The notes under the pieces are model-generated. The model had not been told where the DNA came from. It saw only the letters and a list, made by a program, of their open reading frames with translations, and ran no database searches. Shown here piece after piece: positions 1 through 64,000 of a DNA stretch of 64,000 nucleotides. The stretch is from assembly GCA_030324005.1 (NCBI GenBank), contig JARDVH010000073.1:43333943-43397942 (forward strand), given 5' to 3'. The stretch comes from Negaprion brevirostris (taxonomy: Eukaryota). The stretch's first letter is position 1. Each line of letters starts with the position of its first letter. The translations under genes were made by a program, and so were the position numbers.

Positions 1-1619
1 ACGATATATTTGGCAGCAAATTTATTGGATAACAGCTGTCTGGGGTCAGACATATGGTAAAAGTAAAAGCTTCAGATGAAAAATAATTTTATTCCATTAT
101 AGTATGAATGAGTAATGTTTGCCAACAAAGCTAATCTCATTATTTTAGAAGAGAAGTCCATATTATTCTTCAAGGATAGATAGTGAAGTTTTTGAATAAA
201 CTAGATGGAAGGATAATCCAGATAAAAGTTGGTGTTATACCTGAAGACATACATGTTTTTAGCATTGCACTAATACCAGTGAATGGGGGAGGATTTTGTT
301 CAGCAGGCACACAAGTTACAAGAAAATAATAGGCAGAAACCTATAATTACACAATAAGGCTGTAAATCAATTTTGGGTTCTGCAAATGTTTAGAGACATT
401 TAACCACAATTGCCTGACTGAAATATTGCCTTGTAACTCATGACCAGATATTATTTACATTATTTTAAGTAGGAAAATACTCCAGGAAGCAATAACTAAA
501 CAGATAAATTACGGACTAACAGATTCTTAATGTGTGAACAAAAGTTACAAAAAGTGCATTTTAAAATACTGGACCAATCAGTAAAAATATTTGGAATATA
601 AAATTTTGAATCCAATTTCAGAACATTGATGGCTTTTACAATAGTTACAATTATTTCCTATTAGCTGCAGTGATTATTTAATTGATTGCAGCTGATCAAT
701 TTAGATTCTGAATATGATTAGTGTAATAGATGAAAAATGTGAACTCTGCAATTGAAACATCAGAATACTCTTTCTTGTGTCACGATTCAAATGGGAGGCA
801 ATCATTGAAATTCAAGATTTATCACATTTTCTGATCTGCCTGTAATGGAGTAAACATGGGCCAAAAGAGAAAATGGTGTGAATGAAGCACAGTGATCTTA
901 ATGTACAAATTGGTCAGCAATTTGTGGACAGGAAGAGATATCTCACGTTGTTAGACAATTTATGCCAGTTGGCCATTAGCTTTGCGAAAATGCCACTTTG
1001 CCCCTTCTCATAAGCTTCACGGAGCTTTTGCATACTCCGATTAATTGTTCATTAAACTCACCACAAAGTTAAGCTCAGTAATTAATAGCATAAATACTCT
1101 TAACAATATAATAATTATGAATTACTGTCAGTCACTTTCTCTGGTCCAGAAAGTGAACAAACAAAAGCTGTCACATTCCTTCAGGCAGTGAAATATCATT
1201 GGAGATCCAGAAATAGTGAAAATTAAAACTTAGGTTTTTATTATTTTTCCTCTTTTCTCCTTTAATCCAATCTTTCTGGTCCTCCCTTTATTTCTCTCCT
1301 TACAGTTAATTGATTTTTAATTCACCCATTCTAATTCACCTTCCTTCTCAGCTCTTAGTTTTATTAAAAGTATACCTGGTTGGTCACATTGTTCACCACT
1401 TTACCAGATACTCTCTTATGCTCAATGTGTGTTAACAGCTTGACTTCAAGCAACTTACAGGTGTGATAGCCCATGTGTTTTTTGGGGGAAAAAAGCTATA
1501 ACTGGAGCTTTCCAGTTGTTCACACCTGAACCATCAATCAAACAATGTTTTCCTTGGGGCTAAGGTGTTCCAGTACTCCAATAGTTGTGTGGGGTCTCAG
1601 CAAGNNNNNNNNNNTCAGT

Positions 1620-2548
1620 TGAGAGCCTAGGCATCCATTAAGGTTATTGAAATAGCATCAGATAAAATATTGCTGTTGATTGTGGAGCCTAGATATGTGA
1701 AGCTATCAACAACCTTCAATGCTACATTAGCAATGGCGGCTGAAAGCAGTATGGAAACATTTTGGACTATGCTATTTGTCTTCCTGATGTTGACGGTCAA
1801 ATCAAACTCTTAATAGGTGTGAGAGAATTTGCTGCTGAATGTGTTCCATTATGTAGAATGCTCATGCAGCATCAACTTGAAGCGAATTTTGAATAAGGAC
1901 TTGGTGCACCTTTGTCTTGGATTTCAGGCAAACAAGGCTGAACAGCTTTCTATCAGTTCTGATAGACAACTGCTGTAGATGACCTGAAGACATATAGCAG
2001 CAGCAAAGAGAAGATGTGCCAAAGAGTGTTGATACCAGAACTCATCCCTGTTTGATCCCACTACAGATATCAAAAGGTTCTGATGTTGCCCCGTTATCGT
2101 TGACCTTACCCATCATGATGTCATGTGAAGAGGTGATTGCATTGGTCAGCCAATTTTCACCAGCAGCTTAAATAGACTGTCTCTTTTGCATGATTAAATG
2201 TCTTGGTGAAATTGATGAAGACAGTATTCACTGGTTTCTTTTGTTCATGGCTTTTCTCTTGCTGGACTGAAGAGATCATGTCAATTGTAAATCTTCTGAT
2301 TCTGAAACCACACTGGGATGCAGGGTAAATGTGTTTTGCCAGGTCCTGCAGTCTGACAAAGGCAAATGGACAAACACTTTCCCCACAGTGCTCAGGCAGC
2401 AAGAAGCCTCAATAGTTGTTGCAACTGATGCAGTTGTCCTTGTTCTTGTACACAATGTTTATGTCGTGCACGTGCTGGGGTACTGCCCTCTCCCTCCAGC
2501 AAAGACAGAGAAACTCATACAGATGCAGCAGAAGCGTCAATTTTCCCA
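1620..2548 (-). mobile_element. RTE-clade LINE, decayed reverse-transcriptase region (non-inverted 3' part)
   Basis: Minus-strand translations GKLTLLLHLYEFLCLCWRERAVPQ..YKNKDNCISCNNY, IYPASQCGFR..TIDMISS..QEKSHEQKKP..FINFTKTFN and VVDSFTYLGST are RTE RT motifs; stops and frameshifts present. Confidence 0.85.
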
Positions 2549-2549
2549 A

Positions 2550-3057
2550 CAAAAAAATGCTGACTCTTTGGAGATCAATCTCACCATGATGGAATTTTCG
2601 TTGAAGCCAAGCGATTCTCTTGTGATAATTACGTAATAGATCCAAACAAGACAACTCTGAACGCACTAAAAGTTGTTCAATGTAAAATGCAACAGACTGC
2701 CAATCAGTGTACCACTGACTACTGGTTACAACTTTGCTAGAATATCCAGACGTCCTTCAACACAGGGAATGCTAGAGGTATATGTGAAGGGATCAAAAAG
2801 GCAACAAGTCCATCACCAAAGAAAATGCCTCCATTGAAAATAATGGGGAGGTCATCAAAAAACGCAAAGTGCAGTTAGAGAGATGTGTGAAATACTACCT
2901 TGAGTTGTGTTCTAGGCAAAACACAGTTACTAAAGAAAGCCTGCCTGACACTGAAGAGTATAAAACCCACAGTCAAGGAATTTAGCAAAGCTAGTGCTTT
3001 GCTTGCCATGGATGCAGCTCCAGGTGATGACGCTATATTGCCAGAATTCATCAAATC
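2550..3057 (+). mobile_element. RTE-clade LINE, endonuclease-RT linker segment, inverted relative to the adjacent piece
   Basis: Plus-strand translation KNADSLEINLTMME..DPNKTTLNALK..KMQQTA..DYWLQLC..GIKKAT..APGDDAILPEFIK is the RTE ORF segment just upstream of the RT. Confidence 0.8.
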
Positions 3058-3203
3058 ATTGTGTTAAATTGATAGGCTCTTGATGACAGAAAGGTGTTGG
3101 ATTATACATACCCTATATATTTCTTATTCTTATTTATCCTGTACATTGTTATACTTAAGTGCAAGTATGATTCAATTACTATTAATATAAGACTATAACA
3201 TAC

Positions 3204-3320
3204 CTGATATAGTGTGTTTCAGACTATCCTTAATCTTTTCCTTATTACGTGGTCGTAGATGGCATTTGGCATCCTTGATCTTGAACCTAGCCTTTTGTTT
3301 TATTGGAGGTGCCAAAGGAT
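3204..3320 (-). CDS. SCUBE1: SCUBE1 coding exon, third spacer exon
   Basis: tttgtttcag|AT CCT TTG GCA...ACT ATA TCA G|gtatgt; 117 nt, phase 1-1. Encodes (D)[38 protein letters not shown], with the SCUBE1 [19 protein letters not shown] motif. Confidence 0.93.
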
Positions 3321-4962
3321 CTGAAACAAACAATGGGTATCTTCAGGATCATAAGGATGTAAGTTGAAATCAACTTACCTCAACAGAAATGAGAGATCAG
3401 TGCAACATTTTGTTGTTTCATAGCATTTTGCATGGGTGGACAAACTCCCACCAATAAAGGTTGCTTTATTTCTTAACTTCTGCTCACACAAATTGGATAG
3501 GTAGCATGTTTGATATTGGGATTGGAGATTATTGTAGGAACAAGTTTAGGCCACTTGCTCAAACTTTCCCCCATCTTTGCCCTACTCTTCATTTCTTGTG
3601 TCTTCCAAGCCCAGTTTTCTCAGAAATGCAGAGCAGAGAATTCCATTGGATTGGAGGAGAGGCAGGGAAAGACAGGACATTCCTCCTTTTATGGCACCAG
3701 CTGCCAAGTGGTAAGTTTAAAGATCCAGTGTGAATGTTAGTGAATAGTGAGTGAACGGACAGATGGGTAGGCTGACAGGTGGGTTGGGGGCTGGTCAGAC
3801 TGAACAGCATGGCAACACCTGCAAATAGGTAGTGGGGAAGGAATCCATGTGTTCTGTCTCCCTGCTCTGTGTATTAAGATTTTGCCATTCAATCTGAGCG
3901 TGCAAAGTTGGCATTGCTTAAATGTTTAAATGATGAGTTTGTATGTAGTAAATCTGCCCCTTAAGTCTATTCATTATAAATTGGTACACTCATGACCTCT
4001 TCGGAATGCTTTTCACATTGGGCAGGATGCTCATATTTATGTATACTTGTGGCTCTGTTCTTTCATTAGAATAAACTTTAATGTCCTCAGTGTGCCTGGG
4101 ACCACAAAGTACATTGCGTGAGCATGGGNNNNNNNNNNNNNNNNNNNNNNNNNNNNNNNNNNNNNNNNNNNNNNNNNNNNNNNNNNNNNNNNNNNNNNNN
4201 NNNNNNNNNNNNNNNNNNNNNNNNNNNNTGAGCATGGGCAATCTCACTTTCTACCCATGCTTATGGATGTTTAGGTCTTCAGGAGCATCTGTTTAAGAGA
4301 TCTCAACATGCAACCTGCAGTGAAAGTACAAAATCACACCAGGTCAAGTGTAATCTCTACAAATCACTCACATTCTTTGCAGATGTCAAGTATGGAGCCT
4401 ATGCATGGACCATGTATATGTAGCAATTTTCAAATTAATTTACTTTAGTGGCATAAATGAACATGCAACCACTTAAGTGATTGGAGTAGCAATGCACATT
4501 TGAGAAAACCTCTGTGCATTGACAGGGGGAAGTCGGGAGAGGGAACCTGACAATCATCATTCAGACAATATGAAACTATAATTGTTTGGGGATTTTGATT
4601 GTTTAAGAGCTGGTGCCACCATTGTGAACTTGTAGCATTTCTAACATTAAGAGATATGCATTTTCACTCCACCATCAAAAAAGCTGGAGTTTTACAGAGA
4701 GTTTTGCAGCCACCTATGATTCTGTGGTATTCATTTTCCAGTCCAAAAATTAAGTAAGCCAATAGAAGTGCACAATAAGTCTCTTCAGCCTCGTGAAGCT
4801 GAACATCAAGATTTTCTTAATTGTAGGAATTGAGACACGAAAATTGAAAGACAGAGCTGCCTTTCCTACAAAGTCATATCAGCCACTGACACTGAAAAGT
4901 GAAACATTCTCAGCGGTACACTGCATATTTTACTTCAGATCAATCCTGTTTGGGAAGATTAC

Positions 4963-5055
4963 CTGCACAGTTGGGTAGAGTTGCATTTCGTTTCTGGGAA
5001 GATTTTGTTGGGTGTATTGGAATCCCACAACTCAAAGTATAGCTGTTTTCAGAAT
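4963..5055 (-). CDS. SCUBE1: SCUBE1 coding exon, second spacer exon
   Basis: ttttcatccag|AT TCT GAA AAC AGC...AAC TGT GCA G|gtaatc; 93 nt, phase 1-1. Encodes (D)SENSYTLSCGIPIHPTKSSQKRNATLPNCA, with the DSENSYxLSCG motif and an N-x-T sequon. Confidence 0.92.
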
Positions 5056-5465
5056 CTGGATGAAAAAAAGGTTGTACATTAGATGAAGGTGGAAATCTCT
5101 TCATTGAAGCCGATGAATAACTAATTTATTAAATTGAATTCTACGTTGTCGTATGACTGCTACACCACTGCCACCCACATGGAGTGTTCTTTTGCATTTT
5201 CCCAAATCAGTTTGCTATCAGGTTGTTCATTAAAAGAATTGCATAACTTTATTCCCTTTCCATTGTNNNNNNNNNNNNNNNNNNNNNNNNNNNNNNNNNN
5301 NNNNNNNNNNNNNNNNNNNNNNNNNNNNNNNNNNNNNNNNNNNNNNNNNNNNNNNNNNNNNNNNNNNNNNNNNNNNNNNNNNNNNNNNNNNNNNNNNNNN
5401 NNNNNNNNNNNNNNNNNNNNNNNNNNNNNNNNNNNNNNNNNNNNNNNNNNNNNNNNNNNNNNNNC

Positions 5466-5595
5466 AATGGTATGGCTCCAAGTCAGGATGGTGTGCGGTT
5501 TGGAGGGAAACTTGCAGGTGGTGGTGTTCCCATGCAACTGCTTCCCTTATCTTTTAGGTTGCAGAGATGGCAGGTTTAGTAGGTGCTACTGAAGG
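5466..5595 (-). mobile_element. Fragment of the CR1/L2-group LINE also seen at 26650-27620
   Basis: Reverse complement resembles 27540-27610 (accacctgcaagttt/atcccctccaaa..cacac). Confidence 0.55.
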
Positions 5596-6231
5596 AAGAA
5601 AAGTGCAAGGAACGTCTGCTTCCTATAACCAACATAACCTAACAGTAATGACTTACCCACCAATATTTTCATTGTGATTTTGATAGGTCCTAAAAACAAG
5701 AGGCAGTTACACTCGCTGTCACATGTAAACTTTTTTGACATGGTTAGATTAATGACAACTACCTTATCAGCCAATTTCCATGTAATATGTGATCATTTAA
5801 TATAACCCATCTTCATATTTAAGTATTTGTCGATGTAGTTAAGTTGATCATATTAAGAATTTGATTGGTATGAAAGAAGATAACCTTTTTATAATAAACT
5901 TGATAGAAAACAAATGAAAACTGCTTTCAAAAGGTGATGGATACTTCAACCATAACTTTCTCAAAACAAGTTCTACAAAGATGTAACTTATGAGCCATTG
6001 AGAATTTTAATTAAAAATCCTGCTTCCAAGTCCCCAGAGTAATGTATGTGAATGGGTCACAAATCACTCAACGGAAATAGCTCTACAATCACTTGCAATG
6101 ATTTTGTGTTCGGGGTGAAGTGACAGTGCCGGTGTGCTTGCTGCTGACCTTGAAGAAAGCTGCTCACAAACACCTACTGATTTTTCTGCTGTGTATTTTT
6201 CCATATCCAAATTTAACTCAATTCTGGTGTT

Positions 6232-6395
6232 AGAAAAAGAATGAATTGCATTCATATCATCCTTTTTGAGTGCACAAGATGTCTCAAAGTGCTTTATAGT
6301 CAATGAAATATTATTTAAGTGTCATTGTCATAGTGCAGAAAACACAACAGCCAATTTGAGAACAGCAAACTCCACCAATCAGTAATGTGATTAAG
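6232..6395 (-). mobile_element. DeuSINE (SacSINE1-like) 3' fragment
   Basis: caaagtgctttatagtcaatgaaatatt...cagccaatttgagaacagcaaactcc parallels the longer copy at 44070-44640. Confidence 0.55.
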
Positions 6396-6864
6396 ACAGT
6401 AGTAGTGACAATTTACCAGTCCTGCCATTAGTGGGCACTGTTGTGGGCAGGACCAAGTGGCCACAAGTCCATGGACTTTTGGCGAGAATTTCTAATCCTG
6501 CCAAAGTTCACGCCCTGTGACTCAGTATGCTGAACAAATCCAATTAAATCTTTTGAACAACCTTATTTGGGGTTGGTGAGGATGGGGTGTGGGATGGTTA
6601 TTGTGAAGTTAAAGTGTAAGTAATCAAAGTTCTGAAATCTTCTGAGTGATTTCTAAAGTTTTGTTTTCGCTGTAATGACGGCAAAAGCTGATAGTTTTGC
6701 CATTGTTCCTACCACAAAGTTACAAGCACGAATCATTTTCATTCTGTGAGCTGACTGGTTGCATCAATATCCTCTCATTAGATATTGCTGCAAACTAGTT
6801 AATAGATTAACTGGCAGCAGTATCAACTTGCCCAGCTAATTTTCATTTATCGTACAAATTGCTA

Positions 6865-7052
6865 TGAATTGAAATGCATTGCTTGAAAGGGTGATGGAAG
6901 CAGATTCAATGGTAACTTTCAAAATGGAATAGATGCTTGGATGGATAAATTTGCAGGGCAATGCTAAGGGAGCAAGAGAGGGGGAAGAATTGGCAGCTCT
7001 TTCAAAGAACTACTATAGGCACAAACAATGAGCCAATCTGTACTGTATGATT
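6865..7052 (+). mobile_element. CR1 LINE 3' end fragment
   Basis: gaaagggtgatggaagcagattcaat...ctctttcaaagaac...tgtactgtatgatt, a typical shark CR1 3' end. Confidence 0.6.
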
Positions 7053-10000
7053 TTAAACAAAAGACAGAAGAAAACACTAGATTATTCTTGTATTGTTGTT
7101 CATTAACTGTTGTGAAAATGCTTTAATCAAAACTGGAGAATGTCACCTACTTGAAAGGAATATGACTATATTGCAGAATGTTGTTTTTAGAAACCTCCCC
7201 ATGTTTTGCTCTGATGTTGTTGAAATCTTTACTGTAAGCACAATCATGACCCTTTTAATTATCATGCTAATCCCTACTAGTTTATAATGATCAAGTTTGG
7301 CAGTACTTCAATTCCATTTAAAACTTCAATAAAGTGAAGCAACTTAACAAACATTATGGATTTTTATGAAGTATATTTCTATAGTGCTGAGTGATACATT
7401 CATGTTGCTTCTTGTTCTGACTTGACCGGTAACATAAATAAGATACTATAGGTGAGAAAAGTAGATTTTCTGGTTATTCTATGAAAATAAACAAGTTCAC
7501 TACCAGTGATCTGATTTCTGAATTTAAGGCTAATTCAACTTAATGGCCAGAATTTGCCTCACTTAAAAAGAAAATCCAAATAATCCAAAATGATGGGAAG
7601 GACCTGAATTTGGAAGTCCCACTTCCATTTCCAACAGCTTCTATTTTATTGATCAGGGAAAGAAGGGCATGACTCACAAGAGAAAACTGAACTCAGTCGA
7701 GTCTACTGAACTTTTTGATCAAACCCTGTTTCACTGTAGCAAACGCCTTAACTTACAATGTGGAAGTCACAAATTTTTAAGAGAATTATGCCATTATTCA
7801 TGCTTGGCTATTTCAACCGAGCATTATCGCAGTAGGGGATTGCAGAAAGCCAAATTGGGCCTTTTAAGCAGCCCCACTCAGCACTCAGCAACTCCTGTGG
7901 CCTCTGATTTGCATTTGGAGATGGATAGACTTGACCCAACCTCCACACCTGCTCCTCCCACCCTGAGTGAAGATCCTGCTATTTGGGGCCTTTCTGCCAA
8001 GGCATGCATTTTGACCCAGGAGATTTCCCGTGACTACAACACAACTTGGGAGCAAAACTCTGAGCCTATTTCCATGTCCCAACCCTGCTCATGTCACCAG
8101 TGTGCTCTATGGTGAGGTTTTATGGGAGGCAATCAAATAACACACCATGTTCATCAAACAATTAGAAATGGCAAGTGGACACCAGGGCCAATCAGAATGG
8201 TCAATGACAATGGATGTCAACAGTTTCAATGAGAATGGTGTGTTCTGCTCAGGTATATAAGAAGCAAACAGCTGCACTGGATGGAGGGTCAGAACCAATG
8301 CTGGAGTTGCCAGCCATGTCCTGATGCCCAGCAGAAGCTATTCCCTCCATCTACAAAGGAAACACTTCCAGATGAAATATTTCCCAGTTGAAGTACTGCA
8401 GAGTAAGATTTGGATCCTTTAAAATAATCTCAGCATATTTCTGCCCTGTTGTTCCTNNNCTCCTGCACTGCACTTGCCTCCTGTGAGGAAGTGAGCTGCA
8501 GATACAGTTGGGATTCCATTGAACATTTGGAGCTCCAAATTAAGGTAAAATTGAGCTATTAAATATTTTCTGTGGTTGCGCGCAAATGACTGCTGGCAGG
8601 GATGGTTTCCATGCTAACTCCCTGGAGAATACAGGTGAAGAGGCAGGGAAATGTTAAGGAGCCAACCTAATAGATTTCTTCAGAACATTCCCCCCTCCCC
8701 CCCTCCCCAATTCTTCAAAGCTGCCTAGATTCACCAATGTTTATGTACAGCGTTGTGGCATACACATGAGTGATTAGAGATGGGCAACAAAAATAATATT
8801 GGTTGAGCCAGAAGTCTATATCCAGTTAACTTTCTAAAAAGCTTATTCCATAATCAAATAGCAATTTCTCAGTACATGTGGATACTATTTCACCAATGTA
8901 CACTATCATTTGATCAGCAAAACTGTTCTGGTTTCATGGTACAGTTTTAAAATTTCTCTTAAATTCTGCCCAGAGATGGTTAAACATTCAATAAAATCAA
9001 AAAATCTTGACAAGGCAAGGCCATTTTAAAACAAGAACTTAGTGGCTGGATGGAAACTACAGAGCAGGTTTGTGAATTGGGAGCTTTGTAGTTGAGGAAG
9101 TATTGTTATTAACACTCCAGTAAAGTGAACCGGCCACTGCCTCAAGCGCATGTCCTTTTTACATCCCGCTTGATGCGCGTGTCAGTAGCTTACACAAATG
9201 TCACAGTAGGAAGTAATGAGGATGGAGACTCATCTACTGGAGTAGAGGGATTAAAGCTTGGAACAGCTAACTATCAGTGGAGAATAATTGCAGGCAGTCA
9301 GGTTTGGGCTGGAAGGGATTAGTAGACAGCAGAAAGGTTGGAATGGAAAAGTATTTTGATGAGGGTGTGGATGGGTGGATAAGTAAATTTNNNNNNNNNN
9401 GGGTGGAAGAGAGGGGGAAAGAGTTGAGTTTTTATGCATCAGCAGAACAGGAGTGGGGTTAAAATTCTGTTCACCAGGGAGGGATGCGAGTTGAGATTCC
9501 ATTTAAACATCAGAGCCAAAAACCTTGCTGCTTGAGTGGGTAGGGGGGATCCGAAATGTTTTCTGGGGAGTGTGCTGAGGAATAAAGACAAGTTCAGTGA
9601 GGGTTAAAGGATTGCGAGTCAAATTGTCTCTACACTGAGAAGAAAAAGAGGGTTCATAGCAAGAACCTGCCTAGTGTAGAGACTGTGGAGCTTAAAAAAA
9701 AGGGAACTTGCTTTGCTGAAGGAATGATCTTGCTCTGTGGAGCACATTGAAGCTTTGATCAGTTGGGTGGGGATTAGTTGTGATTAGCTTGTTTAGAGTT
9801 GATGTGCTTTGTCCAACCACACTGTGATAAATTTGTCACATAACATTCCGCTTTCTGCATCGCTTAAAGGTGCTGCAATATTTAAGTGTTGAGGCTAATA
9901 TATGTGCAGAACCAGGATTAAAGTGTCAACCCACTGTGGTTTCTACTGAATGCATTGTATTTATTAAACTATTGGAATAGTTATTAGTCAGATACATCTG

Positions 10001-10216
10001 ATTATTATTTCATCCTCTAAAGCTGCCAGTAGTCAAATATCTTACATATATCTAATTTTGGTTTTACACTTACATATTAAATAATGTTGAAAACTTGCCT
10101 TTTTGTTAACAGAATTACTGTGAATTTCTATACGCCATCAAAATACTTTGAACACACTTTCCATGCATCCTTCACTGCTACGGTGTTTGCACAATCATGA
10201 AAAAGTGAATACTAAC

Positions 10217-10336
10217 CTGCTACAAAGAGTGCCTTTGATGGACAGGACAGAGAGCAGCTCTCTACTCCTCCACTCTTACTACAGATCAGCTGGACCTTGC
10301 GTGCAATCTTTGCATTTCGGAGACATTTCACCGCCT
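10217..10336 (-). CDS. SCUBE1: SCUBE1 coding exon, first spacer exon
   Basis: ctccctcag|AG GCG GTG AAA TGT...TTT GTA GCA G|gttagt; 120 nt, phase 1-1. Encodes (E)[39 protein letters not shown], matching the SCUBE1 QLxCSKxGGVESCxLSCP motif. Confidence 0.92.
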
Positions 10337-10589
10337 CTGAGGGAGAGTGAGTCATTGATTACATTCAAAGAATTACAAGGTAGAGTTACCCTCGCTAATT
10401 GAGTGTTTTATTGCAGTTAGAAATATTCAGAAACAATGCATATCACATTACCCTAGTGGTTACTAGGTCTGCATCTGGACGGATTGAATACATCAGTAAA
10501 AGATACAAGTACCTACTCCAGGTATAAAGATAATGCTATTTAAACATCTCTTGGTTAAGCTGTGATACACCACCTTGTATTTTTACTGC

Positions 10590-11535
10590 ACCCATTTAAA
10601 AATGTCGCAGAATGCAGACAAAATTTGACACTACCGCAGTAAAGGAGATATTGCAGGACATGACCAAAAGCTTAGTCAAAGGAACCTTGTAAGGAACATT
10701 CTAAAGAAGGAGAAAGACGCACAGAGGTGGAGAGAGACTTTCAAAGGGAATTCCAAAGTTTAGGGTGTAGGCAGTTGAAAGCATTGTTGGCAATGGAGAT
10801 ATCAGAGGGTTAAGGGCTGGAGGAGAATTTGATAACAAGGGGTCTGTCCATGGAGGAATATGCAAATAAAGAAAAAAAATTAAAATTGAGGCACTGATGA
10901 GCCAGAACCAGCATGGGTCAGGAAGCACAGAATGATGGATAAACCATGAGTTAGTGCCAGTTACGATACAGGCAGCACTATGAGCTGAAAGAGGGTGGAA
11001 AATGGAAGGCTTTGCAACAAACATATCTGGAGGCACCAAAAGCACGGATGAGGGTTCCTGCAGCAGACATGGCGAGGCAGGGTTGGGAACAGGCAATAGT
11101 ATGGAGGTAGAAATAAGCGGTCTTGGTAATGGAGAGCAGATGGACTCAGAAGCTCAGCTCGGGGACAATCCTGATGCTGAGGTTGTGAAAAATGTGGCTG
11201 AACTCCAGCAGAGGCCAAGGAGGAGGCTGGAGTAAGTGGCTGGGTAACAAAGTCTGTGGTGGAAACTGAAAACAATGGCTTCAGTCTTTCCCAAATCTAA
11301 TTGGAACAAATTTCTGTTCATCCTATTCTGATGTCAGACAAGCAACATGCCAAATCAGATCCAATGAAACAGCTGAGAGAGAAGGTGGTGAGATACGCTT
11401 GGATGTTGTCAGCACTTATGCAAAATCTGACATTAGTTTTTGGAGGATTTGCCAAGAAACAGTGCATAAGTGAGAAGTAGAAGAGACCCAAGGATAGAAC
11501 CAGGGAACAATCCAGAGGCGGGAATAGAAGCCTTT
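10590..11535 (-). mobile_element. L2-clade LINE 3' portion, decayed
   Basis: Minus strand encodes ..PELSF..SITKTAYFYLHTIAC.. (L2 RT C-terminus), followed by an L2-type 3' region (aactttggaattccctttg). Confidence 0.7.
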
Positions 11536-12374
11536 TAACAGATCCTCAGGCAAACTGAGTCAAATTCCATAAAAATAATACTGACAAATGTGCTGAAGAT
11601 GTATTGACAACCTATCTGAATTTGTAACAATTCTGTTGCTTCTAAGTGGAGAAAGTTGCTGGTGAATGTTTTATAATGAAGAGATATGGAATGGAATGCA
11701 TGACAATTATTTAATTGAAGGGATACTTTTGCAAAATTGCTAACAATGGATTTCAACCTGGTTTCATATTTTTGGGATTTAACAAACTAATTGTAACATA
11801 ACTAATTGAATTCTGCTTTACAGCTAGTGGGATAATCTTAAAAAATGCAAGAGGAGATTTGAAAACTGTGCAGACTAATAATGTTGTGTATGCACAGTTT
11901 TGCAACTTTTTTTTCCTGTTTTTCCATCATTCCCCTTCAATTTTTCCATAATGCATATTTAGTTAAAAGTACAGGTTGCTTGCTGCATGTTGTATGTCAT
12001 CTTAGAACGTTGGCATTGACTGTGATGCTAAAGATCTTTCTGTGCAGTTGCAGGAAATAAGGAATCTGACATTTGGCATGCAAGTCAGCAAAAAGTGTCT
12101 GATTAATCAGTGAAAAAGAACAGTGAAATTAACTAGGCAGCACATTTCCCAAACAAAATATACTTTCATGAAGGATGTAGACACAGTGAAGCCTTCCCTT
12201 GTTTGCTGGAGCAGACGAGTGAAGGAGCAGAGAGACAGATAAGAAATTACCTGTTAAAAACCTGTTTAAATAAGNNNNNNNNNNNNNNNNNNNNNNNNNN
12301 NNNNNNNNNNNNNNNNNNNNNNNNNNNNNNNNNNNNNNNNNNNNNNNNNNNNNNNNNNNNNNNNNNNNNNNNNN

Positions 12375-12445
12375 TTATTGAATGGCGGGGCAGGCTCGAA
12401 GGGCTAGATGGCCTACTCCTGCTCCTATTTCTTATGTTCTTATGT
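12375..12445 (+). mobile_element. CR1 LINE 3' terminus next to a gap
   Basis: attgaatggcggggcaggctcgaagggctagatggcctactcctgctcctatttcttatgttcttatg: CR1 terminal stem-loop plus short tandem tail. Confidence 0.75.
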
Positions 12446-12571
12446 AAAAAAAAATGAAACCACAACAATTAGAGGAACACAGTTCTAGTTTAAATGATAA
12501 AAAAACTATATAATTCAATGCATTGAATTACAAATATTTTAATCTGAGAAGTGAGGTTGTGCCTACAAAAA

Positions 12572-13290
12572 GTAACAACAACCTTTACTAGCATAACACC
12601 TTTAACATAGTAAAATGTTGCAAGACAGTTCATAGGAAGGTTTTAAAACACACAAAAAAAATGACACTGCGGTGTTATTAGGGCAGATGAACTGAAGCTT
12701 GGTCACATAAGCCAGTTTTAAGATGTGTCTTGGGTAGTGAGAGAGGTGGAAAGGCATAGGGAGGGAACGCCACAGCTTAAGGTTTTACGGACTGGGGGCA
12801 TGGCCACCAAAAATACACCAAATCAAATCAGGAATGCTCAAGAGGCCAAAGTGCAGAGACCTCAGAGGGTCATAGCAATGGAGGAAATTACAGTGGCAGG
12901 AAGGGCCAAGGACATGGAGGGATTTGTAAGCAAGTTTGAGAATTTTAAAATTGAGGAGCTGCCTAACCAGGAGTCAATGTAGATTGCTAAACACATGAAT
13001 GATGGGTGAATGAGACTTGCTGCATGTTATGGTAGTGCAGCAGAGTTTTGGATAACGTCTAGCTTACAAAGGATAGAACATAGTCAGGAGTTGGTCAGGA
13101 GTGCATTGGAATAGTCATGTCTAGCAGTAACAAAGGCATGGACAAGGCAGGTTAGGGCTATATTACGGAAGTAGAAATATGTGATCATAGTGAGGATGAA
13201 TATGTGTCACCGGAAGCTCATATCAAAATCAATAAGACACCAAGGTTGCAAACAGTTTGATTCAGCTTTAGGTAGTTCCCAGGGCCAATA
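12572..13290 (-). mobile_element. L2-clade LINE 3' portion, decayed
   Basis: Begins with aacaacaac (reverse of a gttgtt tail). Contains gagtgcattggaatagtc..tctag and accaaggttgcaaacagtttg, the reverse of L2 RT C-terminal motifs. Confidence 0.65.
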
Positions 13291-14151
13291 AAATTCTCTC
13301 TACTCTGCTCAAACGAGTCTCCATCCTAGCACTGGCACAACTCCTCACTATACCAATGTGTGATTTTGCATTTCCCAATTGGCAATTTGCCAATTCATAC
13401 TAAACTATGAGTGCAATTATGCTGAGACAGACATTATAAGAGGAATCAGTCAGAAAAATGAAAATAGAATGTATTGCAATAATAAAGAAACTTCTGATTA
13501 GCATCTGAAAAATAAAGATAGGTAAACCATTCAGGTAGAGTCCTTTTCCAAATCTGGTAAGGTCCCCTGTTAATACTGATGACAAAAAGGAGGAAACAAA
13601 AACCAGAATACATGAATGATAATTAAATCATCAAGTGTGAGGTAATAGGCTAAATAGACAGAAAATAGATTTTGAAATGCAAAAGACATGTCAAGCCATA
13701 TGAAAAGGAATTGGAAGAGTGCAATTAACTTAAATGGAGAGTCAAGCAGAAAAGACTGTTTAAAGGGGTAAGTTGGATGTGCTTTGTTTTGGCACAGTTG
13801 CTCTTCTGCTGAGCTGCCCAAAAGTGGCACTCACGTGACCATAACAAAATGGTGTTCACTTCTATTTTTCTGTACTGTAATATTGTACCATCCAACTCCT
13901 TACGGAGGCCAAATCAAAGAGGCATTTGTTCTCATGACTCTGTCCTTAGTACTCCAGATGGCTCAAGGTAGTTTTGTGCTCTCTGAGCGACAAGAGTACT
14001 GTGCTGCTGCTGCCAGGAACAGACAATCAATTAAAGAATTAATTAATATTTACAACTAAAAGATTGAAAAGTATCTATGCTCAAGATTCATAAGATTATA
14101 CTCTTAGAGATCATTTATATAGTGTTTTTCTTGAGAAATGTGTTTCTTAAA

Positions 14152-14345
14152 GGGGACTGAATTAAGCTCAGTTGGCTGGACAGCTAGTTCAGAATGCAGA
14201 GCAACGCCAACAGTGCAGGTTCAATTCCCACTGTGACTGAGATTATTCTCAACCTTGCCCCTTGCCTGAGGTGTGGTGCTCCTCAGGTTAAATCATGCTC
14301 CTGTTTCACCACCAGTTAAGGGGAGAGACTATGGTGACTGCACCT
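14152..14345 (+). mobile_element. tRNA-derived SINE with an internal stem-loop
   Basis: A-box-like taagctcagttgg, B-box-like ggttcaattcc, then a cctgagg-tgtggtgct-cctcagg hairpin and a gactatggtgact end. Confidence 0.65.
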
Positions 14346-14410
14346 TATTGAAAACACAATATAGCAACTTCTTCTGAGCTGTACATCTGCAAAATTCACT
14401 CCCACTTGTA

Positions 14411-14735
14411 GGGGTGGCATGTTAGCACAGTGGTTAGCACTGTGGCCTCACAGCACGAGGGACCCAGATTCGTTTCCAGCCTCAGATCACTGTCTGTGTG
14501 GAGTTTGCACATTCTTTCCACATCTGCATGGGTTTCCTCCAGGTGCTCTGGTTTCCTCCCACCATCCAAAGATTGTAGGTTAGGTTGATTGGCCATGATA
14601 AATTCTCCCTTTTGTGTCAGGGACATTAGAGGATAAATATGTAAGGTTATGGGGATAGGGCCTGGGTGGGATTGTTGTCGGTGTAGGCTCAAAGGCCAAA
14701 TGGCGTCCTTCTGCACTGTAGGGATTCTATTCTAT
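14411..14735 (+). mobile_element. HE1-type V-SINE (tRNA head, V-domain, CR1-derived tail), near full length
   Basis: gcacagtggttagcactg head; V-domain tgtgtggagtttgcacattct...gggtttcctccaggtgctctggtttcctccca; tail ggccaaatggcgtccttctgcactgtagggattctattcta. Confidence 0.85.
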
Positions 14736-15718
14736 TAAATTCTAGATTTTTCTAGTTTCACACTTATAATTGCTATCAAGTAAACTGTCCAATGAGGGTG
14801 GACACGCAGGCATCAGATAAGATCAGGTTCCCCATAGCCAAACAATCTATCGCTTCTCATCGCTTAGAAACAGATATTAAGAGCACCTGTTTCAGGCAGA
14901 AGCATGGAAGAGCGAATGGAACTACACCTCTGCCTGAGTTAAAGCCTACAGGAGAAGAAGGGTGAGATGATGTAGGTTGGGATTTTGAACATTGCAGATG
15001 GAGGATGCAGTTTCATGCTGACCATTTCCTGATCTTGTTTGTGTCATTAAGGGTAGATGCTGAGCGCTGCTTAGGTGTTCCCCAATGAGAAAATAACTTT
15101 AGAAGCTCTATCACTCAAGACAGCTTTCACACACTTCACAGTCCTGGGGCATCATGATTAACCTTTTATTCCTGTATAAATCTTTAAACCAAATAAACTT
15201 GACAGATGAAAATTCCTTTCCAACTGAAAGGGAAAATGTAGAACACTGTAAAGATTAAAAATCTGAAATTAATGGAAATTTAGTTTAAAACAAGGAACAT
15301 TCTTTTTGTATTTCCAAAGTAATTTCAAAACTCAGCATCTTATTTAGAACAAATGTTTCACCTGCTCCACTGGAACCTAGCCATGAACAGAAATTAATAT
15401 TCCTTCAGCTGTTTGATGTCTATATTTCATGTGAACAATTCCTGTTTTAAAAAAAAAGATTGTGGTACTCAGAGTTCAAATAATGGAGCCGTCCTAACAT
15501 TTATTTGGGATAAATCCTCAAACTAAATCGGTGAATTGATTTAGGAAATGTACGTTGCTGGTACAAAGTTACATGAAATATTCTAGTGGTGCCTTTAACT
15601 AAAAAGGCCTTAGTTCGGACACTACAATGGCATATTATTTCTTTTTAATGTGGAGTATGATCAAACTAACTTTAAGAGACTCCCATCTTATCTTATGGCT
15701 TTCTAAAATCCTACTTAC

Positions 15719-15841
15719 CAGCACAATCCTTTTTATTCCAATGCAATTTCTTCCCGGGAGGACACACACACTCGTAACTTCCCATTGTGTTAATACAACT
15801 ATAGTCACAGCTTCCATTATTAATACTGCACTCATCGATAT
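15719..15841 (-). CDS. SCUBE1: SCUBE1 coding exon, cbEGF repeat (EGF9)
   Basis: ttttcag|AT ATC GAT GAG TGC AGT...GAT TGT GCT G|gtaagt; 123 nt, phase 1-1. Encodes (D)[40 protein letters not shown]. Confidence 0.95.
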
Positions 15842-16730
15842 CTGAAAAGATAAATTTCAGTGACTCAAATTAAAGTCTGTGGTGGGAAAGAAGCAGCCCT
15901 ATTTTTCCACTCACTTATTCAAGACTTGATGTATTCTTTATGAAAACAAATTTATTCCTTAAATACAATTCATGTCACGATCAAATACCATTATAGTAAA
16001 TAAATGACTGGGTTAAAGAATTAAATACATTATTTACTCAGGTACATGATGATTCCATAATACCAAGTAACAAGCCACGCATTAACTATGCTTTCAGTAG
16101 AAATTGAATCAACAGAATATAATTTCAGTGCAACATACTAAAATGAAAGATGTGAATAGAGAAATGAAACATGCTTTAACATGTCCTCAATAATTTGCAT
16201 CTTACTCAAAATGTAGCCAGCTATGCCTTAATCATGCTAAGTTCTGCAAGGCCCTTTCTTTGCTTCATTCCCCAAATCTGGCCATATCCCCATCAATTTG
16301 TTCTTCTGCACCCCTCCACTTTATCTCACACAATCTCTACTCCTCAGACTTCTATTTCATCTGCCATTGTGCTACTCTGGAATATCCTTGATGCCTGCAG
16401 CTACCACTACCTTCTTAAGAGCACTAACCTAAATTTCACCAACCTGCTCTTCACACTAATGTTGTTTACTGGCAAGACCAACTCTGATCACTTCCTCGCA
16501 TCTGTTAGCACCCTATCCTTTTGCAACTCAGATCCATTTGCAGTCACACTGTCTTGCAATTTGTTGATGATGGCATTTTTAAACTCTGTACAGGCTAGTT
16601 TCTGGTCTTCCATTTACGACAATATTTCAAATTTTACTTTAATATTAACTAATACTGGATAGTACCTAATACTAATCATTGCAGTTTCAATCCATGTGAA
16701 TTATAATGCCACCCATCATATTGAACAAAC

Positions 16731-16847
16731 CTCCACAATGTGTCAGTCCATATAAAGTATAACCTTTATGACACAAGCATTCAAAGCTTCCTGGGTAGTT
16801 GATGCATATGTGGTCACACGTCCTTTCGAAGGAACACTCATCGATAT
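16731..16847 (-). CDS. SCUBE1: SCUBE1 coding exon, cbEGF repeat (EGF8)
   Basis: ttttag|AT ATC GAT GAG TGT TCC...CAT TGT GGA G|gtttgt; 117 nt, phase 1-1. Encodes (D)[38 protein letters not shown]. Confidence 0.95.
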
Positions 16848-17809
16848 CTAAAATTGAAGGAAAGAAATGATACCATTAAGAAAGCCCCATTGGATACACT
16901 GGTATAACTAATAAATATATTATGGGATCTGTTCTATTTCCTCTATTCTAAGTAGTATATAATGAACAGAAGAAAATTACAGATATTTGGGACACTACAA
17001 TTCCAACTTTACATAAAACCGGTAACCAGATAAGCAGAACTTGAGTGAGGACAGCCAAGACAGAAAGGCACCAAAGGTCAGAATGAGAAACATAACACTG
17101 GCCACTGGCATCATCAGTTCACTGGTATCCACTCAGGGTACGATTAAACTTTTATTTTTCAAACACTGTGCATACAAAATGTTCCAAGACCAATGGGGAA
17201 AAGCCTCATTGAACCTCATTATTTTCACATTTAACAGAATCTACATCTGCAGCTGCTCATGATGGAGCAAATTAGCACAACAAAAAAAATGACCTAGGCC
17301 TGCCCAGCACCATTTTCACCAGGGGTGGGGGGTGCGTGAAGGAGGTTGGGACAAACTTTGTACATCTGCAGTTCATAGCGGCAATGACACCATTTAGAAG
17401 TGCAGCTGTCTTCAGTAAGAAGCAATTGTTGTTATCAAAGTTTCTGAAACATGACTTGTGGGATTAACAAATATGAGGAAAGGGTCTAAATCTGCTGGAA
17501 TTCTTTGGAGTCAGGAACCCTTTAGAATTGTTAAGAATAGACATGCATATGCATTGAGTGGAAAAAGTCCATGGAACTGTCAAGATATTTAAATTCCCTG
17601 CTCTTTAAATTTTGAAAGAAAGCAGCCTGTGGCTGGGAAAAAGGGTGCTTCCAATTTCAATAAGTCTTTGTTAGTATAAATCAGAAGGCTGTTATTATAA
17701 TATTCATGCTGCTTGTCTGCTTTCACAAGCAATCATTACAACTATGGGAGGCATGTATGTTTATAGTTTGATTGAGAGCTCCAAGAGGTTATAAAGAGTT
17801 AGCTGCTTT

Positions 17810-17990
17810 TAAGAATGTAAGAAAAACAAGTAGCACACTATTTAGCACTTAAACCTGCTCCACCATTCAATGAGATCCTGGCCAATCTTCAACTTTAACA
17901 AGAGCTTCCTGCAATATCCCCGTATCCATTGATGCTTTTATTATGTAGAAATCTATCTCAGTCTTGAACATACTCAATAACTGAGCCTTT
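17810..17990 (-). mobile_element. CR1 LINE 3' end, decayed
   Basis: cctgctccaccattcaatgagatc is the reverse complement of the CR1 terminal motif seen at 12375 and near 32090. Confidence 0.6.
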
Positions 17991-19359
17991 GAGGCAATGA
18001 ATATATTTTTTATGAGATTAAAATGTATTCAATGTGCTTTTATCAATGAAAGTTTTTTAAAAATCTATTGAAGTCTGTAATAGATGCATTGAACATAAAG
18101 TTATTTCACTTCAGCATAGCTCCTGAAGCCTGCTCATTATAATATTGGTTGAGTTGGAATGGAGGATGTAAAGACAACAGCTGGAGTGTAGGAAGGCATA
18201 GGCTGGCATGCATTTACAATAAATTGGCAAAAGAGCTATGGTGATGCGTAGAGGTCAGTGGTTGGCACTAAGTTGGCATGGAAATATAAAAGGCTATGCG
18301 GATGAGCACAGATCATGGGTTGACATAGAGGCTGTAATGGGCTATGGGGTGGCTGAGAGGGCGATATGAGGGGCAATGGGTGGTTAGAGAGGCATAGATT
18401 GGCATGGCATGTATGGGGTAAAGGAGTAAGAGTGGGAGGCATGAATTGGCATGGAGAATGTTTGAGGATGAGGAGTGAGGCTAAAGGCTTATTTGTGTTT
18501 TGCTGTTTTTACTACAACTAGGTCATAATTTCTGCACGCCAAGATAGGTTTCCCCCCACCCTGACCCCGGAATGAAAATCCATATTNNNNNNNNNNNNNN
18601 NNNNNNNNNNNNNNNNNNNNNNNNNNNNNNNNNNNNNNNNNNNNNNNNNNNNNNNNNNNNNNNNNNNNNNNNNNNNNNNNNNNNNNNNNNNNNNNNNNNN
18701 NNNNNNNNNNNNNNNNNNNNNNNNNNNNNNNNNNNNNNNNNNNNNNNNNNNNNNNNNNNNNNNNNNNNNNNNNNNNNNNNNNNNNNNNNNNNNNNNNNNN
18801 NNNNNNNNNNNNNNNNNNNNNNNNNNNNNNNNNNNNNNNNNNNNNNNNNNNNNNNNNNNNNNNNNNNNNNNNNNNNNNNNNNNNNNNNNNNNNNNNNNNN
18901 NNNNNNNNNNNNNNNNNNNNNNNNNNNNNNNNNNNNNNNNNNNNNNNNNNNNNNNNNNNNNNNNNNNNNNNNNNNNNNNNNNNNNNNNNNNNNNNNNNNN
19001 NNNNNNNNNNNNNNNNNNNNNNNNNNNNNNNNNNNNNNNNNNNNNNNNNNNNNNNNNNNNNNNNNNNNNNNNNNNNNNNNNNNNNNNNNNNNNNNNNNNN
19101 NNNNNNNNNNNNNNNNNNNNNNNNNTGAAAATCCATATTTTTGTGGAAATTTCTCCCAAGTCTGGTTTGGGCAGTTGGAAATTTTCTCAATTCTTCATGC
19201 CTGACCCAGGAGCAAAAGTTAAGCCCTAAGCACCTGGAATCCTGCTGCAGCTGACTGAACACGCAAGACAAGACAGCGGAAAAATGATATCCACAGCTGC
19301 TAACTGTAGGCATTGTTCTAATTGGCTCCAATTGGATGGAGTTCCTTCCTGTGAACCAT

Positions 19360-19907
19360 ATCATACTTTACAATCACCAAAATCAAGAGTATGTGTACGG
19401 CACATACTCTTGCAATTTGGCCAATGTTGTCTACCTGATACACTGCAGGAAAAGACACACAGTTTACAGAATTCCAATTAGAATGTGGGTCTTTACAGCT
19501 AATCTGCTATTCAAGTCTTAAAGGTGCAGACAATGTGGGTGGAGGTATCATTAAGCATAGGTTAAAGAGATGTGTATTGTCTCCAGACAGGACAGTAAGT
19601 GAGATGTTGCAAGTTCAGGCAAGGCATGGTACTTTGGGGAGACCATGCAGATGTTACGACAACGGATGAATGAACACCACTCGACAATCACCAGGCAAGA
19701 CTGTTCCCTTCCTGTTGGCGAATACTTCAGTGGTCATGGGCATTCAGCCTCTGATCTTCGGGTAAACGTTCTCCAAGGCGGCGTTCAAGACACACGACAG
19801 AGTTGCTGAGCAGAAACTGACCTCAACTGGGATCTTGGGTTCATGTCACACTACCTGTAATCCCCATGACTTGCCTGAACTTGCAACATCTCACTTACTG
19901 TCCTGTC
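19360..19907 (+). mobile_element. Penelope-like element relic: GIY-YIG endonuclease C-terminal region with an internal inverted segment
   Basis: GTYSCNLANVVYLIHCRK, then an interruption, then AWYFGETMQMLRQRMNEHHSTITRQDCSLPVGEYFSGHGHSASDLRVNVLQGG..RVAEQKL..LNWDLGFMSHYL*. The VVY...YFG/R/E/N pattern is GIY-YIG of the Penelope type. Confidence 0.85.
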
Positions 19908-20014
19908 ATTCATCATCCCTGTGCTCCCTGGTTTACCCTGGCTTCTAAGATTTAAAAATTTTAGTCATTGCCACTGAGTCAAAATCCTGGAACTCCCTTC
20001 CTAACTACACGATA

Positions 20015-20462
20015 GGGATGTAGTTACATTGGAGATGGTTCAGAGGATGTTCACTAGATTGACCCCAGAGATGAAGGGTTTGACATTCGAAGAGAGACTG
20101 GGTGGCTGGGTCTATACTCCCTGGAGTTTAGAAGGATGAGAGGAAACCTAATTGAGGTGTATGTTAAGAGGGATTAATAAAGTACATGTGGAGACGATGT
20201 TTCCTCTTGTAGGGCAGTCTAAAACAAGNNNNNNNNNNAGTGGCAGATTTGGAACAGAGATGAGGAGAAATTACTTGTTCCAAAGGGTCGTGAGTCTGTG
20301 GAATTCACTATCCCAGATTGTGGTGGATGTCAGGACTTAGTAAAGGTTTGAAGGAGAATGGGCAGATAAATGGAATTGAGCCAAAATGAGTTCAGCCATG
20401 AATGTATTAAATGGTGGAGCAGACTTGAGGGGCTGAATTGTCGACCCCTGCTCCTAGTTCTT
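20015..20462 (+). mobile_element. CR1 LINE 3' fragment
   Basis: LEMVQRMFTRL..; MRRNYLFQRVVSLWNSL; ends with the CR1 terminal motif aatggtggagcagacttgaggggctgaattg. Confidence 0.8.
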
Positions 20463-20464
20463 AA

Positions 20465-22101
20465 CACCACTACTCAAGAAAGGAGCAAAAAACTATAGGT
20501 CAGTTAGCCTAACATTTATGAATGGGAAAATGCTTGAATCCCACTATTAAGGAGGCAATAGTGGGACATTTAGAAAATTGTAATACAATTAGGCAGGATT
20601 AACTTGGTTTTGGGAAATGGAAATCATGTTTGACTAATTGNNNNNNNNNNNNNNNNNNNNNNNNNNNNNNNNNNNNNNNNNNNNNNNNNNNNNNNNNNNN
20701 NNNNNNNNNNNNNNNNNNNNNNNNNNNNNNNNNNNNNNNNNNNNNNNNNNNNNNNNNNNNNNNNNNNNNNNNNNNNNNNNNNNNNNNNNNNNNNNNNNNN
20801 NNNNNNNNNNNNNNNNNNNNNNNNNNNNNNNNNNNNNNNNNNNNNNNNNNNNNNNNNNNNNNNNNNNNNNNNNNNNNNNNNNNNNNNNNNNNNNNNNNNN
20901 NNNNNNNNNNNNNNNNNNNNNNNNNNNNNNNNNNNNNNNNNNNNNNNNNNNNNNNNNNNNNNNNNNNNNNNNNNNNNNNNNNNNNNNNNNNNNNNNNNNN
21001 NNNNNNNNNNNNNNNNNNNNNNNNNNNNNNNNNNNNNNNNNNNNNNNNNNNNNNNNNNNNNNNNNNNNNNNNNNNNNNNNNNNNNNNNNNNNNNNNNNNN
21101 NNNNNNNNNNNNNNNNNNNNNNNNNNNNNNNNNNNNNNNNNNNNNNNNNNNNNNNNNNNNNNNNNNNNNNNNNNNNNNNNNNNNNNNNNNNNNNNNNNNN
21201 NNNNNNNNNNNNNNNNNNNNNNNNNNNNNNNNNNNNNNNNNNNNNNNNNNNNNNNNNNNGATAAAAATTCAGCAGTTGGAATGTAAGGTGAGATTGTCCA
21301 CACTTGCAGGAGGAATAGAAAAGCAAAATGTTATCTAAATGGAGAGAGACTGCACAAATCTATGGCACAGGGGATATGTGTGTTCTGGTGCATGAATCAC
21401 AAAAACTTTGTGTTCAGATACAGCAAGTGATTGAGAAAGCAAGTGGAATATTGGCCTGTATTGCAAAGGGAATGGAATATTAAATGTAGGTATGTGTTGC
21501 TATAACTGTACAGGGCAATGACGAAACCACATCTGGGTACAGAAGGATTTACTTATATTGGAAGCAGTTCAGAAAAGGATCACTTGGCTCATTCCTGGGA
21601 TGAAGGGGTTGTGTTATGGTTGGCCATGTTAGGTCTATACATGCTGGACTTTAGAAGAATGAGAGGTGATCTTATTGAAACAGATTCTGAGGGGACTTGA
21701 CAGGGTGGATGTTGGGAGGATATTTCCCCATGTGAGGGACTCTAGAACTAGGAGGCACAGTTTAAAAAATAAGGGGTCTCCCAATTAAGATGGAGACAAG
21801 AAGGAATGTTTTCTCTCACTGGGTCATCAGACTTTGGAATTCTCTTCCCCAGACATTAGTGGAAGCTGAGTTGTTGAATTTACCCAAGGCCGAGTTAGAC
21901 AAATTTTTGATCACAAGCAAACCAAAAGTTATGGGGGACAGGTGGGAAAGTGAAGTTAAGGCCACAATCACATCAGCCCAGTACAAATTGAAAGGCAAAT
22001 TAATAACTAAATGGAAGGTAGATTCAAAATGCACCCAGGCAGACGAATCTGGGTGTCTCTGTTCATGAATCACAGAAAGTCAGTATGCAATTGCAGCATG
22101 T
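20465..22101 (+). mobile_element. CR1 LINE fragments (RT to 3' end), interrupted by a gap
   Basis: NYRSVSLT..GKMLES; KWKSCLTN; RRMRGDLIE; METRRNVFSHWVIRLWNSLPQ. Confidence 0.8.
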
Positions 22102-22927
22102 NNNNNNNNNNNNNNNNNNNNNNNNNNNNNNNNNNNNNNNNNNNNNNNNNNNNNNNNNNNNNNNNNNNNNNNNNNNNNNNNNNNNNNNNNNNNNNNNNNN
22201 NNNNNNNNNNNNNNNNNNNNNNNNNNNNNNNNNNNNNNNNNNNNNNNNNNNNNNNNNNNNNNNNNNNNNNNNNNNNNNNNNNNNNNNNNNNNNNNNNNNN
22301 NNNNNNNNNNNNNNNNNNNNNNNNNNNNNNNNNNNNNNNNNNNNNNNNNNNNNNNNNNNNNNNNNNNNNNNNNNNNNNNNNNNNNNNNNNNNNNNNNNNN
22401 NNNNNNNNNNNNNNNNNNNNNNNNNNNNNNNNNNNNNNNNNNNNNNNNNNNNNNNNNNNNNNNNNNNNNNNNNNNNNNNNNNNNNNNNNNNNNNNNNNNN
22501 NNNNNNNNNNNNNNNNNNNNNNNNNNNNNNNNNNNNNNNNNNNNNNNNNNNNNNNNNNNNNNNNNNNNNNNNNNNNNNNNNNNNNNNNNNNNNNNNNNNN
22601 NNNNNNNNNNNNNNNNNNNNNNNNNNNNNNNNNNNNNNNNNNNNNNNNNNNNNNNNNNNNNNNNNNNNNNNNNNNNNNNNNNNNNNNNNNNNNNNNNNNN
22701 NNNNNNNNNNNNNNNNNNNNNNNNNNNNNNNNNNNNNNNNNNNNNNNNNNNNNNNNNNNNNNNNNNNNNNNNNNNNNNNNNNNNNNNNNNNNNNNNNNNN
22801 NNNNNNNNNNNNNNNNNNNNNNNNNNNNNNNNNNNNNNNNNNNNNNNNNNNNNNNNNNNNNNNNNNNNNNNNNNNNNNNNNNNNNNNNNNNNNNNNNNNN
22901 NNNNNNNNNNNNNNNNNNNNNNNNNNN

Positions 22928-23070
22928 CCCCGGAAACAGCCCGTAGAGCACAGAGTCCTGCGTCACCGAGCTGCTCGGGACGAACCTCGACAAATACCAC
23001 TGCACCTCACTCCAGACCTTCTTTGCAAAGGCACATTCCACAAGGAGGTGTGCGACCATCTCATCTTCTC
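22928..23070 (-). mobile_element. Tx1/L1-group LINE ORF2 C-terminal fragment running into a gap
   Basis: Open, CpG-rich frame EDEMVAHLLVECAFAKKVWSEVQWYLSRFVPSSSVTQDSVLYGLFPG; E-x2-x-H-L-L-x-E-C is the second half of the L1/Tx1 CCHC motif. Confidence 0.7.
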
Positions 23071-25420
23071 CCTGACTACCTATCTGACAATTTAAGTCCG
23101 GATTGCAAGTGAAATTGGTGAATGTAAAAAGCTGGGCCACTTTAAAGTTTGTGTTGTTTGTTCACAAAATATGCAGATTTTAGCACCAATTGGCATTGAA
23201 TTGCCAAACTCATTCAAATCTGGAATATAAATGGAAACAGAAATCACACTGGCACAGTGTAATTAAATTGAAGCACATTGATTGGGGCAGATTAGGAGGA
23301 GCTTTACTTGCATCTGGTTCTGTTGTAGATGACCTGGGAGTACTGTGTCCACACTGAGTGCCCAACATCAAAAGATTTTCTGTTTCCCAGCACTGCTGTC
23401 CCTCACTTCAACTAGCACAAATGTAGAGGAAACACTTTAAAGACATTTAAGAGGAATTACAACATTTTCTCATGTAATCTAAAGCAATATAAAGAGCATG
23501 TATATGCTGATTCAAATTCTCAATGAAGGGTAACTTACACCTTGAGATATTTCAGTCTATAAAACCAACTACTTAGCACTTTCTGGTCAATTCCCCCTGC
23601 AGCAACCAATAAATCAACTCTGTACTGCTTTGCTCAAAATATCCATCAATTTGCAAAGCTAGAAGAACGGAATAAAATATTAATGGCAAACTGTCTGGAG
23701 TTAATTACAGAGCAAACTCCCTCTGAGTGGTGGGTGTTGATGCCCATGAGTAACAGTCTGCTGATACTGCACTACTTTGTCTGGCAGCAGCTGCTCCCAA
23801 TAAAGTTGCCCAAGGGGAAAGACACTAATATTAAAGGCAAAACCCTGCTCCCAGTTCCTGGAGATTCTCTTTGCACAATCTAAACCAATTACAATTATTG
23901 AAATGCACATCATGGGATTAAAAAGAGGGACCATTGGAGGAAAGCCAACTATATAATACTTGTTTATCCATATTGGGGAAACAAGTTTTATTATTCAGAC
24001 AGTAGCTGTATTTTGTTTAAAGGAGTTACCATTTAATAGAAAGTATTGAAAAATCTGCAATTGAAAGGAAGATGATATGTTGAAAAGTAACAGATAATAT
24101 GATGCTGCCCAGTGAATTTACACTGTTTACATTTAAGTGCCAGTGCCATGTATATAACTCCATACCTACACTCAGTAGGTGGTGCTTTCATGGTTATCCA
24201 ATCAAGCTCAAATAATCTGCTTCAATCTCCACTTGAGAGAAATGGTGGCTCCAAATCAACTCATTGAAATTTAAGTTGCAAACTAATTCTTCACTCCTGG
24301 CAGTTTATGCTGGCTTGCTCTGGTATCAACCCTGGCAAAACAACACCAACTCTAGTTCACCCACAATGACTTGTCCACTCCCCATTTCCTGCTTGTTTGC
24401 CATAATCTGGTCTCTTGCTCAGGGCTTGCCTAGACATCCTGTGATCTGTTGCAATGAGTATTGGTCTCTCCTTGCCCACCTGCTGTGTAGAGCTTCCCAC
24501 TCAGCTCTGTTCATTGCTCTACTGTCAGAACTGTAGCCTCCCACATTCGGGCTCTGCTGTGCGTTAATCTGCTGCTATGCACATTCAGCTTGAGATGTTT
24601 GCCCACTTAGTGCACTCTCTGACTGGGCTCCTTGTGCCTATTCCCTGCTCTCATGTTATTAACGCCTCCCATTTGGACTCAGCTTACTTATACACTTGTG
24701 AATGTGGCTTGTGGTTTCTCTTTTGACACATTGTTTGACAAGATCTCCTATGACCTTGTTGTCCTGGTCAGGCCTTAGAGTATCCTTTCAAAAATTGATG
24801 AATTTTTCCTGACTGAAAGGAGTTAACTGCAGCCTGACGAAAGTCTTGCTTCCTTGGAAATCCCACCTCCAATCTGGTCTTCAACCATTTTGCTTGTCCC
24901 ATCTCCCAGAATTTTGTCATTCGCTTAAAAATTTGACCAATTTTGTTTTCCAAAAAAACGGTCTCTCAATTTGGAGGACTCAGGTTCCACATTTCTCAAT
25001 CCTCTCCCTTTCTATATTCTATACTTGCCCAACAGTCCTTTGCTTTCCCCCTCCATTTTATGGAAAATCATGCATGGCGTCCGTACTCCATTGAAAAATA
25101 CACAGTAAACATTTCTTATGGGAATTGCAATGTGAAAATGTCAGATTTGTCTATATTTGCGACCTGTGACAACACTATATGTAGGACTAATATTCCTAAG
25201 GTTAAGTGACAACACTGAACTGCGACTATTATTTTCACACTACTAACAATAATGGAAATTCCTATATGACATGACAGCATTGACTTGTAACCATTACATC
25301 AGTCTATCAGGCAGTGTTGTATTGCCTCCAGCCTCAAATCATCATTAAAATCCCACAATACTAAATAACTACTATGATATTTAACTTATTAAGTAACTGG
25401 AAATCACCAATGATGATGTT

Positions 25421-26388
25421 GGGGGTGATTCTCCCATTCTGACCCACTAATTTTTTGGTGGGTTTGATTGGAAGGTGTGAGCGCGCGCTGAGTTGCGGGA
25501 TTCGCACATGCACTCCTGATGCGAAAATCTGGTGTGGTTGGGACTGTGCAGGAAATTGGTGGGAAGACCAGGTAAGTAATTTTAATCTATTTTTAATGTT
25601 ATTTGCATGTGATTATCGGACCCGGACTAAGCATTTCCCACCCTGCCAGTGCAATTTCATTCCGGCAGGGTTTAGAATAGCTCCCCACTTTCAGGGAACT
25701 AGCGGGAGAACCTGCTGAAGAATCAAGGGGCCAATCAGCGCCCCCCCCCCCCCCACCCCACCCCAGGGGGCAGGGGTGTGGTGTCTCCTGACACTGTCCA
25801 AGAGGAAAAGTGCCCTTGTCCAGGGAGCACCTTGACACTGCCCACCAGGCATGGGCATTGCCAAGGGGCAGGACCTAGGGCTGATCGGTAAGGTTGGGGG
25901 GTCCAACGCCACTCTGTCATTTGGATCCAGTTGGGAACGCAGGGAGGCCAGCTATCAGCGGGGTAGTCTCCGTGGGGAGGCAGCTATGGTGGGCGGGGAA
26001 AGATGGAGATTGGGATGCTCTGGGATGGGGGGTGCGGTGGGGTGGGGGATGGTTGGGGAGGTCAGGCTGGCCTAGGAATGGATGGGGTCCTGTGGGCAAN
26101 NNNNNNNNNNNNNNNNNNNNNNNNNNNNNNNNNNNNNNNNNNNNNNNNNNNNNNNNNNNNNNNNNNNNNNNNNNNNNNNNNNNNNNNNGTGCAGAGTTCC
26201 AGAACTGTCAGACTCCTGAGTGAATAGGTCCTGCCCCGCCAAGCTTTTAATGATATTCACAATTGTGACCTTTGCATTGCACAGAATGTGGAAGATTCGA
26301 GTCCGAACTCCCAGTGAAAAAATAATCGTGATTTACACCCTTTTTTCCTATGAATTCAGCACTTAGAATTTTTAAGGGAGAGTCGCCC
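25421..26388. mobile_element. Non-autonomous TIR element (MITE-like, probably PIF/Harbinger-related)
   Basis: Imperfect terminal inverted repeats gggtgattctccc / gggagagtcgccc enclose a GC-rich non-coding interior. Confidence 0.6.
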
Positions 26389-26649
26389 TGTTATCTCTCA
26401 AAAGGCATACATAGACCTATTCATACAAAACATTGGGCTAGATGTTGTGACTAAATGTGAAGCAACAGCACTCACCACTGATCTTAAGGAAGGCTGCTCA
26501 AAAAGATCTTGTAATCTCTTTGGTACAGACTTCACTTTTCCTTGTATCAGCTTAAACCTGCTGCCAAGCAAATGGGCTTCCCTAGGTGCAGAAGCAGTGA
26601 TGTCAACAAGCTTCATCGGTGACCTTCCCCCTGTCAGAAGGTCAGAAAT

Positions 26650-27620
26650 AGGCTATTCACTGATGATTGTACAATGATCAGTACCATTTGTGATGTCTTA
26701 AATACTGAAGCAGTCCATGTCCACATGCAGCAAGGCAAGGACTTGCTTCAGGTTTGGAGGGATGAATGGTAAGTTAAACAAGTGCAAGACAATGATCATC
26801 CCCAAGTGTCTAACTCCATCTTGACGTTCAATGACATTACAATCACCAAATCCCACACCATCAACATCTGAGCGTTACCATTGATTAGAATGGATCAGCC
26901 ATATAAATACTGTGACTGCAAGAGCAGGTCAGGAGCTGGGTATTTTACAGTGAATAACTCACCTCCTAACTTCCTGAAGCCTGCCCAACATCTACAAGAC
27001 ACAATCAAGTGTGAGGTAGAATACTCTCCACTTCCTTAGTTAAGTGCAGCTCCAACAGCACTCAAGAAGGTCAACACCATCAAGGATAAAGCTGGCCACT
27101 TGATTGGCATCCCGTTCATCACGTTAAACATTCCCCACGCACCCCGGGCATACTGTCTTCCACCTTCTTCCATTAGGAAAAAGATACAAAAGTCTGAGGT
27201 CACGTACTAACCGACTCAAAAACAGCTTCTTCTCTGCTGCCATCAGACTTTTTAAATGGACCTACCTCACACTAAGTTGATCTTTCTCTTTACTCTATAA
27301 CTGTAACACTACATTCTGCACCCTTCTCCTTTCCTTCCCTATGAACGGCATGCGTTGTCTGTATAGCGTGCAAGGAACAATAGTTTTCACTGTATACTAA
27401 TATATGTGACAATAATAAATCAAATCAAATCATTCCCTTCACCACCAGCACATTATGGGAGCAGTGTATGTCACATACATACAGTGATTCAGGGGCTTAT
27501 TTCTGCAGGATCAGCGCAGCTCTTTTGACAGGAGCTTCCAATCCCCCGATCTCTACTACCTAGAAGCTCAAGGAAAACCAACACCTGCAAGATCCCCTCC
27601 AAATCACACATTTCTGGAGA
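26650..27620 (+). mobile_element. CR1/L2-group LINE 3' portion, interrupted by a Rex1 insertion
   Basis: gaagcagtccatgtccacatgcagcaag...ccatataaatactgtgactgcaagagcaggtcaggagctgg...gaatactctccact...acaccatcaaggataaagc: decayed RT C-terminus; the sequence resumes after 27431. Confidence 0.7.
27137..27430 (+). mobile_element. Rex1/Babar LINE 3' end, 5'-truncated and nested
   Basis: ggaaaaagatacaaaagtctgaggtcacgtactaaccgactcaaaaacagcttcttc...aataataaatcaaatcaaat tail, flanked by a cattccc direct repeat (27130-27136 and 27431-27437). Confidence 0.8.
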
Positions 27621-30600
27621 AGTGTGAGGCAATACTTTTGAGGAGGGCAACAAGACAACTTAGTGTCCTCCTATCCACCTTTATTTCCTCTTACCACCTT
27701 GCCAACTTAGTGCCAACTCATGTCAACCTTTGCCCTTACTCTTGCCACATCAAATCATTTAATATTCTTAACATCTTTGACTCCTCCTGGCTAACTTTAA
27801 TAGGTTTGACAGCCAGACCATTCCTCAACAGCTGGATAGCTCTTTGACAGCTGTTTGATGATTATGTGTATAAAGTGTATAAACATATTCACTTTTAACA
27901 ATCCCAAAGGTGTCCTGGGACCCTATCCAAAAGGGCATCTTACTTCTCCACAACCTATCCAAAGACATTCACCAAGTTCAGACCTCCTCTTACTGGTTCT
28001 ATTCTGCACAGTCCAAGATTCTACATTCCTATTCTTCCAAATCCTACTTCAGTAGAGGCAGCTGGTGATTTAAATGGCCTGCTGTTTCCGTGCATCATGT
28101 ACACACAAATGCCAACTGGATTCCACCCATTTAAAGATGGGAAATGCCAGTTTTGGAAGCAGGACTTACAATATTTGGCCATTTCTGCAAATGTTGTCAC
28201 AACGGAGTGCCTCTCCATCACAGCAAAAATCAAGGCCTCAGTGTCAGATTATCAGCTGTTGCACTAAAATAAACAAGTTACCTTGACACAGACTATTCAC
28301 AAAGCTCAAGTTACCCATTTTGGGTCTGTGCAATCCTTAATTAATTTCAAGTTTTTGCACCTCTTTATCAAGTATTCCCTCTGTAAAACATACTTTTGAC
28401 AATTCTCTGAATGATCAAGATATACCAGGAATTTCAGTCAATGAGATTCCCAATTACCAATGAACTCAGACAGTAGAGAATTGATTGTAATATATTTTGG
28501 TTAAAAAAACTTTAAGAAGTATTTTCAATAAAATACCTAAGAACATTACTATCTCCTGTAAACATTATCTCATCAAAATAATGCCACTGGGATCAAACAT
28601 CCCACTGAGCAACCTGGTTTGTGAGAGATTTCCTGCACAAAGCCTGTCCACACTAGGGGAACAATAGCATTTAAATAAACTCATTTAATTTGTTTATTTT
28701 CATGTTCTGATTCATTATGGGTTGAAACAAATTAATTGTTGTTTTATGTGGGGGATTTGATCCATTTCTCTACTTCGATATCATTGGAGAGCTGTAATAA
28801 TACATCCCTTATTTGTGCTGCGATTGGCAGCCTCTTAATGGTGATGCAAATAGACAGGTTTACAAAATAATTCTGATTTGGTAATTAGTCTAGTAATTAA
28901 TTAGATCTAGGAAAATTCCATCCTGCTGCTGGTGTCATGAAGAGTTGCATGTGTGCCAACAGGCACAGTGCGGGGTCGAGTGTATGTATGCAATTGATCT
29001 TGCTGCACTTCCAGTTGGCTGAAGAAGTTATAGTGTTGTTATAAAGGCAAAAGCATCAGTCATTTTTGTCACAAGCATGAGTCAATGATCAGATAATCTG
29101 TTTTTGGTGGTGTTGAGTCAGGAGCAATGCTGGTAACGTACTGTCAGAACTTCCATACCGTCTGAACAGTGACATTTTCATTCTCCTTAGCATGCACATG
29201 ACAAAGCTGTTCAACATTTAAGCACCAATACACCCACTTCTGCCCCCCGCAGAAAAAACAAGTATAATGCAAAATAAATCACCAAGTTTGCAAGGTGGGA
29301 GAAATTAGAAAAAGAGAAATTAGAGAATTAAGAATGTGAAAGAAAAATGGGAGAGCCACATCAGAAACATTCACAATAAAAATGTCTTGTAATTTGCCTC
29401 GCCTTGTGTTGGGTTGTCAAATGTCTGTTGAGTTATCCAAATACGTTTAGGGAAATATGGCCTGTTGCTTGATATTTCCACCACGGTATTGCAAGAAACA
29501 GAAACCACATCTGAAGAGATCCATGTTGATTATGTGCACTCTTACCACATAAAAAAAGCGTGTGTTGGTTTATACTATGCTCCTGAGGCCCGTTTGTCCT
29601 GTCATTAAAATCAAATTGAAAACAGATTTTCTTTTTGTAACGTACAACACTATGTTGCTTGAAGTAAGTTCAAAATATCACTGGATGGCAACAGTTGCAA
29701 TATAAATTAAAATCTGCTAAATTTAATAAACTCACAGTTGTCAGTTGCTCATCTCTGGTTTCTGTCAAGGTTTTTCGTTTGTTTTCATTTCTCATCAAGA
29801 TGAAGGACATTATTATTGGGAATTGAATCATAGTTGGGATACTTTTTCACTTTTGTTGCACTGTTCAATTACCCCAACAAAGCAAAGCCCCGGTACTCTG
29901 TGTAGTCATGTGCTATTAACCACTGGTGCAGGAACATGTATGCGATCCATACAAGTCTACTTTTGCAGGAATGCCCTGATGAGGCAGTTCCCCACTTGCA
30001 GTCCTGCTGGACTCTTCATAAACATGAGCCCAAAGTTTCAGTCAGTGGCGATCTCTCTGGCATAAAATCTTATCGCAATCATCATGCAGTGGTACAGCAA
30101 CTGATTGCAGTGTTCATTACTGAGCATTCACAACATGGAGCAGCCACAATGTCATCAGGCTGTCTAAGCAGCCAAGCACATTAATCAACACACATACACA
30201 CACAGACACAGACTGGGGATATTGCAGGCGCAGCCATTGGAGGTCTGAGTGATAGAAAACAACTTCAGGTACTCTCTGCTAATTGGCGCACACCTGATAT
30301 CTTGAAGTTGCAATCAGTTCTAGAGGTAATAATAAACAGCAAAAGCTGACAGTTTGTCATCAACAACTCGCCTACACCCAGTATTTCAAATGGTTGGAAA
30401 ATCCACATGTGTTGCAGTGCTGCTCAAGCTCTGAAACCTAGAGCTCAAGCTGCTGCAAATGTCAACACTTTCTGCATATATTGTTATCCAGGATACAGGA
30501 AGCATCCTGGAGTTCCCACATAACAGGATGTACATTCAAGAAATTGGAGCTGCCTTGCCATTTCTTTATCTATTTGATATTAAACCTTGTTCCTACTAAT

Positions 30601-30649
30601 AAACGTTATTACTATTAATAAAGATGAATACTTAAAAAAACACTCCTTA

Positions 30650-30890
30650 CATGCCCCCAATTCTGGCCTTTTTTGCTTCCTTGATTTTAATCACTCAGTA
30701 TTGGCGGCCATTAGAGCATAGGCTCTAAACTCTGGAATTCCTTTCCTAAACTTCTTATTTCATTTCCTCTCTCTACGCCTTTCAGATGCTACTTAAAACC
30801 TGCCTCTTTTTTTTTGTTTAGAACGCTCCAATGAAGCACCTTGGGACGTTTTATTATGTCAATGACACTATATAAATATAAGTTGTTGTA
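30650..30890 (+). mobile_element. L2-type 3' end
   Basis: aaactctggaattcctttcctaaa...aagcaccttgggacgttttattatgtcaatgacactatataaatataagttgttg. Confidence 0.65.
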
Positions 30891-31539
30891 AGTTTGTTGT
30901 TAAGTATAGGTCCTNNNNNNNNNNNNNATGTATTATAAACAGGGGTTATCATTGTGATGTTCACGTGAGGATATTTATAAATAATGATAATCTCTTGAGA
31001 TTCTTCCCAGCAAAAATGGAATTATGAGCAGGAAGCAAAAGCCCAACACAGAATTGATTTGTTGGCATGATCAGTGAGGGGAGTTCCCAGAATTTTAACT
31101 CCCAGAAACCGTGGTTGGGAGCAACATTAAAGTTTTAAAAATCTCAATGTGAATTTCCCAGTTTAAATGCAGCAGGGTAAAGGCTGGAAGGCAGTCTGCT
31201 CCACAAGACCTATTGGTACAATAGTTTAATGAGGCTGGCAGCTAGTGACATAACCTGCTTCACAAATTTTACTCTAGCTATCTGGGATTTCCTTGCCTTG
31301 GGAAACCTGAGAACAGAGAACAGGAACGAGCAATTTCGGGAAGAAGCTAAGAGCCTTTATTTACAACACCAATTGTGGGTCAGGAAAAGTAGAAGTGCTT
31401 CCTCTTAGCAGCCCCAATAACCCATCCTCTCCCCAGTATGAGGATCTGATCTGCCTGGTCCTGCGACCAGGTGCACACACCTGCCCGACTGGAACCCAAG
31501 TCTGTTAGTTGAGTTGACATTGGAACATATCCAACATGA

Positions 31540-32155
31540 AGCATTCATGTCGAGAGGGCTAGAGTACAAGAGCAGGGAAGTATTNNNNNNNNNNNNNNNN
31601 NNNNNNNNNNNNNNNNNNNNNNNNNNNNNNNNNNNNNNNNNNNNNNNNNNNNNNNNNNNNNNNNNNNNNNNNNNNNNNNNNNNNNNNNNNNNNNNNNNNN
31701 NNNNNNNNNNNNNNNNNNNNNNNNNNNNNNNNNNNNNNNNNNNNNNNNNNNNNNNNNNNNNNTTTAGAAGGGTGTAAGGGGGTCTTGAAACTTACAGGAT
31801 ACTGCGAGGCCTGGATAGAATGGACATGGAGATGATGTTTCCACTGGTAAGGAAAAACTAGAACCAGAGGGCACAACCTCAGGCTAAAGGGATGCTCCTT
31901 TAAAACTGAGATAAGGAGGAATTTCTTCAGCCAGAGAGTGGTAAATCTATGGAACTCTTTGCCACAGAACGCTGTGGAGGCCAGGTCATTGAGTGTCTTT
32001 AAGATAGAGATAGATTGATTCTTGATTAATAAGAGGATCAGGGGTTATGAGGAAAAGGCAGGAGAATGAGCATGAGAAAAATATCAGCCATGATTGAATG
32101 ACAGAGCAGACTCGATGTGCCAAGTGGCCTAATTCTGCTCCTATGTCTTATGGTT
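31540..32155 (+). mobile_element. CR1 LINE 3' portion, partly in a gap
   Basis: AFMSRGLEYKSREV; gagataaggaggaatttcttcagccagagagtggtaaatctatggaactc; terminal gattgaatgacagagcagactcgatg...cctaattctgctcctatgtcttatgg. Confidence 0.85.
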
Positions 32156-33654
32156 TAAGAATGCTTGCTGAGGAGATAAGACTCCAGTGATTTTGGCGAA
32201 ATGCAGACACCTGGACTTTCCATCTTGAAACCCGGCCTCGACGTTCCTATATACACAACATACCCTTGTCAATATTAGAGCTATTGGGCCGGAGTTTGTG
32301 AAGGAAATGGGTACCAAATTTTGAAAAGTTCCTGACTCTGCAAACTTATCTCCATTAAGGCAGTCTCCAGGATGGAGTTCAGCCCAATGCCTTCCATGAG
32401 GCAGCATGGAAAGTGGATGGATGGCAATGCTGGAAGGGCCTGTCTCCGTATAATGTGAGTTCAGCCAGACATTCATAATGATGCCACCTGTTCAGCTTAG
32501 GGACATTTGTTGAATAAATTTCCAGATGGCTTCATTTTGAAAGCTTGACTGAGCTCCAAGAATGGCTAATACACTCAAAAATCAGCAAACAATGGTTGTA
32601 AGGTGCAGGGTAGAGCGGAAGCTTTATTTAACTGACATCTTTATGACCATATAATAACCTGCTGGTCCTTTGAAGAATTGTTTCAATGACTATGTACTTA
32701 TTTACATAAAGTTAAGATGCTGAAGTGGATAAAGGCTTCTGGCATTGATGCTGTGAATGGCTGTGATTGCCAGCTTAATGAAAATGTAACAGGGCAAATT
32801 CTAAATGACTGTTTTATTGTTGGTTGATGACTCAGGACTAGGGATCTCCCACAGTTCATGACTTGTCAGAGAGGCTGTGAACCATGTTNNNNNNNNNNNN
32901 NNNNNNNNNNNNNNNNNNNNNNNNNNNNNNNNNNNNNNNNNNNNNNNNNNNNNNNNNNNNNNNNNNNNNNNNNNNNNNNNNNNNNNNNNNNNNNNNNNNN
33001 NNNNNNNNNNNNNNNNNNNNNNNNNNNNNNNNNNNNNNNNNNNNNNNNNNNNNNNNNNNNNNNNNNNNNNNNNNNNNNNNNNNNNNNNNNNNNNNNNNNN
33101 NNNNNNNNNNNNNNNNNNNNNNNNNNNNNNNNNNNNNNNNNNNNNNNNNNNNNNNNNNNNNNNNNNNNNNNNNNNNNNNNNNNNNNNNNNNNNNNNNNNN
33201 NNNNNNNNNNNNNNNNNNNNNNNNNNNNNNNNNNNNNNTCTTGGTCCTAACAATGATTACACTTCAAAAATATTTCATTGCCTGTAAAGCACTACATAAA
33301 TGCTTTCTCTTTCTCCCGTAACTACATTGTACCTAATTCACATGATGCAATATGTTGTCAAACAAACTGATTTTATTAAAAAAAGCTTTCTCCCTTGATG
33401 GTCAGTGGAATTATCACTAATAAATGCTGCATACACCAAATTAATATAACTCCCATACAAATTAATGGATTTACTCACTTCACTGCGAAACTAACAAGAT
33501 AATTAAAAATGGTCCATTGTGTGAAGTGGGGTTAGTATCATTAATTTTTAAATTTTAAAATGCAATTATAATAGCAAAGAGGAATTGGACACTGCTGAAG
33601 CACTGTGAAAACCAAAGCACGCAATACTGATTTATTATTCCACGGTTTTATAGA

Positions 33655-33815
33655 ATCAAATAGAGTTATAGAATCTTCCAGCACAGAAGGAGACCATTTG
33701 GACATTGTACCCGTGCTGGTTCTTTAAAAAAGGCTATTCAGTAGTTCCACTCCCCTGCTCTATCTCCATTGCCTTGATATATCTCCCCTTCAAGTATTTG
33801 TGAAATTCCATTTTT
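33655..33815 (-). mobile_element. CR1 LINE 3' end
   Basis: tagaatcttccagcacagaaggagaccatttgg...cccctgctctatctcc is a reverse CR1 terminus. Confidence 0.6.
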
Positions 33816-35299
33816 AAAGGTTTGACTGTATTTGTTTCCTTTCAAACAGCACACTTTGACTAAAAACTGCTGAAAACAAAATTCCTTTTCTTATCTGATT
33901 CTGGCTAATTATAACATCAAATAACTGTATCTATAAGCAGATATGATCTCCTGAAATTACAGGAGTAGTTTTGTAGCTCACATATTTTTATACTCACTTA
34001 CAGTGACAAACTGAGATCAGATCTGTTCCAGAACTCAAGGCCTTATTTGCCTCAGAGACTGCAAGAACTAGTTGTGGTTTAAGTTGGTGCCAGGATAAAC
34101 CAGACCCACCTCAGGCCATGTGCCCATTTCGATCTATGCACCAACATAAACAGCCACCAAACCACAGGGCCTAAATTCATCCCCACCCTTCCCAGGCAAT
34201 GGCATTTCTCTCAGTTCTTCCTGCGCATTGCATCCCTNNNNNNNNNNNNNNNNNNNNNNNNNNNNNNNNNNNNNNNNNNNNNNNNGTCAAGAAAAGATGA
34301 TGCATTTGCACAGATTAAATTTAGAAGAAAAAATACAAGCAAATGGATAATACAACCTGACTAACCCTCCCATGTTTATTTGATCACTGAGTCAGATGAT
34401 GGCATGGTTCTCAGCATAAGCACCATGTCGCTTCAATTTTCCACCCGGTCTGGATTTGCTGGGCAGAATTCTAGTTTGAACAAACTTGCTGAACTTCCCT
34501 TAACAGAATCATCAAAATAGTTAACCAGTAATATTTTGAACCAAAAAGTGGTAGCTATGCTGCCCAATGTTCAGTCCTGGCATCATTTTTAATAACACTG
34601 CAACTGAGATCAAAGATTGCTGTGTGCATATGGTTAAGATTTTTTACAACTGTGTGTGATATGTAGCAATATCCTATTCCACTGTCTGATGCTAACATAT
34701 AATTTCCACTGTCCCTTCATCCAAATTGTCAGCAGTCTGTTGAAAAAGAAGTTTATTTTAGGTTTTAAAAAGGCTAAATAAAATTAAATCTGGGTTGCGT
34801 GCTAAGCTGTAATGGTGTAACAAAGCTATGCTTAACACTTTAAAAGACTGTGGTTCAAAGGACATCCCTAACACACTGAAGTTGTATTCATTCTCAACAT
34901 CCTCTAATCAATCATAGCTACAGTAAAATTATTACATGTCAATGAGGTAAGGGCACATTATTTGACAAATGAGGAAGTTCTTGAAACCACTGAAATGACT
35001 TGGGGCTGAGTCAAATGAAAGAAGCCTTTTATTAACAATATGTTTGAGTTTAAATCTGTTGTGCTGAAGTCATACGGGGCCATGGTCAAGAGCAGTCACT
35101 GGTCACACCTGGAGTTGTGTGAATTGCTCTGATTGCTAAGACATGAAGGGGCCCTCCAGGCCCCAGGGTTGATACAGAGGGAAGCTAAAAGATTGATCCT
35201 CAATGTTAGAGAAACGGCCAGATAAACTGGAACTGGTCAATAACTTGCATTAACGTAGCACCCCTCACATGCAAGCGATGTTTCAAGGTGCCTTTCAGA

Positions 35300-35840
35300 T
35301 CAGATATTAAAACGTTTGCCCTTTCAGGTGGGAGTAAAAATGTCTCAACATGAGGAGGGGAGTCCTATCCAGTGTCTTGGATGATGCTTATTCCTCAAAC
35401 AACTTCAGAAAAATAGATTATCTGATCAGTAACATATGATGATATGTGGACCTTTGCTGTGTTTCTTACATTAAGGACAGATGTTTACACTTCCCTCATG
35501 GCAGATTTTGAAGTGGGGGGAGCAGAGAGTTGAATGGATGGGATTTCTGCTGGGAAAACACCCATTCACCTCTTAAGGTCCTTAATCGGCCAGCTTTCAT
35601 GGGTGGGACTACATTCCAAGAAGGGACAGAAANNNNNNNNNNTTGCCAATCAACACTCAAGTGAGTATGAAATGAGAGTGGGAGTTAGAGATCAGTGGCT
35701 GTGAGTTAGGTGCTGACTCTTGGGGTGATGAGGGCCGATCACTCGCCATCCTTAAAATTCTACCCTAAGTGACCTGTGATTTCATGAAGTTCTTCATTGG
35801 CTGCAAAACACTATCTACGTAAATGCATGATATTTTTCTT
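35300..35840 (+). mobile_element. DeuSINE fragment interrupted by a MITE-like insert (about 35498-35765)
   Basis: ccctttcaggtgggagtaaaa...tattcctcaaacaacttc..agattatctgatcag...ttcattggctgcaaaacact; the insert is bounded by ggcagatttt / aaaattctaccc. Confidence 0.5.
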
Positions 35841-36314
35841 TAGGATGTTTTTTAATGATAAAAAGCAGTTGGTGGATACTAAGTTTTGGGCAAGGGATAC
35901 AGTTGAGTAGCTAGGATAGGGAAGATAAAAACAAGTTTGACAAGCAGATTCTTGAGAACTGGGTGGAAGGTGGCAAGTTTGAGGGAACAGGTCAGAGAAT
36001 AATGGAGTGTAGGAGTGTGTTGGCTAAACAACTGATTGCAGAATAGCCGAGGAGACAGGGAGAAGTTTCATTAGAAGATGCATGTCCACATATTAACACA
36101 ATGGAAGAATATGGGAAAAGGACAGGAATTTTGAAATTTTCATGCTCAAGTATGTGGAGTCTGCAGAGGATAGAGGTAGTAGGAGCATAAGATTTAGTAC
36201 AGGACAGGATACAGGCTGCAGTGTTTTAGATCAATTAATGCTTATGTAGAATTGAAACCAGCTATTAAATAACTGAGAATGGGGGTGGGTGGGGGGAGGA
36301 ATGGATCACAGCTT

Positions 36315-36757
36315 AGTTTGGCTCCTGCCCTAACCAAGACAAGAAGAAATTACAAAGGGTTATGAATGTAGCCCAGTCCATCACACAAACCAGGCTCCCA
36401 ACCATTGACTCCATCCACACTTCCTGCTGCCTCGGGAAAGCAGCCAAAATAATCAAGGGCCCACGCACCCCAGGCATACTCTCTTCCATGTTCTTCTATC
36501 AGGAAAGAGAGACAAAAGCCTGAGGACACGTACCAATCCACTCAAGAACAACCTCTTCCCTATTGTCATGGACCTATCATATATTAAGCTGATATTTTTC
36601 TTCACCCTATCTGTAACTGTAACACCATATTCTGCAACCTATCCTTTCATTCTCCCTTATGTACTTAATGAATGGTATGTTTTGTCTCTATAATGCACAA
36701 GAAACAATGCTTTTCACTTATCCCAATACATGTGCCAATAATAAATCAAATCAAATC
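36315..36757 (+). mobile_element. Rex1/Babar LINE 3' end
   Basis: Same sequence family and aataataaatcaaatcaaat tail as 27137-27430. Confidence 0.8.
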
Positions 36758-37211
36758 TTCCTCTGTTAGTTACCCTTTTGTCAACTGAAAAGCAGGCCTT
36801 GATGAAGTGACTATCCATTCTCTCTTCACTCCACTTCCTGTCATATATTATTACTGGCTTTCAGAGAATGTGACACAGTCAGGAGCATTTGAGTTTTGCG
36901 GCAAGCAGCCAAAACCTCATTCAGCTAAGCTACAAATCATTAAGCCTAACAAATGAAGTGGTCTTCAATTTTAGGAGCCATGACTGGAAACAAAAAGAGA
37001 AAATCTCACAGGTAAAATGTACAGCTCACTGTGTGAGCACATGATTGATTTGACTCGATGCAAGTAAAACAATCTACTGGCTTGAAGACCGCATTTAAGC
37101 TCAGTGAAATATTTCATCCTAATGTTCATAAAGGGAAGTGTATTCACATTGAATTGGACTAGTGGACAGAATTGTTACACTGTGGATGGCAGGGACTAGA
37201 AAGCATGTTTT

Positions 37212-38530
37212 TTTATTTGATTTATTATTATCATATGTATTAGTATACAATGAAAAGTATTGTTACTTGCAATCTATACAGACAAAGCATACCTTACATA
37301 GGGAAGGAAAGACTGCACAATGTAGTGTTACAGTCATAGCTGGGGCATAGAGAAAGATCAACGTAATGTGAGGTAGGTCCACTCAAAAGTCTGATGGCAG
37401 CAAGGAAGTTGTTTTTGTGTCGATTGGTGCATGATCTCAGACTTCTGTATCTTTCACCCGATGGAAGGTGATGGAGGATAGTATGTTCCGGGTATGTGGG
37501 GTCCTTGATTATGCGGCTACTTTCCCGGGGCAGCGGGAAGTATAGATAGTGTCAATGGGTGGGAGGTTGGTTTGAGTGAGCTTCTTTCATGACTCTTTGT
37601 AGCTTCTTGCGGCCTTGGACAGAGCAGGAGCTATACCAAGCTGTGGTACAATCAGAAAGAATGCTTTCTATGGTGCATTTGTAGAAGTTGGTGACAGTCG
37701 TAGCTGATGTGCCAAATTTCCTTAGTTTCCTGAGAAAGTAGAGGCATTGATGGGCTTTCTTAACTATTGTGTCAGCATGGGGGGCCAGGACAGGTTGTTG
37801 CTGATCTGGATGCCTAAAAACTTGAAGCTCTTGACCATTTCTACTTCATGCCCATTGATGCAGATTGGGTATGGCCTCCACTACGCTTCCTGAAGTTGAT
37901 GACAATCTCCTTCGTTTTGTTAGTATTGAGGGAGAGATTATTATTGTTGTACAGTTCACCTGATTCTCTGTGTCATTCCTGTACTGTGTCTCGTCATTGT
38001 TTGAGGTCCAACCCACAATGGTGGTGTCAACAACAAACTTGAAAATCGAGTTGGAATGGAATTTGGCTGTACAGTCAAGGGTGCTTAAGGAGTGTAGTAA
38101 GGGGCTGAGGACACAGTCTTGTGGAGCACGATCGTGGAGGAGGTGTTGTTGCCAATCCTTACTGACTGTGGTCTGAATTAAGAAGTCTAGGATCCAGCTG
38201 CAGAGGGAGGAGGTGAGCCACGGGCCACGAAGTTTGGAGATGAGTCTTAGAGTAATAATGGTGTAAAAGGCTGAGCGAGGCCAGGGAGATGGCATTTNNN
38301 NNNNNNNNNNNNNNNNNNNNNNNNNNNNNNNNNNNNNNNNNNNNNNNNNNNNNNNNNNNNNNNNNNNNNNNNNNNNNNNNNNNNNNNNNNNNNNNNNGAT
38401 GAAGGCACACTGCCGGGCTGTTCTTTGGTACAGGATGATGGTCATCTTCTTGAAGCAGGTAGGCATCTCAGATTGTTGTAAAGTGAGGTTGAAGATGTAT
38501 GTGAATAGCCCCACCAGCTGGTCCGCGCAG
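37212..38530 (-). mobile_element. Rex1/Babar LINE, RT domain to 3' tail, decayed
   Basis: RSCADQLVGLFTYIFNLTLQQSEMPTCFKKMTII; APQDCVLSPLLHSL..DCTAKFHSNSIFKFVVDTTIVG (decayed FADD); reverse tail atttgatttattatt. Confidence 0.85.
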
Positions 38531-41199
38531 GATCTGGTTGCTCCAATTGAAGTCATTAGGTGGTCAATTACTAACCACTTAAGGACCATTTCCTGCACAG
38601 CCTCAATTCTCAGGTTGGCAGGAGGACCTCAGGGGTGGAGGAGGCCCAAAACTTAACGGTGTTGATGCCTTGGGTGGGAAGAGAAAAGAGGCTGCCTCCA
38701 TCAGCAGTCTCCTTTTAACATCAGAAACACCCCTCTTCCAAAAAGGTCTGACCCTTGGGGTTCCCTTTCCTCCTCAGTCCAGCCTCTCCTCTGACACCCT
38801 AACCACCTTTCTGTCCACATCTCACCATGCCCTCATCTTCCCTCCCCACCTTGAGATCCATAAAACTCCCCCTGGATTCAGGCTGCACAGACTGCTTACA
38901 GTGTTAGTGCTGGTCACTGCAGCTTCTGGTGGTGCAAGGACTAAAGAGCTGCTGACCAATCAGCTTGACCAATAGCTCTCTGAGATGGGACCTCCTTTTA
39001 TTGGAGGGGGGAGGCATGAAATTCCCATTCCAGCCATTTGGCTGCAAGACACCCAGGACGGGTCGGGGTGTGACTGCTGGTAAGTCTTCAAATGGCGGGT
39101 AGGGAAGTTCCATTGTCTAAAATATCCTGGCCTATATTGTTATTGTAGACTTCGTGACTTTTGTGAAAGTAATTTGTACTTAGTTTTGTATTTGAAATTT
39201 TATGAAGTTTGCCAAAAGAAATCTGCAAGCACAGATTTTTTATTTATTTTCAGTGACAACTGTGCGCTTAGATTTTAATCATCAAGTACTTTTTGAGGAT
39301 GTTAAGGGATAAATTAACCTTCTGTGCTAAGAGGTTTAAGATCAAATTCAGAATTTCCAACTTTAATATTAGTTTTGGCCATTGCGAATGCAAACTTGTT
39401 TATGAGGCTGTACTCATATTTCCTGCAACGTGATGGACTCGGGTCACAAAATAGAGGAAAACAAATAAATAAATGGATTTATTGAATTCATGAAATCACG
39501 ACAATTTTCTCTGACAACATCCACACAATTTTTTTTTCAAAAACAGATTGCTTTAAACAAACATGTTCACAAGTTTTTGGCTTCAGAAATAATTCCACTC
39601 ACGGTGACACAGACCAGTAAACTTTAAAGTCAACAGATGAATGAAAAGAATGGTGGAGTTAGAGATATCTGATAAGTTGATTCAGATATTATCCACACAA
39701 TTGCTTTATAGTTGCCAGACGGGATCAAATTATGATCAGACAAATTCACTTTATTCAGATGTTGTCATATTGTTGAAACAGGAATGATTGTAAAATCAAG
39801 AAGTGTTTGGAAGTTTCAAATCGAAAAATGAAGTTTGTTGTATGCAATTGCAGAGATGAATTTTAGTGACGCATGGATTTTCTTTGCTGACAGTTCGAAA
39901 CATGAACTTTCTGATTTATTTACTTTTGCTACAGGAACAGTAAACGAATGGATGGTTGGCATAGGCAACACTGTTTCTACTTCACTGCTTGCCAGATCCC
40001 CTCACATATGTTTAATATAACTACTTTAGACAGTTTCTTGTGTTACTTTAATTTTGTAAAGTTCAGTTTTGTGATGCCTGCTTTAACAGAAACAAACTAG
40101 TAAATCTTTGCCAAAATATACATTTACTCAACTCTGAAATGTAGTAATTAGAATGTTATAACTTATAAACTTTGACTGATAGGAGACACTTTTCTTAAAG
40201 GGAATCTCTCATCATTTCTTCATTTCAAACATATCAAAATGTTAACAATAATGATTGGGCAACAGATTAATCATCAGCAGGATTACCTAGTCCCACTGAA
40301 ACCAATGACAATTTGACAATTTGCACGGCGTGTCCATCCTGCTGCTGAGAAACCTGCAGTGAAGTTAACTTTGGCAAAACTGCAAGATCCCATCAGTGGG
40401 AAGGGCTGGAAAATCTTGGCCTCAAAATCAACGTCAGATAAGTATTAGGTTTAATCTTTATTACACACTAAGTTAACCAATCTCAGTCAATGGCGTGGGC
40501 ATTATTATTAGCTTCAAGGAGTATGAATACTCAGCAAGAATCCTATTCTTAATCTGCTGTAAAGCACGTTAATGATCACTAGGTGCAATATTAGGTTTGG
40601 CAAGTTTGCTTCTATGGCTCTCTAGCCAGCTGACACTACCTAGGTACATAATCTAGGTGAAACTTCAATGCAGCGCTGAAAGATTGCTGTACTATTGGAG
40701 ATGCCATATTTTGGATGAAGTGTTAAACAATCCCTTGCCTTGTAATTTAAATTTCAATTCATTTAATTATCATTCATGTACACTAAAGACAACAAGCAAT
40801 TGCAGAAGCTTTTTAATTTTTAATTGATCTTATGCTTATGCCATAAGAAATATGAAAAGAAACAGTAAAAGAACAAGTCTTGGCAAGGATCATTTAACAA
40901 AAAAAACTTAAAAATTGCAATTAAAATGACAAAAAAAGATTTGTTTCCTGCTGCGCCTGAAAATTTGCTTATAATGTTGAGACCACCCATCTCCTAATCC
41001 TCAACATCTCAGTTGGAAGATATTCATATTTTATGAATTAGGTATGGCTAGTGTCGTGGGCAGTGAAGGATGTAAAAGGTCAATAAGACGGGCTTATTTT
41101 AATTACTTGGGTAATATACTTCTGTCCAAAATTCCATGATCTTTTAGGCTACACATTTGATTTGTTTTCCAGTGTTTGCTTGATATACTGGCTTTAATA

Positions 41200-41690
41200 T
41201 CAAGTTTAGGGATAACAGAATCATGGGTGAGGGTTTCAGTAGCAGATAAGCTGAGGCAGGGTGCAGACAGGAAATGTTGTGAAGGTAGAAGCATGCAAGC
41301 TTGTTGATAGAACAGATACGTTATTGGAAGCTCATCTTTGGGTCAAATATGATGCCAAAATTGTACATGGCAGTGCAATATTGCACAATCATTCCGTCCA
41401 GACGATTTCCAGGAAGAGGGATGGTGTTGTTGTCTGGGGAACAGAGATTGTGTTGGAAGCCAAAGTCAGTGGCTTCAGTCTTGCCAATGTTTAGTTGAAG
41501 GAAATTTCTGCTCATCTGGTACTGAATGTCATACAAATGGGATGGAGCCAAGTCCCTGATGGACTTCAGAATTAATGGTGTCAGAGTGAGAAGAGGAGCT
41601 ATTGCAGGTGATTTTCTGGCTATCAATACTGCTTTATTTGGACACAAATGTAGGAATGACTCATCCTTTTGACTCACCACAATTGACACT
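41200..41690 (-). mobile_element. L2-clade LINE RT fragment
   Basis: MSRNFLQLNIGKTEA..FG...NFGIIFDPKMSF; ATETLTHDSVIPKLD. Confidence 0.75.
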
Positions 41691-42334
41691 ACAGGAGATC
41701 CATTAGCATGTGAAAATGTTCAAAGACAAAGAATAACATGTCATGTGTCATACATATAACAAATCAAATTATAGTATATATTGCAGAAATCCATCAACTG
41801 CCTCACATTCTTAGGGCTGCGGCAGATTACACAAGTATTTGGACAAGTCAGCCCTCTGTGAAATGTAATTTTTAAATGTTTAGCTTAACACTCTCAGTAA
41901 CAATTATCTTTGCAAGTTCAGATGTGGTTTAAAAACCTGCACGTGTGAAGTTGGTTTTGGGTGGTGTGAGAAACAGTTGATAATTAATAGGCAGCCCACT
42001 TTACACCCTGGCAGAATTTTTTTCTATTGCAGTTACTTGGACAGAGTTTGAAACAGGCTATGCATTCACTATTGTCTGGTTTAAATGAAGACCACTGCCT
42101 TCCTCCAGAAGTTTAGACAGTACTTAAAATAGCTTTGCCTATTAATAAATAGAAGGAGGAACACCCCAAACAGTTAAGCTCAGATTTGCATAGTCTGAGT
42201 TTATGCAAATATACATAAAATAACATTGGTGTCACAAATTTTCTTAGTTGTAAATTTCAGAAATAAATTGACATGTTCTGTAAATCAAAAGTAGGTCGAA
42301 AAGTTTAGGTTAAAAACAATGGATCACAACTATT

Positions 42335-42632
42335 TAGAATCACAGAATCCCTGCAGTGCAGAAGGAGGCCATTTGGCTCATTGAGCCTGCACCCACAACA
42401 ATCCTACCCAGGCCCCATCCCTGTACTTACCCTGCCAATCCTCCTGACAATAATGGTCAATTTAGATTGGCCAATCAACCTAACCCATACATCTTTGGAC
42501 TGTGAGAGGGAATCAGAGCACCCAGAGGAAACCCATGCAGACACAGGGAGAATGTGCAAACTCCACATAGATGGTTGTGCGAGGCTGGAATTGAATCCAG
42601 ATCCCAAGTGTTGTGAGGCACTGTGCACCGTG
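42335..42632 (-). mobile_element. HE1-type V-SINE
   Basis: Reverse complement of the 14411-14735 element (gaatccctgcagtgcagaaggaggccatttgg...ggaaacccatgcagacacagggagaatgtgcaaactccaca). Confidence 0.85.
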
Positions 42633-44069
42633 TTGTTTGTTTGATGAATTTAGCCTAAATACATTTTATTTTTTAAAAAATCACCCTGTAGACAGCAGAA
42701 GCATGTTTGTGCATGTACTACATGATCATTTTCTCTTGATAAAATACCTCTAAAAAGACAATTACAACATCCATCTTTTCATAACAGTCTGCTCTAAATC
42801 ATCTTGTCATGTACTCTGCACGGCCTCAATTTTATTGTAGCTTTGTTAACTATTTATAATGGCTTGCGTTGAAACACTTGATTAATTCCAAAGGTGATGA
42901 ATGCCATATTCCAGAAGCACTGGAACTTTTCCAGATCTGGGACTGTGAGCCAAAAGCATTTAGTACATCATTGTACCTAAGGGAGTAATATATACTTTTT
43001 ATTATTTCTGAAGAATTCTTGTTCTTTTTTTCAATAGTCTGTAACATTGCTCAAATAGCAATGTACGGAAACTGAAGTTTACTAATGAAGACTAAGAAAA
43101 ATGGGACATTTGTCTAATCACATTAATTACCATCATCAGAAAGTTCACTTTAGCTGTTAGATGCTTCCTGATCAAACATAACTTCATCAGGTCAGTTTAC
43201 TTTGAATGGGAGTCAATAGGTTTTTGCACCTTTCTAGCTGTTAAATGAAGCTTGTGGTAGAGCACAGTCTGCTTCTTGTTGGGATTTTCCAGACCATTGA
43301 CTAACAAACTGCATTTGAATAAGCAGTTAATTTGGCTTGTACCAGAACTGCAAAACACTTGACCCCTTTCTTCCTGCTGTTATACCAGTGTTATTCATTG
43401 GGCAATGGGTTGCCTCTCAAAGACATTTGTTTTTCACGTTTCTTTTCTAATGAAGGTTTTGGTCAGCCATTCTAAACCCCAATCCAATACAACAACCCAT
43501 ATCTTGAAGGATGCTAACACAATTCCAGCAATGACTTCTTTTGAATTAATGACTGTATCAAAAAAAATCAGTGACATGAGTGTACGTCTCCCCATAAGTG
43601 CCACGTCACCTAAACATAAACCCGTTAAAAATATAAGTGTACATCTAGACTCTTGATAACTCAAAAGATCTAATTTAGTTATTGACACAGATGCTCTCTG
43701 TGAATAATATTTTATTGGAAGCTTCAAAGTTATATGATATCAATTGGTTAGATCAATGATGAAGCAGGAAGCAAGGCTCATCCTTTTATGGCTGTTTAAA
43801 TATAACTTTTTTCATAGGCTAACTAACGATGGGGAGGAGGGTAATTTTTGAGCAGAATCCTGATCTGCAGAAGATGATCTTATTTGTTTGCATTTGAAAG
43901 AAATGCAATTATTAGTGCTTGAATACCATATCTTCGGTTGCATTATGCCTTGTGAAAATAGTTTCTCAAGAAAAGCAATTTTATTGAATTGGAAGTGTTG
44001 ATGGGGTGATGATTTGTTCCACACACTACATTCAATTAAACTGTAAAACAATTTATGGAACAGGCTGAA

Positions 44070-44641
44070 AGGAAGAAAGAACATTTCTCTAGCACTATTC
44101 ATGACCTCAGGATATTTCAAAACACTTTACAGCCAATAAAGTACTTTTGAAGTCTAGTTACTGCTCTAATGTATGAAATGTGGCAGCCAAACTGCAGACA
44201 GCAAGCCCTCACAAACAACTATATGATAATCCACAGATTTTTTTTAATATATGGGGGGCAGTTTGCCCATCATGCCTGCCACAGGAATTGCAGCGAGCGG
44301 GTAGCGGATCATGCAAAGCTCCATTGATTTCGGGCGGGATTCTCCAGTTTTGGGGCGATCACGGCCGGAGAATCCCACCTATGATGTTGGATGAGATTTA
44401 GATATTGGCCAGGATAGTGGAAAGATCTCACTTGCTTTTCTGTGAATTAGCACCAGGGGATCATTTGCACCCTGAAAGGGCAGACAAGACCTATGTAATC
44501 TCAAAAATAGGATCTCTGACAGTGCAGCATTCATTCATTACTGTACTGAAATGTCAGCCAAGATTTTATGCTCATATGTCTAGGGTGGAATTTGAATTTA
44601 CACTGTTTTGAGTTAGAACACTACCATTCTGCCACAGCCGA
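44070..44641 (-). mobile_element. DeuSINE (SacSINE1-like), near full length, with a nested insert
   Basis: caaaacactttacagccaataaagtacttttgaagt...gcagccaaactgcagacagcaagcc...tattggccagga...tctgacagtgcagcat...tactgaaatgtcagcc, ending in a tRNA-like head on the minus strand. Confidence 0.7.
44253..44379. mobile_element. Short MITE-like insertion inside the DeuSINE
   Basis: CpG-rich 127-nt island with a gggcgggattctcc / ggagaatcccacc inverted motif, flanked by tat(g) on both sides. Confidence 0.6.
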
Positions 44642-44664
44642 TATTACAATTCTATAGTTCTTTT

Positions 44665-45022
44665 AAAAATTTATTCATTTGCAGGATGCGGAGGTCTCTG
44701 GCTGGACCCAGCATTTATTGCCCGTCTCTAATTGTCCTCCTGATGCAGAGGGCATTTGAGATCCAATCACATTGCTGTGGCTCTGGAGTCACATGTAGGC
44801 CATACCAGGTGAGGATGGCAGGTTTCTGATCTAATTTCCTAAAGGACATTAGTGAGCCTGATGGATCTTTTACAACAATTGACAATGATTTCATGATCAT
44901 CATTAGACTTGTAATTCCACTTCACCATTTGCTGTGGTAGGATTTGAACCCAGGTCCTCAGAGCGTTACTCTGGGTTTCTGGATTCTTGTCTAGTGACAA
45001 TCGCATTACATCACCACCTTCC
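44665..45022 (-). mobile_element. tRNA-head SINE with a LINE-derived tail (gggcaataaatgctgg family)
   Basis: Minus strand: ggtgatgtaatg..gtcactagac...gggttcaaatcc head; body gaaacctgccatcctcacctgg..ggcctacatgtgactccag; tail caattagagacgggcaataaatgctgg...gaataaat. Confidence 0.75.
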
Positions 45023-45307
45023 CTCATTGATGCATATAATTAAAAAGATTTGTAAATATTAAAAGGCAAAAAATAAGGAGTAAAGCAGGATAGATGAACA
45101 AAGGCAAGAAGGAAAATCAGTGCTTGTAATTTTCTTTTTCGCTTGGTATTTTAAGACAGCCTTCATACAATAACTGACAATCTTATAATAAATATTCTAT
45201 GACATGTCAAGGAGTTCATGGCAACCCAATATCCAAAATAAATGAGAACACTGCTTTGACCAGAGATAAGAAGGTACAAGTATTATTAATTTTTCATAAT
45301 AATTCTT

Positions 45308-45990
45308 GGGGCAGAACTTTCCTCCTCTACCAGCAACTGTGGCGGGAGGGGGAGCAAGATTTGGCAAGAGGCCAAAATTCAGTTTTTGGACGACGGGAAA
45401 TTATTTTGGGATCTTGCTCACCCATCTCTCACAGAGGCTTAAAGGTGGGTCGTGTCCCTCGGGTCGATGTCAAGAACCCTGTTTTCATCTCAGAAATTCT
45501 TGTTAAAAGCCTAACTCACCAGGATCTTGTCCCCCGTCTAAATTTAATGCCCTGCCAGTGGGAATTTAGAATGTTCTGTTTCACCACTGTATGTGGGTGG
45601 GACTTGAAAACTGGAGCTTATCACATGATGGCAGGGTGGGGTGGCCACTTCCTGCCCACCACCACCAACCCCTCACCCAACCACAACCTCTGAGTTCTTG
45701 CTGCTGTACAATTACTGAGCTGAACAGTGCAAGGTCCATGTGTTCAGCAGTCCCAATTGCTACCCAAAGTCACACTGACCTTTGCTTCTGCCACTGACCC
45801 CTTACTAACGCTGACTCCCCGCTGCAGTTCCCTGGCAGTGGAAGTGCAAACAACGGGAAACCCCCATTGATGGTGGAGAGGCAGGAAGATGCTGCCACCG
45901 GCCAATAGCAGGCCACCTCCCTGCCACAAAACCCCCAGGGGGAGGGGTGTAAAATCCTGCCCTTAGTCCCTGGAATGGAAAATTCTACCT
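45308..45990. mobile_element. MITE-like / Harbinger-related non-autonomous element(s)
   Basis: Begins ggggcagaactttcc; ends aaaatcctgccc and ggaaaattctacc (inverted motif, possibly nested termini). Confidence 0.45.
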
Positions 45991-47959
45991 TTAGTTTTAC
46001 AAGAACATTATCTCATAATGGAAAGTACAATTTGCTTGCTGGCGATGAGAAAATGTACTGCAATATATGTGTGTCTAGCACATTGCTGTATTCCACTGGG
46101 GAACAATCTCTTGAATTACTATAGCAAGTTATATGGTGCAGTATATTGTAGTTTTGATCTCACAATCATCTGTAATATCCTTTCAATTTCTGTCCATAAC
46201 ATTGCCCCAAAGTATTCTATGTATCTGCTATAGAACAGCTTATTTTAAAATAAATGGAGAATAGTTTATACATTGTAAAAAGGTAACAAATTTCTAACTT
46301 AAGGAGAAAACTGAGACTTCCGAGTTTGCAATGGTCATGAATTTTACTCGCATGTTTATGATGCAAATACTGAAGACAGGATTACCGCCTTGTAGCTCAG
46401 CACCAGCCATCTATTAACCTGTGCTTCATGAAAGTGATAGTGCCATATAAAGTTGAATTATTTCAACAAGGGCCTTTAACTAGTTTTCAAACAAAAAACA
46501 GCCAAGACCAATAAATGTGATAAAATGTCACACAGCAGGAAATATTTGTGGTTAATATTTCACAGTAGCCATTAAATTTGCAACATTATACTCACACAAT
46601 AAAATGCTCTAAACAATAGTCACAGTTTTATGACTCGATCAATTTCAATGCAATGGTTTCCAATAGTGTTATAGAATACAATCTGCTATAGGACCATTCA
46701 TAATCTGCTGTACTTTTAGCTATCACTAAAGACATTTGATTCAGCTAGAAAGAAGAAAGCATTTGCACGTAAGTTCAACTTCTCAATCCATCAGTTCATC
46801 CCAAAACAATCTGCCGATGACCATTTTTAGTCAAGTTACATTCGACTTTGAGAAGTCCATTCACTTGTTATGCAAGCAAATCACAGGCCTGAATTTGTCA
46901 CCCATCAGCGTGTGCACTTAATCGGTCTGGAAGCAGGCATGGAACACTCTGCCAGCCATGATCAACCCCAGAATGCAATTTCATGCTGGTTGGTCTATTA
47001 CTGAGCAACCGACGTGAAACATGAGCTGTTAAAGGCTGAGCGCTAACATGGGAGGACAGGCCCTGGAAAAGGGGGTGTGTGAGGTGGTGCTCCCAAACTG
47101 GTCCCTCAAGGGGACAGTTGCAGTGGAGCTGTCTCAGGGAGATGCAGATCTGTGAAAAGCAAATAGCAATGGAAAAACTATACAAAGTGTGTTGAGGCAG
47201 CACAGTCATATGCAAATCTTAGTCCCAAGACACATTTGTTAATTTTATTTGCACTCTGACTTTAATCCCACCCTGGACCAAAGTCTCAGCTTAAATGTAA
47301 AGGCTGTCTGGCCAATCAGGCCAACTGCCAACCTTAAGACGGCCTGGCTTGTAAGATTGCAATCAATTGGCACCTTAAAGGGCTCATTTGACTGCTTGTT
47401 GGTGGGCAACCAAAATGTCCTGCGAGTATGTGATGATGTCGGGAACTGTGCCAATATCTTCTCGCGTGATTTCATGTGTTCACCCACTCACCCACAATTC
47501 ACATGCAAAATTCTTGCCATAGTCCCACAAACAACAAAATAAATAGCCTGTTAATCTGGTGTTTATTCTGGTGCATGGGAAATCTTTTGCTGAGACACTT
47601 ATATTTCAAATATGACTACAAGACATTTACATGCAGCCGGTTGGATCAGTTTAGATCTTAGTTTAATATTACACATCCAATAGTGTATAAATTTTTGTCA
47701 GTTCTGCTCTGACATACCAGCCTAGATTTTGGAGAGAATTTTCCCAGCTCAGTGGAAGCAGGATCCTGAGCTTGTGGGATGGAAAAATCCTGAAAAATTA
47801 CATGAAGTTGAGATTCATAAATCACCACAGAATGTGGGTGAAATTGGGCTCCAAGTTAGCACAGTGCAAATTATAGGCTATGTATTTATTGATATCAGTT
47901 CGACTGTCAAATAGCAGTGTAATATCTAATGTTGTCTCTGGATCACCTCNNNNNNNNNN

Positions 47960-48075
47960 TGTCACCCTACCCTTCTCATGGGCTTCCTCCTCCATTGTGG
48001 TCAAGATGACCATGGCTGCAGCTCCACTGCCAGTTCTCTGCCTCTCCCTGAAGTTGTGGGCTCTCTTCTTGTTTA
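47960..48075 (-). pseudogene. Relic of a PIF/Harbinger Myb/SANT-like (NAIF1-type) ORF1
   Basis: KKRAHNFRERQRTGSGAAAMVILTTMEEEA fits the K..HN.RE..RTGGG....LT..EE pattern found after the Myb/SANT helix of Harbinger DNA-binding proteins. Confidence 0.55.
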
Positions 48076-49551
48076 ATGATAAGAGGTAATGGTTAGGAGT
48101 GTGAGGAAGGAACTGATTGCTGAGGATGGAGAGTCGACATTTGAGGAGGGTAAGGCTTGTACCACAAACAAGGGCACTGCCAGTGAGCCAAACCCAAAAG
48201 TGAATTGATACTAGAAGTGAATTTATATTTGACAGGCTTAGTGTTTGCAACATTAAAATTTTATCTTTGAAATGCAACATTAACCAACAGCTGTGAGCAG
48301 TAAACAGAACCAAAGCCGGAGCCAAGCAAATATCAAGTCACACCAGCTTGGAGCCAATCATATTTGCTGCTTGGCTCCAAAGTATTTTGTCAAGATGACT
48401 TGTTATTTCTTTGCAATGATTTGGAGCTAAGAAATGAACATATGAATTCTATCAACTTGTTTAATTACTGGAGAGGAGAGGTCAGCATAAACCTACCATG
48501 TGGTCCTGACTTCAAACAGCAATTGCATTTTACAAATGGGGTCAATTTAGCAATCCTTGGTTTGACTTTTGGAGCCAACAAAAAAATTCAGCTGGAGGCA
48601 AAATTGGCCCCCTGATTCCAGTTTCCCAATTTGGCCGATGCGTAAATTGCGAAAGTACTTTTCTCTCTCTACTGTGTTCTCACAGTAATCACAAATCAGC
48701 TGTGCAGTTTACTAATTAATATGCTATAAGAAAAAAATGTAGAAATTTCCAAGAAAAATCCTGTGCATACTTGTCTTCAAAAATATTTCTTGTTTAAGGA
48801 CATCATTACAGTACCTTAATTTGCATAACAAACCAACTTTTCACTCAAAAGATACTTGTACCAGTTCATATTATTCTAAAAGCTACTGTTCGGTATTATT
48901 CCCAAGGTTTTGTGTCAGGAAGATCCCAGGGGTGGGGTGGGATGGGGAGAGGAGATTGTCCCTGGCTCTGCCATGCAAAATCAGGGTGAAAGCAGCCCAG
49001 AAATTGCAGGGAGAAACTTGTTGCGCTTTTTCTGCTTCCAGTCTGAGTGGCACTAATCTGAAAGAGACCTCAGCATTGCATGGTTAGGGCCACTGCCAGT
49101 TTCAGAGAGTAAGCACATTTAATATAATATCAGGGTCTATCAATGCAATGGAAATTCAGGCAAGATGTGTATGAGCAATTGATCAGCTTCTGCCAGTTTT
49201 CTAACCAGTTTTGAAAGTTAGAATCTAACCCGTTGTTGTATTTTGACAAAATGCCAGCAAAAATGTTTTCTTTGAATTCCGAGCTAAAATAAGCAATTGG
49301 TTTATAGTCTTGAGCTGCACATGGCACATTAATGCAGGTGTTAGAGATCTCACTGTGACATGGGCCTGGCTATAAAATGCTGCACACATTATAGCGAAAA
49401 TTAACTGAAGCCTTTAATGTTAACAAGCAAACAAAATATTTTCTCTATATTTTGAACAAGAGTTTTCAGAGATAGAATCAGCTTAGAGGTTTGCAAAGCT
49501 ACCTCATTTTTGATTGCAATGGGGCAAGTTACAATTAAGATGGAGACTTAC

Positions 49552-49674
49552 CTTGACAGGATCGCTCATCTGTCAGCAGCTTGTAGCCTTTTCGACAACT
49601 GCACTCAAAGCTGCCAACCGTATTCCTACAGAAATGGTCACATCCGCCATTATTTACTAAGCACTCATCAATAT
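49552..49674 (-). CDS. SCUBE1: SCUBE1 coding exon, calcium-binding EGF-like repeat (EGF7 by human numbering)
   Basis: Minus strand reads ttacag|AT ATT GAT GAG TGC...TCC TGT CAA G|gtaagt; 123 nt, phase 1-1. Encodes (D)[40 protein letters not shown], nearly identical to vertebrate SCUBE1 as I recall it. Confidence 0.95.
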
Positions 49675-51290
49675 CTGTAAGTGGAGAAAGCATATAAGTG
49701 TAGAAGATATTAATACCAAATTCTGATATAAGCACATAGACAACATTTGAACCAGAAGTGGATTCATTCTGACAGCATTACCTCTCATTTTACATTATGT
49801 TCAACAAATATTTCCAGATGTAACAGGTATATTGTGGGGCCCACAATTTGCTATCTTCCACTGCTGTTTAGATTTCAGTGTACCAACAATAACTATTATT
49901 CAAAACTCATGATCACAATTTCAGGTTTCTAGCTCGAGACATTTTCCAAGTATAAATTCAGATTTCTGATCTGTCCAGACTGATAGAATGTTCCAGAACA
50001 TCTTTAGTGTGGTAGCTCAAAGGAAACCTGCCATCCCTATCCAGCATGGGATGTATATGCCTCTAACCTCACACCAAGGCAGTGGGCTCGCTCGCAAGCT
50101 GCTCAGTCAAACCAAACTTTTACTGGGAAACTGGCCAAGAGCAATAAATGCCTTGCAAGGGACACCCCACCTTGAGAATGATTTTCAAAAAATAATACAT
50201 GGTTAGGGGCGATACAGGAGACATTGTGGTAAGGATGCACAGCATTCTTCACTCACCCATTTATTATATACAGACCACTTTATTATCTGGTGTCTATTTA
50301 AGTTTCAATTGGATGAGAGAAGAAGTCATAAGTGCATTGAAAATTATTTACTTGGGTGTATTTATCTGGACCCTGAAAGGCATCATTCAGTTTACTTCAG
50401 ATTCCAAGACTAACTGTTAATTAATGAAGAGAATGGAGAAAAATTTGGATAAGGCCCAAAAACAGGTACAGGGTCATGATGTGAAAATCTGTCTGTTGTG
50501 ATGCTTTTCCTGCCTCCTTCACTGGAACACTTCCTTTTTCCAGACAATCAAGAATTGCTACTCGACCAGGCAGTGATGCAGGATTGTTTAAGTGCATGAG
50601 GAAGAAGAGATGATGATGATATGAAACTCCATCATTCAATCTCACAGCTCCTACCTCAGTATGTCATCAGTCGCCCTTCATTACAGCCACTTTGCCAGTG
50701 CCTTGACTGTTGCCATACATGCCAAAATGGTTCAGGCCTCAACAGATCCTTTAGGCCCAAAGGTGGTCAAATTTATCCTGTAATCTCTTCCACTGAAAAT
50801 CAGCACTTGTCATAGAATAGCACTGCATAGCAGCACTAGGCCAGGAAATGACATACAGAAGACAAGTGGTGAGGGAATTTGCAAGAGTGATTAGTTGACT
50901 TTTGTATGTAATATTGGATTTATTTCATATGGTTGGTTTAAAATGGTTGTTTTGTGGCTGATTTTATTTCAACATTAAGGTATTCATTAAGAAGTTGTTG
51001 CAATGGTCAGTGACAGTTTGATTAATACTAAATGGGGCATTGACATTTTCTGAACTGATACTGCAGCCAGGTGAGTCAGTTGTGGGCAGCCTGGCCAGAA
51101 AGGGGATGATGGTGACCTCCTCCCTTTCTCACTATACAACTGATGCAAAAGCTGCGCCCTCATGATGGCAATTTGTGCATTATACAGCAGCCCATGATGA
51201 ATTTTGACTTGTTCTAGCCAGATTATAGAGTTAATCCAGAACATTCTAGGCAACTGAGTCATTGCATTGGCATGCTGGTTGCCATTCCAT

Positions 51291-51437
51291 GAGGAGGCAG
51301 TGGTGTAGTTGTACTGTCACTGGACTAATAATCTAGAGAGTTTGGGTAATATTCTGGGGATTTGGGTACCTGTGGTAATTAAGGATGGGCAATAAATGCT
51401 GGTGTGGCTAGCGACACCCATATCCAATGAAAAAAAT
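51291..51437 (+). mobile_element. Internally deleted SINE (head fused to tail) of the 44665-45022 family
   Basis: ggcagtggtgtagttgtactgtcactggactaataatc head joined directly to ggtaattaaggatgggcaataaatgctgg..gcgacacccatatcc tail. Confidence 0.7.
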
Positions 51438-51639
51438 CAATGTGGCAGCAGCATTTTCATTATGTGTGTTGTCTACATGTGCTCAGCAAATTGCTCTTGT
51501 TGCTCAGTGTTCATCTTCTGGTTTGTTGTGCTGGCTTGTGATACAACATTGTAGTCAGTGACCAGGGGGTAGTAGGGACCAATTGGCTTCAGTCATCCCT
51601 TAGTTAGAAGGGAGTCCTGCTGGATCATGTGCTGGATGT

Positions 51640-52560
51640 CAGGCAACTTTGTGACAGTGGAGGCATTGAGAGAAGTGGTGGTGAGATAGAGCTAGGAGTT
51701 GATGACATACATGTGGAAACTGATGTTGTGTTTGTGAATACTGTTACTGACAAGCAGCACAAAGATGAACTCTATGGAGAGGGCAGGGGCAAGCACTGAC
51801 ATCTGAAGGAGCAAGAGTGCTGATGGTAAGAGGGGGAAGTTATTGTGGGTGATTATCTTCTATGATTATAGCGATCAGAACAGAACCTGGCAGGTGCAGT
51901 CCCACCAGCCTGATGTTGGAGGAGGATGTGGTCAATAAGATCACGGAGGATCAGATGTTCATGGAGGATTGAATTTAGTTTATCTTTGGTGGAAGGTGAA
52001 TCTGGTTTACCTTTGTTACAAATGCACAGGATGCCATTTGTAAATTTCATAAGAGCCATTTAAGTTCTTTGCTAGAGGTCGAAACCTGATGAATTCAGAC
52101 ATGGAGTTCCAGGAAAGATTGCTAAGAATTTGGGAAGTGACAACACATTCAAGGACTTTAGAGAGGAGGTGGGGAGTAGTTTACTAGGCTGAAGGCTTCA
52201 AGAGTCTTTTTTTGAGAGAGGGTTGATGGCAGCACATTTGAAGAAAGGAGGTTAAATCCCGAGAAAAAAGAATTGCTAACAATGTCAGCTGACATGTGAG
52301 CCAAGAGAGTAAGTTGGATGATCAGCATGTTAGTAGAAATAGGATCGAGAGAGAAGGAGGTGAGTCTCCTGTACGAGATGAGACCAGAGAATGTATGAGG
52401 TGACATAGGTGAAAAAGATACACGTCCAGGATTAGGGCAGAAACACCCTAAAGGGTATTTGACTGAGTGCACTGGAGGAAGGGAGGGATTTTGAAAGTCC
52501 ATTTAAATGAATTGCGGTAGAGTTTTTATTTCCAGGACAGAATGAAGCTAGATTTGGAGA
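51640..52560 (-). mobile_element. L2-clade LINE RT fragment
   Basis: SFSLDPISTNML..QL..LAHMSADIV..S; ALMKFTNGILCICNKGK; DLIDHILLQH. Confidence 0.7.
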
Positions 52561-55500
52561 GGGAATAAGGAAGCGAGCGGAGAGGGACTTTGCACATTGG
52601 AAGATATCAAAATGAGTAGGTCATTCATTCTCTCGAGCCTGTTCCACCACTAAATGTGACTGGATACAAAGAAAAGATCAAAGGTTGATACTGTGGGAGC
52701 ACTGAGGCCTTGTGAGATAGCAAGATCAAATGTATAGCTGTCTATATACATTTGAGACTTTATATATGTAGGGTGTGATCTGGGGAGGCTAAGAAGCTAG
52801 TGAGCTCATGAGAAGAGGGAACAAAATGAATTGAGATTAAAGATGAATTCACAAATTTGAGAAGTCACTCACTGCAGAGGCCATGGGATAAAGCAGTGAA
52901 GATAGCTCGGTGAGAAAATTGGCATGGTACTTTGGGAAGCAGTAGAGAATGAGGATCTTAAATGAGAGGTGAGAAGAGTAGAGCAAGGCAAAATGTTCAA
53001 AAGAGAAATTGCCAGAGGAGTAACAGGTGATTTAATAATAACACCCACACTGCCAAGTGACAGGCTAGTTGAAGTAAATGGTGGAAAGGTATAGCCAGGT
53101 AGGGAAGCATCTCCCCTCAGTCAGGTTTCTGTCAAGGCTATAATGTCAATTCAATTGTCCACAATAAGTTTTTGGGTGGCAATCTCACAAGTGAATGGAC
53201 ATTTGTTAGTTATGAGGTTTACAAGATTACTATATTTTGAAGTTGGTGACATCAGATTGTAAATATAGTGCTGTAGTCTGTCAATCTACTTCTAAGATGA
53301 AAAAGAGTTTGGACCAAGAATAGATAATTAGCATTTCAACCAGGACGCAAGGTTACTGTGTTTCACATTGCCATGGAGAACAGGGCAGAGGAAACTATCC
53401 CTGTGACCAGATTACAGACTCCCCTATAAATCAATGTATATCAAAGATAGACAACAGAAAGGTTGCTCGACTTTGCAAGTTACTGAAGTTAGTTCTGAGA
53501 AAGGGAGTGTGTCTCTGGTTGTAGAAACATGTCTAGCAACCTCCTATGGATTCCAGTAGATTTGTTCTGGCATAGCCAATGGAAAGAGGAATTACTTAAT
53601 TAGGTTCACTGCTGGCGGTGGATATAAGAAATTGTCTGAAAATGCCTGGAGACAGTCACTCAAAGTTACTACTTAGCGAAATGGGAATTCAGGAGTCCAT
53701 TGGAAGCTGGGAAACAACTGTGGACTGGTTGCTAAAAGAGCTGAAATTCCATTGCGACTTACAATGTGTGTCAACACAAAGAGACAAATATTCTGCTCTG
53801 TTGTTTAAAATGCAAGTTTTTTACAAAAAGAAAATAATCTTTCATCAATTATATATTTAGTCATTTGTTACAGTAAACATCTTTAAAATGTCAAATCTTT
53901 AAAATATCAAATCTTGATGTATCATTCTCCCAGCTTTTAACTGGAAGTTTGAATCTCTTTTAATAGTTATCAGTTTCAAAAGGACAATAACACATTGTGG
54001 ATGGCAACGTATAGAGGAACGTATAGAATTGACCTACTGTCTATTGACTTTTAAGATATAATTTCAACACTCGGACAAGTGGGGTTGACAGGGAGAAAAT
54101 TGGCGAGATCAGTGACCCCCCAGTCAGTGAGCTGGGTGGGAAATTGCAACAGAAAACTCAACATTTCTACAAACTCAGCACGAACCAGCAGAAACCAATC
54201 AACAACTAATCTAAGTAGCTGATGATCTCTTTAAATAACAGTGGTGGGGCTCTTTGCTGCTGCTGAATACATATTTGGCTATGTGTGTTTAGGAAGGTAT
54301 GTTCACTGGAGTCTTGAGGTTGGAAATGGCACCACTGAAGTCAGATCAATGTTACATACTCTGATATCACCTTCCCGATTGATATACTTTTAACACACAC
54401 ACCTAAAGCCCATGCTAACATCCTCGCCAAAATGGCATCCATCTTTTTCTGTGCCTGAAGTGTACGCATGTGGTGCAAATGCTATTTTGTGCCCAAGACT
54501 CTGCTGATAGCGCTGAAAATTTTGGTGTTACATAACTGAATTTTGTTACCAGGTTTTTTTTTTAAATGTGAAGATTTTTCCACTTTCTGACTGAAGATAA
54601 CACTGCAGTTAGTTTTCACTTTCCAGCCATACTGCGACTACTGGAATGTTTTGGGCTGTTATTAAAGTGTGATTTGATGAAGTATTTTTCAGAGAAGACA
54701 AAGTTCAAAGCAAAATTCTGAACTACATTGCTTATGCATCACTAATGGCAGACCTTTCCTTTCTGATCACCTTTTTGTGGCAATAAGTCGTTTACAATGA
54801 GATATTTGGATTGTTTCTTTTGCTCTGAAGGCAGAGAACTCTTCCCCCACCCAACTCCTGAAAGAACCTTTGCAGTATTACTGAGATACTGCTAGCTACT
54901 GGCACTCAAAACGCCTTTGGCTCAAAAGTATTTTGATGGGGAGTTAGAAACTGCTGCCTGTGTCAACTGATCAGATAGACAACCATATCTTTACATACTT
55001 TTGTGTCACATATGTCTACAGATCAGACTTTGTTTACTGATGTAAAAAAAATCAATGCCAATCATAGCTTGTTCACATAGATATTTGAAAGTCTGACTTT
55101 TAACATATATAATTAAGTGACAATTTGTCTATCCAGTATGTATGAGGCAATATATGGCTCCCAGACTGATTAAATACCAAGGTCACAGACCTGAACTGCT
55201 AGTAAGCCTTTAGAAATACTCTNNNNNNNNNNNNNNNNNNNNNNNNNNNNNNNNNNNNNNNNNNNNNNNNNNNNNNNNNNNNNNNNNNNNNNNNNNNNNN
55301 NNNNNNNNNNNNNNNNNNNNNNGCTTTTTTTTCCCTTCTCCGACTTTCCTTAAGGTTTCAGGAGTAGCAGTTACTCTCCTGTACTTTTTCCAAGTTACCG
55401 TCCTTCATATGTGAACGCTGGAAAGTATATCTCAGTAGGTTTTGCAAATGTAAGAAAGTTTTTCCTTCTTTTGCCTGCCCCCCACTCTTTTCTCCATTCC

Positions 55501-55844
55501 TCCCCTGAGATTGGCTCATGCTGATTCTGGCCATCAGTTATCTTTTTCAAATAGCTATTCTTCATGTATCAGCCTGGATCCTGTTTCCCTTAATGCACAA
55601 ATGTGTCAAGCATGGAGGTATCTAATATTAACCTTCTAAAGAACAAATCTTCATCGTAGCTTCGCAATTCTCTTCCCTTTTCAGTTCATGACTAATGGAA
55701 ATTCGAGGAGGAAATTTTCCTGGTCAATGATAGAGCAAGGCAGCAACCTTAAGTAACTCATTATCTGACTTCTCACTGCTCACTTGATAGTCAAAAATGA
55801 TATTGAGAAGGAAAACAGCAGCCAGTATGTGAGATCATTGTCAC

Positions 55845-56040
55845 TCCCAAGTTCCCACACCATGCTGATTTGGACATATATTGCAATTCCTTCACTGTTG
55901 GTGGGTCAAAATTCTATAGCTTCCCACCTAACAGCACTGTGGAAATATCTTCACCACAGATGCTGCAGCAGTTCAAAGAGAAGTTTACTATCATCTTCTC
56001 AGGGGTAATTAGGATTGACATAAGATAGCCACATACCGAC
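55845..56040 (+). mobile_element. 3' end of the CR1/L2-group LINE (partner of the 44665 SINE family)
   Basis: ttccttcactgttggtgggtcaaaattc..cctaacagcactgtgg...gcagcagttcaaag...cttctcaggggtaattagga. Confidence 0.6.
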
Positions 56041-56216
56041 GATATTTGTTTTTTGAAAAATGCGTTCAATAAAAGCTGGGATTGTATTTGCATCTGCAGT
56101 ATTTGAGGAACAAAAGTGAAACTCATGAGCAATTTGTTACCAAAATGTACTTTATGTGGCCAAACTATATATCCACAGCAAGCCCAATAAAACAAAAACT
56201 TTCTGCTCCTTCAAGA

Positions 56217-56430
56217 TGTGGAGATGTCAGCATTGGACTGGGGGTGGGCACAGTAAGAAGTCTCACAACGCCAGGTTAAAGTCCAACAGGTTTATTTGGT
56301 AGCACAAGCTTTCAGAGCACTACTCCTTCATCAAGTGACTCATCTGATGAAGGAACAGCACTCCGAAAGTTCATGCTACCAAATAAACCTGTTGGACTTT
56401 AACCTGACATTAAGAGACTTTTTACTGTGC
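56217..56430. mobile_element. Penelope-derived palindromic element: two inverted terminal-repeat copies carrying hammerhead motifs
   Basis: Arms 56248-56338 and 56340-56430 are ungapped reverse complements (76/91 identical by hand count). They are flanked by tgctc(c/t)ttcaaga at 56204-56216 and 56428-56440. Confidence 0.8.
56341..56375 (+). ncRNA. Minimal type I hammerhead-ribozyme motif (Penelope-type, degenerate)
   Basis: CAT-CTGATGA-A-GGAACAGCACTCC-GAAA-GT-TC-ATG: CUGANGA and GAAA core boxes, a GGA/UCC stem II, a CAU/AUG stem I and a vestigial stem III. Confidence 0.6.
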
Positions 56431-57609
56431 TCTTTCAAGAGTGCAGTTGGTAAATGCACAATTGATTGAGCACATCATATGATAAAAGAAGATTAGATGA
56501 TTGAGCCTGAATCTGCGTTAGATTGCTGATCTCGGCTGAGACACCAGTGGGGATACAGTTGTCCAATTGTCAGGGGTGTCCAACCTCTAACTCCTAGCAT
56601 CACTTACACTCCAAGCCTTAACATAAAAAACTGTTAACTTAAGCTGATAATTTATGCAGTTGTTATCCAAAGGGCACTCTATTCGTATGACTCAATGGCT
56701 TCAGAAGAAAAGGGAAGAAAACGCTTTTGAGAATTTAAATGAACAAAAACCATCAAATCTATTTTGAAATTAAAAATGTGCATTACTTTATCCTTGCATT
56801 AGTGAAAACGAAAAAAAAAACTTATGTTTTGTTGGAAGAATGTGTCCAAGTCATAGTGATTTTCAATAAACTATGCAGTACAACAAATATTAATTTTGTG
56901 ACAAAATAAACCACACTATTGTGGGAATTTTACCTAATATAGCTTGATTTGAGTGAGGAATTTTAATTGCAGTAGGAATTTGCTTGGATCCTATCTGTAC
57001 AAATGATGGTGAGTTAATATTAGTTTAGCTCTGACCTGATCAATTAAAATCAATGTGGCATTAGGAATGCTTTTAACTTGGCAAAGCATGTCTCCACAGA
57101 TTGGCACTTGTGGACTTTCACTCCACAAAAAACCAAAACTACCAAAGAGAAAATAATATAAATTCACATCACCTGGTGGCCATTGAGATTTTAAAAAATC
57201 ATTTTGCACACTACTAAAAATGATTGGCATTAGAAGTAATTTTCATTATCTTGACATTTAAAATTTATTGATTGCTTCCCCTTCAGTTAATCTTACAGCA
57301 ATGTAAGATTTTGATCTCCTTGGTGAATTGCAGGCCATTTGGATACAGGCTTTAATATATTTAGATTTATGGACAAGAGACCAATTTAATGGTCTTCCCT
57401 TTTCACAGTTCTTTAAAGTACCATCAATGATCCTCTGATTTGGTTTAGTATGGACAACAATTCAAGCAAGGAAGGGAGAGGGATGTTGGAGATGGCAGCA
57501 GTTTACAAGGAAAGAGGGGGGGAGGGAATTCTTTTTGAGCGGTGACAGCGGTGGTTTTGAAAGTGAGAGGCAAACCTCCAGAGAAGCAAGAATCTAATGG
57601 TCATTGAGA

Positions 57610-58800
57610 ACAGGAAACTTGCTGTCCTTACCCAGTCAGGCTGATACATGACCCAGGCCTACATCAACTCTTAGCTGTTCTCGGAAATGGCTTAGAAACT
57701 ACTTAATTGTATCAAGCCACTATGAAGAATAAAACTGGATGGACCACGGCTGCAATCTAGGCATCAAATTAGGATTGGATGAAAAGATGTCCAGTCGATT
57801 CTGTAAAATTCTCCTCACTAACATATGGTGTCTAAAGTTGGAAGAGCTATCCATACACTAGTTAAGCAATAGCCTAACATAGATATGATTCTGAGAGTAT
57901 AACCATCAAAATGTCACAGACTCTGCCATTGCCATTATTAGGTGCAGCCCATCAGGATGACACCACCTAAGATGGAACAAAATGGTATGTAGTCTGGTGG
58001 GAGTGACCTTGTTTAATATTCACTTAAGATTTCACGCAGTCTCATTGCATCAGGTCAAACATAGAAAATGAAACCTCCTGCTGATTACAATCTACTGCCT
58101 TCCCTCAGCTGATCATTCAGTACTCCTTCATGTTGAACACCACTTTAAAGAAGCAGGGGGTATCAAAAGCACAGGATGTAGTCTGGGTTGGCAACTTCAA
58201 AGTCTACCACCAAAAATGATTCATTAGCATCACAACTGGCCAAGTCCTGAAGTACACAGCTGCAAGATTGGACTTGCAGCAGGAAGTAAGAACACCAATG
58301 CAAGGGAAAAATCTAATTGACCTTGTCCTCTTCACAAATACCTGTCATAGAACATGACAATATTGGGAGGAGGGACCAATGCAGAGTCCTGGTGAAGGAG
58401 AAGTTCCAAAGTTGCACTGAGGAGATCTTTCATTATGCTGTGTGGTACTATCAATGTCACATTAATTAGATTGATTAAGACTAAATCTAACAGTTGAAAA
58501 CTGGGCATCATAATGTGCCACAGACCATAAGGACGATCAGAATTAATTATATTCCAGCATAATTTGTGAGGCATACGTATCAGTCCTTCATTAACCCAGA
58601 TGAAGTTATGAGGAAAGTAGATGAGCTCCAATCATGGATGTAAGAGCTGAAAGTGAAGTGAAAGGAACTGCCCTTGACTGCAATGCAGCGTTTGAGCATA
58701 AAACTAAAGTCATCACTGGGGAACAATTTAGTGGCTAGAAATATAATTGGCAAAAAAAAAAGATGGCTGTGGTTGATGGAGGCCTAACATCCGAGTTTTA
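57610..58800 (+). mobile_element. CR1/L2-group LINE 5' region with APE endonuclease remnants
   Basis: LLTNIW..KLEELSHTLVKQ*PNI..I; GNFKVYHQK; PMQGKNLIDLV: decayed APE motifs, preceded by a SINE-body-like 5' sequence. Confidence 0.6.
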
Positions 58801-59109
58801 CAAATGCAAGAGCTAAACTGAATGAAGAAATGGCCTAGGGCAGAAGAAACCCTGACTGGAAGGAATGGGGCAAGAAGCACCTGTTTAACATATGTTCTTA
58901 ATCTCAGTGCAATAGATAATACTGGAGCTCTTTTCAATGGAAAATGAGCTTAAGAAAGTGGAAAAGGTAAATAAAAGAAAAGCTTTTTGCAACATCTGGT
59001 GCAACTATGCTCATTTTTTAAAATCAGTTTATTTGTTTTCACATATAATTTTCCTCATTTTTAAAAAATTGTGTGGAAGGATTAGTAGACTGAGTGAACT
59101 TGTTGAACC

Positions 59110-59782
59110 ACAGCTTGTAGGCAACAAGTCTCAGAGTGGGACTTGTAACTGGTGCTTCTGGCTCAGGCAGGGGTGCTACCTAGTGAGGCACAAATTCTCA
59201 AGCTCAGAAATTTGGTTGACAGTGAGAAGGATAGTGACAGACTTCAGGAGGACTAAAAAAAATGATGAAATGGACAAACATAGGGCAGATTAAATTTGAT
59301 GTAGAGAACATACATTTTACCTGGAAAAATGAGGGAGGGGAGGCAATATGAACGAAACAGCACAAAGATTTGTTCTAACGGTACCAGAGATAAGGAACAT
59401 CAATCATGTGGAAAGATTGGAGAAGTGAAGTTATTCTCCATGAAACAGAGGAGATTAAGAGGAGACTTGATAGAGGCATTCAAGATCATGGGTGATTTTA
59501 GTAGAATAAATAAGATTAAACTATTACTAGTAGCAAGAGAGTCAATAGCCAGAGGATACAGTTTTAAAGCTAAAAGAGAATGTGAGGAAATTGTTTTTTA
59601 AACACAGCAAGTTGCTATCATCTGGGATGCACTGCCTGATGGAGCGATGGAAGTAAATTCAATGAAACATTCAAAAGAGAATTGAATAAATACTCAAAAG
59701 AAATACATTTGCAGGGATTGGTTGAATAACACTGCTGAAAAGAACTGGTGGAGACACTGCTGTACTGTATTGTTCTATGATT
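59110..59782 (+). mobile_element. CR1 LINE fragments and 3' end
   Basis: LFSMKQRRLRGDLIEAFKIM; tgggatgcactgcctgatggagcgatggaag; tail ttctatgattctatga. Confidence 0.75.
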
Positions 59783-62700
59783 CTATGAAAAAAACAAGGA
59801 TATGTTGGGAGACTTTTTTTGAATGAAGAAACTTATTAGGAATGCTCAACCAGAAATAATTTTGAAGCTGAATGGATATTAGCTTTGAAAAGAGAAGTGG
59901 ATAAACATTTGAAAAAGATTTAAATAATATAGAGAAAGGGCAGCAGAGCAGGTGCAATGGGCTGAATGGTCATCAGCTGTGAAATTCAACAAAATTCCTC
60001 CTATCTCCCAATGTAACATCAGTGAAAGGTCAGCAGGAATCCCTCAGAAGTAGCAGAAATGACCTTTTTTAAATACGTATTAACAAAGTGCATTAATACT
60101 GTACTGAGCCTCTACAGATAGTCTATGCTCATTAAACTATTTGATTAAAAAAATGGCAGACCTGATGCCAGGTCAGCGGTATCTCAAACTTTTCCAGGGA
60201 AAGTTTAATGGTTTCGATTGCTTGTGTACAAGATTATTTACAAGTAAAGCATAAAGACAGCCTTCATGTAGTATCATAATAACCTTGGAAAAAAATTCTA
60301 AGGTGGCAAAATACAGGCATTTGACTTCAGACCAAGGAGGCTTTTGCAGCTCTGACTTTCAGGAATACCAGAAAGATATTTGACCCTTGGTTCTCCCAGC
60401 TCAGAGCATAAGACTTGTTTGCTGATTTTGTTAGACGTGCATGGAAAAACAAGTTGTTCTGTACTTTCCATTTTGATGTCTTTACGACTAGACTTGCATT
60501 ACAGATTATGATCATAATCCTTACTTGATTGGCATCCTGTATTCTCGATTATGAAGTCAGTACAAAAGATTTCACTTCAGATCAGTATCAACACCTTTCA
60601 GGCACAAACCAGTCAAGGGCAAAATCATTCAGTAAATGGGTCAGAGGAGCTGCCTGGATGACTTGTAATCAGCGATCAACTTCTGAGTGAAATCATCAGT
60701 AATGAACATTTGATCAGCTGTTTATAAAATAAATTTTTTCGCAACAGGCACATACATACACATACCGGAACATTAAAGGAGTGACACGGAAATTGGGCAC
60801 AGAGGGGTACTTTAGAAACCGAAAAATATATTAATTCCCTACCAAAAACATGTCGCTATTTCTTAGTGATAAACAACCTGGAGCTAACCAAAGATCCATA
60901 CTTGTAGAACAAGCAAATATTTCCAAATGCAAGGTGCTGTTGAGAAAAAATTGAATCGTGGTAAATATTCCAAAGTGGTGATAACTGGAGGTGAAATTCT
61001 TGCCTTCAACAAGAAGAAAAATGTGACTAAAAAGGTAATAATCTCAAAATAATTTAAACAGAAAATGATGTCTAATTATCACTGCTAAGTAATGTGTTTA
61101 AAGTCAGCACTCTCCTAAAGGTCAAATACCAACATTTTTATAAAAATTAGACAGGAATTTCAGTCACTAGGTTATGAACTAATTAACCAAGTGTGATAAG
61201 AGGGCAAAATGCCAGCCTATGTGAGAGATAATTTCCTCTAGGTCACAAGGTCTAATAGCTGTTGCATAAAGACTCAGCAAGGTCAGAGTTTGATTGTTTG
61301 AGGTTTAAGGTCCCAAACTTTGATTTTCTCTCTCTTTAAGGTGCTTTAATAATACCATTGCTGACTGTAACATTCTCTGACATTACTGCCATTAATTAGA
61401 ATATCTGAGGTATGTTAAAACAACAGTTATCAATCATTTTAACTTAATCTCCTAAAAGATGCATGANNNNNNNNNNNNNNNNNNNNNNNNNNNNNNNNNN
61501 NNNNNNNNNNNNNNNNNNNNNNNNNNNNNNNNNNNNNNNNNNNNNNNNNNNNNNNNNNNNNNNNNNCATGACCCTGCAGTTCATTCAAAGATGTTCGGTT
61601 TCTTCCAGTTAAGATGGAAATTTGAACTGGTACAGCTGCTTTTTACGTAACTATTGCCTAAAAGTCTAATCTGAAAGAAATACTTAAACATAAAGGGAAA
61701 CAAAACACTTCACCCTAGTTAAGCTTTATTTCAAAAGGCACAGTGCATGGTGGAATTCAATCTGAAATGGACAGGCAAGCATGTTGAGGCCATTGGCACC
61801 CACAGTTACATTAAATTATCCGCATTTTGTGGAAGAACAGAAATTCAGGAAAAAAACAGATTTCCCACTCACTTTCCTCAATTCTGACACATCCCAAACT
61901 GATGACTGTGATCCTCCGGACCACAAAATCTACCCTTAAAAATAAAATGTAAAGAGTATGTAGCATCTGCCAATCAATGAAGAAGGTGAGTTAACTAAAT
62001 TAATTCAAATAACATTTCATGAATCTTATCAGCTGCTATACTTCGGGTGCTCATAGTGCTGAAAATAAGTTTTGCTGTATAATAACACCAAACAAAAAGT
62101 AGTAAAATTTCCAGGGAAAGGAAGTTGTGCAGTACAACTTCTTGTTTTTGAAGAATTTGTGTTACATGTCTTCAACTTGCCTTAAGTATTCTGTTAACTA
62201 TTGACTCCTATAACTAGTCAGTGTGCCTTACGTTCAGGAATATGCCCAAACTGACAATACCGAATTCTACAATAGCAAAACCAAAGGATGTAACACAGCA
62301 TAATCCAGGAGTTTAATTTTATTATCAAAGGGTGATCTGAACTGAGCATTGTCCTGGATCTTCCATTCAGTGATGAAGGAATACCCCTACAGTTTACCTC
62401 ATGGACGGCTGCACACAAAGATTTGACAAGTTTATGGCAGGGGATTTCCTGTCATTAGTGGCTTGATTTTCAATCAATGGTCAGGAATCTGAGACCCAGA
62501 TAATTTCCAGATCCTGCTCATCAAATNNNNNNNNNNATGTAAATGCCCTAATTTGGCTGTATGCGAGCTTGGTGCCCAGTTAATGATGCCTGAGAACTAG
62601 CAGCAGGTGGAAGTTGCCTGCAGACTACAAGTAGCCAAGACAGAAAATGGCCATAATGGGACCTGCCACTGCCTTGCAGAGTAAGTAGCACATCAGAGGG

Positions 62701-63559
62701 CCAGCAGTCTCACTCCACCTAATAACGGCCAATGAAAAGGTGCTATGATTGATTTTGAGCAAAATCCCCAGCACCAAAAATTTAGCATCATAAAAAAAAA
62801 TTACTTATGTGTCCCAGCATTGAACCTGACAGCTTATTGTGCATCAGATATGAATTGAAAGTGTCCTTTGTGCCCTCCCCAGCCCATTAACAAACTTTTC
62901 AAGGAGCTTAACAGACATATAAGTAGAGCTGAGTGGGCTCCCAACACCTCTCACCCCGCCTCACTTTGAAAGTTTCAACATGTCCCAGAGGCTTTGGGAC
63001 ACCAACACATCATCTGAGAGCTTATATTCACAACACACCCACTCCAGTTCCCATCCCCACCAGCAATTAAAAATATTAGCCCAGGATTGTTAGGAGCATA
63101 CCCCTTTAAGGTCAGGTGACCCAGGACACAAGTTCCATCCTGGATGGAGCTTGCCAAGCTAGTTTTGTGCTGACTATGCTAGAGAATTGATGTGTTAGTA
63201 AGCAGTTCCAGCTGATTTACTTCCACTTACCTCATGGTCTTTGACTGGTGCATATTCAATCTCATACATAGTAAGGGTGTCTTTTTTAATTCATTTGTAG
63301 GATGATCACCTTTATTGATTTGGGATCTACAGCTAGCTTTGGCATAGTCTAATTCAGCAAAGGCATTAGCATACAGCTTCTTGGTTTACAACTGATATGA
63401 GAGTGTGAGCAGGATGATGCATCTAATCTATCAAAACAAGAATTTCTAGCTGAAGGGACCCTGACCAGGATCAGAATGGTTGAACTGTACATGAAATAGT
63501 ATGACAGCAGTAACCACAGGAATGAAGTGGAGATCTGGGAAGGCTAATCTCCAGGTCCT

Positions 63560-64000
63560 TCACTTTTACTTAGAGATTCTGCTGTGGGTTCTGAGGGACT
63601 GCAGGAGGTGATATTTCCGAGAAGAAATAAACCAGCATCTCACACTAAGCAGATGAACATGACTGTGGATGAATGAGATGAATACATTTAAAATAAGAAA
63701 AGAAAATGTATTGAATAAATTAAACAAATTCTGTGATAAAATCCGTGGTCTAGATGGATTGCAGCACATATTTAAAATAATCTAGGGAAGGGATAGCAGA
63801 GGCATTACTACACATTTAATTCAGTAATTTGTTAGGAAAATGGTGTAGTGCCAGCGACAGAGGACTGGCAGATAACTAATATAATGCTTATATTTAAGAA
63901 GGGGTCAGAACATGTCTATGGATTTACAGACCAGTCAGTTTAAAATTGGTGGTATGAGAAATGGTATTAAAGCAGAGAGAACATCTAGAAAAAAAATACT
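63560..64000 (+). mobile_element. CR1 LINE RT N-terminal fragment (runs off the window end)
   Basis: gataaaatccgtggtctagatgg (K.PG.DG-like), gaggactggcagataactaat (EDW..N), tacagaccagtcagttta (YRPVSL). Confidence 0.7.

Follow-up and report, generated by a model that had tools for sequence, protein, structure and literature searches.

Head-to-head ends of a Penelope-like element form a ribozyme-bearing palindrome in a SCUBE1-like intron of Negaprion brevirostris

Introduction

An intron of a SCUBE1-like gene in the shark Negaprion brevirostris carries a palindrome whose two strands each bear a hammerhead-like ribozyme core. The locus raises the question of what this palindrome is: a small mobile unit that is copied as a whole, a structure kept by its host, or the ends of a larger element that were inserted facing each other. 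A first-pass annotation, made from the letters alone, had proposed a discrete unit (MITE- or retrozyme-like) mobilised by Penelope enzymes. Here we analyse the palindrome in its window, by which we mean the whole stretch of 64,000 nucleotides (GCA_030324005.1, contig JARDVH010000073.1, positions 43,333,943 to 43,397,942), together with members of its family in the same genome.

We conclude that the palindrome is very probably an old insertion of two short, head-to-head, ribozyme-bearing ends of an abundant shark Penelope-like element (PLE), likely assembled in place by the enzyme that the element encodes and not copied ready-made. Its two arms match the ends of that element, the tail sits on one side only, a target duplication flanks the pair, and the junction between the arms varies genome-wide. 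The locus itself is a decayed and ordinary repeat; its value lies in the family as a mechanistic dataset. For the head-to-head repeats and one-sided tails of PLEs, the portions of the literature available to us leave the choice open between antisense self-priming (PMC3846280) and cleavage of both strands combined with two start sites (PMC11167929). Thousands of independent minimal insertions in a shark genome offer statistics that separate such models, and these point to an exact 127-nt leader RNA.

Results

Anatomy of the palindrome

Recomputation reproduced the palindrome as first described: the arms at 56248-56338 and 56340-56430 are ungapped reverse complements about a centre base at 56339, identical at 76 of 91 positions and with a longest perfect run of 33 nt. 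The two oppositely oriented hammerhead-like cores are present as they had been written. The direct repeat that had been read as a target-site duplication is also there (12/13; the flanking 13-mers differ by one base), and across the family duplications of at least 9 nt (median 12 nt) flank 70 of 136 pairs of facing arms versus 5 of 136 shuffled controls. The palindrome is asymmetric: an extra ~36 nt, the Penelope 'tail', extends the left arm and is lacking from the right one. The long arm's +121 is the position of the ORF start codon, which reads TTG in the local copy. All features are collected in Table 1, where element coordinates are counted from the hammerhead C3 (C3 = 0). A second high-copy repeat fragment (very high contig depth) lies just upstream of the palindrome, at window positions 55842-56012.

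The perfect run is nothing special. Runs of at least 30 nt are found in 11 of 57 palindromes and in 11% of random cross-locus arm pairs, so that the 33-nt run is typical of the family. Special homogenisation of the local arms was considered as well and rejected.

Table 1. Features of the palindrome and its host intron (window positions; element coordinates relative to C3)
Feature	Position	Strand	Remarks
Left target-site duplication copy	56204..56216	+	last 5 nt overlap the long-arm end (microhomology, 4/5 to family end)
Long arm, Penelope-like pLTR/5' leader, -4 to +121	56212..56338	-	89% identity to family 3' region
Penelope 'tail', ~36 nt, on long arm only	56212..56247	-	two family 3'-end classes
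Decayed minimal hammerhead, SCUBE1 sense strand	56303..56337	-	C3 -> U; stem I 3/3, stem II 5/5 pairs (G-U counted)
Head-to-head junction of two 5' ends	56335..56343	.	9-nt spacer between cores; one-base arm overlap at 56338
Short arm, -6 (putative transcript start) to +87, tail absent	56338..56431	+	87% identity to family 3' region
Decayed minimal hammerhead	56341..56375	+	core letters intact; stem II 3/5 pairs; helix III palindrome broken (AGUU for AGCU)
Right target-site duplication copy	56428..56440	+	first 3-4 nt overlap the short-arm end
Host intron, SCUBE1-like gene	49676..64000, continuing past the window	-	~24 kb; tblastn of SCUBE1 protein

The arms are ends of an autonomous Penelope-like element

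Sequence followed upstream from single arms enters a reading frame that encodes a VVYLIRC..WYIG motif. Among 30 loci chosen for the coding region, 20 have a sense arm ~225 nt after the endonuclease region (several among the remaining ten being short contigs); among 30 loci chosen for the ORF N-terminus, again 20 have an arm directly upstream of the ORF, ending at +120/+121 on the ATG. Since the arm both follows the endonuclease ORF and abuts the ORF start, one and the same sequence makes up the element's 3' end and its ORF leader. The Penelope origin that had been suggested for the palindrome is thereby confirmed, with the arm linked to the RT-endonuclease ORF at both ends.

The longer homologs are mostly from sharks, and two of them have an RT domain above the Pfam cut-off. 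The GIY-YIG match to Pfam is below threshold in one homolog (E 0.15), three genomic fragments had no Pfam match, and the PLE protein had no match in PDB; the assignment as a putative endonuclease was made from the VVYLIRC..WYIG motif, which is C-terminal. Between the RT and the endonuclease there is a CX4CXXC linker (a PCHSNLCKTC-type motif). According to the available text of PMC8557442, a CX2-5CXXC linker defines Neptune and is shared with Nematis, and by this motif the element would be Neptune-like (Neptune or Nematis). The features of Penelope (EN+) elements were found: a sequence belonging to the terminal repeat of an RT + GIY-YIG ORF, a one-sided tail of 30-40 nt, and 5' truncation with an inverted copy and a target duplication. 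The palindrome belongs to, and works like, the inverted-pLTR insertions of EN+ Penelope elements, and so is of a known kind.

The literature search turned up no paper on these palindromes or on the shark family that they belong to. Repbase and Dfam, outside the scope of that search, may well catalogue the family. A preprint that covers one cartilaginous fish in its available part (bioRxiv 10.64898/2026.07.22.740005) may list the shark repeat in its supplements.

Several variants were seen on the way. ORF-linked copies form a subfamily with a ~7-nt insert just after the hammerhead cut site, which alters stem I (within L070-L119 and L285-L314), and three further subfamily types differ at +32/+34. 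At three loci (L290, L308 and L312) an inverted tail-only piece (~+80 to +121) stands directly before a 5'-truncated ORF start. Pieces of the endonuclease region are also contained in annotated shark proteins (septin 5a, XRCC5, PPP1R12A-like, USP8 and NOXP20-like), where they are either exonised or mis-annotated.

Palindromes are abundant and apparently made independently

The family is very large. A search of its own genome with the whole unit gave 4,763 preliminary candidates, of which 40 were scored, and a 28-mer from one arm has 17,989 exact matches (control: 0). We took the first 90 of these 28-mer loci in position order, excluding those already examined or adjacent and dropping one duplicate: among the resulting 89 arms, 39 are head-to-head, 33 single, 13 at assembly gaps and four reach the ORF. 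In 40 unselected stretches of 10 kb (322 kb once N is excluded) there are 14 arms and four pairs, which extrapolates to roughly 10^5 arms and 10^4 pairs in the genome.

A pattern of two facing cores matches 972 pairs (control: 1). The 9-nt centre spacing of our locus is shared by 146 of these 972 pattern-matched pairs, and 18 different spacer lengths were counted by hand among the first 50 pattern matches listed (two of which do not resemble the element). A short head-to-tail pattern, with 31 fixed bases stricter than the 20-base palindrome pattern, has two matches genome-wide. At G000:C121:42482774-42482871 the hammerhead region is duplicated head-to-tail over a short length, a rare arrangement of a kind that in principle could form a dimeric ribozyme.

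If palindromes were inherited as units, left and right arms should form their own lineages, and this is not what the distances show. For 66 pairs spanning both cores, the distance is 0.160 between long arms, 0.171 between short arms and 0.166 across loci; 64.5 of 132 arms have their nearest neighbour among arms of their own type (long or short), equal to chance, so there are no separate long-arm and short-arm (left/right) lineages. The partner arm is the nearest neighbour for only 3.5 of 132 arms, and arms within a locus are at a distance of 0.148 as compared with 0.166 across loci (0/1000 permutations, same 66 pairs). Ten pairs with the 9-nt spacer include three subfamily types, and their short arms end anywhere from +80 to +90; they are at a distance of 0.160 from each other versus 0.164 from other pairs. 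Given the varied junctions, the three subfamilies, the lack of arm lineages and the few tandems, each palindrome looks independently made.

It is thus highly improbable that the palindrome is a discrete non-autonomous element (MITE- or retrozyme-like) copied whole by Penelope enzymes, as had been proposed. The 9-nt centre does recur, the top 30 whole-unit matches are all alike, and target duplications flank entire pairs; however, those top matches were selected by their likeness, the spacers are diverse, the distance among the 9-nt copies is about that to other pairs, and arms show no type-specific kinship. The first-pass annotation had expected the copies of such a family to share one centre junction; this expectation largely fails, as the junctions vary. 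A MITE-like element is rejected on account of non-uniform length, ends that are not fixed and the absence of unit inheritance (spacers, lineages and distances), and a non-LTR retrozyme because the arms are head-to-head and short tandems are nearly absent.

How the pairs may be built

The fetched loci together gave 138 pairs, 110 of which can be classified once 28 unclassifiable ones are left out: 97 consist of a long and a short arm, six of two long arms and seven of two short arms. Long+short pairs also prevail in the sets not selected for palindromy (position-ordered plus random; 32 of 36 pairs, p = 2e-6). The 3' ends of the arms fall into two classes ~37 nt apart, at ~+78 to +88 and ~+114 to +121, and the +82 end is shared by single and ORF-bearing copies. 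The subfamily marks at +32/+34 agree between the two arms in 75 of 80 pairs (chance 0.41; only pairs with both arms of the three types were used, and those with other letters excluded). Out of the 97 long+short pairs, the short arm extends at least 10 nt further 5' in 29, so that neither arm contains the other, the long arm does so in 13, and the two ends are within 10 nt of each other in 55; for 21 of the 29 non-nested pairs the junction gap is at most 10 nt. Some junctions hold short re-copied pieces.

The 5' ends are not random either: 30 of the 82 located within -25 to +31 are at -8 to -3 (8.6 expected, p = 4e-10). This peak includes 20 of 53 inverted arms versus 10 of 62 arms without a partner, and joining chemistry may add to it, given the weaker peak in the unpartnered arms. 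The hammerhead cut site has three 5' ends out of 82, where 7.2 are expected. Ribozyme-cut RNA as the template was also considered, on the basis of a peak at +24 to +36; the peak is an alignment artefact of the subfamily insert, gone when both references are used.

Of 75 longer copies, 42 have a TATA-like box, in 41 cases 31-32 nt upstream of A(-6), and the pattern is absent from the other 33. A(-6) sits in the context TCCACT, which we take to fit the initiator consensus. One ORF-bearing copy (L293) starts exactly at -6. The base before -6 is mostly C in unpartnered arms (C 39, G 4, A 3, T 3) and in otherwise unexplained inverted junctions (C 19, G 7, A 1, T 0), where several Gs may have been copied again from the partner arm; an extra non-templated (cap-copy) G is not clearly seen before -6 in arms without a partner. 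From DNA features of this kind we infer a transcript start at -6.

Pairs of this anatomy could be made as follows. The endonuclease would nick both target strands ~12 nt apart; reverse transcription would be primed from one nick at the start codon (+121) and from the other ~37 nt upstream (+82), with the same RNA, or RNAs of the same subfamily, serving as template for both, and the two cDNAs would be joined at their ends, head-to-head. We regard this two-nick, two-site priming with head-to-head joining as the probable route. With priming at the 5' copy of the tail, synthesis would run to the end of the template at the transcript start, which lies six bases ahead of the hammerhead core, and that is a reasonably likely origin of the tiny arms.

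The inverted arm might instead have been self-primed, by the first cDNA (or an antisense transcript) folding back on itself; this is compatible with our main conclusion and concerns the step of joining and priming just described. Folding back accounts for the head-to-head geometry and for the matching marks, has been proposed for rotifer Penelope elements (in the available part of PMC3846280), and is in line with the re-copied pieces at some junctions and with the 55 of 97 long+short pairs whose 5' ends nearly coincide. We consider it rather unlikely, however, as each arm holds sequence that the other lacks in the 29 non-nested pairs (21 of them with hardly any gap), and as the +82 end, closing single and ORF-bearing copies too, acts like a site of priming. 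Against the two-nick reading, varied and non-nested junctions could also result from deletions that hit palindrome centres later.

A stricter form of the two-nick route would have one enzyme dimer use two fixed sites of a single RNA to prime both nicks, copy the leader up to the transcript start and fuse the cDNAs. We hold it only tentatively, with the balance slightly against it. Two points count against both forms of the route: matching marks could also arise if a single subfamily were active at any one time, with no need for one RNA, and PAc, the Poseidon element of the green anole, showed no difference in start sites between the strands in vitro (available text of PMC11167929), which predicts random rather than long+short pairing. 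If single-RNA dual priming is true, it would have seeded about ten thousand ready-made intronic hairpins in the shark genome, and would explain head-to-head repeats and one-sided tails without an antisense template.

Comparison with known systems

One close match is with the Neptune-type GIY-YIG PLEs, as far as they are described in the available portions of PMC8557442 and PMC3846280: a single RT-EN ORF, a CX4CXXC linker, a pLTR, 5' truncation, an inverted truncated 5' copy, a tail of 30-40 nt at one end and a target duplication of ~10 nt are all shared. A TATA box and an initiator are noted in the pLTR of rotifer PLEs in the same sources. In contrast to these elements, the shark insertion, whose clade is assigned by motif, is made up only of two leader-length arms without coding sequence, and the shark pairs are very numerous (four in 322 kb of unselected sequence). 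The promoter of D. virilis Penelope is internal and TATA-less (PMC2377424, in the part available), and therefore the promoter type is not universal.

The PAc protein cuts and extends both strands, and two internal start sites bound the tail; uncleaved RNA is its main template, and hammerhead cleavage is unneeded for insertion (all from the available text of PMC11167929). The shark family likewise has two putative start sites bounding the tail, and its 5' ends are not enriched at the cut site (3/82). The start sites of PAc, however, lie inside the ORF, which begins within the ribozyme, whereas in the shark the leader contains the entire ribozyme and the putative distal start site coincides with the start codon; no long+short bias is reported for PAc in that text.

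As in metazoan PLE hammerheads (PMC4209133, available part), the shark arms combine CUGANGA/GAAA cores with a short stem I, one additional base ahead of stem II and a palindromic AGCU at helix III. Hammerheads on opposite strands are found 100-700 bp apart in Schistosoma according to the same text, but the shark cores are only 9 nt apart, with a stem II of 5 bp versus 7-8 bp. The non-LTR retrozymes (as presented in the accessible part of bioRxiv 10.64898/2026.07.22.740005) are similarly non-coding, derived from Penelope pLTRs and equipped with a type I hammerhead; they are head-to-tail with two ribozymes on the same strand, whereas the shark arms are head-to-head with one per strand.

Ribozyme, host gene and age

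Among 271 arms collected with a motif allowing seven substitutions, each core position has the expected base in the majority (lowest for G12, 183/271), so the minimal type I hammerhead recognised at the locus holds for the family majority. Core, stems and cleavage triplet are all kept in 40 of 221 insert-free arms. The suggested check of the core against hammerhead models came out in two ways: the family majority fits core and stems, whereas Rfam returned no hammerhead family for the locus at E <= 10, its best match being a sub-threshold microRNA hairpin. The CAU/AUG and CAC/GUG versions of stem I do not amount to covariation in the family (odds ratio 0.98, p = 1.0); CAU/AUG is the product of two independent changes. 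Both local copies are degraded as had been observed (C3U on the minus strand; stem II and AGCU on the plus strand; see Table 1).

The host gene is SCUBE1-like and on the minus strand. A tblastn search with SCUBE1 protein over the window and the next 120 kb placed one exon at 49553-49675, with 95% identity to SCUBE1 of a bird, and the exon before it ~10 kb past the end of the window; these exons bracket the site, and the palindrome is therefore intronic. Its minus-strand RNA is predicted to fold at -139.3 kcal/mol (z = -15.9; 0/200 shuffles equally stable), and the hairpin in the SCUBE1 intron stands as first described. So does the predicted competition between hairpin and ribozyme: imposing the hammerhead fold carries a penalty of 38 kcal/mol for the minus and 31 kcal/mol for the plus strand. 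One transcript of the locus carries a single motif, the two copies being on opposite strands. With opposite strands, mutations in both copies and a hairpin that outcompetes the ribozyme fold, both local hammerheads are predicted to be inactive, and the hammerhead appears to be a passenger in the insertion.

Two contigs of a relative differ from the locus at 13/741 and 22/~820 bases. One bridges the right junction of the palindrome (the contig on the left extends only 29 nt into the arm), and the insertion therefore predates that split. Four runs of contigs showed no empty site, though none of the contigs spans the whole stretch. The arms diverge from the family majority at 6/74 and 10/74 sites, next to a family mean of 10.6%, and five further stretches of the same family lie within the 184 kb around the locus (window plus next 120 kb).

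Could the hairpin or ribozyme have been retained because it acts on SCUBE1 RNA, through editing, a small RNA or cleavage? The hairpin is predicted to be very stable on the sense strand, the right junction is common to a relative whose flanks are 2-3% different, and Penelope repeats of a lizard are heavily A-to-I edited (available part of PMC5625713). Such a role is nevertheless very unlikely: the divergence of the arms and their perfect run are those of an ordinary family member, stem I does not covary, C3 is lost on the very strand that is transcribed with SCUBE1, the ribozyme fold is costly there, and five further stretches of the family lie nearby. Editing of the palindrome RNA would be plausible by the lizard precedent (same source), and the shark palindromes may be a large source of putative intronic double-stranded RNA.

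Two minor observations were made in the window. An insertion of the same family is found at 19451-19905 of the window, with the end of the endonuclease ORF at 19624-19854 (+) and an inverted pLTR piece in front of it, at 19451-19629 (-). The antisense strand of the family reads CAG/GTGAGT, similar to the splice-donor consensus; at 56335-56352 on the minus strand, the SCUBE1-sense version reads CAG/ATGAGT, so that the donor is lost, and the same change makes stem I CAU. This donor-losing variant (T at -1) is common, being found in 33 of 221 arms.
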